Part shown: positions 1-39,079 of the stretch, piece after piece | Position numbering within the stretch: the first letter of the stretch is position 1 | How the letters are laid out: each line of letters opens with the position of its first letter | Source: a virus | Lineage: Duplodnaviria > Heunggongvirae > Uroviricota > Caudoviricetes | Length of the DNA: 39,079 nt | Strand: one strand, 5' to 3' | Virus record (IMG/VR): IMGVR_UViG_2609459839_000001 | Notes under the pieces: generated by a model | Told to the model about the DNA's origin: nothing | Databases searched by the model: none | The model's input: the letters and a program-made list of their open reading frames with translations, nothing else | Position numbers and translations under genes: made by a program

Positions 1-327
1 TTACATGGTCAATTTGATTCCATTTCCATGTTTTACCTTCTTCACTGCCTGCCTGGAAATATATCTACAAAAAGCTGTGTAATACGCAATGCGGCGCAGG
101 CCTTAACTGACGATGGAACTCTATACGGAGCCACAATTCTTGGTGACGGCGTTGTGCACAATAGCTTCGGTCAAAAACTGATGCGCATTTACAATCAAAA
201 AGGCATCTTTTCAAACACAAAAGATTCCGAAGAAGGCTTAACACATATACTCTCAGAGCATTTCGAGAATGTTAAAACCAAGATTAAAGGTACTGTAGTA
301 ATGTTTTCCGCTTCAGGGAAAAAATAG
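1..327 (+). CDS. hypothetical protein, 3' part of a gene running off the left edge (possible cargo gene)
   Basis: Reading frame is open from nt 1 (no stop upstream of the ATG at 28), ends TAG 325-327; no SD before the internal ATG; no family recognised. Confidence 0.3.
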   Translation, partial: LHGQFDSISMFYLLHCLPGNISTKSCVIRNAAQALTDDGTLYGATILGDGVVHNSFGQKLMRIYNQKGIFSNTKDSEEGLTHILSEHFENVKTKIKGTVVMFSASGKK

Positions 328-334
328 CATCCAG

Positions 335-367
335 CCGCAGCACGTTCTTGCGCACGACGTGCTGCGG
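335..367. terminator. perfect 10-bp inverted repeat (CCGCAGCACG / CGTGCTGCGG, 13-nt loop) just after the stop of the left-edge ORF
   Basis: Read directly; no clean U-tract on the plus side, TATTTTTT follows on the minus side. Confidence 0.3.
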
Positions 368-774
368 CATAATCCCAATGATTACTCCCTGACAGGGTTC
401 GTAGGCCACTCAATATCAGGTGCAGTTGATGTATCAACACGGTTCAGCAACACCCTGCATGCCTTCCATGCCGCCAGCAATGATGTTTCCTCCTTCGTTG
501 CATATACTGCTCACCTTTTTCACCCACGATTAACCAACAGCCAGATTCGCAGGCACGCCCCACCACGGCATATTCATACGCTTGCCATGTCCGAACATTT
601 CAATCCAGCGATATTATGCCTGGGGTGTTCAAGCGCAATGAAGTACGTATTGTATCTTCGCGATTTTTTATAGGCTAATTGACGCGCAATTCTGAGCGGG
701 GAGCGCACAATCAAACAGCACAGAATGGATCGCTGATATTTATCCTTTTGTCGGTTTATCAAACAACAAGAGAG

Positions 775-2604
775 TCAATAGCGGATTGTCCCTACATCCA
801 TTTCTGGCGAATCCACTAACCAGAAATTATCTGGCTTTACAGCCAGAATGATCCAGGCAGTGTTTGTTGTTGATGACCAGGAAGGCAGCACATCGTATGC
901 CGGGTCATCGCAAGAATCACGATAACCGTACTCATTAAAAAGTGGAGCCATTGCTGCCACAAGATTCACCGCATTCAGCTCATTACCCAGCTTGCGCTCA
1001 AAAAGTGCCACCCCTGCCGTTCCTTCCACCCACACGCCACGGCTGTGACCACTATAACCATAATCAGGGTGGTACGGTGTGTAACCCGTGGTTTCCCTCG
1101 TACCAAATAAAAAACGCCCCATATATTTTCGGCACTTAGCCGCTTTCTCAGCATCAATATTGGCAACAAACAATCCGCCCCAGGAAGACTGATCCAGCGC
1201 CGCTGCGTTGTCATAGTGGGTTGAATGAACCCCCTGTCGAAATCGGCCTTCATCTTCCACCCACAGACCTCTGATGATGCTCTTTGCCAGCCTGTCAGCC
1301 CGCTCACTGAAACCGTCAAATCCCAGCCGTCCCATCAGTTCAAACAAAAACCAGATATCAACGTTATGCTCCAGTGCGCACCATTCGGCGACAAAAGTTT
1401 CATCAAAATTGCCGTCCACATAACGCCCCTGCCCCCCTTTATACAGGCCTTCACGCAGGTCGCCTGGTGTGCTCACCAGAAAAGTATCCAGCCAGGCAAT
1501 GCCTGCCAATAGCTTTTCTCTGACCCGCGCAGTCTGAGTACCGTCCGGATACTTCTCCAGATAGAAAGCAAGAGCATAATAAACCCATGCCGCATTGCCC
1601 AAGCGGTAATAGGTACGCGGTGACATGGCAGACAGCCTGTTAACAAAAAACTTTACTCCACCGTTTTCATCAACAAGCGCACACAAGCCCGCAACGTATC
1701 TTTCTACAGCCTCATGTCGCTGAACCATCAACGCCAGTGCTGCCAGCGCCTGGTCATACGTGTAACACCGATCTTTCATCACCCTGATCACTTCGGGGTC
1801 TGCGTCCTCCGGCATCCAGTAGCTACGAATGAGCAGTGGAAACTCCAGCGTTGTGATCCACGCATTATCCTCAATCCGAATAAGACGAAACTGTTTTGCT
1901 CCCGTCCAGCAACGTCTGAAATAGAAAGTTCCGTCACTATTCAAATTAGCGTCGCCGTTAAAATACTCTCCGGTTGTATAAGCATACATATCGACTTTAT
2001 ACTTTTCAGGTTCAGGAATATCGCAATATCCGTTAACTGCACCGACATAATTAAAATCGATATTTTCTTTTATTTTTAAAGATATTGATGTATTAACAAC
2101 CTCGGGTTGTTCCAGTTTTAACATTGCAGTAGTGCAACGACTCACGATGTCGTCAAAGTTCTCAAAGCGCAAACCGGGAAAACTATCGGCTATTCCCTGC
2201 ATTTCAGACAGTAACGCTTCTGCCCTTTTTGTCGCTGATATTGCCACATCTGCACTTCGTTGCGCCTGACTTGTCAAATCTTCAAATCGTTTCACCACAT
2301 CTGGCTTCAGGTCGCCTTCGTCGGGGGCAGTCAGAAAATCATTCAGCGTACCTGGTCTGGAACCTTCATAAACGGTAATGGTCCCGGCATGTGAAGGCGG
2401 AAAACCTTCAACCAACAGGGTGACGCTGTACTGACCATACTCAACATCCATGCTGTAACGTCCAGCTTCATCCGGATTTTCTGAGGCCACCGTGTTCACC
2501 ACAACCGTTGTGCTGTTACGTTTTGCCTTCAGTTGAATAGTGCAGTTCTGTATTGGTTTTCCCGCACCATCTTTCAGCACACCTGAGATTTTTACTGCTG
2601 CCAT
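775..2604 (-). CDS. side tail fibre / tailspike-like protein: lambda Stf-like N-terminal anchor fused to a non-fibre, enzyme-like C-terminal domain
   Basis: N-terminus MAAVKISGVLKDGAGKPIQNCTIQLKA...EAGRYSMDVEYGQYSVTL matches my recollection of the lambda Stf N-terminus; remaining ~480 aa lacks fibre repeats; ATG at 2604 preceded by GGTGGTGG; no tfa-like gene downstream. Confidence 0.7.
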   Translation of the reverse strand: MAAVKISGVLKDGAGKPIQNCTIQLKAKRNSTTVVVNTVASENPDEAGRYSMDVEYGQYSVTLLVEGFPPSHAGTITVYEGSRPGTLNDFLTAPDEGDLKPDVVKRFEDLTSQAQRSADVAISATKRAEALLSEMQGIADSFPGLRFENFDDIVSRCTTAMLKLEQPEVVNTSISLKIKENIDFNYVGAVNGYCDIPEPEKYKVDMYAYTTGEYFNGDANLNSDGTFYFRRCWTGAKQFRLIRIEDNAWITTLEFPLLIRSYWMPEDADPEVIRVMKDRCYTYDQALAALALMVQRHEAVERYVAGLCALVDENGGVKFFVNRLSAMSPRTYYRLGNAAWVYYALAFYLEKYPDGTQTARVREKLLAGIAWLDTFLVSTPGDLREGLYKGGQGRYVDGNFDETFVAEWCALEHNVDIWFLFELMGRLGFDGFSERADRLAKSIIRGLWVEDEGRFRQGVHSTHYDNAAALDQSSWGGLFVANIDAEKAAKCRKYMGRFLFGTRETTGYTPYHPDYGYSGHSRGVWVEGTAGVALFERKLGNELNAVNLVAAMAPLFNEYGYRDSCDDPAYDVLPSWSSTTNTAWIILAVKPDNFWLVDSPEMDVGTIRY

Positions 2605-2613
2605 ATCCACCAC

Positions 2614-2645
2614 CCCACAAAAAAGCCCGCCAGAATATGCGGGCT
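2614..2645 (-). terminator. rho-independent terminator downstream of lom
   Basis: Stem AGCCCGC/GCGGGCT (2624-2630 / 2639-2645), 8-nt loop, followed on the minus strand by TTTTTTGTGG. Confidence 0.55.
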
Positions 2646-2661
2646 GTCATAACACTGCTAA

Positions 2662-3261
2662 TCAGAATTTATAACCGACACCCACGATAAAACCGTCAGT
2701 GCGCCAGTCACCACTGCCGGAGCCTTCATAAGCAATATCAATGGCCACGGATTCGGTCGGGTTAAACTGCACGCCAGCTCCCCACGCCAGAGAGGTGTTA
2801 CTGTGGCGAGCGTCATCACTTCCGGTCAGCACGTCGTGCGTTTTTCCCTTGTTGTCAGTTACGCGGAGATAATCCCCGGAAAAAGTCGACACACGGCTGT
2901 AAGCCACGCCTGCCATCGCATACGCGCTGAACCATTCATTCACGCGCACAGATGGCCCCGCCATCATGCTGAACCAGCGGTTACGCACTGAATCTTCATG
3001 CCAGCGGGTATCACTGTAACGGGTAATCTGGCGATTCTTGTCTCCGGCATAACTGAATGACGTCACCAGCCCCAGCGTGTCCGTAAATTCATAACGGTAT
3101 TTCACGTTAATGCCCTTCAGGTCATCGTTGCCGGGCATATCAGTATGGGACTGAATATACCCGGAGCTTAGTGTGGACTGATGCTCTGCTGCACTCGCTG
3201 GCGTACCAGCGGCAACCAGCCAGACTACTGCGGACAGAATAACAGCACATAATTTACGCAT
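2662..3261 (-). CDS. lom: Lom/Ail/PagC-family outer-membrane beta-barrel protein
   Basis: 199 aa, signal peptide [25 protein letters not shown]-terminal ...GVGYKF; position immediately after J as in lambda. Confidence 0.85.
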
Positions 3262-3328
3262 AATTACCTCTCGCTTTTCTGCAATAAAAAAGGCGCCATT
3301 TCTGGCGCCCGTATCTGGGTTATAAAAT

Positions 3329-6300
3329 TCAGCTAATCGTGATGCCTGCAGTGGCTTTCTTCATCACAACAACCAGCAAATCGCTGATACTTGCTGTGGG
3401 ATACCAACCATTTACCCACCATGCTGATACAGAAAACTCCAGTGTCATTACGCCACTGCCTGCAGGCATATCAATAACACCCGTGTATATCAGCGTATTA
3501 TCCAGAGCCGTTCGGTTATAAATTTCAGCCCCGTTTTTCTTCACTATCAGGCGGCATGACGAATAAGTATCGCTATTCTCCCGCTCATGTCTGGCACCGC
3601 TGAAAGCCACCGCAGGAATAACAATTTGCCGGTCAAACGGCTGATCGTCATAAACCCTGACGGTAATGGTCCCTGATGGCCACCGCTCCGGTGCACGGGA
3701 GTCCCGGGGGAAAGCTTTGCCCACTGTTTTAACGAGATCGCCTTCAATCTGGTTCGCGGACAGTTTTCCCAGAACCCGACAGTTCTCGTTAATCGTGACG
3801 TTGTTGAGCGTCCCTGAATTTGCATTCACATTACCGCTGATATCCGCATTTTTAGCGGTCAACTTTCCGTCCGGTGTCAGGGAAAATGCCGGCGGATTTC
3901 CACCGCTGGTAATGGTGGGAGCCGTCAGGCGTTTCAGGAACACGTCGTTCATGAATATCTGGTTGCCCTGCGCCACAAACATCGGCGTTTCATTCCCGTT
4001 TGCCGGGTCAATAAACGCGATACGATTGGCGGCAACCAGAAACTGGCTCAGCTTGCCTTCCTCCGTGTCCTCCATGCTGAGGCCAATACCCGCGACATAA
4101 TGTTTGCCGTCTTTGGTCTGCTCAATTTTGACGCCCCACATAGCATTCCATTTATCGTTAGCGTCCTTCCACTCTTTCGAAAACTCATCCAGTCTGCTGG
4201 CGTTATCCTCCGTCAGGTCGACTTTTTTCAGCAGCTCTTTACCGAGATGGGATTCGGTTATCTTGCCTTTGAAAAAATCCAGGTAACCTTCCGCATCATC
4301 GCTCGCCCGACCGACGGCCTCCACGAATGCCGATTTGCCAACGGTGTTCACACTGCGGATATAAAAGTAATAATCATGGCCCGGTTTGATATTGATACTG
4401 GCGGCTATCCAGTACAGCCCCGTGCCAAGGTAGCGGGCTGTGGTTTCAACCTGCCTGATATCGGTAATCCGCGTTTCCGAGAACCAGAACTCAAACTGTA
4501 CCGTCGGATCATAAACCGCAAGATGCGGCGTGGCAGTTATCTGAAAATAGCCCGGCGTCAGCTCAATCCGCGACGGCGCTGCCGGGGCGGCAATCCGGAA
4601 CGATACCGATGCCGGATCGCCCTGCTGCCCCCAGGCATTTGCCGCCCGGACTGTCAGCCTGTAGTTTCCCAGCGCCAGTTGCGTGAAGCGGTATGTGGTT
4701 TCCGTCGTCCGGGCCGTGCTGACCAGCCGCTCACTGCCGTCATCCGCTGCCACGGTCAGGCGAAGCATAAAGCTCACACCCTTCACCACCTTCGGCGTAT
4801 CCCAGCGCGCCAGCACCTGGTATTCCCCGCTGTCTGCGGTGACTTCGGCAGTCAGATGCTGCACTGCTGGCGGTGTGACCCCGTTCACCGTGCCGCTCTG
4901 GTCGCCGTCAAAGTGCGCCCCGTTATCCACGATGGCCTCTTTTTCCGGTACATGCTGCACGGCGGTGATGGCATACGTGCCGTCGTCGTTCTCACGGATA
5001 CTCACGCAGCGGAACAGGCGCTGGCGCAACGTCGGCAGCTTCAGCCCCCATACGCTGTATTCAGCAACGCCGTCAGGAACACGGCTCACTTTCACCTTCA
5101 CGCCGTCGGTGACGGACTGAACCTCCACGCTGACCGGACTCCCCTGCCCGTCAACCAGGCTTATCAGCGTGGTGCCGGAAGATGGCAGCGTGATTTCACG
5201 GTCGAGCGTCAGCGTCCGGGTCTGGCTGTTTACCGCCAGCACGCGCCCGCCGGTGCGGATACCGGCATAGTCATCATCGCAGATTTCAATGACATCCCCC
5301 GGTACATGGCGAAGCCCTTCGGCACCCACGCTGAAGTCCACGGTCTGCGTTTCCAGCAGTTCTGTTTTAATCAGCCACAGCCCGGCGCGGTGTGCCTGCC
5401 CCCGGCTGGTACAGCCAAAAGCATCCATCTTCGTGACGTTACGACCGTAACGGGCAATGGCCTGCGTGTCCTCCACAAGCTCTGTCGCCGTCTCCCAGCC
5501 GTTATTCGGGTCAATCCAGTTCACCTCAACGGCATTATGGCGGTCCTTCAGGGCGCTGAAGCTGTAGCGGAACGGCGCACCATCATCCGGCATCACCACA
5601 TTACTGCGGTTATAGGTCCACACCTTATCCGACCGTCGGTCCTGCACGAACGTCAGCGTCTGCCCGTTCCATACCGGCATACAGCGCATCGCCGAGCAGA
5701 AATCACTGAGCACATCCCACGCCTTGCGCTGCGTGGTCATGTACGCATTACAGGTGATGCGCGGCTCCGTGCCACCAAAGCCATCCGGCACCGACTGGTC
5801 GCAATTCTGGCCGATGACATACAGCGCCCATTTATCCACATCCGCCGCACCAAGACGTTTCCCCATGCCGTAGCGCGGATGGGTCAGCATATCCCACAGA
5901 CACCAGGCCATGTTGTTGCTGTATGCTGGCTTAAACGTTCCGTCCCAGATACCGCTGTATTGCCGCGTCTGCGGGTTATAGTTCGACGGCACCTGCAGAA
6001 TACGCCCGCGAAGATGATAATTACGGCTCACCTGCTGACTGCCGAACTGTTCCGAGTCCACCTGCACGCCGACCAGTGCCGTGTTCGGGTAGCACTGTTT
6101 CACATCGATGATTTCGGTGTATGACGACCAGAGCGTTTTGTTCTGCAGCTGGTCTGTGGTGCTGTCCGGCGTCATCCTGCGCATCCGGATATTAAACGGG
6201 CGCGGCGGCAGGTTATCCACCACTACCGATGCCAGATACTGCGAGGTGGTTTTGCCCTTAATGGTGATGTCTTTTTCCGTCACCCAGCCACCGTTACGTT

Positions 6301-6724
6301 GTATCTGAACCAGCAGGCGGACTTCCGATGGATTCCGGTCCCCTTTTGAGGTGGTTTCCACCAGAGCCTGCACACCGAAGGTAAAACGCAGACGGTCGAT
6401 GTTTGCAGACGTGATGGTCCGGATGATCGGCGTGTCGTATTTCACTTCCGTACCCAGCACCTTCTCGGAGCCGGAGGATTCAAACCCCTCAGGCGGTGTC
6501 TGCTCCTGCTCACCTGCCCGGAACACCACCGTGACGCCGGATATATTGGTATTCCCCTCACTGTCCAGCACCGGCGTACTGTTCAGCAGCACGCTTTTTA
6601 ATCCATCCACCGGGCCTTCAATCGGGCCTTCACTAATGGCATCAATCACACTCAGTAACTGCGTTGATTTGAGATTATCTTTCGCCTCACGCGGAGTGTG
6701 TGCTTTACCGCCACCTTTACCCAT
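3329..6724 (-). CDS. J: host specificity / tail tip protein J
   Basis: 1131 aa; N-terminus [41 protein letters not shown] and overall length match lambda gpJ. Confidence 0.95.
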
Positions 6725-6860
6725 GATGATTCCTTCTGATTGATATGATTAATCGCAGCAATAGCCACATTGCATAACTCTTGCGCGATATCATTGAAAC
6801 GCTGCTTGTTTTCCTGCAACCAGTAAACTCAATCTGTTAACAGGATTTAATGAGGGGTTT

Positions 6861-7388
6861 ATGAAATGTAAAGTTATTGCTGCCATTGCAATGCTGACAG
6901 CATCATCGTGTGGATACTCAGCCACAAAAGAAGTCCCAATGAACCTGGTGAATGCTGATGGTAAAGAACAGAGCATTGGAAAAATAACTGTCCAGGAGAC
7001 AACCTATGGTCTGCTGTTCACTCCAGAGCTTCACTCTTTACCCGAAGGCATTCATGGCTTTCATGTACACGAGAACGGAAACTGTGCTCCGGCACTGAAA
7101 GATGGGAAACCTGTCGCTGCATTATCAGCAGGAGGTCACTTTGATCCGAATAAAACCGGGAAACATCTTGGACCCTGGTCTCCTGATGGGCATCTCGGTG
7201 ATCTCCCCGCGCTATATGTGACTCATGATGGAAAAGCGAACTATCCTGTACTCGCACCGAAACTGACCCGGTTAAAAGAGATAGACGGACGTTCTCTCAT
7301 GATCCACATCGGCGGTGACAACCATCACGACCACCCAGATCCACTCGGTGGTGGTGGTGCGAGAATAGCCTGCGGCATCATTCCATAA
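6861..7388 (+). CDS. sodC: periplasmic Cu/Zn superoxide dismutase (prophage moron)
   Basis: 175 aa, signal peptide, His-rich copper/zinc ligand motifs ([39 protein letters not shown]); SD GAGGGG before ATG 6861; antisense to flanking tail genes. Confidence 0.9.
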
Positions 7389-7395
7389 TCAATCT

Positions 7396-7418
7396 GGTAA
7401 GGGGGTCACCCCCTTACC
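7396..7418. terminator. perfect 10-bp palindromic hairpin (GGTAAGGGGG tca CCCCCTTACC) between convergent sodC and gene I
   Basis: Read directly; no strong U-tract, may act as bidirectional terminator/insulator. Confidence 0.4.
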
Positions 7419-7474
7419 CTTGCTCCATAACAATGGAACAATTTTTCCAGGCAAACAGGGCCAATACACGCCTA

Positions 7475-8146
7475 TCACATATGTCTACTGTTGTATACCT
7501 GTCGCCCTATAACCACCATTTTTCCATCATTTCCCTCGTCACGGGTACTGACTTCCTGCGAAATCACTCGCGACCCCACGCGCATTTCACCGTACAGAAC
7601 AGGCAGGACATTGCCCTGGGCAACCATGTTGTCCAGTGAGGAGAAATACGTATTCTGCCTGCCATTATCCGTGTTGGTCGCTGTGGGCGTCCTGGCTTTC
7701 GGTGCCAGCATCTGCGCCACACCGCCGAGGATCATACTAGCCCCTGCCGCATATATGCCCGATACAGCTGCAGCCCCCAACCAGCCCACAGGGTTCCACC
7801 ATGCCACCGCAATCAGCGCCGCACCCAGCACCGCCTGAAACACACCGCCACTTTTAGCACCAGCCAGACGCGGAACGATGTGGATCACAGCACCATTCGC
7901 CAGCGGCTCATTAAGACGGGCTGATAATTCATTTTCGCCTGCATCACGCCCGGCAATGCGCACCTGATACCAGCCGTCGCTCAGTTTCTGGCGAAACGAC
8001 GGTAGCTGCGTGGCCAGCGCCCGGATGGCTTCGGCACCAGTTTTCACACGAAGGTCGATGCGGCGGCCAAATCGTTGCAAATCCCCGTAAAGGCAGATGC
8101 GCGCCATGCCCGGTGACGCCAGAGGGAGTGTGTGCGTCGCTGCCAT
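7475..8146 (-). CDS. I: tail assembly protein I
   Basis: 223 aa; MAATHTLPLASPGMARICLYGDLQRFGRRIDLRVKTGAEAIRALATQLP matches lambda gpI; overlaps the 3' end of K. Confidence 0.9.
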   Translation of the reverse strand: MAATHTLPLASPGMARICLYGDLQRFGRRIDLRVKTGAEAIRALATQLPSFRQKLSDGWYQVRIAGRDAGENELSARLNEPLANGAVIHIVPRLAGAKSGGVFQAVLGAALIAVAWWNPVGWLGAAAVSGIYAAGASMILGGVAQMLAPKARTPTATNTDNGRQNTYFSSLDNMVAQGNVLPVLYGEMRVGSRVISQEVSTRDEGNDGKMVVIGRQVYNSRHM

Positions 8147-8787
8147 TTGTCGGTATACCTCTCTCGTTTGCTCAGTTGTTCAGGAATATGGTGCAGCAGC
8201 TCGCCGTCACCACAGTAAATGGCGGCATGATTCGGCACCGATGAACCAAAACAGCACAGCAGCACATCGCCCGGTTGTGCTGATGACAACGGCACCTGAT
8301 ACAGCCCTGTGGCCTCCAGATTATCCAGATAGAGATTCTGGCCGTGACGCCACCAGTCATCCTCGCGATGAAAATCCGGCATCTCAATCCCCGCCAGATG
8401 ATAAGCATCCCGGAACAGCGTGTAACAGTCCGTCACCCCGTGCTCAAAGCGCCGCCCGGTGAGATGCGGCACACAGCGGAATTTATGAATCGCCCCCCGG
8501 CAGACCAGCAACCATGGCAAATCACTCTGCACCTGCAGCCGCCGGTCGGCTTCACTCAGCCAGGGCAGACCACCGGGATGGCTGTGCACCAGCGCGACTA
8601 TCTCACCCTGCATTTCTGCCCGCAGCCAGTCCTCCGGCGACATCCGGAAATAATCCTCCGGCTCACCGGAGATATTCACGCAGGGTAAATACCTGTCCCC
8701 CTCCGGCGTTCTCACCACGAAGCCGCACGACTCCGCTGGCGCACATCGCCGGGCGTGCGCCAGAATCGCTGATTCTGTCTCTGTCAT
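8044..8787 (-). CDS. K: tail assembly protein K (NlpC/P60 + JAB/MPN-like)
   Basis: 247 aa, HSHP motif (ALVHSHPGG) typical of JAB/MPN; position between L and I. Confidence 0.85.
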   Translation of the reverse strand: MTETESAILAHARRCAPAESCGFVVRTPEGDRYLPCVNISGEPEDYFRMSPEDWLRAEMQGEIVALVHSHPGGLPWLSEADRRLQVQSDLPWLLVCRGAIHKFRCVPHLTGRRFEHGVTDCYTLFRDAYHLAGIEMPDFHREDDWWRHGQNLYLDNLEATGLYQVPLSSAQPGDVLLCCFGSSVPNHAAIYCGDGELLHHIPEQLSKRERYTDKWQRRTHSLWRHRAWRASAFTGICNDLAAASTFV

Positions 8788-8792
8788 GGGAT

Positions 8793-9491
8793 TTACTGCG
8801 AAAGTTTGTTAATGGAAAGGAAGCCGCCAAAGTTGCCGACGTTATTGCGGAACTTACAACCGCTCAGGCATTTGCTACATTTATCCTTCGTGATATCGGA
8901 CGTTGGCTGGTCATATTCATCCGCGACCGCCGGACCGTGATAACCGCACTCATCACCGCGATAGGTCCAGGTGCAGGTGTTGGCCAGCATGATACGTCCC
9001 GGAAAAACGGCACCGTCCGTTTCCGTCGGCGTGGAGAGCACAAAGGAGGCACTGACCGCACTCAGTTCGCTGCACTGCTCGATGCGCCAGCGGCTGATCA
9101 CCTCCTGCTCCGGATCGGCGTCGCTGTTTCCGTTGACGAAGTTCACCGCATCCAGAAAACGGGCGTAAACCTTACGCCGGACCACCGTTCCGCCGACCAG
9201 ACTCTGCAGGTCTTCCGCCATCCCGGTGACCATGCCGTGCAGGTTAGAGACCGTCAGTGTCGGACGGGCAGCACTGCCCTTACCGTTCAGTTCAAATCCC
9301 GTCCCCTGAATGGGGTATGCCTGATACTGCCGCCCCTGCCAGGTGACCGGCTCACCTTTTTCGTTCTGCTCATTACAGAAAAAATAACGTTCACCACCGA
9401 CCTCTGTCAGATCGATTTCCCAGAGCACCACCTGGGCTGACTGAGTAAGGCGTGTCGTCTCATGATGTGTTTCCTGTGAAATATCCTGCAT
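8793..9491 (-). CDS. L: minor tail protein L
   Basis: 232 aa, conserved gpL features incl. C-terminal Cys cluster; ATG 9491. Confidence 0.9.
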   Translation of the reverse strand: MQDISQETHHETTRLTQSAQVVLWEIDLTEVGGERYFFCNEQNEKGEPVTWQGRQYQAYPIQGTGFELNGKGSAARPTLTVSNLHGMVTGMAEDLQSLVGGTVVRRKVYARFLDAVNFVNGNSDADPEQEVISRWRIEQCSELSAVSASFVLSTPTETDGAVFPGRIMLANTCTWTYRGDECGYHGPAVADEYDQPTSDITKDKCSKCLSGCKFRNNVGNFGGFLSINKLSQ

Positions 9492-9500
9492 CAGGGCCTC

Positions 9501-9830
9501 CTATGCCACGACCTGTTCAAAATCTGCCGTTATGGTTACCCACAGCGCCCCCACGCTTGCCGACCATTTACGACAAACCACCCTGATCGGCTTCCAGTCA
9601 TAAGGTGGCGTCCACTGAAATGCGCGGACGCCACCGTGCCGTTCCAGAAAGGCTTTTAAAGATGGGTGTTCACATTTACGAACACGTATCGTCACGCTGT
9701 AAGTCGACAACTGGTTATTCAGTCCCGCCGCACGACGCTGTTCATAACCATCGCCCAGCTTCACTGTCACCACTTTCGGCTCTGATACCACATTCATATC
9801 CGGGCGCACTTTCCAGTGAAACGTCTCCAT
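9501..9830 (-). CDS. M: minor tail protein M
   Basis: 109 aa, same size and position as lambda gpM; ATG overlaps H stop. Confidence 0.9.
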   Translation of the reverse strand: METFHWKVRPDMNVVSEPKVVTVKLGDGYEQRRAAGLNNQLSTYSVTIRVRKCEHPSLKAFLERHGGVRAFQWTPPYDWKPIRVVCRKWSASVGALWVTITADFEQVVA

Positions 9831-12800
9831 TACCGATATGCTCCACTTAACCGACCACCATCACGGGCCTGCTGTTGCATAAAGTCCGCTGCCGCTTTTT
9901 TCCCAAGGTCATAAACCACCTTCAGGGCAGCCGGACCTATCTGCCCGTTCGTGCCATCGTTATTGATCTCGATGTTGTACTGCGGGGCAAACATCGCCAT
10001 ACCTGAACCACCAATATCCGCCACAACCCCCAGCTTACCGTCAGCACCACGACGCAGTGGCAGAATGGCTTCAGGTCCAGCTTCCCCCATCACACCCGCG
10101 CCTTTTGCAAAAGCAAAAAACGTCGGACGGTTAACCACCGTGCCACTGTAACGACTCAAATCAGCAGACTGATAAATCCCCCCATTGGCATTCAGGGAAA
10201 GGCTGCTGAGATCAAATCCCAGTACACTGCCAATCCCTTTTATCGATTTCATCATGGTTGCCTGCGCCAGGATTTTCGCCATATCTGACAGCACCGAAGA
10301 GGTGAAGGATTTGAAGTTGAGTTTGCCGGTAGTGACAAAAGTTGCCAGGCCATTTCCCATGTTGCTGAAGGCTGACGAGAACACCTGTTCTGCTGTTCCT
10401 GCCGTATTGTCTGCATCCACGGTAAAATCCTGAAATGCACGCAGGACTCCGTTTTTCCAGTTACCCTGCACAACTTCAAGCTGTTGCCAGTAACGGCGAT
10501 TCTCATTCAGTTGTCGGTTCAGGCTCTCCGTCAGCGCCTGCTCGGCCTTTCTGTAGTCATCCGTGTTATATGTCCCTTTCTGCTCACTATCCCGCCTCAA
10601 CTGCTCCAGCTGTTGCTGGTATTTCTGGCGAAGACTCAGTTGTACCTGATATCGCTGCCTCTGCTGATCACCCATACCCACCGTGGCGATATCCAAGTCA
10701 TGTTGCTGACGCTGAGCGCGCTCTTCTTCAGCCAGTTGACTGGTCAGCTGAATTGTTTTTTTCTTCAGCTCGTTGAGTGCCGTCTGTTTCTGAAGCTCCT
10801 GCTGTTTTACATCCAGCAGCGTCAGTGCCTGAATCAGTTCATCTTTACGGGCCAGCACACTCTTTTCATCTGCCGTCAGTTTTTTCCCGTCCAGGTCGCT
10901 GATGCGCTGCTGCAGAGCCAGAAGCTGTTTATGCGCTTCTGTCATCTTTTCAGTGGCAATGCCTGCTGACTGTCTTGCAGCAGCAATCTGCCCTTCCACC
11001 TGTGCCTGTTGCTGACTGTACTGCAGCAATAACCGGGTGGCCTCATCATTACGGGTTTCGCGTGTTTTTTTCTTACCGGATGCCAGGGCTTTCTCGTAAC
11101 GTTCATTTTCACGTTGTATCGCCGCATCCCTGACAGCCTGGTCGGCGTACTGCATGGCATTAATACGCGCAATTTCACGCTGATGTCGTGCTGCTTCCGT
11201 TTCATTCATCCGGTTCAGTGCAGCATTTTCAGCATTACGTCGTTTCTGTTGCTCCTGATAATTCCGCTCTGCCTGCTCTTTTGCATCCTGCAAATCCTTC
11301 TGGCGTTTTTTCTCCTGAAGATCGTTAAGACGCTGCTGATCGTATTCAACCTGAGAAGATGATGCCGTCCAGGGGAGTCTTTTCGCCCGCGACACTTTCT
11401 CCTGTAAAGCGGCAATCTGTTCATCCAGCGAGTCTTTACGACCAATATTCATGGCCGCATCCCAGAAACGACTCCACAAATCAGACAGATACTTCAGCGT
11501 ACTGCCAAGCGCATTGAGGTTATTATCAATATCCGCAGTACGCCGACCGGTTTCCTCTGCCAGTGCAGACATGGCTATCCGTGCAGCATCACTGGACCGT
11601 CCCTGATCCCCAAGGACACGTATCTGCTCAAGCTGAGTGGCAGTAAGAAAATGCAGCTCATTGTCCAGAGCCTTCGCGGCATTTACAGGATCATCCTTCA
11701 GCCGCTTAAACTGATTTATGGTATCGCTGACCGACTGGCCAACCGATCGCTCCATCTGTGCGGCAGCTCTCGCCACCATACCGATATCGTTTCCACGAAA
11801 TGCACCACTCCCCACCACCTGAGCCAGCGCACCGGCTGCAGCATGTTGCGTGATACCATTCCCGGAAATAGCACGACTAAGCGTCCACAGCTGCCCGGCA
11901 GTGACTCCGGCATAATGCCCCGTCAGCGACAACTGGCGGTTAAATTCTTCCCCCTCCTTCTGACCGTCATACCAGGCTTTACCCAGACCATAGACGGCCG
12001 CGGCAATACCGCCAATAACCCCGCCCAGCATCATGCCTTTCGGTGACATCAGTGTGTCTATCCATCCGGCACGGTTAGCCAGCGTTATCCCGGATCCCCT
12101 CAGCGCACCTAAATTGCCGCGGGCCAGTTCACCTATCAGAACGCCTATCTCCTGGCGGGCCGCTGCACTTTTCAGACCCAGCGAATGCGTGGCTTTTCCT
12201 GCCTGCTCCATTTTGCGGATATACACTTCTGCAGCACTGCTTACCCCCAGCTGGGCAGCCTTAGCACGAAGCAACTCAGAAGAAGAAAGATTCTGGCGGG
12301 TTGCCTGCTCTTTAAGCTGACGGATAAACGCCACTTTCTGTCGGGTAGCCTCTTCCTCAGCCTGTGTAAGAACACGGGTTTTCGCCGTAACCTCAGAAAT
12401 CAGCGCCAGATAATCCTGCTGACCAATCCCGCCACTGTTTCTGGCCTGTCGGATCTGCTGCTGAATACGCTGTAATTCCTGCAGCCCCGCGCTGGCCTGT
12501 TTCACACTGTCAATCTGACGATAAAACGCAGCAGCCGCTTTATCCTGAGCCTCCGCCAGAGCCATGGCCTGCGCCTGTTCATCGCGCATTTTCTGGCTCA
12601 GCGCCTCCATGCGCTGGCGGGTTTTCTCCACCTCGCGGGCCATGCGTTCATGAGCCTGTGCGTTCTTCTCCACCGTCTGCGCATGGACGGAGGCGGCTGT
12701 TGCAGCCGAAGAAGCCGCCTGCGTTGTCTGCCGGGCGGCCTGAGTCTGACGCTCCATAAAACGCTGCATACGGGCAGAAGACCGTTCTGCATCGCTGGCG

Positions 12801-12895
12801 GCACCATTCAGAAGGTTTTTGATACGGGGAATTTCATTTTTAAACTCTGCCGCATCAATCCCCAAATCAATGACCAGGTTGGCTATCTGGTCCAT
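9830..12895 (-). CDS. H: tail tape measure protein H
   Basis: ~1020 aa, long coiled-coil/Gln-Ala-Arg-rich centre, Gly-rich C-terminal region; ATG at 12895 preceded by GGAGG (table ORF starts at upstream TTG). Confidence 0.9.
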   Translation of the reverse strand: MDQIANLVIDLGIDAAEFKNEIPRIKNLLNGAASDAERSSARMQRFMERQTQAARQTTQAASSAATAASVHAQTVEKNAQAHERMAREVEKTRQRMEALSQKMRDEQAQAMALAEAQDKAAAAFYRQIDSVKQASAGLQELQRIQQQIRQARNSGGIGQQDYLALISEVTAKTRVLTQAEEEATRQKVAFIRQLKEQATRQNLSSSELLRAKAAQLGVSSAAEVYIRKMEQAGKATHSLGLKSAAARQEIGVLIGELARGNLGALRGSGITLANRAGWIDTLMSPKGMMLGGVIGGIAAAVYGLGKAWYDGQKEGEEFNRQLSLTGHYAGVTAGQLWTLSRAISGNGITQHAAAGALAQVVGSGAFRGNDIGMVARAAAQMERSVGQSVSDTINQFKRLKDDPVNAAKALDNELHFLTATQLEQIRVLGDQGRSSDAARIAMSALAEETGRRTADIDNNLNALGSTLKYLSDLWSRFWDAAMNIGRKDSLDEQIAALQEKVSRAKRLPWTASSSQVEYDQQRLNDLQEKKRQKDLQDAKEQAERNYQEQQKRRNAENAALNRMNETEAARHQREIARINAMQYADQAVRDAAIQRENERYEKALASGKKKTRETRNDEATRLLLQYSQQQAQVEGQIAAARQSAGIATEKMTEAHKQLLALQQRISDLDGKKLTADEKSVLARKDELIQALTLLDVKQQELQKQTALNELKKKTIQLTSQLAEEERAQRQQHDLDIATVGMGDQQRQRYQVQLSLRQKYQQQLEQLRRDSEQKGTYNTDDYRKAEQALTESLNRQLNENRRYWQQLEVVQGNWKNGVLRAFQDFTVDADNTAGTAEQVFSSAFSNMGNGLATFVTTGKLNFKSFTSSVLSDMAKILAQATMMKSIKGIGSVLGFDLSSLSLNANGGIYQSADLSRYSGTVVNRPTFFAFAKGAGVMGEAGPEAILPLRRGADGKLGVVADIGGSGMAMFAPQYNIEINNDGTNGQIGPAALKVVYDLGKKAAADFMQQQARDGGRLSGAYR

Positions 12896-13217
12896 AACGC
12901 ACACCTCCGGAAATACCTTCTCCAAGATGCATCAGTTCTTCGTCCGTTCGCTCCGGTATCTCGTTCTCTTCCGGTAAAAGGCTGAAATCAGCCACCGCAG
13001 CATCACTGCTGCCGGACACCATTCTCACGATCAATGCCTTCAGCGAGGCAAACTGCGCATCCATCCACACATCACTGAAGCTCTGCATCCGGAAATAATC
13101 GCCCCACTCACCAAGCTCAGTGGCCGACATTTCCGACAGCATCCGCCGCCAGTCTGCCCGCCGGAACTCCCGGGCAAGCCGCATGACAAACTGCATTTCC
13201 CGCGTCAGGACTTTTCC
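12867..13217 (-). CDS. T: T-frame extension of tail assembly chaperone G-T (made by -1 frameshift from G)
   Basis: ORF in -1 frame relative to G, open upstream through the G stop; lambda G-T paradigm. Confidence 0.75.
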   Translation of the reverse strand, partial: GKVLTREMQFVMRLAREFRRADWRRMLSEMSATELGEWGDYFRMQSFSDVWMDAQFASLKALIVRMVSGSSDAAVADFSLLPEENEIPERTDEELMHLGEGISGGVRYGPDSQPGH

Positions 13218-13594
13218 GGCGTCAGCGCCTCATGCTCATCATCCCCGGCATTATCAATGGCCCCCATACCGCTCAGCGACAGAACCATCTCCGCCCCCGC
13301 ACCCAGGGCATCATACGACCATGTTGTAATAACGGATGCGCAAAGCGTCTCTACATCCTTAGACTGATCCGCATTCCACAGTGAGCGGGAAACCAGCCAG
13401 GCATTGATATCCATCCCCATCCGCAGAAAAGCAATCTGTCGTTCAGCCTCCGGCAGTTCTCCCTCCCCGGCATCAAACTTTGCCGTTCGCTGCTGAACAA
13501 ACGCCAGATATTCAATTCTCTGCAGCCCGGACAGCTCACTGAGCACCACGGACTGTTTTTCATAATTAAACGTGCCCTGTTTCAGAAACATCAT
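13205..13594 (-). CDS. G: tail assembly chaperone G
   Basis: MMFLKQ... resembles lambda gpG (MFLK...); ATG 13594 preceded by GGTGGAG. Confidence 0.85.
   Translation of the reverse strand: MMFLKQGTFNYEKQSVVLSELSGLQRIEYLAFVQQRTAKFDAGEGELPEAERQIAFLRMGMDINAWLVSRSLWNADQSKDVETLCASVITTWSYDALGAGAEMVLSLSGMGAIDNAGDDEHEALTPEKS
13211..13217 (-). promoter_or_regulatory. candidate -1 programmed frameshift heptamer G GAA AAG (minus strand), 4-10 nt before the G stop
   Basis: G frame ...CTG ACG CCG GAA AAG TCC TGA; T frame open through this site; differs from lambda G GGA AAG. Confidence 0.5.
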
Positions 13595-13651
13595 GTTCTC
13601 CACCTGCAAAAAAGCCCCGGATAACCGGGGCAAATGATGAGTATCGTCCTG

Positions 13652-14395
13652 TTAACCTGCGGCGCTGACAGCCACCGTAGCCACTGCCACAAAATTCCCG
13701 TCAGCGGTCATGCCCACAATGCTGACACTGCCCTGCTTCACGCCTTTTACCGTGGCCACAAGTCCGTTCAGGGTAACCGTGGCAGTCTGTGGATCTGACG
13801 AATGCACACTGATCGCTTTGTCACTGGCTCCGTCAGGTTTTACTGTAAAGGTCAGCGTGGTGGTTGCTCCCACTTTTACACTGGCAGACGCCGGTGATAC
13901 TGTCAGCCCGGTAACGCTCACGGTTTCAGTGCCTTCCTCTGCCAGATACGGACGCCCCACACCGCTGATTTTCACAGTGCGGGTCATCACGTCTTTTGAG
14001 GCAATGGTTTTACCCAGTGAGCTCAGCCAGCCACGGAAAACATCAACAGTGCCGTTGGGATATTTGATACGAAACGCGCAGACTTCACCGGAGTCGAACA
14101 ACTGAACCAGTTTTTTCTGCCCGCTGTCACCCGGACGCCAGGCCAGCGTCGCCGAAGTATCACCAACGGATTTCTGCCCCTGGGTTGTCGTTTTCCAGTC
14201 TGCATCTTCATCATCGAGATAAGTGTCATCTTCTGCATCAGCGGTCATTTCGCCAGGTTGCAGATCCTTCACCATCGCAAGACGCAGCCAGTCAGTGTCC
14301 GACAAAGGGTTCGCAAACGCATCGCCGTTGCCGGTATACATCCAGAACGTCGTCCCCGCACCTTTCGTCTTTGCCAGTGGATTTGGTGTGGTCAT
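13652..14395 (-). CDS. V: major tail protein V (with C-terminal Ig-like domain)
   Basis: MTTPNPLAKTKGAGTTFWMYTGNGD...DDEDADW matches lambda gpV; ATG 14395 preceded by AAGGAGGTGG. Confidence 0.9.
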   Translation of the reverse strand: MTTPNPLAKTKGAGTTFWMYTGNGDAFANPLSDTDWLRLAMVKDLQPGEMTADAEDDTYLDDEDADWKTTTQGQKSVGDTSATLAWRPGDSGQKKLVQLFDSGEVCAFRIKYPNGTVDVFRGWLSSLGKTIASKDVMTRTVKISGVGRPYLAEEGTETVSVTGLTVSPASASVKVGATTTLTFTVKPDGASDKAISVHSSDPQTATVTLNGLVATVKGVKQGSVSIVGMTADGNFVAVATVAVSAAG

Positions 14396-14405
14396 TACCA
14401 CCTCC

Positions 14406-14807
14406 TTAATTCGTGTACGTGATCTGGTACGTGATTTCCGCCATCGCCCAGGTGGCCATCTCATTATCACGTTGATAGTTAAAACCGAGTGGGATCAGGG
14501 TGTCGATGAGTCCGGAAAGTGCCGGTATATCATTCAGGGCAGGGAAAATGGTGCTCTCCATCCACATATCCAGCTCTGAATCCGGTGCCTGTGCCCGGAT
14601 GAAGACGGCAATATGCAGAACAGCCTGCCAGTCATCTTCATCCGTCATTTTTCCGGTGTACTGAGCATCACTCAGCCACACCGCCACGGCAGGCAGTTCC
14701 TGCGCATCAATAAATGCCGGAAGCCCGTCAAAAAACGTGGCGCTGTCTCCACACTGTTCCCGAAGGCGTGCCAGTACGGCCTGGCGGATTTGTGTATGTC
14801 GGTTCAT
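14406..14807 (-). CDS. U: tail terminator protein U
   Basis: ATFFDG...PAVAVWL...WMES...DIPALS motifs as in lambda gpU; ATG 14807 overlaps Z stop (ATGA). Confidence 0.9.
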   Translation of the reverse strand: MNRHTQIRQAVLARLREQCGDSATFFDGLPAFIDAQELPAVAVWLSDAQYTGKMTDEDDWQAVLHIAVFIRAQAPDSELDMWMESTIFPALNDIPALSGLIDTLIPLGFNYQRDNEMATWAMAEITYQITYTN

Positions 14808-15382
14808 CGGGTCAGCCATAACCTCAGTTGTTGTTTTAGTGCATACCCCAGCTGTTTCGGCATTTCCGCAGCAATGATGTGGTCGCGGGCATCTTCAAAT
14901 GCCTGTGTCAGCGGTCCGGACAGCCGGATTTTCACCACATCAATGGGGTAACGATTTTTGCCATCAATACGTCGCATCACATGCCAGCGACCATTCGCCA
15001 GTTGCTGAATAAACGCATCCCGGAAAAGATATTTACCCACCTTCAGCACACTGCCACGGTACTGCAGTTTTCCACCACGCCGGGCCAGTCTGACCCGGGC
15101 TGTCCCCAGCTTAATGGCGGGCAGATTGCCCCGGTTAACGCGGATCCTGGCCGTCATTTTTCCTGACGGACTGGCTTTAAACACCCGGACACGCTGTCGT
15201 ACCAGTTTCAGGGGGATCCCTTTCACCTGGTTATCTCCCGCAACGGTATTCCCGGCAACCTGCCGGGTGGCAACCGAGACCGCTTTCTGTGCCACACGGT
15301 TTATCGCCCATGCGCTGGCCTGTGGCACCATACGGGTATCAAGGCTGTTCAGATTGCGGATGGCATTCTCAAGCCCCTTCAT
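14804..15382 (-). CDS. Z: tail completion protein Z
   Basis: 192 aa, MKGLENAIRNLNSL... as lambda gpZ. Confidence 0.9.
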   Translation of the reverse strand: MKGLENAIRNLNSLDTRMVPQASAWAINRVAQKAVSVATRQVAGNTVAGDNQVKGIPLKLVRQRVRVFKASPSGKMTARIRVNRGNLPAIKLGTARVRLARRGGKLQYRGSVLKVGKYLFRDAFIQQLANGRWHVMRRIDGKNRYPIDVVKIRLSGPLTQAFEDARDHIIAAEMPKQLGYALKQQLRLWLTR

Positions 15383-15393
15383 CCCACACCTCT

Positions 15394-15669
15394 TTACTCA
15401 ATAAAGATCATTGGCTTACCGTTAAAACGTTCATGCCGTGTGACCGTCCATTGTTGTCCGTCATAAACAACGCGATCCCCGCGCCGTGGGCGGTATCCCG
15501 AAGAAAACACCACCAGAGAGACCGCAGGTCCGGACAGAGCATTCAGCTCTGCCAGTGTTTCTCCCGGGATCACAGTCATATCGACATCATTAATCGAGGC
15601 TGTCTTTCCCATCTTTCTGACCGTGATCGCATCCATACGCGCTGCCAGCCGGGAAAAGGGATCAGACAT
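15394..15669 (-). CDS. head-tail joining protein (FII-like)
   Basis: 91 aa, RRGD motif region resembling lambda gpFII; position between head and tail modules. Confidence 0.6.
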   Translation of the reverse strand: MSDPFSRLAARMDAITVRKMGKTASINDVDMTVIPGETLAELNALSGPAVSLVVFSSGYRPRRGDRVVYDGQQWTVTRHERFNGKPMIFIE

Positions 15670-15985
15670 TGAGTTTTACCGGCACTTCTTCTGCACTGGT
15701 TCCGGCATCTGCCCAGACAACCCCGACCAGCGGATCAGAGCCGCTGTTAGTCAGCTGAACTTTTCCTGACTTCAGATAAACCTTCTTACCCGTTTTCATG
15801 TCATCCGTTTTCAGCTTAGGCAGCATAAACACACCTTCGGTTATGCCGTCGCCTGTTTCTCCCTGTGGAATATCGGTCAGCGCCACCGCAAAAACATCAC
15901 CCACCTGCACCAGATCTCCGCTGCTGATGGCTGCACTGGCAACAATCGCCACCGTTTTTCCTTCTTCTACAAAATTCTTTGCCAT
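15662..15985 (-). CDS. DUF2190-like head protein (Gifsy-2 'ATP-binding sugar transporter-like' family)
   Basis: 107 aa starting MAKNFVEEGKT; ATG 15985 preceded by GGAGA; follows capsid gene. Confidence 0.6.
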   Translation of the reverse strand: MAKNFVEEGKTVAIVASAAISSGDLVQVGDVFAVALTDIPQGETGDGITEGVFMLPKLKTDDMKTGKKVYLKSGKVQLTNSGSDPLVGVVWADAGTSAEEVPVKLNV

Positions 15986-16028
15986 AACTGTCTCCGCACA
16001 GCCCCGTTCAGGGGCTGATTTCAGGTAC

Positions 16029-16047
16029 AAAAAAAGCCCTTACGGGC
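16029..16047 (-). terminator. weak hairpin + T7 tract after capsid gene (possible attenuator)
   Basis: GCCC ttac GGGC followed by TTTTTTT on minus strand. Confidence 0.3.
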
Positions 16048-16071
16048 CATCAGAGTTGTTGTCTGCGACGT

Positions 16072-18030
16072 TTACGCCGTACATTTCACCAGGCCGCGGT
16101 GATCAACTGGCGCAACACCAGCGTCAATACGCACTTTCGTTGTCACGCCATCCACACTGAAGCCCTCCATCTGATCAATATATGGCGTATCCACACCGTT
16201 GAGATAAGCCACTTCAATCGTATCGGAGCCTTTGGACGCAGCCAGGTAGAAGGTGGTCTGGCTGTTATCATCAAGACGAGGCTCTGCAATAACGGTCGCA
16301 AAATCTTTCACCGGGTTAATAATACCGGCGTTAATGTCAGCCCCCTTGACACTTGAGGAGCGAATGACCTGGTTAGCAACAGACTCCATCGCCGTCGGTA
16401 CCAGTACGAACGCAGGACGAATATTCAGATGACGCTCACCCTCTTTCTGAACGCGCATCAACTGGCGGGCTTTATCCAGCGATGCCACGTCCATTGCCGC
16501 GCTCTCCAGTACGTTTGCATGTTTCGCTTTATCGAACAGACTTACATTATCTGTGGAGATTTTCGGGTTAGACGTCAGAATGGCATAAACCAGATCGGCA
16601 ATAGTGGATTTCGCCGCACGGCCCAGCTTCATCGGGACATCGGTCAGCATATTCAGATCATCATTGATAATGGCCTGACGGGTGATACTGAACAGCTCGC
16701 CATAGGTCGCCAGTGCAATAGTGGCCTGTTTATCTCCGGTGGTGACGTATTTATATTCTGCCCCTTCACGCACCTGACGCAGAGCATTGAAGCCCCCCAT
16801 ACCCACACGATGGGCAATTTTAAAATCAGACAACTGACCTTTCCGCGTCCACTGTTCATAGGTTTCAGGGGCATCTTCCCAGCCCTGCAGAATGGCTTTG
16901 TTCGCAACATCCAGCAGAATATTACCGAAGTCAGACGTACTGTGTGTGAACGCCGCACCGACCATCTGCATCGGGTTATAACTGGAAACACCAATACCAC
17001 GTTCAGTCAGTGACATACGGGCATATTCACGCAGGGTCATCCCGTTGTAGACATTATCACGTTCAGTTTTTTCAAACCCGGCGCGCGCCATCAGCGCCTG
17101 GCGGATCCCGTCCCCCACAAAATTACCGTTACCGGCATAAATATGAGCCGGGGTATTTTTATTGGATGGCGTGGACTCGCGCCCCATCTCGTTCAACAGC
17201 TTTTCGCGGGCCTGCTCCAGCGAACATTCAGGATCGGCAAGACACTGAGCCTGCAACGACTGATAACGCCCGCCAAACATGGCAAACAGATCATTAATAC
17301 CGTTTACACGCGCTTTTTGCTCTGCCAGGACCTGCGCACGGATGCTGTTTTCATCCACCACGGGTGCTGCTGCCTGCACTGGCGTCCGGGAGGCTGCAGG
17401 TCCATCATCCTGTACGCGTGGAGCACTGTTGCGTGGCGGAGTAATCATATTTCGAATGGATTCCGGCATCTTTTTAAATTCCTCTGTACGTTTTGACTGA
17501 ATACATGCCATTGCCTTAACGGCTGGTGTCACCTGATCAGCAAATCCCTGTGCCAGACATTCGGCACCGGACATCCAGGTCTCATCCGCCAGCATGGCAG
17601 CAATTTCATCGGTGGTTTTCCCGGTTCTCTGTGCATAAGCGGGTAACAGAACCGCCTCAACTTTATCGAGCAGGTCGGCATAGGTGCGCATGTCCTCCGC
17701 ATCACCGCCCGTAAAGCCAAATGGTTTATGAATCATCATGAAGGAGTTTTCCGGCATAATGACCGGGTTTCCCACCATCGCAATGACCGACGCCATTGAC
17801 GCCGCCACACCGTCGACATAAACGGTAATGGACGCACCATGTGTTTTCAGTGCATTAAAAATGGCGATGCCTTCAAAGACATCGCCACCCGGTGAATTAA
17901 TATGGAGATTAATGTGGGTGATATCGCCCAGTGCATTCAGATCACTGATAAACTGCTTCGCCGTAACACCCCAGAAACCAATCTCGTCATAAATATAAAT
18001 ATCCGCGTCACTCTGGTGACCTGCCTGCAT
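16072..18030 (-). CDS. prohead protease (ClpP/S14-like) fused to HK97-fold major capsid protein
   Basis: N-terminal ClpP-like region (INSPGGDVFEGIAIFNAL...MIHKP), C-terminal capsid-like region; ATG 18030 is 14 nt after portal stop; table ORF start (18291) would overlap portal. Confidence 0.85.
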   Translation of the reverse strand: MQAGHQSDADIYIYDEIGFWGVTAKQFISDLNALGDITHINLHINSPGGDVFEGIAIFNALKTHGASITVYVDGVAASMASVIAMVGNPVIMPENSFMMIHKPFGFTGGDAEDMRTYADLLDKVEAVLLPAYAQRTGKTTDEIAAMLADETWMSGAECLAQGFADQVTPAVKAMACIQSKRTEEFKKMPESIRNMITPPRNSAPRVQDDGPAASRTPVQAAAPVVDENSIRAQVLAEQKARVNGINDLFAMFGGRYQSLQAQCLADPECSLEQAREKLLNEMGRESTPSNKNTPAHIYAGNGNFVGDGIRQALMARAGFEKTERDNVYNGMTLREYARMSLTERGIGVSSYNPMQMVGAAFTHSTSDFGNILLDVANKAILQGWEDAPETYEQWTRKGQLSDFKIAHRVGMGGFNALRQVREGAEYKYVTTGDKQATIALATYGELFSITRQAIINDDLNMLTDVPMKLGRAAKSTIADLVYAILTSNPKISTDNVSLFDKAKHANVLESAAMDVASLDKARQLMRVQKEGERHLNIRPAFVLVPTAMESVANQVIRSSSVKGADINAGIINPVKDFATVIAEPRLDDNSQTTFYLAASKGSDTIEVAYLNGVDTPYIDQMEGFSVDGVTTKVRIDAGVAPVDHRGLVKCTA

Positions 18031-18043
18031 CCTGAACCAGGAA

Positions 18044-19552
18044 TTATTCTTCGGACTGGTCGTCGGTGTGCTGCGGCTCCTGTCGTTTCGTTGCGGCACT
18101 GCTGCCTCCTTTATCACTGGCCGGATCGGTATCAAATACCAGATCCAGCTTGCGGTTTTCATCAATTTCGGCCTTGCGCCGACGTTTGACATCATCTGGA
18201 TTACGACCACCTGCACGTACCCAGTCTGATTCTGTCGCCGCTCCACCACGAATCTGAATTTTCCAGGCCTCAGCCTCCTTAACAGGGTCAATCCACGGCA
18301 TCACCGGTCCGGAATACACCGCGGTATACAGTGAAGATCGGTCCAGATCGCGGGGTAGCCTGATAACACCGGATGCCACAGCCTGTTTCAGCCAGGCACG
18401 GTACATCGGGCGGGTGACGGCACCAATAAACCAGTCCTGCAGGATCAGGTAGCCATCAGTAGATTCAACCAGCTCCTGACGCTGGGCGCTGTAAGTGCCG
18501 TTATAGTTGCGCGCTGTACTGGAAAAACTCAGACGACTGCCCGCAGCCACAGCACGCAACTGACCATTACGAAAAGTTTCAAGGTTAGGATTGGGGCGAT
18601 CCGACTTCACCATTCCGATTTCTTCGCCGGGTTTCAGATCGTCGTAAATAATGCCTGGCTGAATGGTAAGCTCGCGTTCATTCTCCTTGCTGTCATTACC
18701 ATCCGTTTCATAGCTCTGTCCGTCGCCTTTCCGGATGTACATCCCCAGAGCAGCGGCGATCCTTGCTGCAGTCAGCTCAGAATCTTCATACTCTTTCAGA
18801 GCACTGAGGCGGATCAGCACACCGGACAACAAAGACGTCCCGCGCATCTGGTGCAGACGGCGAACAAATTTAAGATGCAGCATTCGCTCTGCATCCACTT
18901 CTTTGGTTTCCATCTGCCGCCCGGATACGGGACGGCTTTTATACACCAGATATTTTTCGGGACGCCCCCAGTCATCAACAAACACGCCCTGATTCAGCCT
19001 GTTGCTCTCATCACTGGTCATGGGAATAAAGTCCGGCTCGAGCGCCTCCAGCCAGAAATGAACACCGGCAGAAGGCGTCAGGCTGTTTATGCGCCCGGAA
19101 ACCATCTGGGCAAACACCTCACCATCGCGCAGCCAGGTACGCAGCATCAGACGTTCCAGCATCGGACGGGTAAACTGCCCGGTGACCTCCGGACTGACAG
19201 ACCATTCACTCCATCGGGTGCGTATCTCCGCTGCCAGATCACGGGCAATGGCCCCATTGCGTAATACCGGATGTGGCTCGACAATAATCCCGTTTTTCCC
19301 CACCACCCGTTCTTCCAGCTTGTCAAATACACCAATGACCAGATCGTGGTTGTTATCAAGGTAACGGGCCTGCTCACGTAACGACACGGCCCCGTACTGG
19401 CTTAACTGATCGGCAGTTCGGTTCTCCCGTCGGGCTTTGTGTGTCCGCGTCGTTTTTACGGCCTCATAAGCCTGGATCACCGCACGGGAACGCAGCCTTG
19501 CCGCTTTCCATCCTGGTGAAAAAACGCCAATCACATCATCAAGAATTGCCAT
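18044..19552 (-). CDS. B: portal protein
   Basis: ~502 aa; ATG 19552 overlaps W stop (ATGA); position after terminase/W. Confidence 0.9.
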   Translation of the reverse strand: MAILDDVIGVFSPGWKAARLRSRAVIQAYEAVKTTRTHKARRENRTADQLSQYGAVSLREQARYLDNNHDLVIGVFDKLEERVVGKNGIIVEPHPVLRNGAIARDLAAEIRTRWSEWSVSPEVTGQFTRPMLERLMLRTWLRDGEVFAQMVSGRINSLTPSAGVHFWLEALEPDFIPMTSDESNRLNQGVFVDDWGRPEKYLVYKSRPVSGRQMETKEVDAERMLHLKFVRRLHQMRGTSLLSGVLIRLSALKEYEDSELTAARIAAALGMYIRKGDGQSYETDGNDSKENERELTIQPGIIYDDLKPGEEIGMVKSDRPNPNLETFRNGQLRAVAAGSRLSFSSTARNYNGTYSAQRQELVESTDGYLILQDWFIGAVTRPMYRAWLKQAVASGVIRLPRDLDRSSLYTAVYSGPVMPWIDPVKEAEAWKIQIRGGAATESDWVRAGGRNPDDVKRRRKAEIDENRKLDLVFDTDPASDKGGSSAATKRQEPQHTDDQSEE

Positions 19553-19764
19553 CAGAACCTCGCCAGCCGGTACCCGGGATGCCCCCGTCGTCGTGTAATC
19601 AGAGCCGCAAGGCGGCGCTCCCACTCCTGCCGCCCCTGCCGGATCTCAGATAAGTTTTCCATGGTCATCTGCTGACCATTAAAAGTGACGGATTTTCCGT
19701 CCAGCACCGCCATTTCAGCTTCCGTATAACGCTGAATCATGGCTTCGATATCATTCTGGTTCAT
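19552..19764 (-). CDS. W: head-tail joining protein W-like
   Basis: 70 aa ending ...RRRGHPGYRLARF, like lambda gpW ...RRRGPAGFYV; ATG overlaps terminase stop. Confidence 0.75.
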   Translation of the reverse strand: MNQNDIEAMIQRYTEAEMAVLDGKSVTFNGQQMTMENLSEIRQGRQEWERRLAALITRRRGHPGYRLARF

Positions 19765-21863
19765 AACCATCCTCCAGAAGTCAGCCAGGGGTTAACATCG
19801 TCAGTTACTGTTTTCTTCCGTTTTTGTTTTTTAACAGGCGTGGATACCGGTTCCGGTGAGGATGACGGTTCGGTACTGTCCTGGACACACTCCAGCCAGG
19901 TTTCCCGGCTCGCCCACTCCGGTGCATCCGGCCAGCGGATCTTTTCGTATCCATGCAGAATGACCAGAGCCTCGGCATACACCATCAGGTCAAAAGCTTC
20001 GTTGGCACCGCGACCCGGCTTACTCCATTTCCCGTCACTGCTCCGCTCTTCATACGTCAGTTCGTCGTAAAACCAGCTCCCCAGCCAGTCAGGGAAATGC
20101 ACATAGCCTGGACCTGGCGAGTCACGCCATAACGCGTTATTCACCCGGTCTTTCAGGGCATCCGTCTGAAGAAGCCAGAGCGGCACATCACCTGCGGCCT
20201 GCGCCCGGCGGCCCGTTCGTCCGGTGTTATCAGGGAATGTACGGCTGATCAGTTTTGCGCGCCGGATGCTGTCCCCCTTAAACAGGTAAATACGTTTACC
20301 AAGGCCATCACGACGGCAACGACGCCAGAATTTATAGGCATTATCAGTGACCCCGTCTTCACCGCCGGAGTCCACCGCCATTGCCATCAGTCGCATTTGT
20401 TGAGAAGGATCGGAGGCCAGCGGCCAGCTTTTATGAAAAACATCCGTCAGCAGGACATCCCAGTCTTCCGGATAGCTGGCCGGATCAATTCGCTGGCTCT
20501 CCCCGTCGCTGTCACCGCGCAATGACTGCGTGATGTTGTAACGATCAATAATCCAGCGTTCGCCACGGCTGCCATAGCCCGTTACCTGAACCACAAAACG
20601 GCGATGACGTCCCGCCTGCACATCCACTGTCGCCACAAGGAAATTAACGCCATCCGGCACACTGCGGGAAGGAACTGGCTCTGCCCGCTGCTCAAGCAGT
20701 TCACTTTTTCGTTGCTCCATGCTGGCGCGGGGAAGATAAGGTAATCCCCAGTCGGTATTGATAACCGTCTTGAGTGTTTCTTCACTTCCGGTTGTCTCGT
20801 ATTCCTGTTCTGCAGTAAGCAGTTTGTAAACGAGTTGCGAGAGTGTCTGGTAAGCAGCTGCCGGACCCTCCATCCAGAATGACGCAATACGTGAGCGTCG
20901 GGGATCACCATAACGACTGCCATCCGCATTGATGGATTCACCATCCCGCAACCAGACCCCACGTCCGTTCAGCTCACGTTTTTGTTCAGGCATAATCCGT
21001 CCTGAACAGGAAGGACACTGAATATAAGCCGCCTCACTTGCCAGCACGGGATCGGCAATATCACGGAAACCAGCAACCACATCGCCGCAGGGCTGAAAAT
21101 ACTCACCACAGTGTGGACAAGGCCAGTACCAGCGACGGCGATCGCCACGGTTATAGAGCGACAGTATCCCCGTGGTTGGTGGAGCCTCATGCGGTGAAGT
21201 CCGTCGCCATTTCACATCCTTCACATCCCTGCCGGGGGAACTCTCCACAAGCGTCATACCACTGGACATAAATGTTGTGGTACGTTTTGAGGCAAGAGAG
21301 AAAGCATCCCCCTCGCCATCAATATCTTCCGGAAAACGGTCATAATCCGTCAGCGCGACGCATTTATAATCTGATGAGGACATGATATTGACTGACGGCC
21401 AGCCGATTTTCAGGTAGTTACCAGCAAGGAATGTTCTGTCATAAACGTTGTTGTCATTTTTGTTCGGACTCAGGCGACTGACCACTTCCGGGCTGACGCG
21501 AAACGTTCTGGCGAGTCGTTTTTTGGAGTGTTCGCGGGCTTTTTCCTCCGTCATCTGTATGATCAGCATATCAGCAGGATCGCAAATCACGTTGTAAATC
21601 ACCCAGCCGTCAATCAGGCCGATAGTCTTACCGGTTCGTGCCGGGCCAACAAATATCACTGCGTCGTATTCACGCGAGGCCAGGCAGTTCATCGGCTCAA
21701 TAACATACGGTGCCACCAGCGGATCCCACGGGACTGAATTCCCGGCCCCCATGGGCACCCGCATATACTGAGCAACGGCATCAGCAACCCGCATTCGTCT
21801 CGGTGCGCGAAGGATATAACCTGAATCGGTTCGTGCTGCCTTTGCGGTTTCCTGATTCAGCAT
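19761..21863 (-). CDS. A: terminase large subunit
   Basis: 700 aa, Walker A GPARTGKT, C-terminal nuclease region; lambda gpA-like. Confidence 0.95.
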   Translation of the reverse strand: MLNQETAKAARTDSGYILRAPRRMRVADAVAQYMRVPMGAGNSVPWDPLVAPYVIEPMNCLASREYDAVIFVGPARTGKTIGLIDGWVIYNVICDPADMLIIQMTEEKAREHSKKRLARTFRVSPEVVSRLSPNKNDNNVYDRTFLAGNYLKIGWPSVNIMSSSDYKCVALTDYDRFPEDIDGEGDAFSLASKRTTTFMSSGMTLVESSPGRDVKDVKWRRTSPHEAPPTTGILSLYNRGDRRRWYWPCPHCGEYFQPCGDVVAGFRDIADPVLASEAAYIQCPSCSGRIMPEQKRELNGRGVWLRDGESINADGSRYGDPRRSRIASFWMEGPAAAYQTLSQLVYKLLTAEQEYETTGSEETLKTVINTDWGLPYLPRASMEQRKSELLEQRAEPVPSRSVPDGVNFLVATVDVQAGRHRRFVVQVTGYGSRGERWIIDRYNITQSLRGDSDGESQRIDPASYPEDWDVLLTDVFHKSWPLASDPSQQMRLMAMAVDSGGEDGVTDNAYKFWRRCRRDGLGKRIYLFKGDSIRRAKLISRTFPDNTGRTGRRAQAAGDVPLWLLQTDALKDRVNNALWRDSPGPGYVHFPDWLGSWFYDELTYEERSSDGKWSKPGRGANEAFDLMVYAEALVILHGYEKIRWPDAPEWASRETWLECVQDSTEPSSSPEPVSTPVKKQKRKKTVTDDVNPWLTSGGWL

Positions 21864-22357
21864 TACTCCTCCCGCTGTAATTCCTCCTCATCATCCGCAC
21901 CTGCTTCGGTCACCCGCAGGGCTATCTGATCGCGCAGATCATCAATAATGGACTGAACACGGCTCACAGCGGCAGGCTGCAGACCGCAGTCACGTTCAAG
22001 AATATCCGGTAATGTCTCCAGCACCTGCACGACCGCTTTTGCCCAGATGGCAAACTCTCGTCTGACATCACTGGCCGGAATGAGTTGTGCCGTTTCCTGT
22101 TCGAACTTAAGACGCTCACGTTCAGACTGATACCAGGCTTTGCGCTCATGCGCGTCCATTTCGCCTTCTGCAACCGGCGGTGGTAATGCCAGAAATGCCG
22201 ACACAATATCAACCACCCGATAAAGCTTGAGGTTGCTTTCATGCCCCCCTGCAACGGGTAGATTTTGCAGCCTTGCCGCAGCAGTCTGGCGATGTACACC
22301 TGACAGTGCCGCCAGTTGACTGATATTCAGCGTCAGATTTTTTAACTCTCGATCCAT
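21863..22357 (-). CDS. terminase small subunit
   Basis: 164 aa, N-terminal HTH (LNISQLAALSGVHRQTAAARL), acidic C-terminus; directly upstream of large subunit, downstream of cos. Confidence 0.85.
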   Translation of the reverse strand: MDRELKNLTLNISQLAALSGVHRQTAAARLQNLPVAGGHESNLKLYRVVDIVSAFLALPPPVAEGEMDAHERKAWYQSERERLKFEQETAQLIPASDVRREFAIWAKAVVQVLETLPDILERDCGLQPAAVSRVQSIIDDLRDQIALRVTEAGADDEEELQREE

Positions 22358-22518
22358 ACCCGCTCCAGAATGTTTTAAACATGCATCTTGCGAACAACTT
22401 TAGGCAAACGGTGTTAGTGATGAACAAAAAACAATCAAAATCGACACCGCAAAAATAAAATCACTGTAATATCAATACATTACAGTAGTGGTGATGACGA
22501 ATGAAATTTCAAAAACTA

Positions 22519-22560
22519 GCCTTTTTCCGCGACGCTCCCGCCCCGTGGCAGGCCACCCCA
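22519..22560 (-). other. cos site; putative 12-nt cohesive end GGGCGGGAGCGT at 22532-22543 (minus strand)
   Basis: Minus strand reads ACGGGGCGGGAGCGTCGCGGAAAAAGGC, closely resembling lambda cosN ACGGGGCGGCGACCTCGCGGGTTTTCGC; correct position upstream of terminase small subunit. Confidence 0.6.
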
Positions 22561-22810
22561 CCGGAAGGACCCGCCAAAATGAGAGTGATTATCACCATTG
22601 CTGATGAATAAATTGATGAAAATCATTGAAACGCCTTTCAGCAAGATAACGGCGACGGTCGTTGTTGAACTCCGTAACTCTGCTACTAAGGTTAAAAGCA
22701 TGGCCATCTTTTGCCACCGGCAAATCTTCAATGGATTTCCCCTGCCGGTTTTTTATTCCTCACATTATCGCAGCCCCTCAGTGAAGGGCTGCTGTAATGC
22801 CTGCTGTTAC

Positions 22811-23173
22811 TCAGTAACGACCGCGCCTTCCGGTAATTTCATACCGGCAAATACCGGACAGCCCGGGGATCGTTATCCGCAGCTGGTTAGCCAGGGAGTT
22901 AATCTCAGCGACCAACACTGGCTTCGTATAGCGCCATGCCGCCAGCCCTTGTCCACAGAAGCTCGCCATATCTTTTTTCTGATCAAACTCATGACACTTC
23001 ATATTGAGCTGCGCACTTAAGCTGTTGCGATGCTGAAGTTCTCCGGTGAAGTAGTCATCCAGGACTTTATAGGCTGCATATTTAAATCCGGGGTTTAGCC
23101 ATGCTGCATAATCATAAGCAACAAACTTCCCGCCATATGTTCCACCGTGTACACCGCGCTCAGTAAAAACCAC
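22811..23173 (-). CDS. KilA-N-like domain protein, probably N-terminally truncated remnant
   Basis: HGGTYGGKFVAYDYAAWLNPGF resembles the C-terminal half of a KilA-N/APSES domain; ORF starts with GTG immediately after Rz with no room for the N-terminal half. Confidence 0.35.
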   Translation of the reverse strand: MVFTERGVHGGTYGGKFVAYDYAAWLNPGFKYAAYKVLDDYFTGELQHRNSLSAQLNMKCHEFDQKKDMASFCGQGLAAWRYTKPVLVAEINSLANQLRITIPGLSGICRYEITGRRGRY

Positions 23174-23194
23174 AGATTCGTGTTTTTTCTCCAG

Positions 23195-23662
23195 CTACTT
23201 AATGCGCTGGGTGCGGATATATTCCTGCGCCCCTTCCAGTTGCTTCTGCATCGTCATCAACCGTTCTCTGAGGGTGAAATAATCCCGTTCAGCGGTGTCT
23301 GCCAGTCGGGGGCTGGTTGCATTATCCATGCTGGTGGGTCCGGTGGCTTCACGCACGGCTGCGGAGCAACTGGCATTGACCCGCAGGCGCTTACGACCAG
23401 CGGCAACATCAGCGCGCAGAGTTTCATTTTCAGTTTTCGCATCGGCTAACTCCTTCGTGTATTTTGCATCGATCGCAGCAACATCACGCTGACGCTGCTG
23501 CATGTCAGCGATGGTGGCGGTCGCCTGCTTCAGCTCACTGACTTTTTTATCACGCTGTTCTTTGTAGGCGATGGCGTTATCACGGTAATGATTCAGCCCC
23601 AGACTAAGCACAACACAGGCCACCAGCAGCATAGCAATCACTACATACAGAACACGGTTCAT
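23195..23662 (-). CDS. Rz: i-spanin Rz
   Basis: N-terminal TM helix MNRVLYVVIAMLLVACVVLS, coiled-coil body; ATG 23662 preceded by GGTGGTG. Confidence 0.85.
   Translation of the reverse strand: MNRVLYVVIAMLLVACVVLSLGLNHYRDNAIAYKEQRDKKVSELKQATATIADMQQRQRDVAAIDAKYTKELADAKTENETLRADVAAGRKRLRVNASCSAAVREATGPTSMDNATSPRLADTAERDYFTLRERLMTMQKQLEGAQEYIRTQRIK
23257..23442 (-). CDS. Rz1: o-spanin Rz1 (embedded in Rz in +1 frame)
   Basis: 61 aa, lipobox VVSAC, proline-rich (PPDPPAWIMQPAPDWQTPLNGIISPSE), as lambda Rz1. Confidence 0.8.
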   Translation of the reverse strand: MRKLKMKLCALMLPLVVSACGSMPVAPQPCVKPPDPPAWIMQPAPDWQTPLNGIISPSENG

Positions 23663-23746
23663 ATCACCACCAACGGATTGCCCAGACCAGAACAGCGACC
23701 GCCACAAGGCGAATTGCAAAGGCCGTTGCCCGAATAAAATCAGCAC

Positions 23747-23896
23747 TCATCTGTTTAAATAAATTGTTGTGTATGCAACCAGTGCAGTACAAATAATCCA
23801 TGCAACTGGCGTCAGTATATGTCTGATGCCCCGGCATACCGCGATGATTTTTGCGGCATCGTCAGCACCCTGCGAAGTTGTTTCTGCTTTTATCAT
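23747..23896 (-). CDS. small ORF (49 aa) with C-terminal hydrophobic helix, between endolysin and Rz
   Basis: MIKAETTSQGADDAAKIIAVCRGIRHILTPVAWIICTALVAYTTIYLNR; stop is 1 nt before Rz GTG; weak SD. Confidence 0.3.
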   Translation of the reverse strand: MIKAETTSQGADDAAKIIAVCRGIRHILTPVAWIICTALVAYTTIYLNR

Positions 23897-24060
23897 CAGT
23901 TGCCATGTCCCTCATGACACCCATCACCACTCACGATTTCAGAGCAACAATCAATTTTGCCAGCCCATACAGCATCGGAGACACGGCGATGCCAACCGCC
24001 ACCCACTTAATGGCAAAAGCCACCGCCCGGATAAGGCAGAGATTCGCCGTATTTTCTGTC

Positions 24061-24165
24061 TTATCTACAAACATATGCTATCGCTGCAACCGCAAAACCA
24101 ATTGCCCCGATCATTGCCGATAATGCAAGAATAATTCCGGCAATATTTGCTGCTTTAGGTGTCAT
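24061..24165 (-). CDS. small hydrophobic ORF (34 aa), putative single-pass membrane peptide
   Basis: MTPKAANIAGIILALSAMIGAIGFAVAAIAYVCR; SD-like AGGGTG 6 nt before ATG. Confidence 0.35.
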   Translation of the reverse strand: MTPKAANIAGIILALSAMIGAIGFAVAAIAYVCR

Positions 24166-24245
24166 ACTGCACCCTATACTCAGAAAGGTTTTATTGTTAT
24201 CCTTTACCTGCATGAATTATATCCATGTCTGATTTGTCAAAATGC

Positions 24246-24285
24246 AACCCCGGACTGTTCCCCCAGCCGGGGTTTTACTTTTATT
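24246..24285 (+). terminator. hairpin with U-tract on plus strand, antisense to lysis genes
   Basis: AACCCCGG-13 nt loop-CCGGGGTT followed by TTTTACTTTTATT. Confidence 0.35.
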
Positions 24286-24364
24286 CACTTACCTTTTGCC
24301 AGTTTGCAGGATTTCGTGTTATCCGCTCGCGGGAGCACACGCCATTTTTCAGCAAAATATTCTG

Positions 24365-24898
24365 CTAGCTGTCGATACCCCAGCACACCAGTGCCGCTTC
24401 CTGGTCACGGCGAATAACCTGTCCATAGCAGTTATTTGAACGTATGCGGCAATCGCGCCCACCATCTTTTATCCACCAGCGAATCGCCTCGCATGCACCC
24501 TTACGATCACCGGCATTCAGCCGCTTATAAAACGTCGACGGGAAACACTTACCGGGGCCAATGTTATAGGGACAAAATGACGCTATACCCGCTTTCTGTG
24601 GTTCGGTCAGTGGTACTTTAATATTGCGCTCCACCCATGCCAGCGCCTTATCACGTTCAATAGCGTTAACCTGGTCGCATTCTTCCTTCGACAGCTTCAT
24701 TCCCGGTATGACGGGCTTACCATCCACCATTGTGGCACCACGACAGATGGTCCATATACCGGAACCATCGCGGTATGCCGTTGTGTGGTTACCTTCTTTT
24801 TCATTCAGAAACTGGTCGAGAATATCAGGCGCAGGCGCACCGACGGCAATCAGTGCCAGAACGGCAGCCGACAGGCCGTATCTGATTTTTACGTTCAT
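24365..24898 (-). CDS. SAR endolysin (GH24 T4-type lysozyme)
   Basis: 177 aa; N-terminal hydrophobic SAR/signal segment LSAAVLALIAVGAPA; catalytic E-x8-D-x5-T (EGNHTTAYRDGSGIWT). Confidence 0.9.
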   Translation of the reverse strand: MNVKIRYGLSAAVLALIAVGAPAPDILDQFLNEKEGNHTTAYRDGSGIWTICRGATMVDGKPVIPGMKLSKEECDQVNAIERDKALAWVERNIKVPLTEPQKAGIASFCPYNIGPGKCFPSTFYKRLNAGDRKGACEAIRWWIKDGGRDCRIRSNNCYGQVIRRDQEAALVCWGIDS

Positions 24899-25003
24899 GG
24901 ATATTTATCAGGATTTATCGGTTTCTGAACCCTGGATATGTTTATCTGTCCCGGCCTGTTGAATCAGGCAAGGAATAGTTAAATACAATAGAGAGGATTG
25001 TTT

Positions 25004-25276
25004 ATGGACAATAGCACCATTTCTCTACAGGAGTTGCTCGACTGCATTTCCAAGCTTCGGGATGATGTAAATGCCCTTACTGTCGCATTTTCATATCTGG
25101 CATTCTCAATTCCCAAGGAACAAATGCAACCAACACTGGCATCGCTCCAGCTTGAATCACTCAACCCCAAATGGTCCCAGCAACAACAAAATTCTTTCAA
25201 GTGGCTGGCGGTATTACTGGAAGAAAAATATGCTGGTGAAATTACCATTTCGGCGGAGTCTTCAGAGAACCAGTAA
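25004..25276 (+). CDS. hypothetical protein encoded antisense within the lysis cassette
   Basis: 90 aa, ATG 25004 preceded by strong SD GAGAGGA; 3' end overlaps convergent gene 25242-25586. Confidence 0.45.
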   Translation: MDNSTISLQELLDCISKLRDDVNALTVAFSYLAFSIPKEQMQPTLASLQLESLNPKWSQQQQNSFKWLAVLLEEKYAGEITISAESSENQ

Positions 25277-25586
25277 TTCTTCCCGGTAGCTTTCCTTTGT
25301 AGGTTATCCACACATTCTGCGCCTCTAAAATTATGGGGCGCTTTTCCGGCGACAGCTCATCCCCTTCACATAACCCGGCAGCAACATCCAGGAAGACCTG
25401 TCTGATGCTCCTTCTGGCTGCTGCCTCATAAAACTCCAGCGCGGCACCTTCAACACGGTCCAGCGAGATGTCCAGGTCAAAAATTTCACCGTCAAAGCGT
25501 TTTTTGTCCCGTAACGCTAAAGTTACCGTAACTTTATTCTCAAAATTGCGGATCCCTTTCACAATCAGTTCATAGTTTTGAATCAT
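25242..25586 (-). CDS. lysis-cassette protein of unknown function (YdfR-like; DUF number not verified)
   Basis: 114 aa between holin and endolysin, same position as ydfR in Qin. Confidence 0.55.
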   Translation of the reverse strand: MIQNYELIVKGIRNFENKVTVTLALRDKKRFDGEIFDLDISLDRVEGAALEFYEAAARRSIRQVFLDVAAGLCEGDELSPEKRPIILEAQNVWITYKGKLPGRITGSLKTPPKW

Positions 25587-25590
25587 TGAA

Positions 25591-25806
25591 TTACTCTCCC
25601 CGTGCAGCCTTACGCTTGTCTTCTCTGATTTTGAAGTACAGATTTGTCAGATAAGTCAGGAAGCCCAGAATCAGACTCCCCAGTACACCAATCGCAGCCC
25701 ACTGTGACGGACTGACCTGATCAAGCCACTGTAAAAACCAGTAGCCAGCACTGCCTGCGGAGGTGCCATAGGCAATGCCCGTTGAAATTTTGTCCATGGA
25801 TTTCAT
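25591..25806 (-). CDS. class II holin / pinholin, phage 21 S-type
   Basis: 71 aa [45 protein letters not shown]... near-identical to my recollection of S21; SD GGAGGTGA. Confidence 0.9.
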
Positions 25807-25865
25807 AGCCTCACCTCCGCAAATAACGGATGGCGTAGTTTTACACTGAGAAATGAAAGGGATTT

Positions 25866-25891
25866 GAAAAGAAAAGCCCGCAAAAGCGGGC
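25866..25891 (-). terminator. rho-independent terminator upstream of holin (tR'-like)
   Basis: GCCCGC aaaa GCGGGC followed on minus strand by TTTTCTTTTC. Confidence 0.55.
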
Positions 25892-26098
25892 GAAACGATA
25901 TATACAGTAAGGAAAGCACTCTATCCAACAAACCACCCACAGTTAATCGGAATAAAAGCAGAGTGCTTATGAATGATCGCCTGCCCGAAGGTTAGTATTT
26001 CTGCACAGCAATTTTGCAAAAAAAGGCGATCATTCATAACTTAAACGTCTTTCAGTCACTCCGGGATTTCCCATCATCGCAGACTGAAAGACTCTGAC

Positions 26099-26173
<75 letters not shown>

Positions 26174-26176
26174 ATA

Positions 26177-26252
<76 letters not shown>

Positions 26253-26254
26253 AC

Positions 26255-26331
26255 TGGACCGCCACCGGGGACTCGAACCTCGCACACTCAACTTAAAGGG
26301 TTGACGCTCTTTCCTGATGAGCCAGTGGCGG
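26255..26331 (-). tRNA. aberrant tRNA-like gene, anticodon UUU (Lys) if functional; possible pseudo-tRNA
   Basis: CCGCCAC acceptor with CCA end and TTCGAGT T-loop, but C at position 33, atypical D-loop, and an A-C mismatch in T-stem. Confidence 0.45.
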
Positions 26332-26332
26332 T

Positions 26333-26408
26333 TGGTGGCCCTTGCTGGATTTGAACCAGCGACCTGGCGATTATGAGTCGCTCGCTCTCACCACTGAGCT
26401 AAAGGGCC
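26333..26408 (-). tRNA. tRNA with anticodon CAU (Met or Ile2/lysidine type, ileX/ileZ-like)
   Basis: GGCCCTT acceptor, anticodon loop CTCATAA, TTCAAAT T-loop, CCA end; resembles E. coli ileX. Confidence 0.75.
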
Positions 26409-26528
26409 GGGCGCAGGATAATAACGTTACGAAATCAATGTTGCAAGCATTCAAGAATTACCTGGTTAAAAATTACCCTTACTTCCTCCACCAGCGCATT
26501 CACCATGTCTATCCGAGATAAGTGGCAC

Positions 26529-26554
26529 AAAAAAACCCGCTTGTGGGCGGGTTT
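26529..26554 (-). terminator. hairpin terminator (bidirectional) ~65 nt downstream of Q-like gene
   Basis: AAACCCGC ttgtgg GCGGGTTT with T-runs on both sides. Confidence 0.5.
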
Positions 26555-26618
26555 TGTTTGCTTTTGCCATCACGTACAAAATCGGCAAAATATCAGATTT
26601 GCATGAAATATATGCCTT

Positions 26619-27308
26619 TCAATCTGCTTTTGCAACACTTTGCTTTGAAAATGCCGCCTTTTGTTTTGAACGTGTTCTCATTACAAACAATAAAGCCTCA
26701 CTATCCAGTCGGTGAAAAATGTGTTTCATTGCAACCCAGTGACGAGTAAATGTTTTGGACCAGTTTTTAGTTGTCACTCCCGCCAGTAATGCCAGCTCCT
26801 GGTATTCATAACCTTCCCCACCAAAAAGTTCTGCTTTTACTTCCTGCGCCGCCAGCCAGATTAATTTTTTCAGGCGTTCCTGCGTTTTCCCTGCAATTTT
26901 TCTGGTACCGGATTGAGTATTAAATTCATTCCACGCCCACTGTGTTATCGCGATCTGATATTCCCAACAAATACTCCCGCTGTAACACCACAACAACCAG
27001 GCTTTATGATGTTCTTCAAGAGACAGAACCGCCCGCCGCCACGATGATGTCGAAAACTCAACCGGACTGACCAGAGGAATTGACATCCCCTTCGCCAGCG
27101 ATTGCTTTCCCGGGATTGGTGGATTATCCCGCGTTATCATTTTTCCAGTCACTTCATCGCGGTACCGGATTTTTTTACGCCTGTAACGCCCTGTATCAAA
27201 CATGGCATTCTCCTGCCAGGCCTCAAGCTGCCCTTTTGTTGATCCACTCAAATCGGCGGTGGCAATCATGAGTTGCTCACGAACAAACTGTAAATACTGG
27301 TTATTCAT
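26619..27308 (-). CDS. putative late-gene antiterminator (Q-like, by position)
   Basis: 229 aa, canonical Q position (after RusA, before tRNAs/lysis genes), ATG overlaps RusA stop; no zinc-finger motif seen so family assignment is tentative. Confidence 0.5.
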   Translation of the reverse strand: MNNQYLQFVREQLMIATADLSGSTKGQLEAWQENAMFDTGRYRRKKIRYRDEVTGKMITRDNPPIPGKQSLAKGMSIPLVSPVEFSTSSWRRAVLSLEEHHKAWLLWCYSGSICWEYQIAITQWAWNEFNTQSGTRKIAGKTQERLKKLIWLAAQEVKAELFGGEGYEYQELALLAGVTTKNWSKTFTRHWVAMKHIFHRLDSEALLFVMRTRSKQKAAFSKQSVAKAD

Positions 27309-27664
27309 GCATACTCCAGTTCTGTGATTTTTATCCCCAACCGCCCACCAGGAACAAGCTGACCGCGCACAATATTAATTTCATCAAACTGCTCGTCGTC
27401 TATGAGCAGCCCCGCATGCGTCAGTACATCCAGTGGTGCCTTCAGGATATTGTCCAGGTCACGACGGCGCTTATCCGGTGGCTCTGCAATAATTTCTATT
27501 GCCGGCCTTCCGGACAGGTTTAATTTCAGTTGCTGCTGGCGAACAATAAGCGCCACATCACGGCGATAACGCTCACCGACTTTTGATACAAAATATGTGC
27601 TGCCACGGCGTCGCCAGTAAGTGTTCACCGTCGGCGGGTAAGGTAAAACCAAATCTATGAGCAT
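27305..27664 (-). CDS. rusA: Holliday junction resolvase RusA
   Basis: 119 aa with RRRDLDN catalytic motif. Confidence 0.9.
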   Translation of the reverse strand: MLIDLVLPYPPTVNTYWRRRGSTYFVSKVGERYRRDVALIVRQQQLKLNLSGRPAIEIIAEPPDKRRRDLDNILKAPLDVLTHAGLLIDDEQFDEINIVRGQLVPGGRLGIKITELEYA

Positions 27665-27676
27665 CAGTCACCTCTT

Positions 27677-28726
27677 TTACCCAAGCACGCCAGTTGCAAA
27701 GGCGTGATCAAGAAAACGAAAAATTAAATCAACCTGAGAACCATGCTTTTCTTCGAACGCCAGCGGATCCGCATGAAGCTCGTTGTGATGCTCCCGACAC
27801 AGCGGTAGCGTGAAAATATCGTGAGATTTTGTCCCCATTCCGCCCTGACCATGACCAATCAGGTGATGGGGATCGTCGGCTGGCTTACCACAACACGCAC
27901 ACGGCTGTGTCTTCACCCAGCGAGTGTATTTCTCGTTAACCCAGCGGCGACGTTTAGGTCGTTTCATGAAAGATTCCGGAGACTCAGGATCAACGGCAAT
28001 GCTGACCACCGTCTTTTCCTGTGGTGGGTTCTGTTGCTGGTGGGCGTGAGGCAGCGGCGCAAGATTTTTTGTGCGCTGTTTCAGTATGCTGGTGGCGGTC
28101 TGCTCTCCCGGTACGATGTCGCTTTCACGGTACATGGAGCGGATTTTTTCCACACGCAACCCCAGCGAACGACGTAATACCGCTTCCGGTAGCGCGTCCG
28201 CCACCTGATTGCGGACCGCCCACCAGGATAATTCAGCCAGAGATAATTCACGCTCCTGCGTACCGCTTATTGCGTGACCGATGACGTCAATCATCCATGC
28301 TGACAGGTTTTGATGAGCAAGTTGCTCGAGTGATTCGGATGTCTGGTCACGCAGCTGGTTGTCGCAGTGCCAGCACAACACCATTGCGCCGGTACCATAA
28401 CGGTGAATGACGGTTTCGCTGTGATGATAATCGCCGTGTGGCCACTGGCAGGATTTAATATGGCGCAACAGCCAGTCAGACAATGCACCAGCACCACCAG
28501 CAGCACGAATCACCCGCTCATCGCTGAAAAATGGCAGTAATGATTTATCCTCCGCCAGCGGCTGGCGAACGGCAGGAACGACCCCGGACGGCAGACCGCG
28601 CATGCTTTTTGGCTCCGGTTCAACCAGCACTCTGCCGTTATGGAATACCTGCATGGATTCACGACCTGGCTTAACGATAACCACCCCAAGTTCCGGCACC
28701 AGAACAGGTCGAAGTAATACCCGCAC
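27677..28726 (-). CDS. DUF968-family phage protein (YdfU-like), Cys/His-rich C-terminus
   Basis: 349 aa, C-terminal CACCGKP...HHLIGHGQGG...CREHHNELH; GTG start with SD GGAGGT. Confidence 0.7.
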   Translation of the reverse strand: MRVLLRPVLVPELGVVIVKPGRESMQVFHNGRVLVEPEPKSMRGLPSGVVPAVRQPLAEDKSLLPFFSDERVIRAAGGAGALSDWLLRHIKSCQWPHGDYHHSETVIHRYGTGAMVLCWHCDNQLRDQTSESLEQLAHQNLSAWMIDVIGHAISGTQERELSLAELSWWAVRNQVADALPEAVLRRSLGLRVEKIRSMYRESDIVPGEQTATSILKQRTKNLAPLPHAHQQQNPPQEKTVVSIAVDPESPESFMKRPKRRRWVNEKYTRWVKTQPCACCGKPADDPHHLIGHGQGGMGTKSHDIFTLPLCREHHNELHADPLAFEEKHGSQVDLIFRFLDHAFATGVLG

Positions 28727-28727
28727 G

Positions 28728-29000
28728 TTACCTCCAGATGCGTTGCTGGAATGTGCGGGACGGACGCGGTGGGCGTTCGGAATAAGGGAGCCTGACAGAA
28801 ATTATCCAGTGTCGGAAGTCAGGGCCGAGGTCTTTCTGAAAGTCGTACCCACGCCTGCGGTAGTTCTGAATCAGCCATTCGGCCTGTTCTTCAGTGCATG
28901 GGGCATGCTGGTACCAGTCATATTTGAATGTATGAGAACGCCGCCCGTGCCAGCTGGCAAGGTCGGTATCAGAATTGTGATGTTTGGTATTGTGCGCCAT
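28728..29000 (-). CDS. hypothetical nin-region protein
   Basis: 90 aa ORF with ATG, stop 1 nt before DUF968 start. Confidence 0.5.
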   Translation of the reverse strand: MAHNTKHHNSDTDLASWHGRRSHTFKYDWYQHAPCTEEQAEWLIQNYRRRGYDFQKDLGPDFRHWIISVRLPYSERPPRPSRTFQQRIWR

Positions 29001-29071
29001 CGGTTTTCTCTGCTGGCGCAGCAGGTGCCAGTTGTTCAGGCTGGCCTGTAGATTGTAAACCAGAATACGTA

Positions 29072-29096
29072 AAACAAAAAACCCGCCGAAGCGGGT
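29072..29096 (-). terminator. rho-independent terminator closing the two-gene cargo cassette
   Basis: ACCCGC cgaa GCGGGT followed on minus strand by TTTTTTGTTTT; overlaps stop of 29102-30223. Confidence 0.6.
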
Positions 29097-29101
29097 TATG
29101 C

Positions 29102-30223
29102 CTAGTGAATTTTGCCTCTAAGAGTTCGGTAAGATTGTAGTGAAACAACATCACCACTTCCTGGCAGTTCATGAACCGCAGGAAGATCATCTCCTACTAA
29201 CTCATAAAAAATGTCCACTTCTATATCCATTTCATCAGCTATACGCTGTGGGTCGTATCCTAACTCTTCAAATAAAAACGATAAAGCCCGACGGAATAAC
29301 TCAGGACGCTCATGAGGGATTAGATAATCTTCTTTTTCATCAATAGCTTCCCCTTTCCGTTTCAACCCCATAAATGCAGTTCTGTACTGCTCATCAGTCA
29401 AAAGTCCTAATTGATGAGCCCTGTAAACAATGGCAGCCTTACTTACTTTCCATGTCAACTTAAATTGGCTTAGTCCCTGCCAATTTATCCTCCCCCCCAC
29501 AGGTCTTGGAAAATATTTCGCCATCGACGTTCTGGGAAGCAACAGAGCAGAGGCAAAACGGTTTGCCTGGGATTCAGTTAATCTATCCCCAGTAGAAATT
29601 CCTTCATGAAGAATCAAATGGGCAACCTCATGAGCAATATCAAAGCGTTGCCTACAAGGTGAATTTTTAGCTGTATTTCGAACAATAAAAGGCCTTCGTA
29701 GAGGAACAGACAGTGCATCTACTTCATCCGAAACGGAGTCAAATGAAGTAACAAACGCCCCAAGTTTCTCGGCAAGGCGAGTCATATTTTCAATTGGGCC
29801 AAAGCCTAAGCCCCACTCAATACGACATTTTTCTGCCGCTCGCTCGATATCTTCTTGTGTATGGACACGAAATTCAGGAAATCGAACAGGTGACAAATTA
29901 AGGTTATCTTCAAATACATCAATAAAACGACGATAAAACTCAGCCTTAGCGAGTGTTGATAGCTTCGTTGACATCCTTGTCGAGGCGCGTTTACGAAAAT
30001 GTACAATCTCTTCATTAACAGGAGAATGTTCCTGCCCTTCGAAAAAGGCGGGCTTCACGCGCAAAACCTCGGCTAATTTATTTATAAGCTCTGGGGATGG
30101 AGTAGCTGAACCAGACTCCAGTCGCTGTACATACTGGCGTGTTTTTTCAACCTTCTCAGCAACCTGCTCCAGAGATAGCTCGTGATACAGACGAGCAAGT
30201 CTTAAATTAGTACCGTTAAACAC
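29102..30223 (-). CDS. XRE-family HTH fused to M78 (ImmA/IrrE, COG2856) zinc metallopeptidase
   Basis: 373 aa; N-terminal HTH (LSLEQVAEKVEKTRQYVQRLESG), HEXXH motif HEVAHLILH; GTG start 10 nt after upstream gene stop. Confidence 0.8.
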   Translation of the reverse strand: MFNGTNLRLARLYHELSLEQVAEKVEKTRQYVQRLESGSATPSPELINKLAEVLRVKPAFFEGQEHSPVNEEIVHFRKRASTRMSTKLSTLAKAEFYRRFIDVFEDNLNLSPVRFPEFRVHTQEDIERAAEKCRIEWGLGFGPIENMTRLAEKLGAFVTSFDSVSDEVDALSVPLRRPFIVRNTAKNSPCRQRFDIAHEVAHLILHEGISTGDRLTESQANRFASALLLPRTSMAKYFPRPVGGRINWQGLSQFKLTWKVSKAAIVYRAHQLGLLTDEQYRTAFMGLKRKGEAIDEKEDYLIPHERPELFRRALSFLFEELGYDPQRIADEMDIEVDIFYELVGDDLPAVHELPGSGDVVSLQSYRTLRGKIH

Positions 30224-30233
30224 ATTTCACCCA

Positions 30234-30827
30234 CTATTTGCTATTTTGTTTCTTTTCCTTCTCAGTCTTAGACGCACTGATAGGTTCTAGTTCGATAGGT
30301 ACCGGTGCTGGAGGTACATCATCGACAGAGTTCAGCATAACAACACGGTCCGCACCATATGTCCAAGTTGACACGATCTCACCAAACACGTTATAGCCAT
30401 TAAAAATGACTCTACCACCCTCGCCTTCAAATTCAGGCTTTTCAACCACAAAGCGATGCATAGTTGGAGTAGTCTCCTCTGACTCAAAGAGTCGATCAGC
30501 ATCATTTCTTTTGAAAAAACCGCGTTTCTTGGGGTTATCTGCGTCATCAGTAAAGAAACGAATAGGGACATTCCCAATTGAAAACGTAAGATCCATGCCA
30601 GGATTAAGTAGTCTTAACCAGTCATATGTCTTTCGTACGCACATTTGTAGCAACGCCTGCCGCTGACGCCCAAATGTACAACCACCACGAGTGTAATTAT
30701 CATCATAGGGCGATGACAATAACTCATGAGTAATATCCTGTATCCTGAGCAACTCCTCAGCTATAATGGTTAAACGCTCCTCTGTTAACTCAGGAAAGAA
30801 CTCCCAAGGGAATGGATGGTTCTGCAT
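30234..30827 (-). CDS. hypothetical protein (197 aa), first gene of cargo cassette
   Basis: ATG 30827 preceded by GGAGAAG; no recognisable motif. Confidence 0.6.
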   Translation of the reverse strand: MQNHPFPWEFFPELTEERLTIIAEELLRIQDITHELLSSPYDDNYTRGGCTFGRQRQALLQMCVRKTYDWLRLLNPGMDLTFSIGNVPIRFFTDDADNPKKRGFFKRNDADRLFESEETTPTMHRFVVEKPEFEGEGGRVIFNGYNVFGEIVSTWTYGADRVVMLNSVDDVPPAPVPIELEPISASKTEKEKKQNSK

Positions 30828-30862
30828 AGACACTTCTCCGCCTAATCCGTGCAAAAAACGAC

Positions 30863-30909
30863 TTTTGTCAACCAAGATATTGGTGCATATTCATAATTTT
30901 GTCAACCAA
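30863..30909 (-). promoter_or_regulatory. promoter-like region with two direct copies of TTGGTTGACAAAA (each containing TTGACA)
   Basis: Copies at 30863-30875 and 30897-30909 (plus-strand TTTTGTCAACCAA); distal TTGACA-17 nt-CAATAT. Confidence 0.35.
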
Positions 30910-30910
30910 T

Positions 30911-30931
30911 AAAAAACCCGCCGAAGCGGGT
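30911..30931 (-). terminator. rho-independent terminator, identical hairpin to that at 29081-29096
   Basis: ACCCGC cgaa GCGGGT followed on minus strand by TTTTTTATTGG. Confidence 0.55.
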
Positions 30932-31277
30932 TAAGTGCGGGTGCGTTGAGGATGCCTGACACATCAGAGGTGGCGAGGGATTTCTCCCTCGCCTGGTCTC
31001 TTACTCCTCAGGTTCGTAAGCTGTGAAGACAGCGACCTCCGTCTGGCCGGTTCGGATTCGTACCTCGCAGAGGTCTTTCCTCGTTATCAGTACCGCAACA
31101 ATTTCGTATTCATGATTCATTTCATCTAAAACAGTTCATAAACCTAAATAAATTCAAAAAATCACAACACAAATAAATATAAATTATCTCATCCTGAAGA
31201 ACGATAGGATTATTTAGAATTAATAACAATTAATGTAACAATAATTATCAATCCAGATTATTCAAATAAAATGTCAT

Positions 31278-32324
31278 TTACCATATGGAGTTGTGAATGA
31301 ACTTTAATTCATTTTTTATTTTGTTAACAGATAAATTCACGGATGTCCTAACTCTATTCACAGTCATTGCATCTCCTGGATTTAACAACTCTAATGGTTT
31401 AGACTTAGCACTTGACATTCTGCCACTACCCAGAAAATCATCAAGAATCACAATGTGATTATTAGGATCATCTGTTGTAAAATTACTAATATTTTGTCGA
31501 ATTACCTCTCTTACAGCTTCGATGTACATTTTTGTCTGTTGATTTGGTTTATTCCTTGCTCCTGCCACTGTTGACCATCCGCAATGGGTAATAACCACCA
31601 TCTGAATTTTTGGTGTATGGCCATCAGACGGCATTATCTTTCTAAATTCTGATGTTGGTTTAGTCAGAGTATCAATAAGTAATCTTAATGAATTAATCGA
31701 TTGCTGATCTGTCCTCACTGGAACTATTAAAGCATCTGTTGCATGCCAAGATAAATGCGTCGCTCCAGAGAAAAAAGGTGATGTATCAATTAACGCTTTT
31801 GTAGTACCAGTTTCAACCATTTCTCTGGCTATTTCTTTCTTCAGAGAAAAAAGAATTGTATCAATAACAACCTGCTGAGTAGCCCCAGAAATTGTTCTGG
31901 CTTGAGCCAGAGCATTCGCCATTTGCGTAGGTAGAAGATAAAGTTGACTATCAGATTGAATAAAATAGTTATTCTTGCCCGCAAACCAAGCATTAGTTGA
32001 TGATACTAGCTTTGCAGCACGCGTTGCAAATCCAAGCCCTGGAACAAAATAAGGCATTAAGAGGTCATTTGCAGTTGTGCTAGACGAAGATGCATAATTA
32101 TTGTCAAAAAAATATGATAAATTTCCTTGCGGGCACGTATCCACGATTAATGCGTTATCCGCCAAATATGACAGATTAAAAGTTAAAGATGTCTTACCAA
32201 TGCCTCCCCGTAAATTACATACTGTATATTTATCATATTTCGGCAAATTAAGACTTCTTACATTACCGTCAGCAACTTCGAATTGACGCTCTATCAGAGC
32301 ATTAACATTTGATTCACTAGTCAT
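31278..32324 (-). CDS. ParA/MinD-like P-loop ATPase in AT-rich cargo segment
   Basis: 348 aa; deviant Walker A NLRGGIGKTS (Arg where ParA/MinD have the signature Lys), DTCPQGN motif; region visibly AT-rich. Confidence 0.7.
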   Translation of the reverse strand: MTSESNVNALIERQFEVADGNVRSLNLPKYDKYTVCNLRGGIGKTSLTFNLSYLADNALIVDTCPQGNLSYFFDNNYASSSSTTANDLLMPYFVPGLGFATRAAKLVSSTNAWFAGKNNYFIQSDSQLYLLPTQMANALAQARTISGATQQVVIDTILFSLKKEIAREMVETGTTKALIDTSPFFSGATHLSWHATDALIVPVRTDQQSINSLRLLIDTLTKPTSEFRKIMPSDGHTPKIQMVVITHCGWSTVAGARNKPNQQTKMYIEAVREVIRQNISNFTTDDPNNHIVILDDFLGSGRMSSAKSKPLELLNPGDAMTVNRVRTSVNLSVNKIKNELKFIHNSIW

Positions 32325-32531
32325 ATCGCCACCATTAGTTTTACACTTTTATTGATGATATGGAAAACTAACCTAGTTGTCAACAATGGATTAAAAAACA
32401 AACACACAAGCGTTTATCAAAAGCACCTTGATTGGTGATACTACCGTGTCTTTCAGCCAAACAGTTCAGTATGTAAAGCGAATCCAACATCAATTAAGAA
32501 CGTTTTCAGCGCTCCCCCAGTTGTCTAGATG

Positions 32532-32792
32532 TCAAACTTCATGCGCTCTCCTGTCGAAATAAACGTACTGATTAATCATGCCCAAGGACATTTCGCGTTT
32601 TACAGCGATATCACGGCGGGGAACTCCACACTGATGAAGCTTCCGCACTAGCTCAATATCGCTTTGCGGATGTTTTTTTGATTGGTTATAACCCCCCCCT
32701 CTTAACATCCTATTGATACCCAGTTCCTGCGCTTTCGCTCTGACAGCATAACTAGAACGATCAATCAACCCTCCTATGCTTTCGGCCGTCAA
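32532..32792 (-). CDS. small hypothetical protein, possible HTH
   Basis: 86 aa, TTG start. Confidence 0.4.
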   Translation of the reverse strand: MTAESIGGLIDRSSYAVRAKAQELGINRMLRGGGYNQSKKHPQSDIELVRKLHQCGVPRRDIAVKREMSLGMINQYVYFDRRAHEV

Positions 32793-32809
32793 CGCGTCTA
32801 CACAATTGC

Positions 32810-33265
32810 CTAAGCGCCATGATTTCCCTCATGCACAACCTGTTCACCGAATGTCTCTCGAAAACCATTCTGGTAAAATGCCAGTACACGCTGCATAGCT
32901 TCGCTCTTCCGGCACTCGCGACAGATTATGTTCTGACGCCTGTCGTAGCGACGTATTTCTCCGTCAGGTAATGACCAGATAAGGTCCGGATCAACCGCAG
33001 ATGGTTTCTTCAGCTTTGCCCTTGAGAGCTTTTTACGGGCATTTTGCCAGTCCTTACGCGCCTGTTCAGACGGGAATAACCCGTAACCAGAGTTGTATAC
33101 ATCGCCACTGGCAACCAGCTCTCTGGCCAGAACGCTCATCAGATATCTTGTTGCCCCAGTTTTAGCTTCCAGTTGTCGTAACGTCTCGCGCCCACTCTGG
33201 CGTACGAGTTCAAGAACCTGCCCTTTAATTTTTTCCCGCTCTTCTTGTGTAAAAACTTTTGCCAC
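32810..33265 (-). CDS. hypothetical protein downstream of replication initiator
   Basis: 151 aa, GTG start with strong SD AGGAGGG. Confidence 0.5.
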   Translation of the reverse strand: MAKVFTQEEREKIKGQVLELVRQSGRETLRQLEAKTGATRYLMSVLARELVASGDVYNSGYGLFPSEQARKDWQNARKKLSRAKLKKPSAVDPDLIWSLPDGEIRRYDRRQNIICRECRKSEAMQRVLAFYQNGFRETFGEQVVHEGNHGA

Positions 33266-33305
33266 AAGCCCTCCTGAAAATTACCTCATGACCAGAAATT
33301 AACAC

Positions 33306-34376
33306 TTACCCCCTGAAGCCCGGCGGAATTTCGTTATCCGGTTCAGAAATATGATTCACACAACGCTGGTTGTTCGTGCCGCTTACCGGGAGAAACCAGG
33401 GGTTCTCAAAATTCCGGTCCGGTCCAAAAAACGTCGTCGCTCGCTGAACAAATTCCGTTCCCGTTTTCCCGGTAGCCGCCAGGTATCTTGCGTAACGCCT
33501 CACGCCATCCAGCATGGCCTCTGGTGGCACCCCCTCGCGTAATCTGGCCTTCCAGGCACTGAAAGCGGATTTCTTCGGGTTTGCTCCGGCACGCAACGGG
33601 TACTCCCGCCAGACCTGTTCGAACACATCCGGATAATCCACTCGTCCCACAGACTGACCGGTGTTTTCCGGGACTACCCGATCGGCTTCCCGCTGAATGG
33701 CGGAATCGGCTTCAGGCTGCTGAAGTTGGTGTGATTGCTCCTGCCTTGCGGTCATCACCTGCTGCACAGCGCCCGAATCGGCTTTCAGCGCATACGCTGA
33801 ATCGGCTTCCGGTGTCGTGCCTGCTGGCTGACCAGGATTGACGGTCTGAACATCCCCTGCCTGGTTCGTGGCGTTTTTTACGCCATGGACCATAGTGTTT
33901 TGATCTTCTTGATCTGTATCTTTATCTGTATCTTTATCTGTCGTGACTCGTCGTGACATGTGCGTGACATTTCGTGACGCGCCGTGACAATCGCCATTTT
34001 GTTCCCGCTTTCTTTCCCTCTCTCGCTGCGCCCTCTTGCGCTCTGCAGGAGATTTTGCGGTTTGCGAAATATTGCCGTTGTCCTCTTTAAGCACCTGGCG
34101 TTTTTCCCATCCAGTGATTAAATCACCATCAAGTACCCGCCCCTGCATCGTCTGCAAAATTGAATCAATTACCTCTTCTGTCACGTCGAGCGCACTTGCC
34201 AAATCTTCTGTCGTGACATCAATGTGACCTCGCGTGACATTTCGTGACGCGCTCACTAGGAGGTGGATATACACTGCCATCACTGTTGCAATTGACTGCC
34301 CTGAGACCCTGGCAATTGTTCGCCACTTAGGGTCATTTGGCATGTCATGCCATAATCTGAGCCAGGCGTTAGCCAT
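33306..34376 (-). CDS. replication initiator / replisome organiser (O-like) containing the origin
   Basis: ~356 aa; N-terminal replisome-organiser-like region; iteron arrays inside coding sequence; ATG 34376 with SD GAGGTGA. Confidence 0.7.
   Translation of the reverse strand: MANAWLRLWHDMPNDPKWRTIARVSGQSIATVMAVYIHLLVSASRNVTRGHIDVTTEDLASALDVTEEVIDSILQTMQGRVLDGDLITGWEKRQVLKEDNGNISQTAKSPAERKRAQRERERKREQNGDCHGASRNVTHMSRRVTTDKDTDKDTDQEDQNTMVHGVKNATNQAGDVQTVNPGQPAGTTPEADSAYALKADSGAVQQVMTARQEQSHQLQQPEADSAIQREADRVVPENTGQSVGRVDYPDVFEQVWREYPLRAGANPKKSAFSAWKARLREGVPPEAMLDGVRRYARYLAATGKTGTEFVQRATTFFGPDRNFENPWFLPVSGTNNQRCVNHISEPDNEIPPGFRG
33913..33988. repeat. origin iterons: two 12-bp AT-rich repeats (TCTGTATCTTTA) followed by five CGTGAC copies at ~10-11 bp spacing
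   Basis: Read directly; CGTGAC at 33942, 33952, 33963, 33973, 33983. Confidence 0.65.
34211..34251. repeat. second iteron cluster (four [C]GTGAC copies); 19-nt CGTGACATTTCGTGACGCG identical to 33963-33981
   Basis: Read directly. Confidence 0.6.
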
Positions 34377-34447
34377 ACTCACCTCTTCTGATACCGAATC
34401 TTTTTACTCACGAGTTGCCGGAAGCGATTCGATATGGCTATTGTCAG

Positions 34448-34873
34448 TCAATGTACTGCCACAGCATTTCCTGCCGGGCCACCACGGTTCATCTGATTGA
34501 AACCGGCGATTGCCACTGCGACAAAATCATCAGCGTCTCTCACCAGTCGCTCCCGCGTCTCCACCAGCTCCCGAAAATAAGCTGAACTGTGGCTGCGCAT
34601 TCTGGCCACCAGCAAAGGTGGCATTGCCTTTTCGATCGCTGGTAACAACGCCTGAATTTTTTCAACTGCATCAGGGGTGTCTTTCTCTACCCAGCGGAAA
34701 ATTTTCTGGGTATTGCGAGCCAGGGCTTCCGGATGGCTGTCGTCATACAGTTCCGGGAACGTCATTCCCAGCTCGAAATACGCTTTGGTAATTTTCGCAG
34801 CCGGTACTTTTTCGCCGTCCGGATGCGCCCAGGCATTCATCGCCATGCGGATGTGTTCATGCTTGATTTTCAT
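34448..34873 (-). CDS. YdaT-like / CII-position early regulator
   Basis: 141 aa from ATG 34873 with strong SD AAGGGGGGA; directly after cro-like gene. Confidence 0.5.
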   Translation of the reverse strand: MKIKHEHIRMAMNAWAHPDGEKVPAAKITKAYFELGMTFPELYDDSHPEALARNTQKIFRWVEKDTPDAVEKIQALLPAIEKAMPPLLVARMRSHSSAYFRELVETRERLVRDADDFVAVAIAGFNQMNRGGPAGNAVAVH

Positions 34874-35099
34874 GAATCCCCCCTTGGTTAGAAGGCGGAT
34901 TATGATCAGAACCGGGAATGACAACCGTCGGTATGTGTAACTCATATTTGAGCGCCCCGGCAGTGACTGCCTGAATTAGCAACGCCCATTTCCACGGAAC
35001 CTCTTCCCCCCACATGCTGACTGTGGTTTTTGACGTTCCTAGAGCTGCGGCTGTTTTAACAACTCCGCCAAAATAGCCTAATACTTCTGATTTTTTCAT
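34857..35099 (-). CDS. Cro-like HTH repressor
   Basis: 80 aa from ATG 35099 (SD GGAG); HTH TAAALGTSKTTVSMW; divergent from cI. Confidence 0.6.
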   Translation of the reverse strand: MKKSEVLGYFGGVVKTAAALGTSKTTVSMWGEEVPWKWALLIQAVTAGALKYELHIPTVVIPGSDHNPPSNQGGIHENQA

Positions 35100-35173
35100 G
35101 AGTCGCTCCATAAAACTGAACGTCAAAAGTTTAATAATCAAAACCAAAGAAAGTCAAGAAACAAAACCATCTG

Positions 35174-35191
35174 TGTTTTAAAATCAAAACA
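35174..35191. promoter_or_regulatory. candidate operator half-site palindrome TGTTTT-N6-AAAACA in the cro/cI divergent region
   Basis: Abuts cI start codon; same palindrome type found at the early-left promoter. Confidence 0.4.
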
Positions 35192-35829
35192 TGAGCAAGC
35201 AAACTATATCTGAACGCATAACCCAACGTATGCATGCGCTAAACCTGAAAGGCAAAGACCTTGTCAATGGCACTGGCGCATCAAAAGGCTCCGTAAGTCA
35301 ATGGATGAACGGTGGAGGAGCGCCGTCCTCGCGTTACATAAGTTCACTGGCAAAAATATTGAAAGTAAACGAAAATTGGCTTCTTAATGGAGGAGAGTTA
35401 AATACAGGTGATTCGCTTGATCTATCTTTACCGCCGATAAAAACGGTTCCGCTACTATCACTTCAGCAGGCAGCAAGCTGGAGTGATTATATGAAAAATT
35501 CCTCAATAACCTCTTGTGTGCAGCTTGTCGGAGAAATCCCGGTCAATACCTTTGCAGTTGTTCTAGAGAGTGACAGTATGTCAACATCTGGTGGGGGAGT
35601 TTCCATCCCAAATGGTTCAACAGTTTTTGTTGATCCCGATCGAACCGTACAACCAGGAAATATTGTCCTTGCCTTACCCAAAGGGACCACAACACCTGTC
35701 ATTCGTAAACTGGAGATAGAAGGGCCGGATATTCTTTTAGTCCCCACGAATCCTCGCTACCCTTCAATTATGCTGGATGATCTATCTTGCATATTGGGCG
35801 TATGCTTTAAAATTCAACAAGATATTTAA
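35191..35829 (+). CDS. CI-type repressor (HTH_XRE + S24 LexA-like peptidase)
   Basis: 212 aa; N-terminal HTH, C-terminal S24-like domain. Confidence 0.85.
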   Translation: MSKQTISERITQRMHALNLKGKDLVNGTGASKGSVSQWMNGGGAPSSRYISSLAKILKVNENWLLNGGELNTGDSLDLSLPPIKTVPLLSLQQAASWSDYMKNSSITSCVQLVGEIPVNTFAVVLESDSMSTSGGGVSIPNGSTVFVDPDRTVQPGNIVLALPKGTTTPVIRKLEIEGPDILLVPTNPRYPSIMLDDLSCILGVCFKIQQDI

Positions 35830-35894
35830 CCAACCTCATCTATTTGATTAACTGTATGCCATCGTGGTGATGGCTTAACAGCTGCCTGCTTAAA

Positions 35895-35942
35895 ATGTTT
35901 TGATAAAAAAACATTGACCTGAAAAGTTCGTTTTTCTAAACT
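35895..35942 (+). promoter_or_regulatory. candidate early-left promoter with overlapping operator palindrome ATGTTTT-N6-AAAACAT
   Basis: -35 TTGACC (35914-35919), 17-bp spacer, -10 TAAACT; palindrome 35895-35914. Confidence 0.4.
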
Positions 35943-36121
35943 TCATTCATTCCCTCACCCCATCCTACAGAATGCAGGGCAATACTTCGAGTTACCAGGC
36001 AGTGGTCAGGGGTTAAGTAGCCAGCCCGAGGCGTAAGAACATGACGGCAGGGTTCAACTTTAATAACTATGCAGCAGGTTTTTGTTCCGCTACCCCGGCG
36101 TTAAGGGGAAATGAGGTCAGC

Positions 36122-36277
36122 ATGGATACTATCGATCTTGGCAACAACGAATCTCTGGTGTACGGCGTGTTTCCAAACCAGGACGGCACCTTCACCGCAA
36201 TGACGTATACAAAAAGCAAAACGTTTAAAACCGAAAATGGTGCCCGTCGCTGGCTGGAAAGAAACTCAGGTGAGTGA
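36122..36277 (+). CDS. YdfA-like small protein (51 aa)
   Basis: ATG 36122 with SD GAGG; size/position as ydfA of Qin. Confidence 0.55.
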   Translation: MDTIDLGNNESLVYGVFPNQDGTFTAMTYTKSKTFKTENGARRWLERNSGE

Positions 36278-36278
36278 T

Positions 36279-36407
36279 ATGGATTTTGACACAATCATGG
36301 AAAAGGCTTACGAAGAATACTTCGAAGGCCTTGCCGAAGGCGAAGAAGCTCACAGCTTCAACGAATTTAAACAGGCGCTTTCCAGTTCGGCAAAATCTAA
36401 CGGCTGA
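36279..36407 (+). CDS. YdfB-like small acidic protein (42 aa)
   Basis: MDFDTIMEKAYEEYFEGLAEGEEAHSFNEFKQALSSSAKSNG, starts 1 nt after previous stop; below ORF-track cutoff. Confidence 0.5.
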   Translation: MDFDTIMEKAYEEYFEGLAEGEEAHSFNEFKQALSSSAKSNG

Positions 36408-36436
36408 TAAGCGAAACAGCACCGCGAGGAATCAGT

Positions 36437-36655
36437 ATGCAGAAACGAGAACCCGTCATCATCGCGCCAGACTATACCGATGATGAACTTTATGAGTGGA
36501 TGCGCCAGAAAATTAATGCAGCGCAGGATCTGAAATGGGCTAATGAAGCCAGAGCTAAGCAGGCTGAAAATCTGTCCGCTCTGGAGCGGGATATCACCAA
36601 TCTGGAAAAAGCAGCGGCATTAAGCATTGCCAGAATGATTACATACCCGCGTTAA
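36437..36655 (+). CDS. YdfC-like protein (72 aa)
   Basis: ATG with SD GAGGA; position after ydfB-like. Confidence 0.55.
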   Translation: MQKREPVIIAPDYTDDELYEWMRQKINAAQDLKWANEARAKQAENLSALERDITNLEKAAALSIARMITYPR

Positions 36656-36677
36656 TAGCTAACCAACGAGGCTAATA

Positions 36678-37052
36678 ATGGAATTTAAAGATTTACCAAT
36701 GCAATTCCAGGAAATGGCAGCGAATATAGTTCGTTCCCAACTGGCGACTCTTGACCTGAGTACCGTAGAAAAAGAAACCATCGATACTATATCCGGTAAC
36801 GTGCGTCGTGTCTTTATCGGCCTGTACGAAGAGAAGCAGCTCTCTGATAACCAGGATTTACATGAAAAATACCTCCTGGAATTAATGGATATCATTGATA
36901 AGGGGTTTGGCTTGTTAATGAAAAAGAAAGGGATTCGGATAGAACCCCTTAAGAACCATTTTACTGAGTGCGGCATTAATCCCAGCGATTTAAACCATCC
37001 CGCCACAGATGGGAGTGTTACAGTTAGCCATGAAATTTCGATTAATCATTAA
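36678..37052 (+). CDS. hypothetical protein (124 aa)
   Basis: ATG 36678 with SD; no family recognised. Confidence 0.45.
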   Translation: MEFKDLPMQFQEMAANIVRSQLATLDLSTVEKETIDTISGNVRRVFIGLYEEKQLSDNQDLHEKYLLELMDIIDKGFGLLMKKKGIRIEPLKNHFTECGINPSDLNHPATDGSVTVSHEISINH

Positions 37053-37263
37053 AATCAATTGCACTTTCAATAAGTGATGCCATCTCATTGCATTTTGTTG
37101 AATTCATCTTACGCAATGAGTCACAAATTTCCGCTGGCTTTGATGACGCAGGCAACTTAGCAGCAAGTAGCATAATTGCCGTTTTTATAGCAGTGAGCTC
37201 ATCCGCAAGTCCAGCAGGAGAAACATCGTGGTTAAACTGGATATTTACATTTTTACTAGTCAT
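37042..37263 (-). CDS. hypothetical protein (73 aa), convergent with preceding gene
   Basis: ATG 37263 preceded by strong SD AGGAGGGTGA. Confidence 0.45.
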   Translation of the reverse strand: MTSKNVNIQFNHDVSPAGLADELTAIKTAIMLLAAKLPASSKPAEICDSLRKMNSTKCNEMASLIESAIDFND

Positions 37264-37594
37264 TTCACCCTCCTGAGGGTTGGTAATTAAGGAGTTCTCC
37301 ACGGGTCAGGTGGAGTGCGTGCGCCGGACACGGGTGAGCATCCGGCACTGGCAGTTTACTGGAAGGATATATCCCTGAAAAGTCAGGACATAACGCGAAA
37401 GCGCACGGCGAAGTTATTCTGTCTGTACGGTGTCGTTAAATTTAATTCGACCGTGCGCTTCCGGTTGTGGCAATCCGCGAAATGGCGCGGCGGTAAGTAT
37501 GGCGGGGGTATTCCTTCCCCGTTGAGGACACCGGGTTGTCAGGTTGACCATACGCTTAAGTGACAACCCCGCTGCAACGCCCTCTGTTATCAAT

Positions 37595-37652
37595 TTTCTG
37601 GTGGCGTTTGGCGGTATCAGTTTTACTCCGTGACTGCTCTGCCGCCCTTTTT
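37595..37652 (+). ncRNA. dicF: DicF small RNA
   Basis: TTTCTGGTGGCGTTTGGCGGTATCAGTTTTACTCCGTGACTGCTCTGCCGCCCTTTTT matches my recollection of E. coli DicF with one mismatch; ends in hairpin + U-tract. Confidence 0.8.
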
Positions 37653-37821
37653 AAAGTGAATTTTGTGATGCGGTGAATGCGGCTAAGCGCACGCGGAACA
37701 GTTAAAACCAAAAACAGTGTTATGGGTGGGTTCTCTGTATCCGGCGTTAATTGTTAACTGGTTAACGTCACCTGGAGGCACCAGGCACCGCATCACAAAA
37801 TTCATTGTTGAGGACGCGATA

Positions 37822-38010
37822 ATGGAAACGTTATTACCAAACGTTAATACGTCTGAAGGTTGTTTTGAAATTGGTGTCACTATCAGTAACCCTGTATTTA
37901 CTGAAGATGCCATTAACAAGAGAAAACAAGAACGGGAGCTATTAAATAAAATATGCATTGTTTCAATGCTGGCTCGTTTACGTCTGATGCCAAAAGGATG
38001 TGCACAATGA
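37822..38010 (+). CDS. dicB: cell-division inhibitor DicB
   Basis: 62 aa METLLPNVNTSEGCFEIGVTISNPVFTEDAINKRKQERELLNKICIVSMLARLRLMPKGCAQ. Confidence 0.9.
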   Translation: METLLPNVNTSEGCFEIGVTISNPVFTEDAINKRKQERELLNKICIVSMLARLRLMPKGCAQ

Positions 38011-38198
38011 ATTCAGCATTTGCGCTTGTTCTGACAGTTTTTCTTGTTTCCGGAGAGCCAGTTGATATTGCAGTCAGTGTTCACAGGACAATGCAGGAGT
38101 GTATGACTGCAGCAACCGAACAGAAAATTCCCGGTAACTGTTACCCGGTCGATAAAGTTATTCACCAGGATAATATCGAAATCCCGGCAGGTCTTTAA
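38007..38198 (+). CDS. ydfD: YdfD-like small membrane protein
   Basis: 63 aa MNSAFALVLTVFLVSGEPVD...; ATG overlaps dicB stop (ATGA). Confidence 0.8.
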   Translation: MNSAFALVLTVFLVSGEPVDIAVSVHRTMQECMTAATEQKIPGNCYPVDKVIHQDNIEIPAGL

Positions 38199-38291
38199 AA
38201 CAGTTCCGTAATAAATATCCGGTTTCATTCTTATATGCCAGCAATGGCAGGGATTTGTTCATCCTTAAATCTGTCATGAGGTTAAAACAAA

Positions 38292-39079
38292 ATGAGTAAA
38301 GTCTTTATTTGCGCCGCTATTCCTGACGAACCGGCAACAAGGGAAGAAGGCGCTGTGGCTGTAGCCACAGCCATTGAAGCTGGCGACGAACGCCGTGCAC
38401 GAGCAAAATTTCACTGGCAATTCCTGGAACATTACCCGGCTGCTCAGGACTGCGCTTATAAATTTATTGTCTGCGAGGATAAACCTGGCATACCCCGCCC
38501 TGCCCTCGATTCATGGGATGCTGAATATATGCAGGAAAACCGCTGGGATGAGGAGTCTGCTTCTTTTGTTCCGGTTGAGACTGAATCCGATCCGATGAAC
38601 GTCACTTTTGACAAGCTGGCCCCTGAAGTACAGAACGCTGTCATGGTTAAGTTCGACACATGTGAAAACATCACCGTTGATATGGTTATTAGCGCACAGG
38701 AATTGTTGCAGGAAGACATGGCAACATTCGACGGACATATCGTTGAAGCGTTGATGAAAATGCCAGAAGTTAACGCCATGTATCCGGAGCTTAAGCTGCA
38801 TGCCATCGGGTGGGTTAAGCATAAATGTAAGCCTGGTGCCAAATGGCCCGAAATTCAGGCAGAGATGCGCATCTGGAAAAAACGTCGCGAAGGTGAACGC
38901 AAGGAAACCGGAAAATACACGTCTGTTGTTGATCTCGCCCGCGCCAGAGTCAATCAACAGCACAGTGAAAATTCAACAGGAAAAATCAGCCTGGTCATTG
39001 CTGCCATTCATCGCGAATACAAGCAGACATGGAAAACACTGGATGACGAACTGGCCTACGCTCTCTGGCCTGGTGATGT
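38292..39079 (+). CDS. YdfE-like protein, 3' end beyond window
   Basis: ATG 38292, MSKVFICAAIPDEPATREEGAVAVATAIEAG..., open to the window edge; not in ORF track because no stop in window. Confidence 0.65.
   Translation, partial: MSKVFICAAIPDEPATREEGAVAVATAIEAGDERRARAKFHWQFLEHYPAAQDCAYKFIVCEDKPGIPRPALDSWDAEYMQENRWDEESASFVPVETESDPMNVTFDKLAPEVQNAVMVKFDTCENITVDMVISAQELLQEDMATFDGHIVEALMKMPEVNAMYPELKLHAIGWVKHKCKPGAKWPEIQAEMRIWKKRREGERKETGKYTSVVDLARARVNQQHSENSTGKISLVIAAIHREYKQTWKTLDDELAYALWPGD

Follow-up and report, generated by a model that had tools for sequence, protein, structure and literature searches.

The side tail fibre gene of a lambdoid E. coli prophage was found to code for a protein in which a lambda-type tail anchor is followed by a globular head with a predicted glycosidase-like fold. 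On balance, we consider it fairly probable that this protein is a short side fibre whose distal part has been swapped for a self-folding, enzyme-like head which hydrolyses a glycan of the host surface. An enzyme-like head on a lambda anchor is a rare but not unprecedented phage answer to the sugars of the host surface, and the head is of an uncharacterised family. An initial annotation, made from the letters of the DNA, had proposed a tailspike-like receptor-binding protein that may carry a polysaccharide-degrading domain, and this proposal is supported by the sequence comparisons and the structural model described here.

Gene context, anchor and neck

The window, that is the whole stretch of 39,079 nucleotides that was analysed, is a lambdoid E. 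coli prophage in which the head, tail, lysis and Q-region gene sets are complete. In near-identical E. coli genomes potB-potA-pepT adjoins the fibre end of the prophage. J, lom and the fibre gene follow each other in this order on the minus strand, and the fibre gene is the final gene of the lambda-like tail operon. The features of this region, in window positions, are as follows.

3329-6724, minus strand: J, central tail fibre/host specificity protein, 1131 aa (ORF list; gpJ in matching genomes)
2662-3261, minus strand: lom, Ail/Lom outer membrane protein, directly upstream of the fibre gene (PF06316, E 9.5e-121)
2605-2661, minus strand: region between lom and the fibre gene, with a hairpin that resembles a terminator (2645-2624) and, ahead of the ATG, GGTGGTGG, which resembles a Shine-Dalgarno sequence (sequence, terminator scan)
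775-2604, minus strand: side tail fibre gene with an enzyme-like head, 609 aa (ORF list, script-checked coordinates)
2326-2604, minus strand: lambda StfN collar domain, the tail anchor, aa 1-93 (PF08400; PDB 9e7m/9mgh)
2110-2325, minus strand: flexible linker and then helical neck, aa 94-165 (AF2 models, heptad register)
1843-2082, minus strand: predicted beta-sandwich of ~80 residues before the barrel, aa 175-254 (AF2, construct strands 45-124, pLDDT 94-98)
835-1797, minus strand: predicted (alpha/alpha)6 barrel of the glycosidase-like head, aa 270-590
382-510, minus strand: tfa relic, 3' end of a gene for a tail fibre assembly chaperone, 42 codons plus stop (PF02413, Caudo_TAP, positions 95-130/131, E 2.2e-14)

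The fibre gene is intact, with its ATG at 2604 and its stop at 775-777 on the minus strand (ORF list and script check); an alternative in-frame GTG at 2613 would add three aa to the protein. A promoter scan found no sigma-70-like promoter in 300-3400, and the fibre should thus be expressed, like lambda stf, by transcription that continues from the late operon.

The resemblance of the first ~120 aa to lambda Stf, seen in the initial annotation, was borne out by profile and structure searches. PF08400 ('prophage tail fibre N-terminal') spans aa 3-128 (E 2.1e-62, 209.5 bits against a cutoff of 26.6), and residues 2-92 of the lambda tail fibre chain (9e7m/9mgh) are near-identical to aa 3-93 (phmmer against PDB, E 9e-49). 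It has been reported that residues 1-94 of Ur-lambda Stf form a beta-sheet-plus-helix collar domain, twelve copies of which surround the gpV/gpM junction, and that three collar domains pass through ~10-residue linkers into one trimeric coiled coil, which makes four side fibres in total (PMC12617516). In the window protein the neck helices (~101-139 and 150-164) are present in both AF2 models, and 80% of the a/d positions in aa 95-145 are hydrophobic in one heptad register, which together make a short trimeric neck plausible. The full-length AF2 model, built from a 15-sequence alignment, is poor (pLDDT 62) and of low confidence in this region, and was used for the helical neck only. By its likeness to the linker and coiled coil of lambda Stf, the neck is probably a short trimeric coiled coil.

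The window protein occupies the same slot as lambda Stf (J - lom - stf) and shares with it the near-identical collar over aa 3-93, a conserved linker motif and the start of a helical stalk; presumably it also has the same 12-copy collar and four trimers. In lambda Stf (774 aa), unlike the window protein, the shafts are long coiled coils and a tip resembling T4 gp37 binds OmpC; lambda Stf also needs Tfa. The window protein therefore belongs to the Stf family by its anchor and position alone, and has neither the distal fibre nor the Tfa partner of that family.

It had been noted from the sequence that no tfa gene follows. This is correct as far as an intact gene is concerned, but the 42-codon 3' relic at 382-510 had been missed. 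About 265 non-coding bases lie between the fibre stop and the relic. In F9792, TW10690 and SA53-3, three near-identical strains, PGAP records the relic as a pseudogene 'missing N-terminus'. The same cassette of head, spacer and tfa relic is found in other lambda-like prophages, and in none of the three enterobacterial contexts examined was the head followed by a Caudo_TAP gene. The simplest history is a single replacement in which the head module took the place of the stretch between about codon 130 of stf and mid-tfa. Such a head, globular and folded by each chain, should not need Tfa, the folder of intertwined fibre tips, and it is proposed that tfa decayed to a relic for this reason.

Predicted fold and conserved residues of the head

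Residues 131-609 have no sequence match in Pfam, NCBIfam or PDB. The fibre protein has no significant match to any CAZy-linked Pfam family, nor has the head to a solved structure; searching PDB with a profile of 56 head sequences returned chance matches only, and the PHROGs label is 'tail fiber protein' and nothing finer. PF03406 and other Pfam fibre domains are absent from the fibre protein, as are internal repeats. Composition of aa 131-609 (Gly 8.1%, W+Y+F 14.2%, 13 Trp, no repeated 5-mer) fits that of a globular carbohydrate-active protein.

The AF2 model of the head (479-aa construct, 56-sequence alignment) has a pLDDT of 95.5 and a pTM of 0.93, and consists of a helical connector, a beta-sandwich and a barrel of 11-12 helices. 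This agrees with the earlier view that the region beyond the anchor is neither Gly-rich nor repetitive and is globular and helix-rich. In the structural match table the head model scores 32.5 with dextran dextrinase (9ju0), 31.6 with the endo-mannanase MmpH (7qsj), 29.9 with a GH15-related glycosidase (5z3a), ~29 with cellobiose 2-epimerases, ~28 with GH76 mannanases and ~27 with glucoamylase and glucodextranase (1lf6, 1ulv); the Foldseek results agree with this table. A fold search of BFVD gave one strong unnamed match and few others. At the level of the fold, the model has the features of a six-hairpin glycosidase, a twelve-helix double barrel with conserved acids and aromatics at the N-termini of the inner helices.

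In bacterial GH15 enzymes and in dextran dextrinase, a beta-sandwich and a helix-loop-helix stand ahead of the barrel (PMC12446779), and the head model likewise is predicted to run from beta-sandwich to (alpha/alpha)6 barrel. The beta-sandwich had not been foreseen in the initial annotation. Compared with GH15-type and clan GH-L glycosidases (9ju0, 7qsj, 5z3a, 1lf6, 1ulv), identity is 9-14% and the invariant acids of the head are at E527 and D471; those enzymes are metabolic or secreted and are not parts of a virion. An alpha2-macroglobulin-like thioester domain was also considered for the head and ruled out, as the CGEQ motif is absent.

Conservation was scored in 130 homologues, each less than 45% identical to the query, aligned to the family HMM, and residue numbers are those of the full-length protein. 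Six carboxylates (94-100%), one His, one Arg and five Trp are near-invariant in this set. The individual values are Y283 100% (130/130), D284 98% (128/130), R334 90%, G336 100%, W408 85%, E412 99% (129/130), H413 98% (128/130), D416 98% (128/130), W448 91%, D465 94%, L470 100% (130/130), D471 99% (129/130), W475 98%, W525 95%, E527 100% (130/130) and W584 98%, and the window protein retains all of them. The beta-rich, non-enzymatic fibre and the fold devoid of catalytic acidic residues, named at the outset as outcomes that would speak against an enzyme, were thus not found; the model is an (alpha/alpha)6 barrel and the six carboxylates are kept in distant relatives. Most of the conserved residues lie in the first turn of alternate helices (DSSP, construct starts 152, 205, 281, 340, 396 and 449), and in the model they are placed where six-hairpin glycosidases form their funnel. 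The positions of main interest are these.

1753-1758, minus strand: codons of Y283-D284, motif Y-D-Q-A, start of the first inner helix (conservation)
1369-1371, minus strand: codon of E412, motif E412-H413-N-x-D416, candidate general acid (conservation, helix order)
1192-1194, minus strand: codon of D471, motif L470-D471-xxx-W475 (conservation)
1024-1026, minus strand: codon of E527, motif W525-x-E527-G528, candidate catalytic base/nucleophile (conservation; start of model helix 396-408)

E412 and E527 are the candidate catalytic residues, and D284, D416, D465 and D471 would line the funnel. The general acid of GH15 sits in the alpha5-alpha6 loop (PMC12446779), and E412, located where the sixth helix of the barrel begins, may take the same place, judging from the order of the helices. 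The general-base position of GH15, in the alpha11-alpha12 loop, holds no conserved acid in the 130 homologues (D/E fractions 0.08-0.24), so that E527 or D471 is the likelier candidate for the second catalytic residue and the catalytic pair is not assignable by homology; helix order and conservation only were used for the acid/base assignment. By sequence the head is not a GH15 enzyme, since PF00723 gave no match at E<=1 for it or for distant members. An hhalign comparison of the family profile with A. niger glucoamylase (sequence of 3eqa) had a probability of 0.08, and in this non-significant match Y283-D284 was the only stretch paired with the Arg54-Asp55 (WTRDS) segment of glucoamylase. The sub-threshold Pfam matches of distant members were all to six-hairpin glycosidases (GH63-like, GH94, GH37 and GH88). 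The head is under strong purifying selection, with a dN/dS of 0.07 at dS 0.83 and of 0.13 at dS 0.28.

Spread of the head and its cellular relatives

At E<=0.001 an exhaustive profile search yielded 784 cluster representatives of the head, of which 197 also passed E<=1e-30. The distant members were reached by this search of representatives, and a word-indexed search with alignment gave the same close relatives. The same head (50-97% identity) stands behind at least five anchor families, PF08400, PF12571 (P2-type), PF18668 (tailspike N), PF03406 and PF25613. PF08400 collars that carry it are very divergent among themselves, and the shaft between collar and head ranges from ~40 to more than 400 residues. 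In more distant members the fusion partner is a phage nozzle protein, a baseplate hub or a T4 gp5-like needle. In a second siphovirus prophage type a head homologue follows a J-like gene at the same potB site, and in a P2-like prophage a homologue is the second fibre gene after H plus Tfa.

The head domain is present in 16 of 50,697 phage records, among them phiSTEC1575-Stx2k, a 348-kb E. coli jumbo phage and phages of Microbacterium (some copies annotated 'minor tail protein'), Coprococcus and Thermus, and it is carried by 41 of 5,426 complete E. coli genomes. A Yersinia enterocolitica record holds a copy of 85% identity. E. coli strains of O169:H41, O27:H7, O18 and O6:H16 share heads with an identity of 99% or more. 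No characterised member of the head family was found in databases or literature, relatives being annotated 'hypothetical' or 'tail protein', and searches of the literature found no lambdoid Stf whose head is a glycosidase or of the six-hairpin type; a paper on Gifsy-1 Stf and a preprint on Stf engineering describe no such head.

Single-domain relatives are also encoded by cellular genomes, namely Polyangiales, other Deltaproteobacteria-like MAGs and Bdellovibrionota, where they are annotated 'hypothetical'; two of the three that were examined have lipoprotein signal peptides. At three independent loci the cellular relative lies between two exopolysaccharide-system genes. On one flank is a divergent TPR protein with weak PgaA-/BcsC-like TPR and weak YaiO-type outer-membrane barrel matches. 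The other flank is a 504-aa GT2 synthase, whose best NCBIfam matches (PgaC/IcaA, NodC and CelA) are all below cutoff and whose start overlaps the stop of the cellular relative at one locus. A receiver domain and a HEAT-repeat protein come next. The arrangement is that known from synthase-dependent exopolysaccharide systems, in which the accessory hydrolase is BcsZ, PssZ or PgaB, and such a gene context supports a polysaccharide-hydrolase role for the head family. The head has no sequence relationship to GH8 or GH153 (BcsZ, PssZ, PgaB C-terminal domain).

The cellular relatives are only ~25-30% identical to the window head, and the substrate of the E. coli version may for that reason differ from theirs. 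Near-identical heads across unrelated O-serogroups, together with the cellular exopolysaccharide operons, make a conserved polymer a likelier target than a specific O-antigen. PNAG, cellulose, ECA, colanic acid and LPS core are the candidate substrates on this ground, and the head is probably an active polysaccharide hydrolase that is independent of O-serotype. An O-antigen-specific tailspike was down-weighted in view of the near-identical heads in O169, O27, O18 and O6 strains. It can be put forward as a tentative, more speculative extension that the head defines a new glycoside hydrolase family, as yet unclassified. In that case the cellular members would be the dedicated periplasmic hydrolases of an undescribed PgaC-like, synthase-dependent exopolysaccharide system (TPR outer-membrane protein, hydrolase, GT2 synthase, receiver and HEAT-repeat protein), phages of diverse hosts would have captured the family, and the enterobacterial version would be a serotype-independent depolymerase of a conserved polymer, for instance PNAG, cellulose or ECA, displayed twelve-fold on the lambda collar.

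Proposed role in the virion and alternative explanations

If the collar assembles as in Ur-lambda, twelve copies of it would surround the junction of tail tube and tip. A short linker and a helical neck of ~40-70 residues would join three chains into a stub. The virion would thus bear four short trimeric stalks and a total of twelve heads, as every chain would end in its own beta-sandwich and (alpha/alpha)6 barrel. The most likely task of the head is to bind a glycan of the host surface and hydrolyse it. In this way the particle could be tethered reversibly, and the way for J to its outer-membrane receptor could be opened.

The head could instead bind a receptor in the manner of a lectin, without catalysis, its (alpha/alpha)6 scaffold having lost turnover or never had it and serving only to keep the phage on a surface glycan or protein. 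Phage receptor-binding proteins often reuse enzyme folds purely for binding, and no family member has a known activity; the catalytic pair cannot be mapped onto GH15, and lambda Stf is itself an adhesin only, binding OmpC (PMC12617516). However, the carboxylates, the His and the Arg are near-invariant across E. coli, Microbacterium, Thermus and Myxococcota-like genomes despite their differing glycans, and variation with the ligand is usual for binding sites but not for catalytic machinery. The cellular relatives, moreover, sit in the hydrolase slot of exopolysaccharide synthase operons. We therefore regard a purely binding head as unlikely, though it is the foremost of the alternatives to a hydrolysing one. 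Less likely again is a head that is active in some other way, as a transglycosylase, a lyase or an epimerase/isomerase-type enzyme, or as an enzyme that works on glycans of the periplasm or cell wall, such as peptidoglycan or osmoregulated glucans, while the envelope is penetrated; the (alpha/alpha)6 fold is also found in epimerases, isomerases, terpene cyclases and thioester domains, which counts against the hydrolase reading.

There are some signs that the fibre gene could be a non-functional recombination scar in a decaying prophage, with no role in the virion. A tfa relic lies downstream, as does an ORF which is broken in the window and corresponds to a small ORF 3' of the fibre gene in phiSTEC1575. 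PGAP labels the fibre gene a pseudogene in some genomes, and in other strains the gene is truncated and joined to a portal remnant, or is interrupted by a frameshift. Nevertheless, the ORF is intact in the window and also in the genomes where PGAP calls it partial, and its dN/dS (0.07-0.13) is low. Escherichia phage phiSTEC1575-Stx2k, a deposited complete genome, codes for a 98.4-98.7% identical protein annotated 'tail protein', the 98.7% identical copy being its last tail gene, and several hundred contigs carry full-length copies. A scar is thus very improbable, and a short side fibre with a glycan-hydrolysing head remains the preferred explanation.

Enzymatic receptor-binding proteins set the host range of phages and are under development as anti-biofilm and anti-capsule agents. 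To our knowledge, nearly all those described are beta-helix or beta-propeller trimers bound to a single O- or K-type. If the proposed role holds, lambda-type vectors could be retargeted conveniently with a compact, chaperone-independent head that is conserved across O-serogroups and genera and is already compatible with the lambda collar that engineered delivery particles use. The head could further point to a conserved polymer of the cell surface that serves as a receptor. As the head family has neither a Pfam model nor a structure, one biochemical assignment would annotate many phage tail proteins and bacterial exopolysaccharide operons.

The window protein would share with the phage depolymerases of the P22 gp9, Sf6, G7C and K1F type the design of an exchangeable N-terminal anchor and a C-terminal glycan-active head. 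Classical tailspikes are intertwined trimeric beta-helices or beta-propellers directed to one O- or K-antigen, whereas the window head is modelled as a globular barrel of each chain and is found across O-serogroups. The tail protein VP4 of the archaeal spindle virus SSV19 (7xdi_F) has a much lower structural score with the head and no sequence similarity to it. The predicted fold of the head is that of the alpha/alpha toroid class, which DepoScope already counts among the candidate folds of phage depolymerases. The class is rare there: it accounts for 11 of 984 candidates among INPHARED proteins and for 29 of ~3,900 from Klebsiella prophages, which amounts to ~1% of predicted phage depolymerases (PMC11326577, PMC12491483).

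Integrity of the fibre gene in annotated and deletion-fused copies

PGAP limits its annotation of the fibre gene to the first ~130 codons in several RefSeq genomes and labels it a pseudogene 'missing C-terminus'. The label is apparently an artefact of annotation. At one compared locus in another genome (L001 4775-6610) the full reading frame is intact and codes for 611 aa, and at another (L012 814-2640) the 1440 nt coding for the head are without an internal stop. WP_315682179.1, which carries the name 'glucosidase family protein', is the C-terminal fragment of one broken copy of the gene. Rearranged copies were found in E. coli 99-3165 and some 10 further ETEC genomes: a truncated portal gene is joined directly to the 3'-terminal 1.24 kb of the fibre gene (L010 265-2132). 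A deletion in these strains has taken out the entire tail and the greater part of the head operon, and the part of the fibre gene coding for the glycosidase-like head is kept at 99.9% identity.

The prophage end beyond the fibre gene

The following features lie 3' of the fibre gene in the window:

574-762 (-), frame of a small ORF directly after the fibre gene; counterpart at L003 6843-7142, the locus of phiSTEC1575-Stx2k
382-510 (-), tfa relic, the final 42 codons of a gene for tail fibre assembly (PF02413)
1-327 (+), gene for a class I SAM-dependent methyltransferase, 3' end

In phiSTEC1575-Stx2k the fibre gene is followed directly by the small ORF, annotated as a 99-aa hypothetical protein with a TTG start and a hydrophobic C-terminus. 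Deletions of 1 bp and 62 bp have shortened this frame to 62 aa in the window. The small ORF has no Pfam match, and it may be spurious or may code for a small membrane protein that is dispensable.

In related genomes a second tfa relic lies past the methyltransferase gene, which suggests that module replacement at this prophage end has happened repeatedly. The methyltransferase gene, which may be a moron or cargo, is on the strand opposite to the fibre gene; in related genomes it separates the tail end of the prophage from potB.

Other features of the prophage

26099-26408 (-), cluster of four tRNAs: Gly-TCC, Thr-TGT, Lys-TTT and a CAT-anticodon tRNA
31001-32000, low-GC stretch with GC content down to 0.35

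The tRNA cluster has the lysis genes on one side and the Q-antiterminator region on the other; its CAT-anticodon tRNA is assigned to Met by ARAGORN but to Ile in the RefSeq annotation of a related strain. The low-GC stretch may be cargo that the early region gained by horizontal transfer, and its counterpart in related prophages holds a ParA-family gene and hypothetical genes.

Cellular relatives of the fibre head

A conserved cellular gene cluster was found at three loci carrying relatives of the head (L013 4641-7230, L014 4693-9207 and L016 3317-11699). Its members are a TPR/outer-membrane protein, an (alpha/alpha)6 lipoprotein of the fibre-head family, a PgaC-like GT2 synthase, a receiver domain and a HEAT-repeat protein of ~1,200 aa. 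The cluster has the appearance of a synthase-dependent exopolysaccharide system not described before.

Follow-up and report, generated by a model that had tools for sequence, protein, structure and literature searches.

A mosaic array of predicted small membrane-peptide genes behind a terminator-type hairpin in the endolysin–Rz interval of a lambdoid-type lysis cassette

Results

The endolysin gene R (24365–24898) and the spanin gene Rz (23195–23662), both on the minus strand, are separated by 702 nt. In the interval between them, four peptide genes, named A to D from R towards Rz, follow one another on the same strand. On balance, this interval is probably a mosaic passenger cassette of the late operon, in which a terminator-type hairpin is followed by four genes for inner-membrane peptides that would be read by Q-modified RNA polymerase and coupled into Rz. 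The window, by which we mean the whole stretch of DNA analysed, comprises 39,079 nt of a caudoviricete genome (IMG/VR record IMGVR_UViG_2609459839_000001). The features discussed here are the following:

26619–27308, minus strand: putative Q antiterminator gene, a 229-aa ORF upstream of the interval
24365–24898, minus strand: R, phage lysozyme, rrrQ-like; upstream boundary (Pfam Phage_lysozyme, 5.9e-25)
24306–24366, minus strand: conserved non-coding element of ~60 nt, directly 3' of the R stop codon
24246–24285, both strands fold: hairpin HP, heading the peptide array on its 5' side
24061–24165, minus strand: ORF A, 34 aa
23931–24074, minus strand: ORF B, 47 aa
23747–23896, minus strand: ORF C, 49 aa
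23664–23750, minus strand: ORF D, 28 aa
23195–23662, minus strand: Rz i-spanin, 155 aa; downstream boundary of the array (Pfam Phage_lysis, 7.5e-50)
23257–23442, embedded in Rz: Rz1, an ORF with a lipobox

The genes for Q, holin, DUF1327, R and Rz and the tRNAs share a common strand, in keeping with a late-operon context. The 229-aa ORF corresponds by size and position to a coding sequence annotated as 'bacteriophage antitermination protein Q' in a related genome, and since this putative Q gene lies upstream on the same strand, the interval would fall within a Q-dependent late operon. R is named rrrQ by PGAP and has a hydrophobic N-terminus of the kind usual in SAR endolysins; the holin of the cassette is encoded by a separate Phage_holin_2_1 gene (Pfam). 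The ~60-nt element behind R is 77–82% identical (blastn) to DNA in loci L007, L022, L038, L061 and L062, where it lies downstream of the 60-aa lipoprotein gene of a different cassette type.

A first-pass annotation, made from the sequence and its list of open reading frames, had stated that minus-strand ORFs of 60 aa or more are absent from 23747–24290, which the ORF list bears out, and that the gap holds two short ORFs. Both of these appear to be genuine, but the count is four, B and D having been missed. Its dismissal of the plus-strand ORFs as non-protein-like also held up: Pfam gave no match for the 121-aa and 90-aa plus-strand ORFs, whose frames lack conservation, with stop codons interrupting them in 7 and 12, respectively, of the 22 homologous ORF C segments.

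The case that A–D are real coding genes is carried by their substitution patterns. In-frame pN/pS is 0.17 for A, 0.25 for B (over its conserved 33 codons), 0.19 for C and 0.31 for D, as opposed to 0.55–6.9 in the other sense frames (2.58 and 1.15 for A), with all values computed over non-independent pairs and without a tree. This asymmetry indicates purifying selection on all four frames, which extends over the whole peptide sequences rather than their 3' ends alone. The homolog families comprise 5, 88 and 29 clusters, of which the second is that of ORF B and the third that of ORF C. Each peptide contains a hydrophobic segment (best 19-residue Kyte-Doolittle window 1.86–2.54) and has a net charge of +2 to +3; the earlier suggestion of small membrane peptides thus agrees well with four genes under selection, each with such a segment, inside a lysis cassette. 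Profile searches placed A, B and D in PHROG families without assigned function, while Pfam, NCBIfam and PADLOC scans of A–D gave no match. In an identical genome, PGAP annotates B and D and leaves A and C unannotated. A literature search on the R–Rz interval, these accessions, the PHROG identifiers and surveys of small phage genes returned nothing specific.

ORF A (MTPKAANIAGIILALSAMIGAIGFAVAAIAYVCR; ATG at 24165, stop at 24061–24063) encodes a single transmembrane segment rich in Gly, Ala and Ser (GRAVY 1.55). It had been described as a 34-aa hydrophobic ORF with a Shine-Dalgarno sequence, and this is what we find: an SD-like AGGGTG lies 4 nt upstream and reads AGGGGG in relatives. A 50-aa form starting at ATG 24213 was rejected, as conservation is confined to the 34-aa core with its SD, and the upstream extension is missing in loci L006 and P0005. 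ORF A belongs to phrog_12997 (E 5.4e-7 with the 50-aa form as query). Against the holin family phrog_526 it reached only E = 0.036–0.064, and none of A–D matched a Pfam holin. A tblastn search of A and C against phage records yielded no match, probably due to the low-complexity filter.

ORF B (WP_000496062), a PGAP coding sequence in the identical genome, represents a family of 88 protein clusters with the motif RAxAFAI[KR][WL]VAV. It matches phrog_1115 (4e-19) as well as phrog_3246 and phrog_4493 (8.7e-15 and 1.7e-13); among phage records, tblastn matched only 12 temperate E. coli phages. In the window, B has no SD, its start codon falls in the final stretch of ORF A, and its homology to relatives starts at residue 16; the native N-terminus and SD of B were replaced here at an A/B recombination joint. 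With its SD missing and its N-terminus replaced, ORF B of the window may be expressed poorly, or may simply be a scar of recombination. A second terminator-like hairpin (24039–24023), the sole candidate for a terminator on the downstream side, lies inside ORF B at this joint; it is weak (z = -2.2) and was not counted.

ORF C (MIKAETTSQGADDAAKIIAVCRGIRHILTPVAWIICTALVAYTTIYLNR) has a polar N-terminal half and a C-terminal transmembrane segment. The first-pass annotation had described it as a 49-aa ORF with a hydrophobic C-terminus that ends 1 nt before Rz; the hydrophobic C-terminus holds for 23747–23896, but it is ORF D that ends 1 nt before Rz. Members of the ORF C family, with the invariant residues G23, R25, L28, T29 and W33, form 29 clusters and come from E. 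coli, Salmonella and Citrobacter; a search of 1.84 billion proteins gave no more than 8 representative clusters. ORF C has no PHROG match.

ORF D (WP_085950722; MSADFIRATAFAIRLVAVAVLVWAIRWW), likewise a PGAP coding sequence, appears to be a short paralog of B, with a match to phrog_4493 at 2.4e-6 and to a second PHROG at 2.3e-5. Its start overlaps the stop of ORF C (ATGA), an overlap of -4 that is kept in 7 distinct junctions, and its end, TGG-TGG-TGA, stops 1 nt short of the Rz ATG and is SD-like for Rz. The +1 spacing recurs in 6 distinct junctions between D and Rz and in 7–8 between D and the 60-aa lipoprotein gene. Together with the A/B overlap, this tight packing would suit translational coupling. 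A longer form of Rz starting at GTG 23746 is a mechanical call that we rejected in favour of ATG 23662, where PGAP also starts Rz in the identical genome: counted from there, residue 29 of 155 is the first of the Pfam Rz domain, and the frame of the putative N-terminal extension is unconstrained (pN/pS 0.91). The 87 nt between the two starts are ORF D.

The hairpin at the head of the array has a stem of ~9 pairs, CCCCGG-CTG/CAG-(T)-CCGGGG, and is flanked by an A-tract and, opposite to it, a T-tract. The claim of a plus-strand, antisense hairpin with a U-tract (the tail reads TTTTACTTTT) was correct as to the structure but not as to its being antisense only, for the minus strand folds at least as well (-22.3 kcal/mol, z -3.9) as the plus strand (-18.2 kcal/mol, z -3.3). 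In the window, the gene-sense tail TTGCATTTTG is a weaker T-tract than the antisense tail; most relatives have TTTTCTGTTTCTG in gene sense, which is as good as or better than their antisense tail. Among the 31 distinct hairpin variants in related loci, nearly all have 6–8 T in 10 positions on both sides, the exceptions being one unrelated regex match, the poly-G variant of L008 and two variants with 4–5 T. Given these A/T-rich tails on both sides, the hairpin has the predicted shape of a bidirectional intrinsic terminator. In 17 variants, 100% of the cells are paired and 3 pairs have changed on both sides, a covariation score that was reached by 0 of 500 shuffles, while slid controls pair at 32–56%; stability and covariation together indicate that the stem is maintained by selection. 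The hairpin accompanies the small ORFs into unrelated contexts and precedes every kind of peptide array, including those without ORF A.

A consensus promoter scan, to which weak non-consensus sites are out of reach, detected no promoter within the interval in either orientation and no plus-strand promoter-like site in 23100–24300. A TTGACA-N13-TATAAT pair behind the hairpin was rejected as a promoter, because its spacer is only 13 nt and neither its sequence nor its spacing is conserved; the region between hairpin and ORF A varies by 12–14-nt indels among relatives. An Rfam scan of 23100–26700 gave no hit at E<=1 in the interval, with tRNAs and weak sub-threshold hits outside it only, and type I toxin families (Hok, Ldr, Ibs, TisB, ShoB, DinQ, ZorO and others) had no Pfam or NCBIfam match at E<=1. 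The proposal of toxin-like peptides, possibly with an antisense RNA, therefore found no backing in promoters, Rfam or toxin families, and the hairpin is two-sided and not specific to A.

To place the interval among its relatives, we collected 128 loci, a census that is biased in its sampling, since the loci were found via homology to B and C. Between a SAR-type lysozyme and Rz, the arrays are HP-A-B-C-D, B-E, E-B-D and B-D; between a GH108 endolysin and a 60-aa lipoprotein, they are HP-B-E, HP-C-D, HP-B-C-D, HP-A-B, HP-B and HP-D. Positions 24282–23923 of the window are 93–96% identical, and positions 24026–23659 94.6% identical, to this other cassette type, while R and Rz are only 85–87% identical to relatives of their own type. 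Breakpoints thus lie inside the window, and the hairpin and peptide genes are exchanged as modules among unrelated late-operon contexts. The cassette of hairpin and peptides occurs in the two unrelated lysis cassette types and, in addition, in a tail operon: in 13 of 39 ORF C loci, HP-C lies between virion structural genes, with 335-aa and 237-aa genes upstream and a 122-aa gene downstream, and the same holds for the Citrobacter locus L004, fetched separately from the 39. With about one third of the ORF C loci in a tail/baseplate operon, the peptides are not lysis-specific.

Comparison with related prophages had been proposed as a check on the peptides. The families are kept across E. coli, Salmonella and Citrobacter; the interval is absent from the related cassette of K-12 Qin, where there is a 4-nt overlap between rrrQ and rzpQ. 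None of the peptide families is universal, and the existence of cassettes such as that of K-12 Qin, with none of the peptides, indicates that they are dispensable for lysis. Elsewhere, the same slot holds LT-II toxin genes (PMC3252337) or a DNA methyltransferase, and its content shows rapid shuffling, presence/absence variation and chimeras. GC content is 0.43–0.48 in the interval and 0.51–0.56 in R/Rz, a small gap that is expected for hydrophobic peptides.

Discussion

In the arrangement that we favour, the cassette would have no promoter of its own, so that synthesis of the peptides would depend entirely on Q-modified RNA polymerase arriving from the late promoter and passing the hairpin. 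A promoter-less cassette behind such a hairpin should keep the membrane-active peptides, and Rz/Rz1 with them, silent or at a low level in the lysogen. Once the operon is read, ribosomes translating C and D would be passed on to Rz, and the peptides would enter the cytoplasmic membrane late in infection, where they might most likely act as dispensable envelope accessory factors that tune the action of holin, endolysin or spanin. Such a lysis-accessory role is a reasonable inference from their position.

The main competitor, to which we assign a smaller but real share of probability, is that the peptides are morons expressed in the lysogen, i.e. that weak promoters of their own are active in the repressed prophage and the products benefit the host, for example by superinfection exclusion as with HK97 gp15. 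The interval is extra DNA relative to K-12 Qin, with the slightly lower GC content given above; its slot can hold classic conversion cargo, as the LT-II and methyltransferase genes illustrate; the shuffling, loss and chimerism of its content are typical of accessory, conflict-related genes; some copies sit in a tail operon, as does HK97 gene 15 (PMC3594210); and a perfect TATAAT follows the hairpin at 26 nt in the window. However, this TATAAT belongs to the unconserved, short-spaced pair rejected above, the consensus scan detected no promoter, the terminator lies upstream of the genes instead of downstream, the genes appear translationally coupled into late genes, and the peptides have neither a Pfam YebO/gp15 nor a PADLOC match. 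It is improbable, if conceivable, that the small ORFs, D above all, are coupling leaders that deliver ribosomes to Rz or the lipoprotein gene, with the peptides as by-products. D does end 1 nt before the next ATG, irrespective of whether this belongs to Rz or to the unrelated 60-aa lipoprotein, and the codons for the C-terminus, rich in G, resemble an SD (TGGTGGTGA, CTGGGGTGA, GGTGGATAG); yet constraint runs along the whole peptides, with invariant residues in the middle of C and of B, and the products are consistently transmembrane-like.

A type I toxin-antitoxin system, with A or another of the peptides as a membrane toxin that is repressed by a plus-strand RNA terminating at 24246–24285, seems less probable still, and we regard it as very unlikely. 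The model draws on the 34-aa hydrophobic ORF A with its small-residue repeats, on the good plus-strand U-tract of a hairpin located ~80 nt upstream of the ORF A start, on the complementarity that an RNA ending there would have to the 5' region of ORF A, and on the movement of HP-A as a block. It is hard to reconcile with the same hairpin fronting arrays of B, C or D without A and directly following endolysin or LT-II genes elsewhere, with a gene-sense tail that matches or exceeds the antisense one in most variants, with the indels between hairpin and A, and with the searches described above, which yielded no plus-strand promoter-like site, Rfam family or toxin family. That the ORFs arose by chance in a non-coding spacer or a decayed remnant has a negligible probability. 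In its favour are their very small size, the annotation of no more than two of them, and the chimeric N-terminus and missing SD of ORF B of the window, but all four show the frame asymmetry in pN/pS, which refutes this reading for A, C, D and the core of B, and the families are kept across E. coli, Salmonella and Citrobacter, with PHROG matches for three of the four. The late-operon passenger cassette thus remains our preferred reading.

A bolder generalisation is, in our estimate, doubtful, though worth stating. In enterobacterial temperate phages, the endolysin–spanin slot might draw in varying combinations on at least five families of membrane peptides of 28–50 residues (A, B/D, C and E, with F in tail operons), forming an unrecognised class of lysis-cassette genes with the hairpin always in front and translational coupling to a gene for outer-membrane disruption; in Rac-like cassettes, which lack Rz/Rz1, the 60-aa lipoprotein (phrog_7528) and a B, D or E peptide might even act together as a minimal device, other than a spanin, that completes lysis. 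More immediately, the analysis corrects the annotation of this prophage, adding four genes, of which A and C are unannotated in its RefSeq copies, and moving the Rz start. A stretch usually reported as having no ORFs above 50 codons, for example at LT-II loci, would thereby prove to contain conserved, shuffled membrane-peptide genes behind a terminator. If the peptides modulate lysis or exclusion, they would be new components of one of the best-studied phage pathways; if they have no such role, they would be ordinary uncharacterised passenger genes.

Comparison with known systems

A–D resemble holins, antiholins, the pinholin S21 and the Mu releasin gp25 in being small membrane proteins whose genes lie close to that of the endolysin, only a few genes away, and in belonging to a cassette that combines a SAR-type endolysin with an S21-type holin. 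They differ in that they show no significant homology to these proteins, their cassette already has its own holin, and the same peptides also occur beside a soluble GH108 endolysin and in tail operons. The Mu releasin, DUF2730, combines an N-out transmembrane domain with a cytoplasmic domain of ~73 aa (PMC9239132), whereas A–D have neither DUF2730 (Pfam) nor a cytoplasmic domain and are too short. Spanins differ as well, in that A–D contain no lipobox Cys context and no soluble domain of more than ~25 aa, and Rz/Rz1 are encoded separately. From exclusion proteins of the HK97 gp15/YebO type they are set apart by the missing YebO-family and PADLOC matches. Their membership in PHROG 12997 (A) and 1115/3246/4493 (B and D) is assigned by profile, and these families carry no functional annotation.

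With the type I systems hok/sok, ldr/rdl, ibs/sib and tisB/istR, the array shares hydrophobic peptides of 28–50 aa, the location on a mobile element and a stable hairpin nearby. In contrast to them, the interval has, by the scans described above, no antisense RNA gene or promoter, toxin-specific promoter, structured 5' UTR or family match, and its peptide genes are embedded in, and apparently coupled to, a late operon. The hairpin itself is akin to bidirectional Rho-independent terminators, with a GC-rich stem showing compensatory changes, a 5' A-tract and a 3' T-tract, and thus a U-tract on either strand; it differs in lying between co-directional operon genes instead of convergent ones and, in the window, in its interrupted gene-sense U-tract (UUGCAUUUU).

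A further parallel is with the morons of lambdoid phages in the sense of Juhala and Hendrix, such as HK97 gene 15 and lambda bor and lom (PMC3594210). The window cassette departs from them in having no own promoter recognisable by the consensus scan, in carrying its terminator at the 5' and not the 3' end, in its coupling to the flanking late genes and in lacking sequence relation to gp15/YebO. The slight difference in GC content is small and expected for hydrophobic peptides. Like morons, however, the cassette is extra DNA between genes that are adjacent in K-12 Qin, its products are predicted small membrane proteins, it is horizontally shuffled, it shares its slot with LT-II, and, in the manner of HK97 gene 15, some copies are found within a tail operon.

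Setting of the R-Rz interval

The window is a lambdoid prophage whose R-Rz interval, between the phage lysozyme (endolysin) gene R and the spanin genes Rz/Rz1, matches several enterotoxigenic E. coli chromosomes at 100% identity. Since a candidate gene for the late-operon antiterminator Q, RusA and four tRNA genes lie upstream of the lysis cassette on the same strand, the interval falls inside a Q-dependent late operon.

Features of the lysis region (PGAP, annotation of an identical genome)
26619-27308, same strand, upstream: Q antiterminator candidate, matching an annotated Q gene in size and position
26102-26408, minus: four tRNA genes, between Q and the holin gene
25591-25806, minus: S21-type holin gene
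25242-25586, minus: DUF1327 protein gene
24998-25276, plus: 92-aa ORF in the DUF1327-R gap, no Pfam match
24365-24898, minus: phage lysozyme R
ATG 24165, stop 24061-24063, minus: ORF A, 34 aa
23931-24074, minus: ORF B, 47 aa (PGAP, hypothetical protein)
23747-23896, minus: ORF C, 49 aa
23664-23750, minus: ORF D, 28 aa (PGAP, hypothetical protein)
23195-23662, minus: Rz (PGAP start ATG 23662)
23257-23442, minus: Rz1, embedded in Rz
22811-23173, minus: 120-aa ORF downstream of Rz, ORF11CD3 domain (Pfam, 5.7e-12; PGAP, DNA-binding protein)

Just downstream of Q (26526-26610, minus strand), where one would expect a lambdoid late promoter with its short leader transcript, there are weak, sub-threshold Rfam matches to isrK/isrJ and leader families. 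The DUF1327-R gap measures 343 nt in the window (24899-25241) and, by coordinates, just 55 nt in strain 214-4; at the analogous place, phage PhiR5_1 carries an opposite-strand 'DUF1823' gene.

Four genes for small membrane peptides

The first-pass annotation had described the interval as free of minus-strand ORFs of 60 aa or more, which is correct, and as holding two short ORFs, where we find four in tandem, A to D. About 120 related loci, found in annotated genomes and viral contigs through their homology to B and C, thus form a biased census. Pairwise Nei-Gojobori counts over distinct sequences, a simple calculation without tree correction in which pairs are non-independent, gave in-frame pN/pS values of 0.17 (A), 0.25 (B core), 0.19 (C) and 0.31 (D), and 0.55-6.9 in the other two sense frames, an asymmetry consistent for all four ORFs. 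All four peptides contain a hydrophobic segment of TM grade and carry a net charge of +2 to +3. These comparisons show A-D to be four real, conserved genes for predicted small membrane peptides, as had been proposed for two of them; chance ORFs are excluded. The plus-strand ORFs of 121 and 90 aa, earlier judged non-protein-like, indeed match no family, and their frames are interrupted in 7 and 12, respectively, of 22 ORF C homologs.

A matches phrog_12997, while B and D each match phrog_1115, 3246 and 4493 with a common motif, RAxAFAI[KR][WL]VAV, indicating that they are paralogs; C has no PHROG match. Protein searches returned 5 clusters for A, 88 for B and 29 for C, every one 'hypothetical' and from E. 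coli, Salmonella or Citrobacter only, and an exhaustive profile search with C found just 8 representative clusters among 1.84 billion proteins. Scans of A-D against Pfam, NCBIfam and PADLOC gave no match. A, B and D have PHROG entries already, and B and D are known as hypothetical proteins; A and C are unannotated at this locus.

The genes are tightly packed. The A stop lies 11 nt inside B, which in the window has no Shine-Dalgarno sequence because its native N-terminus was replaced at a recombination joint. C and D overlap by ATGA, and this overlap of -4 is kept in 7 distinct junction sequences. D ends in TGG-TGG-TGA, 1 nt ahead of the Rz ATG, its last codons resembling the Rz Shine-Dalgarno; the +1 spacing is found in 6 distinct D-to-Rz and 7-8 D-to-lipoprotein junctions. 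In most loci, B or E (a fifth TM peptide of relatives, 44 aa, phrog_4906) ends ≤8 nt from the next spanin-position gene, with exceptions such as an inserted methyltransferase gene. As judged from gene spacing, this packing shows coupling of the array into Rz. The previous placement of the 49-aa ORF (C) 1 nt before Rz assumed an Rz start at GTG 23746, which we reject in favour of the PGAP start: the resulting N-terminal extension frame is unconstrained (pN/pS 0.91, vs 0.31 for the D frame) and D precedes another gene in other phages, so that D, not C, abuts Rz.

A conserved terminator-type hairpin

The stem-loop HP (24246-24285) folds at -18.2 kcal/mol (z = -3.3) on the plus strand and at -22.3 kcal/mol (z = -3.9) on the minus (gene-sense) strand. 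Related loci yielded 31 distinct variants, plus one with the same flanks and a different stem. In 17 variants, 100% of cells were paired and three pairs had changed on both sides; their covariation score was reached by 0/500 shuffles, and slid controls paired at only 32-56%. The alignment thus shows a structurally conserved hairpin of apparent terminator type at the head of the peptide array. An A-tract before and a T-tract after the stem, present in nearly all variants (exceptions: one unrelated match and L008, with a poly-G tail), provide a U-tract on either strand. The gene-sense tail is TTTTCTGTTTCTG in most relatives and the weaker TTGCATTTTG in the window, where the antisense tail, TTTTACTTTT, is better. 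The plus-strand U-tract noticed at first is therefore true of the window, but the two-sided shape across relatives speaks against a dedicated antisense terminator.

In a consensus-based scan, neither strand of the interval had a promoter-like site, and an Rfam scan of it gave no match; together with the two-sided hairpin, this argues against the antisense RNA suggested in the first-pass annotation. After the hairpin there are a TTGACA and a TATAAT, both perfect, with just 13 nt between them; relatives have GATAAT as the second hexamer and 12-14-nt insertions that change the spacing, and we rejected the pair as a promoter on these grounds. A weak terminator-like hairpin at 24023-24039 (minus; CTGCC-TTATCCG-GGCGG, then TGGCTTTTGC; z = -2.2), whose position within ORF B coincides exactly with the A/B recombination joint, is probably incidental.

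Exchange of hairpin and peptide modules

The window interval is a patchwork. Identity to type-1 relatives is ~85% over R plus ~95 nt and ~87% over the D-Rz stretch; 24282-23923 (HP, A, 5' end of B) shares 93-96% identity with type-2 loci, and 24026-23659 (3' end of B, C, D, as far as the Rz ATG) shares 94.6% with other type-2 loci. The interval is slightly poorer in GC (0.43-0.48) than R and Rz (0.51-0.56). Type-1 cassettes (S21-type holin, DUF1327, lysozyme R ... Rz) carry the arrays HP-A-B-C-D (window), B-E, E-B-D and B-D. The unrelated type-2 cassettes (Phage_holin_8, Phage_holin_3_7, usually a GH108 endolysin, with no GH108 match in some loci) carry HP-B-E, HP-C-D, HP-B-C-D, HP-C-B, HP-A-B, HP-B or HP-D, and the position of Rz is taken by a 60-aa lipoprotein (phrog_7528); Rz/Rz1 was not recognisable within 3 kb in type-2 loci (L007 2918-3100; L009, L022-L033, L061-L064). 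This lipoprotein has the lipobox LLVGC and a mature part of ~30 aa, and in the loci surveyed at most 8 nt separate its gene from a preceding B, D or E gene. A ~60-nt non-coding element directly after the R stop codon (24306-24366) recurs in type-2 cassettes downstream of the lipoprotein gene at 77-82% identity, there on the far side of the array.

Hairpin and peptide genes travel together. In 14 loci (13/39 ORF C loci and Citrobacter L004; L034 2867-3532, L004, L035-L037, L040-L045, L047, L048), one and the same pair of virion structural genes encloses HP-C, which is sometimes followed by two 32-aa 'IRWW' peptides (ends IRWR/IRWW; phrog_6632). In this tail/baseplate context the upstream flank is a 237-aa gene and the downstream flank a 122-aa gene. 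HP-A is found, too, at the end of a prophage, adjoining zinT, and D-HP-X-A adjoins an IS66 element. The distribution of these loci shows cassette-like exchange among late-operon contexts. Fused E-B ORFs (80-83 aa, two TM segments; P0011, P0018, P0022, P0026, P0032) and chimeric proteins joining a C-, D- or E-type N-terminus to a B- or C-type C-terminus (P0034, P0038, P0114) suggest recombination at conserved motifs.

K-12 Qin has a cassette of the window's type with a 4-nt overlap of rrrQ and rzpQ, which makes the whole interval extra DNA. The slot downstream of the endolysin also holds LT-II enterotoxin A/B genes in one prophage (L008 917-2054) and a 311-aa DNA methyltransferase in another (L070 3253-4188); it seems to be a hot-spot at which cargo inserts. 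LT-II toxin has been described directly 3' of a phage lysozyme, with no ORF >50 codons reported downstream (PMC3252337), which fits small genes having been overlooked.

Discussion

We hold the structural and genetic part of this reading with high confidence. With no apparent promoter of its own, the array would depend for its expression entirely on read-through of the hairpin by Q-modified polymerase, and the hairpin would limit the membrane-active peptides and Rz/Rz1 outside the lytic cycle; alternative roles of the hairpin would be to stabilise the endolysin mRNA or to serve as a linker for recombination. The site of action of the peptides would be the cytoplasmic membrane in the late phase of infection, where they would most likely assist envelope disruption as dispensable accessory factors. 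We advance this lysis-accessory function tentatively, as possible rather than probable, because HP-C also occurs in the tail operon and no family is universal.

Its main rival is a moron expressed in the lysogen, for example for superinfection exclusion like HK97 gp15 (PMC3594210), which would agree with the slot, with the shuffling and with the copies in the tail operon, but for which no promoter was found and the terminator is on the wrong side. A type I toxin-antitoxin system with an antisense RNA fails its defining tests, and a role of the small ORFs as pure coupling leaders is contradicted by selection along the whole peptides. Membership tests of A-D as releasin (DUF2730, PMC9239132), spanin or holin were all negative. 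Recurrent combinatorial, terminator-first arrays in the endolysin-spanin slot were not found in the literature searched; passenger genes for small membrane proteins in a late operon, together with an intrinsic terminator, are of a kind already known.

Follow-up and report, generated by a model that had tools for sequence, protein, structure and literature searches.

The rmrT and rmrA genes and their products

Two co-oriented genes, rmrT and rmrA, were found on the minus strand within a window of 39,079 nucleotides (the whole stretch of viral DNA that was analysed). The genes are preceded by a putative promoter, and the resulting cassette is bracketed by two copies of a direct repeat (Table 1). 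The original prediction of a co-oriented pair, lower in GC than the phage core, was confirmed: both genes are read from the same strand, 10 nt apart, and the GC content is 0.429 for the cassette versus 0.526 for the phage. The tight spacing is conserved, with gaps of approximately 10–20 nt in relatives. Cassette-identical DNA (100%) is present in UMNF18, where both coding sequences are annotated likewise by RefSeq, as WP_000481765.1 (RmrA) and WP_001179381.1 (RmrT).

Table 1. Features of the rmrTA cassette and its flanks (positions are those of the window)
Feature	Position	Strand	Basis or remarks
Downstream 23-bp direct repeat; predicted rmrTA operon terminator	29076-29098	-	stem-loop 29080-29097; U-tract to about 29070
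rmrA, 373 aa, GTG start	29102-30223	-	Pfam, PADLOC; RefSeq WP_000481765.1
10-nt spacer, rmrT stop codon to rmrA GTG	30224-30233	-	read from sequence
rmrT, 197 aa, ATG start	30234-30827	-	RefSeq WP_001179381.1 (identical DNA); PADLOC; PHROG 5786
Shine-Dalgarno GGAG, 8 nt upstream of rmrT ATG	30836-30839	-	read from sequence
Operator-like box O2, TTGACAAAAGTCGTTTTTTGCAC	30849-30871	-	overlaps predicted transcription start
Putative promoter with box O1	30877-30905	-	-35 TTGACA 30905-30900; 17-nt spacer; -10 CAATAT 30882-30877
Operator-like box O1, TTGACAAAATTATGAATATGCAC	30905-30883	-	spans -35 up to -10
Upstream 23-bp direct repeat; putative original hok terminator	30911-30933	-	stem-loop 30915-30932
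hok/gef remnant without N-terminus	31001-31102	-	RefSeq annotation of near-identical DNA; compared with intact hokD

RmrA is composed of an XRE helix-turn-helix domain (approximately residues 4–61), an M78 zinc-peptidase domain (approximately residues 151–269) and a C-terminal third that is variable. Both domains, anticipated together with a HEVAH motif in the original prediction, were matched in Pfam (HTH_3, E 1.5e-12; Peptidase_M78, E 8.4e-17), and HEVAH was located at residues 198–202. Residues H198, E199, H202, H206 and E217 were invariant in 33 RmrA homologues; since these metal-binding and catalytic residues of the peptidase do not vary, catalysis by RmrA probably matters. The protein was matched by the PADLOC RmrA model PDLC03943 (E 4.3e-201, positions 1–368 of 370) and also by the PADLOC models for capP (E 2.8e-17) and capH (E 5e-10). 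The match to the NCBIfam model of the spr1629-family repressor/antitoxin (174 bits, E 4e-51) was below the curated cutoff, and RmrA is therefore not an equivalog of that family.

The 197-aa product of rmrT, described beforehand as devoid of any recognisable motif, gave no match in Pfam or NCBIfam, and a Pfam scan of 38 distant relatives likewise gave none. It was matched by the PADLOC RmrT model PDLC03929 (E 5.5e-93, positions 1–197 of 198) and by PHROG 5786. With a pI of 5.0, a GRAVY of -0.58 and a maximal 19-residue Kyte-Doolittle hydropathy of 0.82, the protein has no transmembrane segment; its AlphaFold2 model (mean pLDDT 82.6) is a soluble alpha/beta domain, and RmrT is predicted to be a soluble, acidic alpha/beta toxin. 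A sequence-profile search of the PDB with RmrT gave no match even at E 10, and no confident structural neighbour was found. A profile search of 1.84 billion representatives returned 428 clusters, nearly all of them stand-alone proteins of about 200 aa, and no informative domain fusion of an RmrT relative was found among these. The most conserved motif in the homologue alignment was DDNYTR (residues 42–47), which includes T46; T46S is the toxin mutation that suppresses the essentiality of clpP in E. coli E101 (bioRxiv 10.1101/2020.05.25.114553). A further allele, WP_001179382.1, differs from the window toxin by one residue (E17V). A TTG start for rmrT at 30875 (213 aa) was rejected as unlikely, because homologues begin at the ATG and the extension overlaps both the promoter and O2.

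The cassette had been expected to carry its own promoter-like TTGACA repeats, and TTTTGTCAACCAA is indeed present twice, at 30863–30875 and 30897–30909. Two operator-like boxes (GTTGACAAA-N10-TGCA) were found over the promoter in 31/31 loci, with the consensus gGTTGACAAA-N10-TGCAc and the members of the pair 31–34 bp apart; the remaining flanks of the 31 loci differ. The box pattern occurs only twice in the 39-kb window (0.03 expected). The cassette promoter was missed by a generic promoter scan, because its -10 matches at only 3/6 positions, and was assigned from comparative conservation. The conserved two-box promoter, as predicted from this comparison, is a newly found detail, as are the soluble and acidic character of RmrT with no confident structural neighbour, the origin of the bracketing hairpin and the further cassettes at its site (below).

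Terminator hairpins and the hok site

The hairpin ACCCGCCGAAGCGGGT was found at 29081–29096 and 30916–30931. Both copies, which had been recognised from the outset as identical and as bearing U-tracts, lie inside an exact 23-nt direct repeat (AAAAAACCCGCCGAAGCGGGTTA) whose copies are spaced 1835 bp. Elsewhere in the 39-kb window the 14-nt core of the hairpin does not recur (two occurrences, with 0.02 expected by chance). In terminator scoring, both hairpins were called as intrinsic terminators for the minus strand, on which the genes lie, and not for the plus strand; in each, a UUCG loop closes a 7-bp stem and a U-tract is present, and folding was predicted to yield -13.8 and -13.5 kcal/mol. 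The upstream repeat is predicted to insulate the cassette from upstream transcription, and the downstream terminator would stop read-through to a 90-aa ORF, DUF968, rusA and Q. The terminators would also insulate an operon expressed in the lysogen from the neighbouring Q antiterminator gene.

An empty site was found in strain CREC-2, with a single hairpin copy beside hokD and both flanks continuous; the phage flank beyond the downstream repeat of the window is the same as in this empty site. The hok/gef remnant (Table 1) marks the original locus whose terminator received the cassette. As judged from this comparison, the bracketing hairpin is the hok terminator, duplicated on insertion of the cassette, and the insertion likely took place by short-homology recombination. 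The terminator that belongs to the cassette itself shares this hairpin sequence, in keeping with the hairpins that follow rmrA in relatives (below). A transposon-type target-site duplication or an integron-like attC was not adopted as the origin of the repeat, because no transposase or integrase is present in any cassette and the hairpin is a plain terminator.

The two hairpins might also be independent terminators that are alike by coincidence, or an assembly artefact, and would then be silent on how the cassette arrived. GC-rich stems with UUCG loops are a common terminator design, and relatives of the cassette that lie in unrelated contexts also bear terminators of this kind: in one of them, 77% identical, the same hairpin comes directly after rmrA, and similar hairpins follow rmrA in the Yersinia and Klebsiella loci. 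However, the repeat is identical at 23/23 nt, including the A-run and two bases past the stem; 23 complete genomes, independent of one another, share the hairpin-bracketed structure; the hairpin is single in the empty site; and four other cassettes at the hok site are bracketed alike. Coincidence or artefact was thus considered very improbable, and duplication of the hok terminator was retained as the origin of the repeat.

At least four other hairpin-bracketed cassettes were found at the same site in related prophages; they carry a second RosmerTA subtype, Fic/Doc, a split pair of helix-turn-helix and M78 peptidase proteins, and a lipoprotein-like gene. No specific account of a hotspot adjacent to hok emerged from a search of the literature. 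Self-contained toxin–antitoxin (TA) and defence cassettes may be inserted and exchanged among lambdoid prophages through the hok terminator hairpin (A-run plus CCCGCCGAAGCGGG), which would then act as a portable site of recombination, about 20 bp long, and the recombination at the hairpin may be catalysed by the phage RecET or Red short-homology systems. The cassette resembles lambdoid morons in its autonomous promoter and terminator, its deviant GC and its location between conserved genes of the nin region. It differs from them in that the terminator is duplicated as a flanking direct repeat and that the same point is reused by several cassettes. Few genomes carry the cassette (23 of 5426 complete E. 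coli genomes), and it was absent from isolated-phage records; neither its rarity nor this absence has any bearing on function.

Assignment to RosmerTA and relation to known systems

RosmerTA systems consist of an upstream, co-oriented toxin gene of an RmrT family and of RmrA, a protein of approximately 360–400 aa with an XRE helix-turn-helix, an M78 (ImmA/IrrE) zinc peptidase and a HEXXH motif. The window carries an RmrT match 10 nt upstream of a gene for a protein with this RmrA architecture, and the pair was assigned by PADLOC to RmrT plus RmrA, i.e., to RosmerTA. The locus was accordingly read, with a probability of about 0.8, as a toxin–antitoxin and defence operon that belongs to RosmerTA and, within it, to the Vmi480/Vmi470 subtype; it would form a self-contained unit of cargo, located in the nin region, within a lambdoid E. 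coli prophage of the Qin/Rac-like kind. The genomic neighbourhood of the 197-aa homologues, singled out for checking in the original prediction, was surveyed: these genes were not found in core phage modules, which would have counted against that prediction, were followed directly by an rmrA gene in 31/32 genome loci (Gamma- and Betaproteobacteria), and were also plasmid-borne. The expectation of an insulated, lysogen-expressed module of the TA, abortive-infection or defence type with an HTH-COG2856 partner is supported by the PADLOC assignment and by published work, in which the identical RmrA, paired with a toxin allele that is nearly the same, behaves as part of a TA-like module in a natural lysogen and in K-12. 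The module is detected by standard defence-finding HMM libraries and RmrA is already in the literature, so that the module itself is ordinary; it was catalogued and partly characterised before and is not new.

In E. coli E101 and TA054, the prophage-borne pair E101_02645/E101_02644 has the same gene order, the same antitoxin accession (WP_000481765.1) and a near-identical 197-aa toxin allele (WP_001179380.1), told apart by accession from the window toxin (WP_001179381.1). This pair makes clpP essential (Rousset et al., bioRxiv 10.1101/2020.05.25.114553; Nat Microbiol 2021). Loss of the prophage suppresses the essentiality, and the pair reproduces it when moved to K-12 (bioRxiv 10.1101/2020.05.25.114553); the toxin allele in this published work on ClpP was that of E101, not that of the window. 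In Vibrio mimicus, Vmi480 is lethal alone and Vmi470 is its antidote; both are encoded by the genomic island MGIVmi1 (Luo et al. 2015, PMC4671572). There, as in the window, the toxin gene (product about 198 aa) precedes, across a short spacer, the gene for a helix-turn-helix and zinc-peptidase antitoxin (about 362 aa), and the two genes have a promoter of their own; they lie, however, on a mobilisable genomic island rather than in a prophage. The E101 pair shares 33% and 42% identity with Vmi480/Vmi470 (figures from Rousset et al., bioRxiv 10.1101/2020.05.25.114553).

The verified RosmerTA system of E. coli OLC-716 defends against phages and does not tolerate deletion of rmrA (Millman et al. 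2022), and that of Gordonia phage Kita also defends against phages (Ernits et al.). Anti-phage activity of RosmerTA is demonstrated only for systems with toxins unrelated to this subtype. The toxin gene comes first in both OLC-716 and the window, and the two RmrA proteins are homologous (31% identity over 311 residues, E 2e-38), whereas the OLC-716 RmrT (239 aa, PADLOC PDLC03935) is unrelated to that of the window; a distant kinship of the two toxins was rejected (BLASTP not significant; hhalign probability 3.4%). The RmrT of phage Kita is membrane-depolarising, whereas the window RmrT, by its hydropathy and soluble model, has no membrane segment.

A requirement for Clp was also described for RipA/RipB (Spr1630/Spr1629) of Streptococcus pneumoniae, in which the toxin makes ClpX essential and excess antitoxin lifts the requirement (Maziero et al. 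2025, PMC12795458), and by Tn-seq of Pectobacteriaceae for another Rosmer system, dependent on ClpX (PMC13566846). RipA/RipB is a Rosmer-family pair whose antitoxin family model is the one matched by the window RmrA below its cutoff; it differs in its Gram-positive host and in that RipA targets the DnaN sliding clamp, to which nothing ties the window RmrT. A need for ClpX/ClpP to keep the toxin silent is an emerging shared property of Rosmer systems (E101, S. pneumoniae RipAB and Pectobacteriaceae). CapH/CapP (CBASS) and ImmR/ImmA (ICEBs1) likewise combine an XRE helix-turn-helix repressor with an M78 zinc peptidase; these are separate proteins, however, in which the peptidase cleaves the repressor and the downstream operon is induced, whereas RmrA is a single fusion that is also an antitoxin.

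In classical type II TA systems the antitoxin gene comes first and the antitoxin is small, labile and degraded by Lon/Clp; losing the protease therefore tips the balance towards the antitoxin. This class was rejected for the window, where the toxin gene leads and the antitoxin, of 373 aa, is an enzyme fusion; it is further contradicted by the published depletion of ClpP, which renders the toxin active, not silenced (bioRxiv 10.1101/2020.05.25.114553).

Proposed mode of action and rival functions

A promoter with a strong -35 and a weak -10 would produce one transcript, rmrT followed by rmrA, ending at the terminator of the cassette. RmrA is probably the autorepressor of the operon: its N-terminal helix-turn-helix would bind O1 (at the promoter) and O2 (at the transcription start), as the conservation of the boxes suggests. 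RmrA is also the antitoxin of rmrTA and would neutralise RmrT, as was shown for the homologous Vmi470/Vmi480; that other RosmerTA systems cannot do without rmrA implies the same. Neutralisation would require host ClpXP, and depletion of ClpP would free the toxicity of RmrT, in keeping with the experiment made with the identical RmrA and a near-identical RmrT allele. Cleavage or turnover of RmrT with the help of ClpX is one possible mode; another is self-cleavage set off by a signal, as in CapP/CapH and ImmA/ImmR. If the analogy to other RosmerTA systems holds, a phage may upset the balance, whereupon free RmrT would halt or kill the cell and the infection would abort; phage defence by this RmrT subtype is thus presumed from the same analogy. 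RmrT of this subtype may have a new fold and act as a soluble toxin whose release ClpXP controls; the module could then serve as a guard, triggered by phage interference with proteolysis by host ClpXP. That this should hold jointly with the role of the hok hairpin as a portable recombination site was considered doubtful.

A role solely in addiction or stabilisation, with killing of cells that lose the prophage or the segment and no anti-phage function, was considered improbable. The direct experimental data on this subtype all concern toxicity and neutralisation, the adjacent locus hok/sok is a classic post-segregational killer, and homologues are found on plasmids and on a mobilisable genomic island. 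However, protection against phages is known from other RosmerTA systems whose RmrA shares this architecture, the insertion site also gathers other cassettes of TA or defence type, and stabilisation and defence can coexist. A further alternative, in which RmrA acts like ImmA as an anti-repressor or regulates prophage induction and the 197-aa protein is an accessory rather than a toxin, was given almost no weight. RmrA does share its domains with the regulatory pairs ImmR/ImmA, CapH/CapP and IrrE/DdrO and does match capP and capH in PADLOC, but the cassette lies far from the immunity region (approximately 34.8–35.8 kb, dicB and DicF), this type of cassette is found outside prophages with the same partner, and the upstream gene is genetically the toxic component, the published toxicity data contradicting a regulator.

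Read as a RosmerTA operon, the cassette is a convenient E. coli model for the action of a soluble RmrT on the cell and for the question of why an antitoxin with a protease domain needs ClpXP, and its conserved two-box promoter offers a concrete handle on the autoregulation of rmrTA. The repeated use of the hok terminator suggests a simple route by which prophages may swap small defence or addiction cassettes; if confirmed, reuse of the hok site would help in the systematic location of such cargo.

Identity of the cassette and its published relatives

The two co-oriented genes of the original prediction, 10 nt apart, were recovered as the same open reading frames, and both coding sequences are likewise annotated by RefSeq on identical DNA (see table). 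The lower GC content noted originally was borne out (0.429 for the cassette versus 0.526 for the surrounding phage), and the original description held on all points. Searches against Pfam returned HTH_3 and Peptidase_M78 for the 373-aa protein and no match for the 197-aa protein. With PADLOC, the 197-aa protein was identified as RmrT (model PDLC03929, E 5.5e-93, positions 1-197 of 198) and the 373-aa protein as RmrA (model PDLC03943, E 4.3e-201, full-length match). Since the pair of RmrT and RmrA defines the RosmerTA system, the cassette was assigned to RosmerTA, which supports the earlier reading as a toxin-antitoxin-like or defence-type module. RmrT fell into phrog_5786 (unknown function) and RmrA into phrog_2439 (transcriptional regulator) of PHROGs; in NCBIfam, RmrA was related to the spr1629-family repressor/antitoxin model, with a score under the curated cutoff. 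DNA of strain UMNF18 is 100% identical to the cassette (RefSeq WP_001179381.1 for RmrT and WP_000481765.1 for RmrA).

Features of the window, with positions and strand
Feature	Position	Strand	Description
90-aa ORF	28728-29000		start 76 nt from the hairpin repeat
23-nt repeat, copy 1	29076-29098		AAAAAACCCGCCGAAGCGGGTTA
Hairpin, copy 1	29081-29096		ACCCGCCGAAGCGGGT
rmrA ORF	29102-30223	minus	373 aa, GTG start, 10 nt after rmrT stop codon
rmrT ORF	30234-30827	minus	197 aa, ATG start, GGAG 8 nt upstream
O2 box	30871-30849	minus	consensus pattern
O1 box	30905-30883	minus	consensus pattern
23-nt repeat, copy 2	30911-30933		AAAAAACCCGCCGAAGCGGGTTA
Hairpin, copy 2	30916-30931		ACCCGCCGAAGCGGGT
hok remnant	31001-31102		cut at 5' end
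AT-rich segment	31100-32800		GC 0.37
ParA-like ORF	31278-32324	minus	348 aa
Promoter-like site	32383-32355		strong
tRNA genes	26099-26408	minus	four genes
DicF	37596-37647		Rfam RF00039, 76 bits

Because an identical RmrA and homologous pairs are described in published work, the cassette is an already known and partly characterised toxin-antitoxin pair, its exact antitoxin being in the literature. RmrA WP_000481765.1 is E101_02644 of Rousset et al. (bioRxiv 10.1101/2020.05.25.114553). In the natural isolate E101, the prophage module was the sole reason for clpP essentiality; suppression came from loss of the prophage or from T46S in the gene upstream, E101_02645 (WP_001179380.1), silencing of which relieved toxicity, and transfer of the pair to K-12 rendered clpP essential, except with the T46S allele (Rousset et al., bioRxiv 10.1101/2020.05.25.114553). 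The RmrA accession is common to E101 and the window, whereas the toxin accessions differ (WP_001179380.1 versus WP_001179381.1). The E101 pair is 33% and 42% identical to Vmi480/Vmi470 of Vibrio mimicus (Rousset et al.), a lethal toxin and its antidote (Luo et al., PMC4671572). In the pneumococcus, it is the Rosmer pair RipAB that renders ClpX essential; DnaN is the target of RipA, and with an excess of RipB the cell can dispense with ClpX (Maziero et al., PMC12795458). By Tn-seq in 2026, clpX was essential among Pectobacteriaceae only in RosmerTA carriers (PMC13566846).

RosmerTA was named by Millman et al.; phage defence was verified for the system of E. coli OLC-716, in which an rmrA deletion was not obtainable (Millman et al.). 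The OLC-716 RmrA is homologous to that of the window (31% identity, E 2e-38), whereas its toxin is unrelated to the window RmrT by BLASTP, PADLOC model and hhalign (probability 3.4%). For the RmrT subtype of the window, a putative role in phage defence is suggested by family membership.

Toxin, antitoxin and operator-like boxes

Homologues of RmrT numbered 80 in a word-indexed search, and an exhaustive profile search gave 428 clusters of nearly always stand-alone proteins of ~200 aa. All 38 distant members sampled matched the same PADLOC model alone, and none matched a Pfam family. Residues D42, Y45, R54, R90, F92, D94, D95, P99, D111, L113, R125, F126, E129 and W155, plus P7 and L19, are invariant in the alignment of close relatives; in the wide family only P7, L19, D42 and W70 are nearly invariant. 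The suppressor site T46, within the DDNYTR motif, is present in the window RmrT. The protein is acidic and soluble (pI 5.0, GRAVY -0.58) with no hydrophobic segment, and is therefore unlike the toxin of the Gordonia phage Kita RosmerTA, a verified defence system whose toxin depolarises the membrane (Ernits et al.). The AlphaFold2 model of RmrT, built from 46 sequences, was confident (mean pLDDT 82.6) and predicts two long helices, then a six-stranded sheet and a disordered tail.

In 33 aligned RmrA homologues, H198, E199, H202, H206 and E217 are invariant, which indicates that the peptidase active site is under selection; the last third of the protein is its least conserved portion. In 31 of 32 loci, rmrT and rmrA are direct neighbours. 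Two direct copies of a box with the consensus gGTTGACAAA-N10-TGCAc, 31-34 bp apart, lie 5' of rmrT in all of 31 loci from Gamma- and Betaproteobacteria, the sequence farther upstream varying by locus. The pattern was found within the window at O1 and O2 only (0.03 matches expected). O1 holds the -35 element TTGACA and occupies the 17-nt spacer as far as the -10 element CAATAT, and O2 covers the predicted transcription start. Judged from sequence, this is the arrangement that negative autoregulation by the HTH domain of RmrA would need. A small inverted repeat, CTGT-N7-8-ACAG, lies directly 5' of O1 in four of the compared loci (L006, L011, L013 and L032); it is conserved in one Enterobacterales sub-clade of the cassette and is missing from the window copy.

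Reuse of the hok terminator

The hairpin positions of the original prediction were exact; the true direct repeat is longer, at 23 nt, with a spacing of 1835 bp. The 14-nt hairpin core occurs at these two sites only in the 39-kb window (0.02 chance matches expected). The U-tracts seen originally hold, in that each copy is scored as an intrinsic terminator, solely on the minus (gene) strand. The stems are 7 bp long, the loops are UUCG and the predicted folding energies are -13.8 and -13.5 kcal/mol.

At the empty site of strain CREC-2, whose flanks are both the same as those of the window, a single 23-nt copy has the 90-aa ORF on one side and an intact hokD on the other; the upstream hairpin was therefore identified as the hok terminator. 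On this sequence comparison, the cassette is a 1835-bp insertion bracketed by a duplicated hok terminator. Elsewhere, in another context, a cassette of 77% identity has the same hairpin directly 3' of rmrA, and close variants accompany cassette relatives in Yersinia, Klebsiella and Enterobacter. Since the hairpin follows rmrA elsewhere too, the cassette's own terminator shares ~20 nt with that of hok. Entry by short-homology recombination may be proposed; a circular or hairpin-ended copy recombining through one crossover, for example, would give exactly the observed structure.

Scanning of viral contigs for the hok terminator gave 120 loci, of which the 87 flanked by 2.4 kb or more were classified. 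Empty sites accounted for 25/87, a rem-sized insert (slot of 445-470 bp) for ~26/87 and a 369-bp slot for 6/87; empty and rem-containing sites carry a single hairpin, with no duplicate at the rem insert. At 10/87 there was a cassette with a further hairpin copy bracketing it. Four of these are window-type RosmerTA, two are of the type of phage Tritos, and in the other four an 840-bp two-gene cassette encodes a 59-aa protein together with a Fic/Doc protein (PF02661, E 1.2e-11). The other 20/87 lacked the left anchor within 3 kb or had other slot sizes, and no second hairpin copy was found among them. One extra locus with a shorter flank held a 1347-bp two-gene cassette in which an HTH-like protein and an M78 peptidase are encoded separately. 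At the same point, Tritos carries another RosmerTA subtype between two hairpin copies (RmrA 32% identical to that of the window, toxin unrelated), and phage vB_EcoM-606R7 a lipoprotein-like gene, likewise with a hairpin copy on each side. These observations concern the window copy and the related loci L003, L037, L063, L070, L073, L107, L122, L131 and L143.

The scan and the phage loci thus show that hairpin bracketing recurs with small toxin-antitoxin-like cassettes at this point. In lambdoid prophages, the hok terminator has repeatedly served for insertion: five or more distinct small cassettes, the two RosmerTA subtypes being counted as separate kinds, are found there, each flanked by an additional copy of the A-run and hairpin. 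No description of this bracketing was found in the searchable literature.

Prophage setting and proposed mechanism

The window corresponds to an E. coli lambdoid prophage of Qin/Rac-like type, with tail, portal, terminase, lysis, replication and four tRNA genes, Q, rusA, a DUF968 gene, an immunity region, DicF and dicB. The DicF antisense sRNA, in the immunity/dicB region, confirms the Qin-like character. The tRNA genes, downstream of Q, are Gly-TCC, Thr-TGT, Lys-TTT and one with a CAT anticodon (Met per ARAGORN, Ile per RefSeq). Within the nin region, the cassette is flanked by the hok remnant and a conserved 90-aa ORF, which has no family match and always separates the cassette slot from the DUF968 (YdfU-like) gene. 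The N-terminus of hok and the mok and sok region are gone; the AT-rich segment in their place encodes, behind the strong promoter-like site, a ParA-like ATPase (PHROG ParA-like partition family, E 2.8e-30; in PADLOC, weak partial matches only, to PRTase_III-A and ShosT) and looks like a second cargo insertion.

Of 5426 complete E. coli genomes, 23 carried the cassette, in each case on the chromosome, at the same site and with at least 99.6% identity; several carriers have ETEC strain names or are of pig origin. No carrier was found in the isolated-phage records searched. Plasmids from several genera, among them Salmonella, Klebsiella and Pantoea, carry RmrT homologues as well. In E. coli 99-3165 (L038) the cassette adjoins potB within a degraded prophage whose portal and tail genes are truncated, whereas the long ORFs of the window fit tail, portal and terminase genes of full length; decayed and intact-looking prophages alike have therefore kept the cassette.

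Novel here, in an incremental way, are the conserved two-box promoter, the soluble toxin without any confident fold relative and the repeated use of the hok terminator for insertions that duplicate its hairpin. In the proposed mechanism, the rmrTA operon would be repressed by RmrA, which also neutralises RmrT in a manner needing ClpXP; phage interference would be expected to free RmrT, so that infection aborts (for the subtype of the window, by analogy). The flanking terminators are likely to be functional, protecting the operon from upstream transcription and stopping a lysogen-expressed transcript from running into rusA and Q, where read-through would risk switching on the late genes.

Follow-up and report, generated by a model that had tools for sequence, protein, structure and literature searches.

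ATPases of the ParA/MinD type are understood to operate as two-component gradient motors, in which an ATPase is coupled to a partner that stimulates it. In canonical ParA proteins, hydrolysis is driven by the signature lysine of the KGGxxGK[ST] motif together with a water-activating aspartate in the Walker A' motif. Mutants in which the residue at this Walker A' position is changed from aspartate to alanine are ATP traps, and the ATP-trap mutants P1 ParA K122R and McdA K15R leave their cargo locked onto the nucleoid, an outcome worse than that of the null (PMC8684754). Type Ia proteins such as P1 ParA and F SopA repress their own promoter via an overlapping inverted-repeat operator, and the orphan ParA protein ParI, encoded on a genomic island of Pseudomonas putida, destabilises IncP-7 plasmids (PMC9178275). 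Another orphan ParA-like ATPase gene, STM14_3218, lies in the immunity region of the Gifsy-1 prophage of Salmonella 14028s, within a region that controls RtcR activation (PMC9879122). In BcsQ, residue C39 has been described as occupying the 'catalytic water-activating position'; crystals of BcsRQ were obtained only in the ATP-bound state, ATPase activity is weak, and the C39D substitution produced no rise of activity in vitro (PMC8892547).

Here we describe a solitary ParA/MinD-fold ATPase gene carried by a Qin-like prophage of E. coli, within a 39,079-nucleotide stretch of DNA referred to below as the window. The gene occupies positions 31278-32324 on the minus strand, starts with ATG and encodes 348 amino acids (RefSeq WP_000200161.1, 'ParA family protein'). 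Replication genes (33306-34382 and the DUF977 gene at 32810-33265) lie upstream and a cassette at 29102-30875 lies downstream, so that the coordinates confirm the position between the replication module and the cassette that a preliminary description of this DNA had given. The gene is genuine, because its product matches Pfam AAA_31 (39.3 bits, cut-off 27) and PHROG 164 'ParA-like' (3e-30), has 706 homologues, and yields a structural model with matches in the expected superfamily. In a Foldseek search of the PDB with the AF2 model (pLDDT 78, pTM 0.81), nearly all of the 50 listed matches were ParA, Soj, McdA, MinD, FlhG or BcsQ, the best of them (E about 1e-7) being of the ParA/Soj/McdA type (2bek, 1wcv, 6non, 7npe, 8jmj). 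Fold, profile match, GK[ST] and the Walker B aspartate place the protein in the ParA/MinD (deviant Walker A, SIMIBI) superfamily, and the names given by source databases (ParA family, AAA family ATPase, one 'YhjQ') are generic products of routine annotation. The ParA/MinD fold is known; what appears from sequence to be new is a solitary, mobile and uncharacterised family with an invariant Arg39/Cys64 pair, and literature searches on orphan ParA proteins, prophage or defence ParA-like proteins, integron cassettes and single-protein partition yielded no publication on it.

The active site departs from the canonical pattern at two positions. Walker A reads N37-L-R39-GGIGK44T45S, Walker A' reads V61-D62-T-C64-PQGN, and Walker B reads L-I-D180-TSP. 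The preliminary description had reported a 348-residue open reading frame with NLRGGIGKTS and DTCPQGN motifs, which are indeed present at residues 37-46 and 62-68. Its claim that arginine replaces the signature lysine is borne out by alignments to Soj, in which Arg39 aligns with the lysine of NQKGGVGKT; what it overlooked, in the very DTCPQGN motif that it quoted, is that Cys64 occupies the place of the water-activating Walker A' aspartate (D-x-D-P-Q). The counterparts of Cys64 in the alignment are D44 of Soj and D38 of McdA, whose change to alanine gave the ATP-trap crystals (Soj wild type DLDPQGN, D44A trap DLAPQGN; McdA wild type DADPQ, D38A DAAPQ). All 28 diverse members compared have Arg39, and Cys64 is invariant across the family, as are G43-K44-T45 of the P-loop and D180 of Walker B. 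Beyond this compact family there is a wider clade with the Arg and Cys pair, most of which carries the arginine. The other invariant cysteine and histidine residues are C248, H190 and H194, and a metal or redox site formed by these three with C64 was considered.

The preliminary description had suggested an ATPase possibly degenerate in its chemistry. That term does not fit, since Arg39 never varies in a family that is strongly conserved across phyla; together with Cys64 it makes up an invariant family signature, a pair that BcsQ also has, and decay of the ATPase chemistry is not plausible. It is plausible instead that ATP hydrolysis is attenuated or re-tuned, and the Arg and Cys active site could still permit hydrolysis, possibly with a partner in trans.

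Comparison with the described systems brings out both kinship and distance. With ParA, Soj and McdA the protein has in common the Walker A GKT, the Walker B motif and a PQ-N motif, and McdA itself illustrates that the signature lysine can be missing (SGGQGKT); however, identity to these proteins is only 13-20%, no ParB- or McdB-type partner gene accompanies the gene described here, the catalytic aspartate is replaced, and there are some 90 extra residues, distributed over an N-terminal helix, an insert at about residues 75-160 and a longer C-terminal part. The cellulose-secretion SIMIBI ATPase BcsQ (6ybu, 6yar) has the same fold and, in GVRGGVGTTT...DACPDN, the same Arg and Cys pair. It forms very stable ATP sandwich dimers with weak ATPase activity (PMC8892547), a behaviour that the protein described here may well reproduce. 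The similarity is limited to roughly the N-terminal 45 residues, and BcsQ lacks the P-loop lysine (GTT) whereas the present family retains GKT; BcsQ is also a 250-residue protein encoded in bcs operons with BcsR and BcsE as partners, in contrast to a solitary and mobile protein of 348 residues. The search for ParA subfamilies proposed in the preliminary description returned a match at the level of the superfamily, while the models for particular functions stayed below their cut-offs: the curated partition profile NF041546 (ParA_partition) scored 25.6 bits against a cut-off of 180, and the BcsQ equivalog TIGR03371 scored 31.4 bits against 157.85, over residues 35-74 only. No bcs genes were found near the gene.

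Neither the gene's neighbourhood nor its carriage is that of a partition system. Open reading frames within 4 kb on either side were clustered for about 80 loci, and no partner gene recurred beyond closely related or same-species loci; nor was a ParB found adjoining the gene among the Pfam-annotated neighbours of homologues. The 138 immediate neighbours scanned with Pfam and PADLOC models are heterogeneous and often housekeeping genes. Among 72,556 plasmids only five carry the gene; the two Aeromonas plasmids that were inspected have a ParA of their own with ParG or a small adjacent gene, and at one Yersinia plasmid locus a ParA/ParB pair is present separately. Of the features that characterise type I (ParABS) systems, an adaptor gene and a match to the partition profile are absent and carriage by low-copy replicons is almost so, and the ParA-like gene is not a partition gene. 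This agrees with the earlier remark that an integrating lambdoid phage has no need for a partition ATPase, and the parB-linked homologues that would have spoken against the earlier reading were not seen.

What does accompany the gene is a promoter with a candidate operator. A sigma-70-type promoter is predicted at 32355-32383 on the minus strand, matching the consensus at 11 of 12 positions (-35 TTGACA at 32383-32378, a 17-nt spacer, and -10 TATCAT at 32360-32355), and a near-consensus promoter stands at the same place in homologues from other phyla, with all 12 positions matched in many loci. Two putative half-sites with the consensus TTAGTTTTMCA overlap it. The left one, TTAGTTTTCCA (32361-32371, minus strand), is an exact match to the consensus and lies within the -35/-10 spacer; the right one, TTAGTTTTACA on the plus strand (32335-32345; TGTAAAACTAA on the coding strand), spans the predicted transcript start and stops 1 nt short of the ribosome-binding site GGTGG (32333-32329). 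Paired cores were found in 47 of 75 loci, compared with 32 of 1500 shuffles (about 2%) and none of 71 control segments. The cores are 25 nt apart in 38 loci, the half-sites are 31 or 52 bp from centre to centre, i.e. three or five helical turns, and the transcript start always falls under one half-site; in Firmicutes the left arm begins 4 nt after the -10 element and therefore spans it. The 35% subfamily has a different repeat, cGACCTGCa, in four to seven copies with mostly a 19-bp period, so that the cis repeats co-vary with the protein. An RNA hairpin was rejected as the explanation for the paired arms, since the left arm is untranscribed in the window and in Enterobacter, where it lies in the -35/-10 spacer, and since the distance between the arms is always a whole number of helical turns.

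A promoter overlapped by two helically phased half-sites suggests autorepression, and from the co-travel and co-variation of repeats and protein we infer that the protein would bind its own operator. With only two half-sites at the window promoter, the geometry of an operator appears a better fit than that of a centromere. The arrangement is analogous to the operator of type Ia ParA genes, which differ in that their products have a helix-turn-helix (HTH) domain of about 100 residues and act with ParB as co-repressor. Neither was detected here: the N-terminal extension is about 30 residues long, with one helix (residues 4-18 in the AF2 model) preceding the first strand of the ATPase core, and a Pfam profile search detected no HTH family in the protein. 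R13 and Q14 of this helix are invariant, and it might contact the TAGTT core of the half-sites.

Promoter, candidate operator, gene and short flanks together form an AT-rich islet at 31103-32530. Its GC content is 0.348, compared with 0.505 for the whole window; it is the minimum of 754 sliding windows of 1428 nt, the next non-overlapping minimum being 0.429, and GC3 of the gene is 0.264. The GC profile thus upholds the AT-rich segment noted in the preliminary description, whose coordinates of 31100-32530 delimit the insert to within a few bases. The 3' flank (31103-31277, minus strand) is extremely AT-rich, with a GC content of 0.217. No terminator-like site was found in it, so that readthrough is expected and transcripts of the gene would continue to the hok terminator at 30932-30915. 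On the other side, what is left of the stretch in which this prophage diverges from sister prophages (32531-32869, minus strand) has a GC content of 0.469 and therefore an origin other than that of the islet; it contains an 86-residue open reading frame with a TTG start (32532-32792) that lacks RefSeq annotation, and a portion of it matches, at about 87% identity, a portion of a gene annotated as 'DNA-binding protein' in E. coli plasmids of about 90 kb. An Rfam scan of 30800-32900 found nothing at the insert and only a sub-threshold isrK-like match in the hok 3' region.

The same islet organisation recurs across the family. The gene has a lower GC content than its flanks in nearly all hosts, the low-GC islet consists of promoter and gene, and the mobile unit is, judging from these comparisons, a promoter plus gene of roughly 1.2 kb. 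The family has spread horizontally over at least ten phyla, with identities of at least 50-65% from Enterobacteria to Lachnospiraceae, Desulfovibrio, Burkholderia, cyanobacteria and planctomycetes. For a defence gene, so much identity between phyla is unusual. In E. coli the gene is present in only 14 of 5,426 complete genomes, and in sister prophages the slot that it occupies is variable and holds other cargo; taken with the lowest GC content of the window, this sustains the earlier claim of laterally acquired cargo. Some copies have integron-cassette boundaries around them, others reside in integrative, mobilisable or conjugative elements and small plasmids, and most are chromosomal, many as lone genes between housekeeping genes. 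A transposon was rejected, as no terminal inverted repeats or target-site duplications were found at the islet borders in 10 GC-rich hosts, and no conserved sequence was found downstream of the gene.

The adjacent cassette is a Rosmer (RmrT/RmrA) defence system, and the idea that it and the ParA-like gene form one island was rejected. RmrTA occurs with an intact hokD and without the ParA-like gene in at least eight E. coli genomes, homologues of the gene in other taxa were seen with no Rosmer or RmrA-like neighbour, and the GC contents differ (0.43 for Rosmer, 0.35 for the islet). Between the two lies a remnant of hokD (31001-31102, minus strand; annotated by RefSeq as a pseudogene) that lacks its N-terminus and was cut by the insertion. 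Comparison with related prophages places the left junction at 31102/31103, homology to prophages with intact hokD ending at 31095-31102. A third Rosmer component was likewise rejected, as there is no consistent co-occurrence with rmrT and rmrA in either direction. Nor does the protein belong to a known anti-phage defence family: PADLOC-DB 2.0 models gave no significant match, only partial ones of at most 19 bits (PRTase, ShosT). Besides Rosmer and hok here, neighbours elsewhere include ParE/PaaA2, HicA, CbtA/CbeA, HEPN, RM, KwaB and Cas6 genes, known defence genes making up a few percent of immediate neighbours, and members of the 35% subfamily adjoin CI repressors or follow int/attP beside a DUF3800 gene.

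The explanation that we favour, with confidence a little short of even, is that of a moron cassette encoding an autorepressed, slow ATP switch and DNA binder with an accessory role in conflict between mobile elements, rather than a partition motor. The cassette would consist of a strong promoter under two phased half-sites, followed by a single stand-alone ATPase gene. Its product would bind ATP, form a long-lived sandwich dimer and hydrolyse slowly, so as to act as a switch or clamp and not as a cycling motor. The dimer may repress its own gene by occupying both half-sites, which lie three helical turns apart across promoter and transcript start; on entry into a new cell, expression would then surge before settling at a low level. 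With less weight, we propose that the accessory role could be to keep out incoming phage or plasmid DNA, or to interfere with it, by remaining bound to DNA in a lasting ATP-dependent state; segregation of the prophage would form no part of it. Counting against this explanation are the lack of any PADLOC match, the small share of defence genes among immediate neighbours, the high identity between phyla and the absence of a recognisable HTH, as well as an Arg and Cys site that could still sustain hydrolysis, the C39D change in BcsQ having left activity no higher. Two orphan genes offer parallels to such a cassette. ParI resembles it by context, as an orphan ParA on an integrated element with a conflict role rather than one in its own segregation, but has a canonical KGGVGKS motif (PMC9178275). 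The Gifsy-1 gene STM14_3218 also has no ParB, lies in a strain-variable lambdoid-prophage region, is expressed in the lysogen and affects host response and phage yield; it differs in its length of 840 bp (about 279 aa), its three-gene region and, by description, its family (PMC9879122). A more far-reaching proposal, which we consider unlikely, is that the family constitutes a new single-gene conflict system, a natural 'ATP-trap' ParA that would clamp DNA or a conserved feature of invading replicons, tightly autorepressed at a consensus promoter and disseminated across bacterial phyla as a 1.2-kb cassette via prophage moron slots, genomic islands and integrons.

Static anchoring is another use to which an ATP-trap-like active site would be suited, and the gene might encode a one-protein maintenance system in which the upstream repeats serve as a mini-centromere and an ATP dimer, bound non-specifically to the nucleoid, tethers an excised or extrachromosomal copy of the element to the chromosome and so secures its inheritance. 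The repeats do lie immediately before the gene, an arrangement known from type Ib par loci, whose centromere is also the operator; the multiple direct repeats of the 35% subfamily and the copies in mobile elements and small plasmids fit as well. We nevertheless regard this tether as rather unlikely, since the window copy has just two half-sites that overlap the core promoter, plasmids hardly ever carry the gene and, where inspected, have ordinary par systems beside it, many chromosomal copies between housekeeping genes have nothing to segregate, and the integron-cassette copies lack the repeats. An orphan ParA could also act on the segregation of others, capturing ParB on the centromeres of low-copy plasmids or phage-plasmids that enter the cell, then locking these complexes in place through slow hydrolysis and destabilising them. 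Such partition poisoning, or incompatibility, would be one particular form of the conflict role that our best explanation proposes. ParI provides a precedent, its Walker A motif being needed for plasmid destabilisation (PMC9178275), ATP-trap ParA mutants show how cargo can be locked onto the nucleoid (PMC8684754), and the gene combines a trap-like active site with residence on mobile elements. It is quite improbable all the same, as ParA-ParB recognition is pair-specific, a protein so conserved across phyla is unlikely to fit diverse local ParB peptides, and E. coli has no chromosomal ParB.

We attach a similarly low probability to a lysogenic-conversion role, in which the protein would regulate or position a host process (division, envelope machinery or transcription) in the manner of BcsQ, FlhG, PpfA or the Gifsy-1 region. 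Many ParA-family orphans serve to position protein cargo (PMC9178275), the Arg/Cys pair is common to BcsQ, the Gifsy-1 STM14_3218-3220 region alters a host regulon and phage yield (PMC9879122), and conservation this high would suit a protein whose target in the host is universally conserved; against this, no partner or cargo gene co-travels, hosts ranging from Firmicutes to Planctomycetes have few candidate targets in common, the gene is patchy and rare within species, and the BcsQ model failed. Least probable by far is the reading of the gene as what remains of a partition ATPase, decaying and without function, or as a third Rosmer component. Two catalytic-site substitutions and the adjoining RmrT/RmrA genes might point that way, but the reading frame is intact and full-length in more than 700 homologues, with a mean column identity of 67% and motif blocks invariant across phyla, and, as described above, Rosmer and the gene each occur without the other, with the hok remnant between them here.

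Whichever role proves correct, this family departs from the pattern of an ATPase with its partner: it has no partner, two hydrolysis residues are replaced, it carries what appears to be its own operator, and it spreads as a single gene. If the long-lived ATP clamp is true, the protein would be a natural counterpart of the laboratory ATP-trap mutants and a simple system in which to study the uncoupling of dimerisation from hydrolysis. If a role in exclusion or defence is true, it would represent a new and very widespread single-gene system, and would explain part of the cargo in a variable slot of Qin-like prophages in enterotoxigenic E. coli. Even a negative outcome would correct the 'chromosome partitioning protein' annotation on hundreds of database entries.

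The ParA-like gene, an ORF with an ATG start on the minus strand (31278-32324) whose 348-amino-acid product carries the motifs NLRGGIGKTS and DTCPQGN, lies in the most AT-rich part of the window, as the preliminary description had perceived by eye: GC content is 0.348 in 31103-32530 and 0.505 in the whole window, the minimum among 754 sliding windows, with 0.429 in the lowest non-overlapping one. GC3 of the gene itself is 0.264. The window is a Qin-like lambdoid prophage, with dicB, ydfA-C and rrrQ in its RefSeq copies. A gene for a replication initiator (33306-34382) and one of DUF977/Ren-like type (32810-33265) lie upstream of the ParA-like gene; downstream of it come a hok remnant and a cassette of two genes. 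Of 5,426 complete E. coli genomes, only 14 contain identical DNA, annotated there as 'ParA family protein'; ETEC isolates of human or pig origin make up several of the 14. The prophage also encodes a tRNA cluster (26099-26408, minus strand) comprising Gly(TCC), Thr(TGT), Lys(TTT) and a CAT-anticodon tRNA, the last called Met by ARAGORN and Ile in the RefSeq annotation.

Sister prophages lack the gene, and homology to them ends at 31095-31102, inside hokD, and restarts at 32870, inside the DUF977 gene. The insertion has cut hokD, leaving a pseudogene without its N-terminus (31001-31102, minus strand); the hok 3' region and terminator (30932-30915) are intact, and the Rfam search gave only a sub-threshold isrK-like match at 30911-30992 (minus strand). 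Comparison with two related prophages (L017 and L018) defines the interval from the DUF977/Ren-like gene to hokD (31103-32869) as a slot whose cargo varies among Qin-like prophages and which is occupied elsewhere by DUF551/DUF4014 genes, by two unrelated plus-strand genes (310 and 184 aa) or by QueH. Within this slot, 32531-32869 (GC 0.469) is a mosaic piece separate from the AT-rich islet. It contains a TTG-start ORF of 86 aa (32532-32792, minus strand), without RefSeq annotation and matching PHROG 323 ('transcriptional regulator, D5-like'). A portion of the ORF's DNA shows about 87% identity to a portion of a gene for a 'DNA-binding protein' found in 94 E. coli plasmids, about 90 kb in size; the ORF was probably carried in with the mosaic as a gene fragment.

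The neighbouring cassette (29102-30875, GC 0.43) is a complete Rosmer anti-phage system, consisting of RmrT (30234-30875, minus strand; PADLOC 7e-93) and RmrA (29102-30223, minus strand; PADLOC 4e-201), the latter with HTH (HTH_3) and M78 peptidase (Peptidase_M78) domains. In other Qin-like prophages, at least 8 genomes carry Rosmer and an intact hokD without the ParA-like gene; the two therefore arrived separately, contrary to the earlier suggestion that they may form one island, and membership of the ParA-like gene in Rosmer is effectively excluded.

A search of 5.8 billion proteins returned 706 matches, the best 120 of which are all about 346 aa long, 62-96% identical, and derived from Enterobacter, Yersinia, Burkholderia pseudomallei, Massilia, Desulfovibrio, Sulfurovaceae, Mariprofundales and Magnetococcales. 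A scan of genomes added numerous Lachnospiraceae homologues (55-57% identical) and further hosts among Selenomonas, Clostridium, Paenibacillus, Bacteroidota, Pseudanabaena, Thermoguttaceae, Leptospira, Caldilinea, Synergistaceae and Bdellovibrionales. The family is very compact, since only 30 representatives reached E<1e-30 among 1.84 billion clustered at 50% identity. Mean column identity is 67% in an alignment of 28 diverse members, with the invariant blocks NLRGGIGKTSL, D-x-CPQ, IDTSPFFSG-THL-x-HA-DA, PVRTD-QS-N, C-x-W-x-T and DD-x-x-G-x-GR. These proteins constitute a distinct and strongly constrained ParA/MinD subfamily; source names are all generic, and a literature search found no paper on it.

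The catalytic site of the family is both unusual and invariant. An AF2 model (pLDDT 78, pTM 0.81) matched only structures of the ParA, Soj, McdA, MinD, FlhG and BcsQ types, at 13-20% identity, and alignment places Arg39 at the signature lysine of Soj (NQKGGVGKT) and Cys64 at the Walker A' aspartate. The latter is the residue that distinguishes wild-type Soj (DLDPQGN) from the D44A trap (DLAPQGN), and wild-type McdA (DADPQ) from D38A (DAAPQ); its replacement by alanine leaves dimers ATP-bound and unable to hydrolyse (PMC8684754). The same Arg and Cys pair occurs in BcsQ (GVRGGVGTTT...VVDACPDN), whose C39 is described at the catalytic water-activating position; BcsRQ yielded crystals of the ATP-bound sandwich form alone, and its ATPase activity is weak (PMC8892547). 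Unlike BcsQ, the ParA-like family keeps the P-loop Lys44/Thr45; Walker B Asp180 is kept as well. Most relatives at about 30-40% identity have [LF]RGG.GKT and D.CPQ, and those beyond revert to KGG. Arg39 thus belongs to a conserved pair of substitutions that would re-tune the site. Decay of the ATPase, raised earlier as a possibility, is effectively excluded. The protein would be expected to hydrolyse ATP slowly and to form a long-lived ATP dimer.

Homologues behave as single-gene cargo. Clustering of all ORFs within ±4 kb at about 80 loci, based on naive ORF calling, gave no recurrent neighbour beyond same-species duplicates. Direct neighbours include housekeeping genes (tRNA synthetase, glutamine synthetase, aconitase, proC), mobile-element genes (resolvases, integrases, transposases, T4SS, relaxase) and conflict genes (ParE/PaaA2, HicA, CbtA/CbeA, HEPN, RM methyltransferases, type IV REase, KwaB, Cas6, PbeA). 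At one locus, in a Lamprocystis MAG (L148, 3947-7363), an Unstab_antitox gene and a pair of AAA_15/AAA_21 (OLD-like ATPase) and DUF3226 genes adjoin the homologue in what looks like a defence-type neighbourhood. The gene is far more AT-rich than its flanks in nearly every host (GC 0.40 and 0.62 in Desulfovibrio, 0.43 and 0.67 in a Rhodospirillales MAG, 0.53 and 0.70 in Burkholderia, 0.36 and 0.63 in an Oscillospiraceae MAG), and this, together with the GC minimum and the rarity in E. coli, bears out its description as laterally acquired cargo. The low-GC islet starts about 100-200 nt 5' of the start codon and finishes no more than about 100 nt from the stop; no terminal repeats or target duplications were seen at its borders in 10 GC-rich hosts. 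Matching attC-like core sites flank the copies in Vibrio (L092, GTTAGCT...AGCTAAC), an Ectothiorhodospiraceae MAG (L025, GTTAGGC...GCCTAAC) and a Bacteroidetes MAG (L020, GTTAGTG...CACTAAC), which thus have the appearance of integron gene cassettes. The gene lacks a partition partner and is almost absent from plasmids (5 of 72,556 in PLSDB, all Aeromonas); one of the five, A. veronii pWP8-S18-ESBL-11_2 (L141), measures only 5,942 bp. Both Aeromonas plasmids inspected (L141 and L142) have their own ordinary small ParF-like ParA, accompanied by ParG or by a small gene next to it, and a Yersinia plasmid locus has a ParA/ParB pair separate from the homologue.

What does accompany the gene is a conserved promoter and a candidate operator. 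Upstream regions across phyla share an inverted repeat, ATTAGTTTTAC...GTAAAACTAAT. The window has exactly two exact matches to TTAGTTTTMCA, the left half-site TTAGTTTTCCA (32371-32361, minus strand) and the right half-site TTAGTTTTACA (32335-32345, plus strand), on either side of the -10 element of a promoter matching 11/12 positions (TTGACA 32383-32378, TATCAT 32360-32355). Of 75 upstream regions, 47 contain paired cores YTAGWT...AWCTAR, a pairing present in 32 of 1500 shuffles and in none of 71 control segments. The spacing between cores is 25 nt at 38 loci and 46 nt at 6, which puts the centres 31 and 52 bp apart, or three and five helical turns. In Firmicutes and Planctomycetes the promoter matches 11-12/12 of the consensus and the left core follows 4 nt after; in several Proteobacteria, including the window, the left core lies within the -35/spacer region; and in Burkholderia and Massilia it is 5' of the -35 element. 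One half-site covers the transcript start in all three arrangements, a geometry that fits an operator and not an RNA hairpin. A Bdellovibrionales MAG (L085) has three direct repeats of ACTAGTTTTCT, about 20 nt apart, 5' of the gene in place of an inverted pair, so the site arrangement is flexible. The cassette-borne subfamily at about 50% identity (Vibrio-type copies such as L092) has neither promoter nor repeats. The repeats change with the protein subfamily, and no second gene travels along with them; most simply, the protein itself would bind them and repress its own strong promoter. It has no recognisable HTH; its N-terminal extension of about 30 aa comprises one helix, with R13 and Q14 invariant.

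Ralstonia phage RsoM1USA is the only cultured phage with a relative (L143, gp55; 34.5% identical), in the order int/attP, relative, DUF3800 gene. IMG/VR includes E. coli and Enterobacter copies plus a 35-36% subfamily in prophages (L120-L140), usually alongside a CI-like repressor gene. This sister group (L120-L140 and L143) also has LRGG and D.CPQ, and just 5' of its start codon 4-7 direct repeats of cGACCTGCa, mostly with a 19-bp period, occupy the place of the inverted repeat, beside CI gene or integrase alike.

Several roles can be envisaged for such a protein. A defence function is opposed by the lack of any PADLOC match for the ParA-like protein, by an only modest adjacency of its genes to known defence genes and by a cross-phylum conservation greater than is usual among defence genes. 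Less probable alternatives are that the protein acts as a single-protein tether, poisons partition, or is a host-directed positioning or regulatory factor. We favor a slow-hydrolysing ATP switch or clamp as the likeliest activity of the ParA-like protein. More tentatively, this activity may serve conflict between mobile elements, as suggested by the patchy, AT-rich distribution in moron slots and integrons, by neighbours that are Rosmer and hok here and conflict genes elsewhere, by the sister subfamily's position next to CI or att/int, and by the precedents of ParI and the Gifsy-1 orphan ParA region.

What the first reader, a model, noticed from the sequence alone, without database searches (positions are those of the whole stretch)
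37264..37594. About 330-nt GC-rich, stem-loop-dense noncoding region immediately upstream of DicF
Seen: no convincing ORF (plus ORF 37315-37563 is low-complexity), but several hairpins (e.g. GCCGGA...TCCGGC; CGGGG...CCCCG; GGTTGTCA-19 nt-TGACAACC). Established: DicF is processed out of a longer operon transcript. Inference: processing leader or separate structured RNA.
Basis: partly seen in the sequence, partly recalled or inferred. Interest (0 to 1): 0.45.

Follow-up and report, generated by a model that had tools for sequence, protein, structure and literature searches.

The report
Conserved folded RNA leader before DicF
The stretch upstream of the small RNA DicF is its known RNase III-processed leader, and its last ~115 bases form a strongly conserved four-helix RNA fold, absent from Rfam, that also heads early operons of phage P1 and many lambda-like phages and is always followed by a terminator.

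Summary
Window 37264-37594 is non-coding, GC-rich and hairpin-rich, and it ends one base before DicF (37595-37647). It is 92% identical to the ydfC-dicF spacer of prophage Qin and occurs in 4314 of 5426 complete E. coli genomes.

It has three modules:
- A, 37278-37388: conserved in sequence but optional, with no covariation.
- B, 37389-37469: a ~22-bp helix. In K-12 this is the published RNase III site that makes the 5' end of the stable 190-nt pre-DicF RNA.
- C, 37464-37578: a four-helix domain with a loop-loop pseudoknot. It is 96% paired over 77 distinct sequences, 12 of 29 pairs show compensatory changes, and it has no Rfam match.

Module C recurs in phage P1/P7 (about 25 nt after the Pban promoter), in cdtI/Stx2c-type phages, in several Enterobacterales genera and in an Actinobacillus phage. 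It always follows a repressor-controlled early promoter and always precedes an intrinsic terminator and the early genes.

Helix B also pairs with the 5' strand of the domain's closing helix, so cleavage should free the domain to fold.

My best guess (about 0.4) is that module C controls read-through at that terminator. The function is untested.

The parts
37264..37277 (-). Ribosome-binding site and 5' UTR of the minus-strand ORF 37042-37263 (73 aa, phrog_7249). Not part of the leader proper.
   Evidence: On the minus strand, AGGAGGGTGAA precedes the ATG at 37263. Only genomes that carry this ORF match query positions 1-14. PHROG hit.
37278..37388 (+). Module A: a sequence-conserved but optional leader segment with potential hairpins at 37297-37315, 37323-37346 and 37374-37387.
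   Evidence: Present in about 77 of 144 element copies and absent from 25-27 copies that keep module B. RNAalifold finds no pair with a compensatory change, and the covariation term is +0.43. The first hairpin is replaced by a different hairpin in some variants.
37389..37469 (+). Module B = helix P0, a ~22-bp interrupted helix with a hypervariable tip: CAUAAC.CG.AAGCGCACGGCGAA paired with UUCG.CCGUGCGCUU.CGGUUGUG. It is an RNase III substrate, and its last 6 pairs (37464-69) use up most of the 5' strand of the domain's closing helix.
   Evidence: Same MFE structure in the window and in K-12. The stem arms are conserved and the tip is variable across 43 unique copies, with CAUAAC changing to CACAAC (U.G to C-G). 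The cdtI-type phages have a different-sequence helix with the same architecture. RNase III dependence of the 190-nt RNA is shown in K-12 (PMC10448788).
37455..37458 (+). Inferred RNase III cut, which is the 5' end of the ~190-nt pre-DicF RNA. It lies in the 3' arm of P0.
   Evidence: The DicF 3' end at 37647 minus 190 nt gives 37458. The supplementary Fig. S1B sequence of PMC10448788 places the site in this arm. There are no indels between K-12 and the window from here to the DicF end. The position was transferred by homology and was not measured in this strain.
37464..37578 (+). Module C: the conserved four-helix domain. P1 is 37464-71/37571-78. P2 is 37475-79/37486-90 with loop AAAUGG. The P3 base is 37492-94/37530-32, and the variable P3 tip is 37504-07/37517-20. 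P4 is 37533-41/37561-69 with a 19-nt loop. The pseudoknot pairs GUAUGG 37497-502 with CCAUAC 37548-53.
   Evidence: Covariance model R1 scores 141 bits, and this is the only copy in the window. In 23 representatives 93.4% of cells are paired (55% or less when partners are slid), and 13 pairs show double changes against 5.0 +/- 1.5 in shuffles. In 77 distinct CM-aligned sequences 96.2% are paired and 12 of 29 pairs show double changes. Tandem U.G/G.U pairs in P1 mark the + strand as the RNA strand. The pseudoknot pair U-A changes to C-G in the P1 clade. No Rfam hit at E <= 10.
37579..37594 (+). A/U-rich single-stranded spacer (GCCCUCUGUUAUCAAU) containing the RNase E site that creates the DicF 5' end.
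   Evidence: DicF starts at 37595. RNase E dependence of the 53-nt form is published (PMC10448788). Comparable U-rich spacers precede the terminator hairpin in other types.
37595..37652 (+). DicF sRNA (37595-37647), its terminator hairpin (37610-37646) and the T-run (37648-52).
   Evidence: Rfam RF00039, 76.4 bits. Hairpin energy is -15.1 kcal/mol, followed by TTTTT.

Best explanation
Identity (shown, about 0.9): the region is the long untranslated leader of DicF in the early-left (dicBF) operon of a Qin-like lambdoid prophage. It contains an optional spacer (A), a long helix P0 that RNase III cleaves (B), and a conserved ~115-nt four-helix, pseudoknotted RNA domain (C). Domain C, an A/U-rich RNase E site and the DicF terminator hairpin together make up the stable ~190-nt pre-DicF RNA.

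Mechanism (inferred, about 0.4): domain C and the intrinsic terminator that always follows it form a control point at the head of the phage early operon. The nascent, specifically folded domain would act in cis on the transcribing RNA polymerase, directly or through a conserved host factor. It would set how many polymerases stop at the terminator, releasing the 190-nt RNA and hence DicF-type sRNAs. The rest would read through into dicB/kil, exonuclease, xis and int (tRNAs and ban in P1). In that sense it would be an N-independent functional analogue of nutL or putL.

Helix P0 pairs with the 5' strand of the closing helix P1. RNase III cleavage therefore both detaches the upstream mRNA and lets P1 close the junction. 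In phage P1, where transcription starts about 25 nt upstream of the domain, no such helix is needed.
For: Identity and processing:
- The region is 91.6% identical to the K-12 ydfC-dicF spacer, which carries no annotated feature.
- Sequence from the cleavage arm to the DicF end matches K-12 apart from three substitutions.

Fold:
- Covariation is strong.
- The single-sequence MFE reproduces the comparative model.

Cis-regulatory logic:
- The domain is always on the same strand as, and downstream of, the cI/dicA-like repressor gene, at the start of the early operon, in unrelated phage types. These are P1 (25 nt after the C1-controlled Pban), cdtI (about 280 nt after a TTGACA-16-CATAAT promoter), pPE4, and Erwinia, Izhakiella, Serratia and Citrobacter prophages.
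- An intrinsic terminator follows in 132 of 139 copies by an automated test. The six real copies among the seven misses were read by eye, plus the Serratia copy: only the decayed Shigella copy lacks a terminator.
- pPE4 has two tandem terminators before kil.
- In the functional phages mEp460 and Tritos, dicB, exonuclease VIII, xis and int all lie behind this terminator. No N-like gene was found there. No consensus promoter was found downstream on the coding strand.
- About 45 unpaired nucleotides are near-invariant from Escherichia to Actinobacillus. Only singleton variants exist at three pseudoknot positions in IMG/VR. This implies recognition of a conserved partner.

P0/P1 competition is conserved in two sequence-unrelated versions of P0.
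Against: - No experiment links the domain to termination.
- In K-12 the 1146-nt transcript that ends at the DicF terminator is the main species, and the read-through RNA is seen only when RNase E is inactivated. Read-through is therefore not obviously efficient.
- I found no conserved antiterminator pairing between the domain and the terminator arms.
- There is only one copy per phage, whereas put has a copy in each early operon.
- A conserved RNase III maturation step, and the stability of the 190-nt RNA, fit a post-transcriptional or trans-acting role at least as well.
- One earlier study proposed a separate promoter upstream of dicB (cited).
- Three loci lack the P1 pairing: pPE4, from an isolated phage, and the Shigella-type L143 and L058.
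Confidence: 0.4

Rival explanations
1. Discrete early phage ncRNA. After RNase III (or the Pban start site in P1) and the terminator or RNase E define its ends, the folded domain acts in trans as a stable 137-190-nt RNA. It would bind or titrate a conserved host protein or complex. The terminator serves only to end the RNA, and DicF is a secondarily evolved 3' product.
For: - In P1 the arrangement promoter, 25 nt, domain, terminator looks like a self-contained sRNA gene.
- RNase III-type helices immediately 5' of the domain are conserved in two lambdoid types, which implies that a free 5' end near P1 matters.
- The 190-nt RNA is stable in stationary phase.
- The domain is more conserved than the DicF-like part, which in P1 is reduced to a plain terminator.
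- The loops are near-invariant.
Against: - Every copy sits at the head of a co-oriented early operon and never elsewhere. A free-standing trans-acting gene would not need that placement.
- No partner is known.
- No free 5' fragment of about 137 nt has been reported, because the probes used were against DicF.
Confidence: 0.25
2. Passive biogenesis scaffold for DicF-type sRNAs. The compact domain protects the precursor. After RNase III cleavage, helix P1 places the 5'-monophosphate end next to the A/U-rich RNase E site, which promotes accurate release of the sRNA. The domain has no other function.
For: - The 190-nt RNA accumulates when RNase E is inactive and disappears without RNase III.
- Helix P1 juxtaposes the processed 5' end (about 37458) and the RNase E site (37594/95).
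- U-rich spacers followed by UUGGCGG hairpins follow the domain in nearly all lambdoid types.
Against: - A generic hairpin would do this job. It does not explain a four-way junction, a pseudoknot and about 45 invariant unpaired bases kept across genera.
- It also does not explain retention in P1, where the downstream hairpin has no DicF-like seed.
Confidence: 0.2
3. Riboswitch-like sensor. The domain is an aptamer for a small molecule or tRNA-like ligand that conditionally gates the adjacent terminator.
For: It has aptamer-like complexity, lies in a 5' leader and is immediately followed by an intrinsic terminator.
Against: - No conserved mutually exclusive pairing with the terminator was found.
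- The best duplexes reflect only the shared GGCGG motif and are absent in P1.
- The spacer varies from 12 to 57 nt.
- The downstream genes (kil, exonuclease, int, tRNAs) suggest no metabolite.
Confidence: 0.08
4. The region is protein-coding (ORF 37315-37563 on the + strand or 37414-37593 on the - strand), or it is merely the promoter region or antisense target of the minus-strand ORF 37042-37263.
For: - ORFs of 82 and 59 aa exist.
- The minus strand folds with z = -4.4.
- The minus-strand ORF must be transcribed from somewhere within 37264-37400.
Against: - 1-nt indels inside the ORFs separate near-identical copies.
- Substitutions are compensatory for RNA pairing, and G.U pairs occur only on the + strand.
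- K-12 and most genomes keep the region without the minus-strand ORF.
- No consensus promoter was found on either strand.
Confidence: 0.03

Closest known systems
The pre-DicF leader of the Qin dicBF operon (Faubladier et al. 1990; Ragunathan et al. 2023, PMC10448788)
   Same: It is the same locus by homology (about 92% identity). The RNase III hairpin, the RNase E site and the terminator are the same, and the 190-nt and 53-nt species are expected here too.
   Different: The papers I could read call it a 'long untranslated region' and map only the ends. They do not describe the four-helix pseudoknotted domain, its occurrence outside dicF loci, or the competition between P0 and P1. This window also has two extra ORFs inserted between ydfC and the leader.
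HK022 put RNAs (putL/putR), protein-independent processive antiterminators
   Same: Both are structured nascent RNAs close to a repressor-controlled early promoter of a lambdoid phage that lacks N, with the early genes lying behind terminators. The put RNAs still work when cut from the transcript.
   Different: put is about 73 nt long and has two stem-loops with a triplex. This domain is about 115 nt long, with four helices and a pseudoknot. The HK022 genome gives no hit to the domain's covariance model. put occurs in both early operons, whereas this domain occurs only once per phage. Antitermination activity has not been tested here.
Lambda nutL and the N leader, which has an RNase III site
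   Same: Both occupy the position at the head of the PL operon, and both leaders contain an RNase III-cleaved helix.
   Different: No N-like gene was detected next to the domain. The boxA-like string GUGCUCU is base-paired within P0 rather than single-stranded. P2 does not match the boxB loop rules.
The 'dicF-like region' annotated in the phage P1 genome (NC_005856, 68791-68892)
   Same: It is the same element. The P1 copy scores 94 bits with the covariance model and covers 68725-68846.
   Different: The P1 annotation records only sequence similarity to the dicF locus. The similar part is in fact the upstream domain, not DicF itself: Rfam DicF does not hit P1.
sRNAs derived from 3' UTRs or from within operons by processing (CpxQ, SroC, SdhX)
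   Same: DicF is released from an operon transcript by RNase E, upstream of a Rho-independent terminator.
   Different: Those precursors have no conserved, independently mobile structured 5' domain.

Membership tests
DicF RNA (Rfam RF00039) | A match to the 52-nt DicF covariance model | tested here: not met
   The only hit is 37596-37647, outside the region. Nothing lies within 37264-37594 even at E <= 10. The region is the DicF leader, not DicF.
Any Rfam 15 family | A covariance-model hit at or near the gathering score | tested here: not met
   No hit lies within 37264-37594 at E <= 10. No hit covers the P1, cdtI or pPE4 copies at E <= 0.1.
RNase III processing site | An RNA helix of about two turns (20 bp or more, small interruptions tolerated) | tested here: met
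   Helix P0 has 8+10+4 bp at 37389-37469, and K-12 gives the same MFE structure.
RNase III processing site | An RNase III-dependent RNA end mapped within the helix | not testable with these tools
   This is shown for the K-12 orthologue by Northern blot and primer extension (PMC10448788). The 3' arm is identical in the window. It has not been measured in this strain.
HK022 put antiterminator RNA | A two-stem-loop architecture of about 70 nt | tested here: not met
   The domain has four helices plus a pseudoknot over about 115 nt. The put architecture is taken from PMC9378689.
HK022 put antiterminator RNA | Sequence and structure homology to putL/putR | tested here: not met
   Model R1 finds nothing in the HK022 genome; the best hit scores 5.5 bits at E = 8. 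HK022 is absent from the blastn hits.
HK022 put antiterminator RNA | One copy downstream of each early promoter (PL and PR) | tested here: not met
   There is a single copy in the 39-kb window and one per locus in 95 loci.
HK022 put antiterminator RNA | Suppression of terminators in cis without phage proteins | not testable with these tools
   This needs a read-through assay.
Lambda-type nut site | A single-stranded boxA, a boxB hairpin and an N protein gene | tested here: not met
   The boxA-like GUGCKCU is the 3' arm of helix P0. No N-like family was found among neighbouring ORFs with Pfam or PHROGs. None is annotated in mEp460 or Tritos.
Transcriptional riboswitch | A conserved structured aptamer in a 5' leader followed by an intrinsic terminator | tested here: met
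Transcriptional riboswitch | A conserved, mutually exclusive antiterminator/terminator pairing | tested here: inconclusive
   A duplex search over 14 types found only GGCGG/CCGCC complementarity, and none in P1.
tRNA / tmRNA / tRNA-like | A cloverleaf recognised by ARAGORN or the Rfam tRNA clan | tested here: not met
   ARAGORN finds nothing in 37200-37900, and there is no Rfam tRNA or tmRNA hit there. The resemblance is limited to a 7-8-bp closing helix and three arms.

The most novel reading that the evidence does not exclude
Module C is a new class of cis-acting RNA that makes E. coli-type RNA polymerase read through, or conditionally stop at, the terminator guarding the early-left operon. 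Through that it would gate cell-division inhibitors, recombination genes and xis/int. It would act without a phage N protein and with a fold unrelated to put or nut. It is present in about 80% of E. coli genomes, in phage P1 and in phages of several other genera.
Probability: 0.3. Interest if true: 0.85.

Novelty: new variant of a known kind. Interest (0 to 1): 0.6.

Why it matters
DicF and the dicBF operon have been studied since the 1980s, and phage P1 is a laboratory workhorse. Even so, the most conserved RNA feature of both loci appears to have no name, no Rfam family and no assigned function.

If the domain controls passage through the terminator, that would explain how N-less lambdoid phages and the P1 ban operon express genes placed behind a strong terminator. 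It would also explain how prophages keep toxic dicB/kil genes low while still producing DicF. It would add a third RNA solution, beside nut and put, to phage early antitermination.

If instead it is a trans-acting RNA, it is an abundant, unexplored phage RNA carried by most E. coli strains, in up to eight copies.

Either outcome can be tested directly with simple reporter constructs and existing rnc and rne strains.

Tried and rejected
- Known RNA family: Rfam at the gathering threshold and at E <= 10 finds nothing in the region.
- tRNA-like gene: ARAGORN is negative.
- put homologue: the architecture differs, and the HK022 genome gives no hit to the model.
- boxA/nut site: the conserved GUGCKCU string just 5' of the domain looked boxA-like. 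It is in fact the 3' arm of helix P0 in both the Qin and cdtI types, and no N gene was found.
- Coding ORF: rejected because of 1-nt indels and compensatory substitutions.
- Structure in the 5' third (module A): RNAalifold shows no covariation. It remains sequence-conserved, but a fold is unproven.
- Antiterminator pairing between the domain and the terminator arms: nothing consistent.
- Extra pseudoknot covariation: three IMG/VR scans for variants at pseudoknot positions found only one uncompensated singleton each. Pseudoknot support therefore rests on 6-bp complementarity of two invariant loops, one compensatory pair in the P1 clade, and G.U intermediates.
- A second copy in the PR operon: none.
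- Additional strong terminators or internal promoters in the downstream operons of Tritos and P1: none above the shuffle expectation.
- Literature: searches for the domain's sequence strings, for 'dicF-like', for boxA with dicB, and in structured-RNA discovery papers returned no description of the domain. The P1 genome paper (PMC523184) is not held.

Full report
**1. What is at the coordinates**

Window 37264-37594 lies between a minus-strand ORF (37042-37263) and DicF. Rfam places DicF at 37596-37647 with 76 bits, and the 53-nt K-12 form corresponds to 37595-37647.

The region has 50-55% GC, against about 40-44% around it. The + strand folds with z = -2.5 and the - strand with z = -4.4 relative to dinucleotide shuffles. 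That is more stable than chance, but not dramatically so.

The surrounding genes are those of a dicBF-type early-left operon:
- an LexA/cI-like repressor (35191-35829)
- a DUF1391 ydfA homologue
- ydfB- and ydfC-like ORFs
- after DicF, DicB (37822-38010) and DUF1482/YdfD (38007-38198)

**2. Homology and what is already known**

The region is the ydfC-dicF spacer of Qin. It is 91.6% identical over positions 15-331 to K-12 derivatives, where the 340 nt between ydfC and dicF carry no annotation. It occurs in 4314 of 5426 complete E. coli genomes, with up to 8 copies per genome.

In this window, two ORFs of unknown function are inserted between ydfC and the leader: 36678-37052 on the + strand and 37042-37263 on the - strand. 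The first 14 nt of the finding are the ribosome-binding site of the minus-strand ORF.

[quoted passage not shown] The K-12 transcript from dicBp is cut by RNase III to give a 190-nt DicF species, and by RNase E to give the 53-nt sRNA. Both species accumulate and are stable in stationary phase (PMC10448788).

The supplementary sequence places the RNase III site in the 3' arm of a hairpin. The window has no indels relative to K-12 from that arm to the DicF end. Subtracting 190 nt from 37647 therefore puts the cut near 37455-37458.

**3. The region is modular**

BLAST against phages showed that sub-segments travel separately. Positions 115-331 of the query occur without the first third. Positions 201-323 occur alone in cdtI, Stx2c-converting, Ayreon and 2H10 phages. 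They also occur in a Salmonella phage, in P1/P7-type phages and in an Actinobacillus phage, and in about 500 P1-like plasmids.

Among 144 copies collected, about 77 have modules A+B, 25-27 have B without A, and 40 have neither.

**4. Module C, a conserved four-helix domain (37464-37578)**

Aligning the window, K-12, P1, cdtI and pPE4 revealed a ~115-nt core with long invariant runs and visible compensatory changes. A two-anchor pattern then retrieved at least 120 viral contigs. In the one-genome-per-species collection it hit E. coli, E. albertii, E. ruysiae, Shigella, two Citrobacter, Serratia symbiotica, Trabulsiella, Erwinia tracheiphila and Izhakiella, plus the expected chance hits.

Twenty-three representatives were aligned. 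They give this consensus:
- a closing helix P1 of 8 bp
- hairpin P2, CCGCG-AAAUGG-CGCGG
- P3, with a CGGU/ACCG base, a large internal loop and a tip of variable length
- P4, 9 bp with a 19-nt almost invariant loop

GUAUGG in the P3 internal loop is complementary to CCAUAC in the P4 loop. The P1/P7 clade has GCAUGG/CCAUGC, and two sequences have the U.G intermediate.

Pair counts:
- On the 23-sequence MAFFT alignment, 93.4% of cells are paired, against 55% or less when partners are slid. Thirteen pairs show changes on both sides, against 5.0 +/- 1.5 in shuffles (0 of 500 shuffles reached this).
- On 77 distinct sequences aligned to covariance model R1, 96.2% are paired and 12 of 29 pairs show double changes, again with 0 of 500 shuffles. 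That alignment is fitted to the model and so leans towards the structure.

The frequent U.G and G.U pairs in P1 and P4 exist only on the + strand, so the RNA is the + strand, co-oriented with DicF.

The single-sequence MFE of the window copy reproduces the same helices, although its energy is unremarkable at z = -1.1.

The pattern used for retrieval forces part of the invariance. I therefore scanned IMG/VR for variants at three pseudoknot positions using anchors outside them. Each scan found one uncompensated singleton. This shows strong purifying selection but adds no covariation.

Other negative results:
- No Rfam family matches, even at E <= 10.
- ARAGORN finds no tRNA-like gene.
- Full-text searches for the domain's sequence strings and for descriptions of it returned nothing.

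**5. Module B, helix P0 (37389-37469)**

The window and K-12 fold into the same 22-bp interrupted helix. Across 43 unique Qin-type copies the two arms are conserved while the tip is hypervariable. The outermost segment varies from CAUAAC to CACAAC opposite GUUGUG. That outermost segment pairs with GUUGUG, which is most of the 5' strand of domain helix P1.

The cdtI-type phages have an unrelated P0 sequence with the same design, again ending in pairs to CGUUGU: GCAACG-A-UGAGGGCAU... paired with ...GUGCUCUCA-G-CGUUGU.

In embedded versions, a long RNase III-type helix therefore competes with P1. Cleavage should release the strand and let the junction close. In phage P1 the annotated Pban -10 element is at 68691-96 and the domain starts at 68725. 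The native 5' end is thus already about 25 nt upstream, and no P0 is present. That cleavage causes refolding is an inference.

**6. Module A (37278-37388)**

Module A is conserved in sequence and contains hairpin-capable segments. RNAalifold on 22 variants finds no compensatory pair and a covariation term of +0.43. Its first hairpin is swapped for another in some lineages. Its function is unresolved, and it is dispensable for the rest of the module.

**7. Context rules**

*Orientation and position.* Every copy examined lies downstream of, and on the same strand as, the cI/dicA-like repressor gene, at the head of the early operon. Examples:
- P1 Pban, followed by tRNAs, tciABC and ban
- cdtI, about 280 nt after a near-consensus promoter
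- pPE4, before kil
- Erwinia, Izhakiella, L036 and L051, before phrog_204/YfdQ-type or RdgC-like genes
- mEp460 and Tritos, before dicB, ydfD, exonuclease VIII, xis and int

*Terminator.* An intrinsic terminator follows in 132 of 139 testable copies by an automated rule. Of the seven misses, one was a chance pattern hit. I read the other six by eye, plus the Serratia copy, and only the decayed Shigella copy lacks a terminator. The T-run lies 35-120 nt after the domain. In Qin types that terminator is the DicF hairpin. In P1 it is an unrelated GCCCAUC-UUCG-GGUGGGC hairpin. pPE4 has two in tandem.

*Copy number.* There is one copy per locus and only one in the 39-kb window.

*Neighbours.* No N-like protein was detected among neighbouring genes. 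No consensus promoter or further strong terminator appears downstream in Tritos or P1 beyond the shuffle expectation.

**8. Mechanism**

*Shown.* The region is a non-coding leader. Its 3' 190 nt form a stable RNase III-generated RNA in the K-12 orthologue. RNase E releases DicF. The domain has a conserved fold.

*Inferred.* Two unrelated phage lineages place the same RNA between a repressor-controlled early promoter and a terminator that all early genes lie behind. The domain also keeps about 45 unpaired bases invariant across genera. I therefore consider a cis-acting role at that terminator the most likely single mechanism (about 0.4). That role would be setting the split between termination, which yields the 190-nt RNA and DicF-type sRNAs, and read-through into dicB/kil, exo, xis and int, or into ban.

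*Against this.* Termination is apparently the dominant outcome in K-12. I found no conserved antiterminator pairing. There is only a single copy per phage. A conserved maturation helix suits a post-transcriptional role equally well.

*Rivals.*
- a discrete trans-acting protein-binding RNA (0.25)
- a passive RNase E presentation and stability scaffold (0.2)
- a ligand-sensing riboswitch (0.08)
- coding or promoter readings (0.03)

**9. Comparison with known systems**

The leader itself is the known pre-DicF leader. The domain works, at most, like put or nut. It fails their membership tests on architecture, on homology, on copy number, and on boxA/N. The 'dicF-like region' annotated in P1 is this domain plus its terminator, not DicF.

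**10. Verdict**

The processing leader is already known. The conserved pseudoknotted domain, its spread to P1 and other phages, its obligatory terminator partner and the P0/P1 competition appear to be undescribed and are directly testable.

Noticed in passing
window 37645-37854 (+); L007 2766-2950; L005 3842-3961: The dicF-dicB spacer gives a sub-threshold match to Rfam STnc100 (38 bits against a gathering score of 47). The same family gives weak hits before kil in Actinobacillus phage pPE4 and before tciA in phage P1. This suggests a second conserved leader element upstream of division-inhibitor genes.
   Followed up: no
window 36678-37052 (+) and 37042-37263 (-): Two convergent ORFs of unknown function, overlapping by 11 nt (124 aa, phrog_6937; 73 aa, phrog_7249; no Pfam), are inserted between ydfC and the DicF leader. 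K-12 lacks them. The closest relative (strain 99-3165) has an IS1 in the 124-aa ORF. The promoter of the minus-strand ORF would have to lie antisense within module A, and no consensus promoter was found.
   Followed up: partly
L007 (Actinobacillus phage vB_Apl-pPE4) 2606-2781: A perfect tandem duplication of the P1 3' strand, the spacer and the DicF-like terminator gives two consecutive intrinsic terminators between the domain and kil. This copy also lacks pairing in helix P1.
   Followed up: partly
L143 (Shigella flexneri) 1453-1576; L058 5220-5343: In this variant a deletion between two GCGAAA direct repeats removed helix P0 and the 5' strand of P1. In the Shigella copy the DicF hairpin is also degraded. 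These copies are probably decaying.
   Followed up: no
L155, L156, L051, L152, L141 (Erwinia, Izhakiella, Trabulsiella and Serratia types), 20-120 nt after the domain: The terminator hairpin is about 60-70 nt long and contains a conserved AGGAG-N8-ATG/GTG, which may be a small ORF start or simply an inner stem. L155, L156 and L051 also carry a GGTTCAATTCCTGCC fragment, resembling a tRNA T-arm, upstream of the domain.
   Followed up: no
window 26102-26408 (-): A cluster of four tRNA genes, typical of the late-regulatory region of lambdoid and Stx-type prophages.
   Followed up: no
L006 (phage cdtI) 40-228 (-): C4 antisense RNA (68 bits) and isrK (60 bits) lie side by side near the immunity region of phage cdtI. 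The same phage therefore carries both the P1-type c4 system and the domain described here.
   Followed up: no
window 37610-37646 compared with 37486-37502: Most terminators that follow the domain begin with UUGGCGGUA, which repeats the domain's own GCGGCGGUAAG. The terminator 3' arm could in principle pair with either. This is absent in P1, so I did not treat it as a conserved switch.
   Followed up: partly
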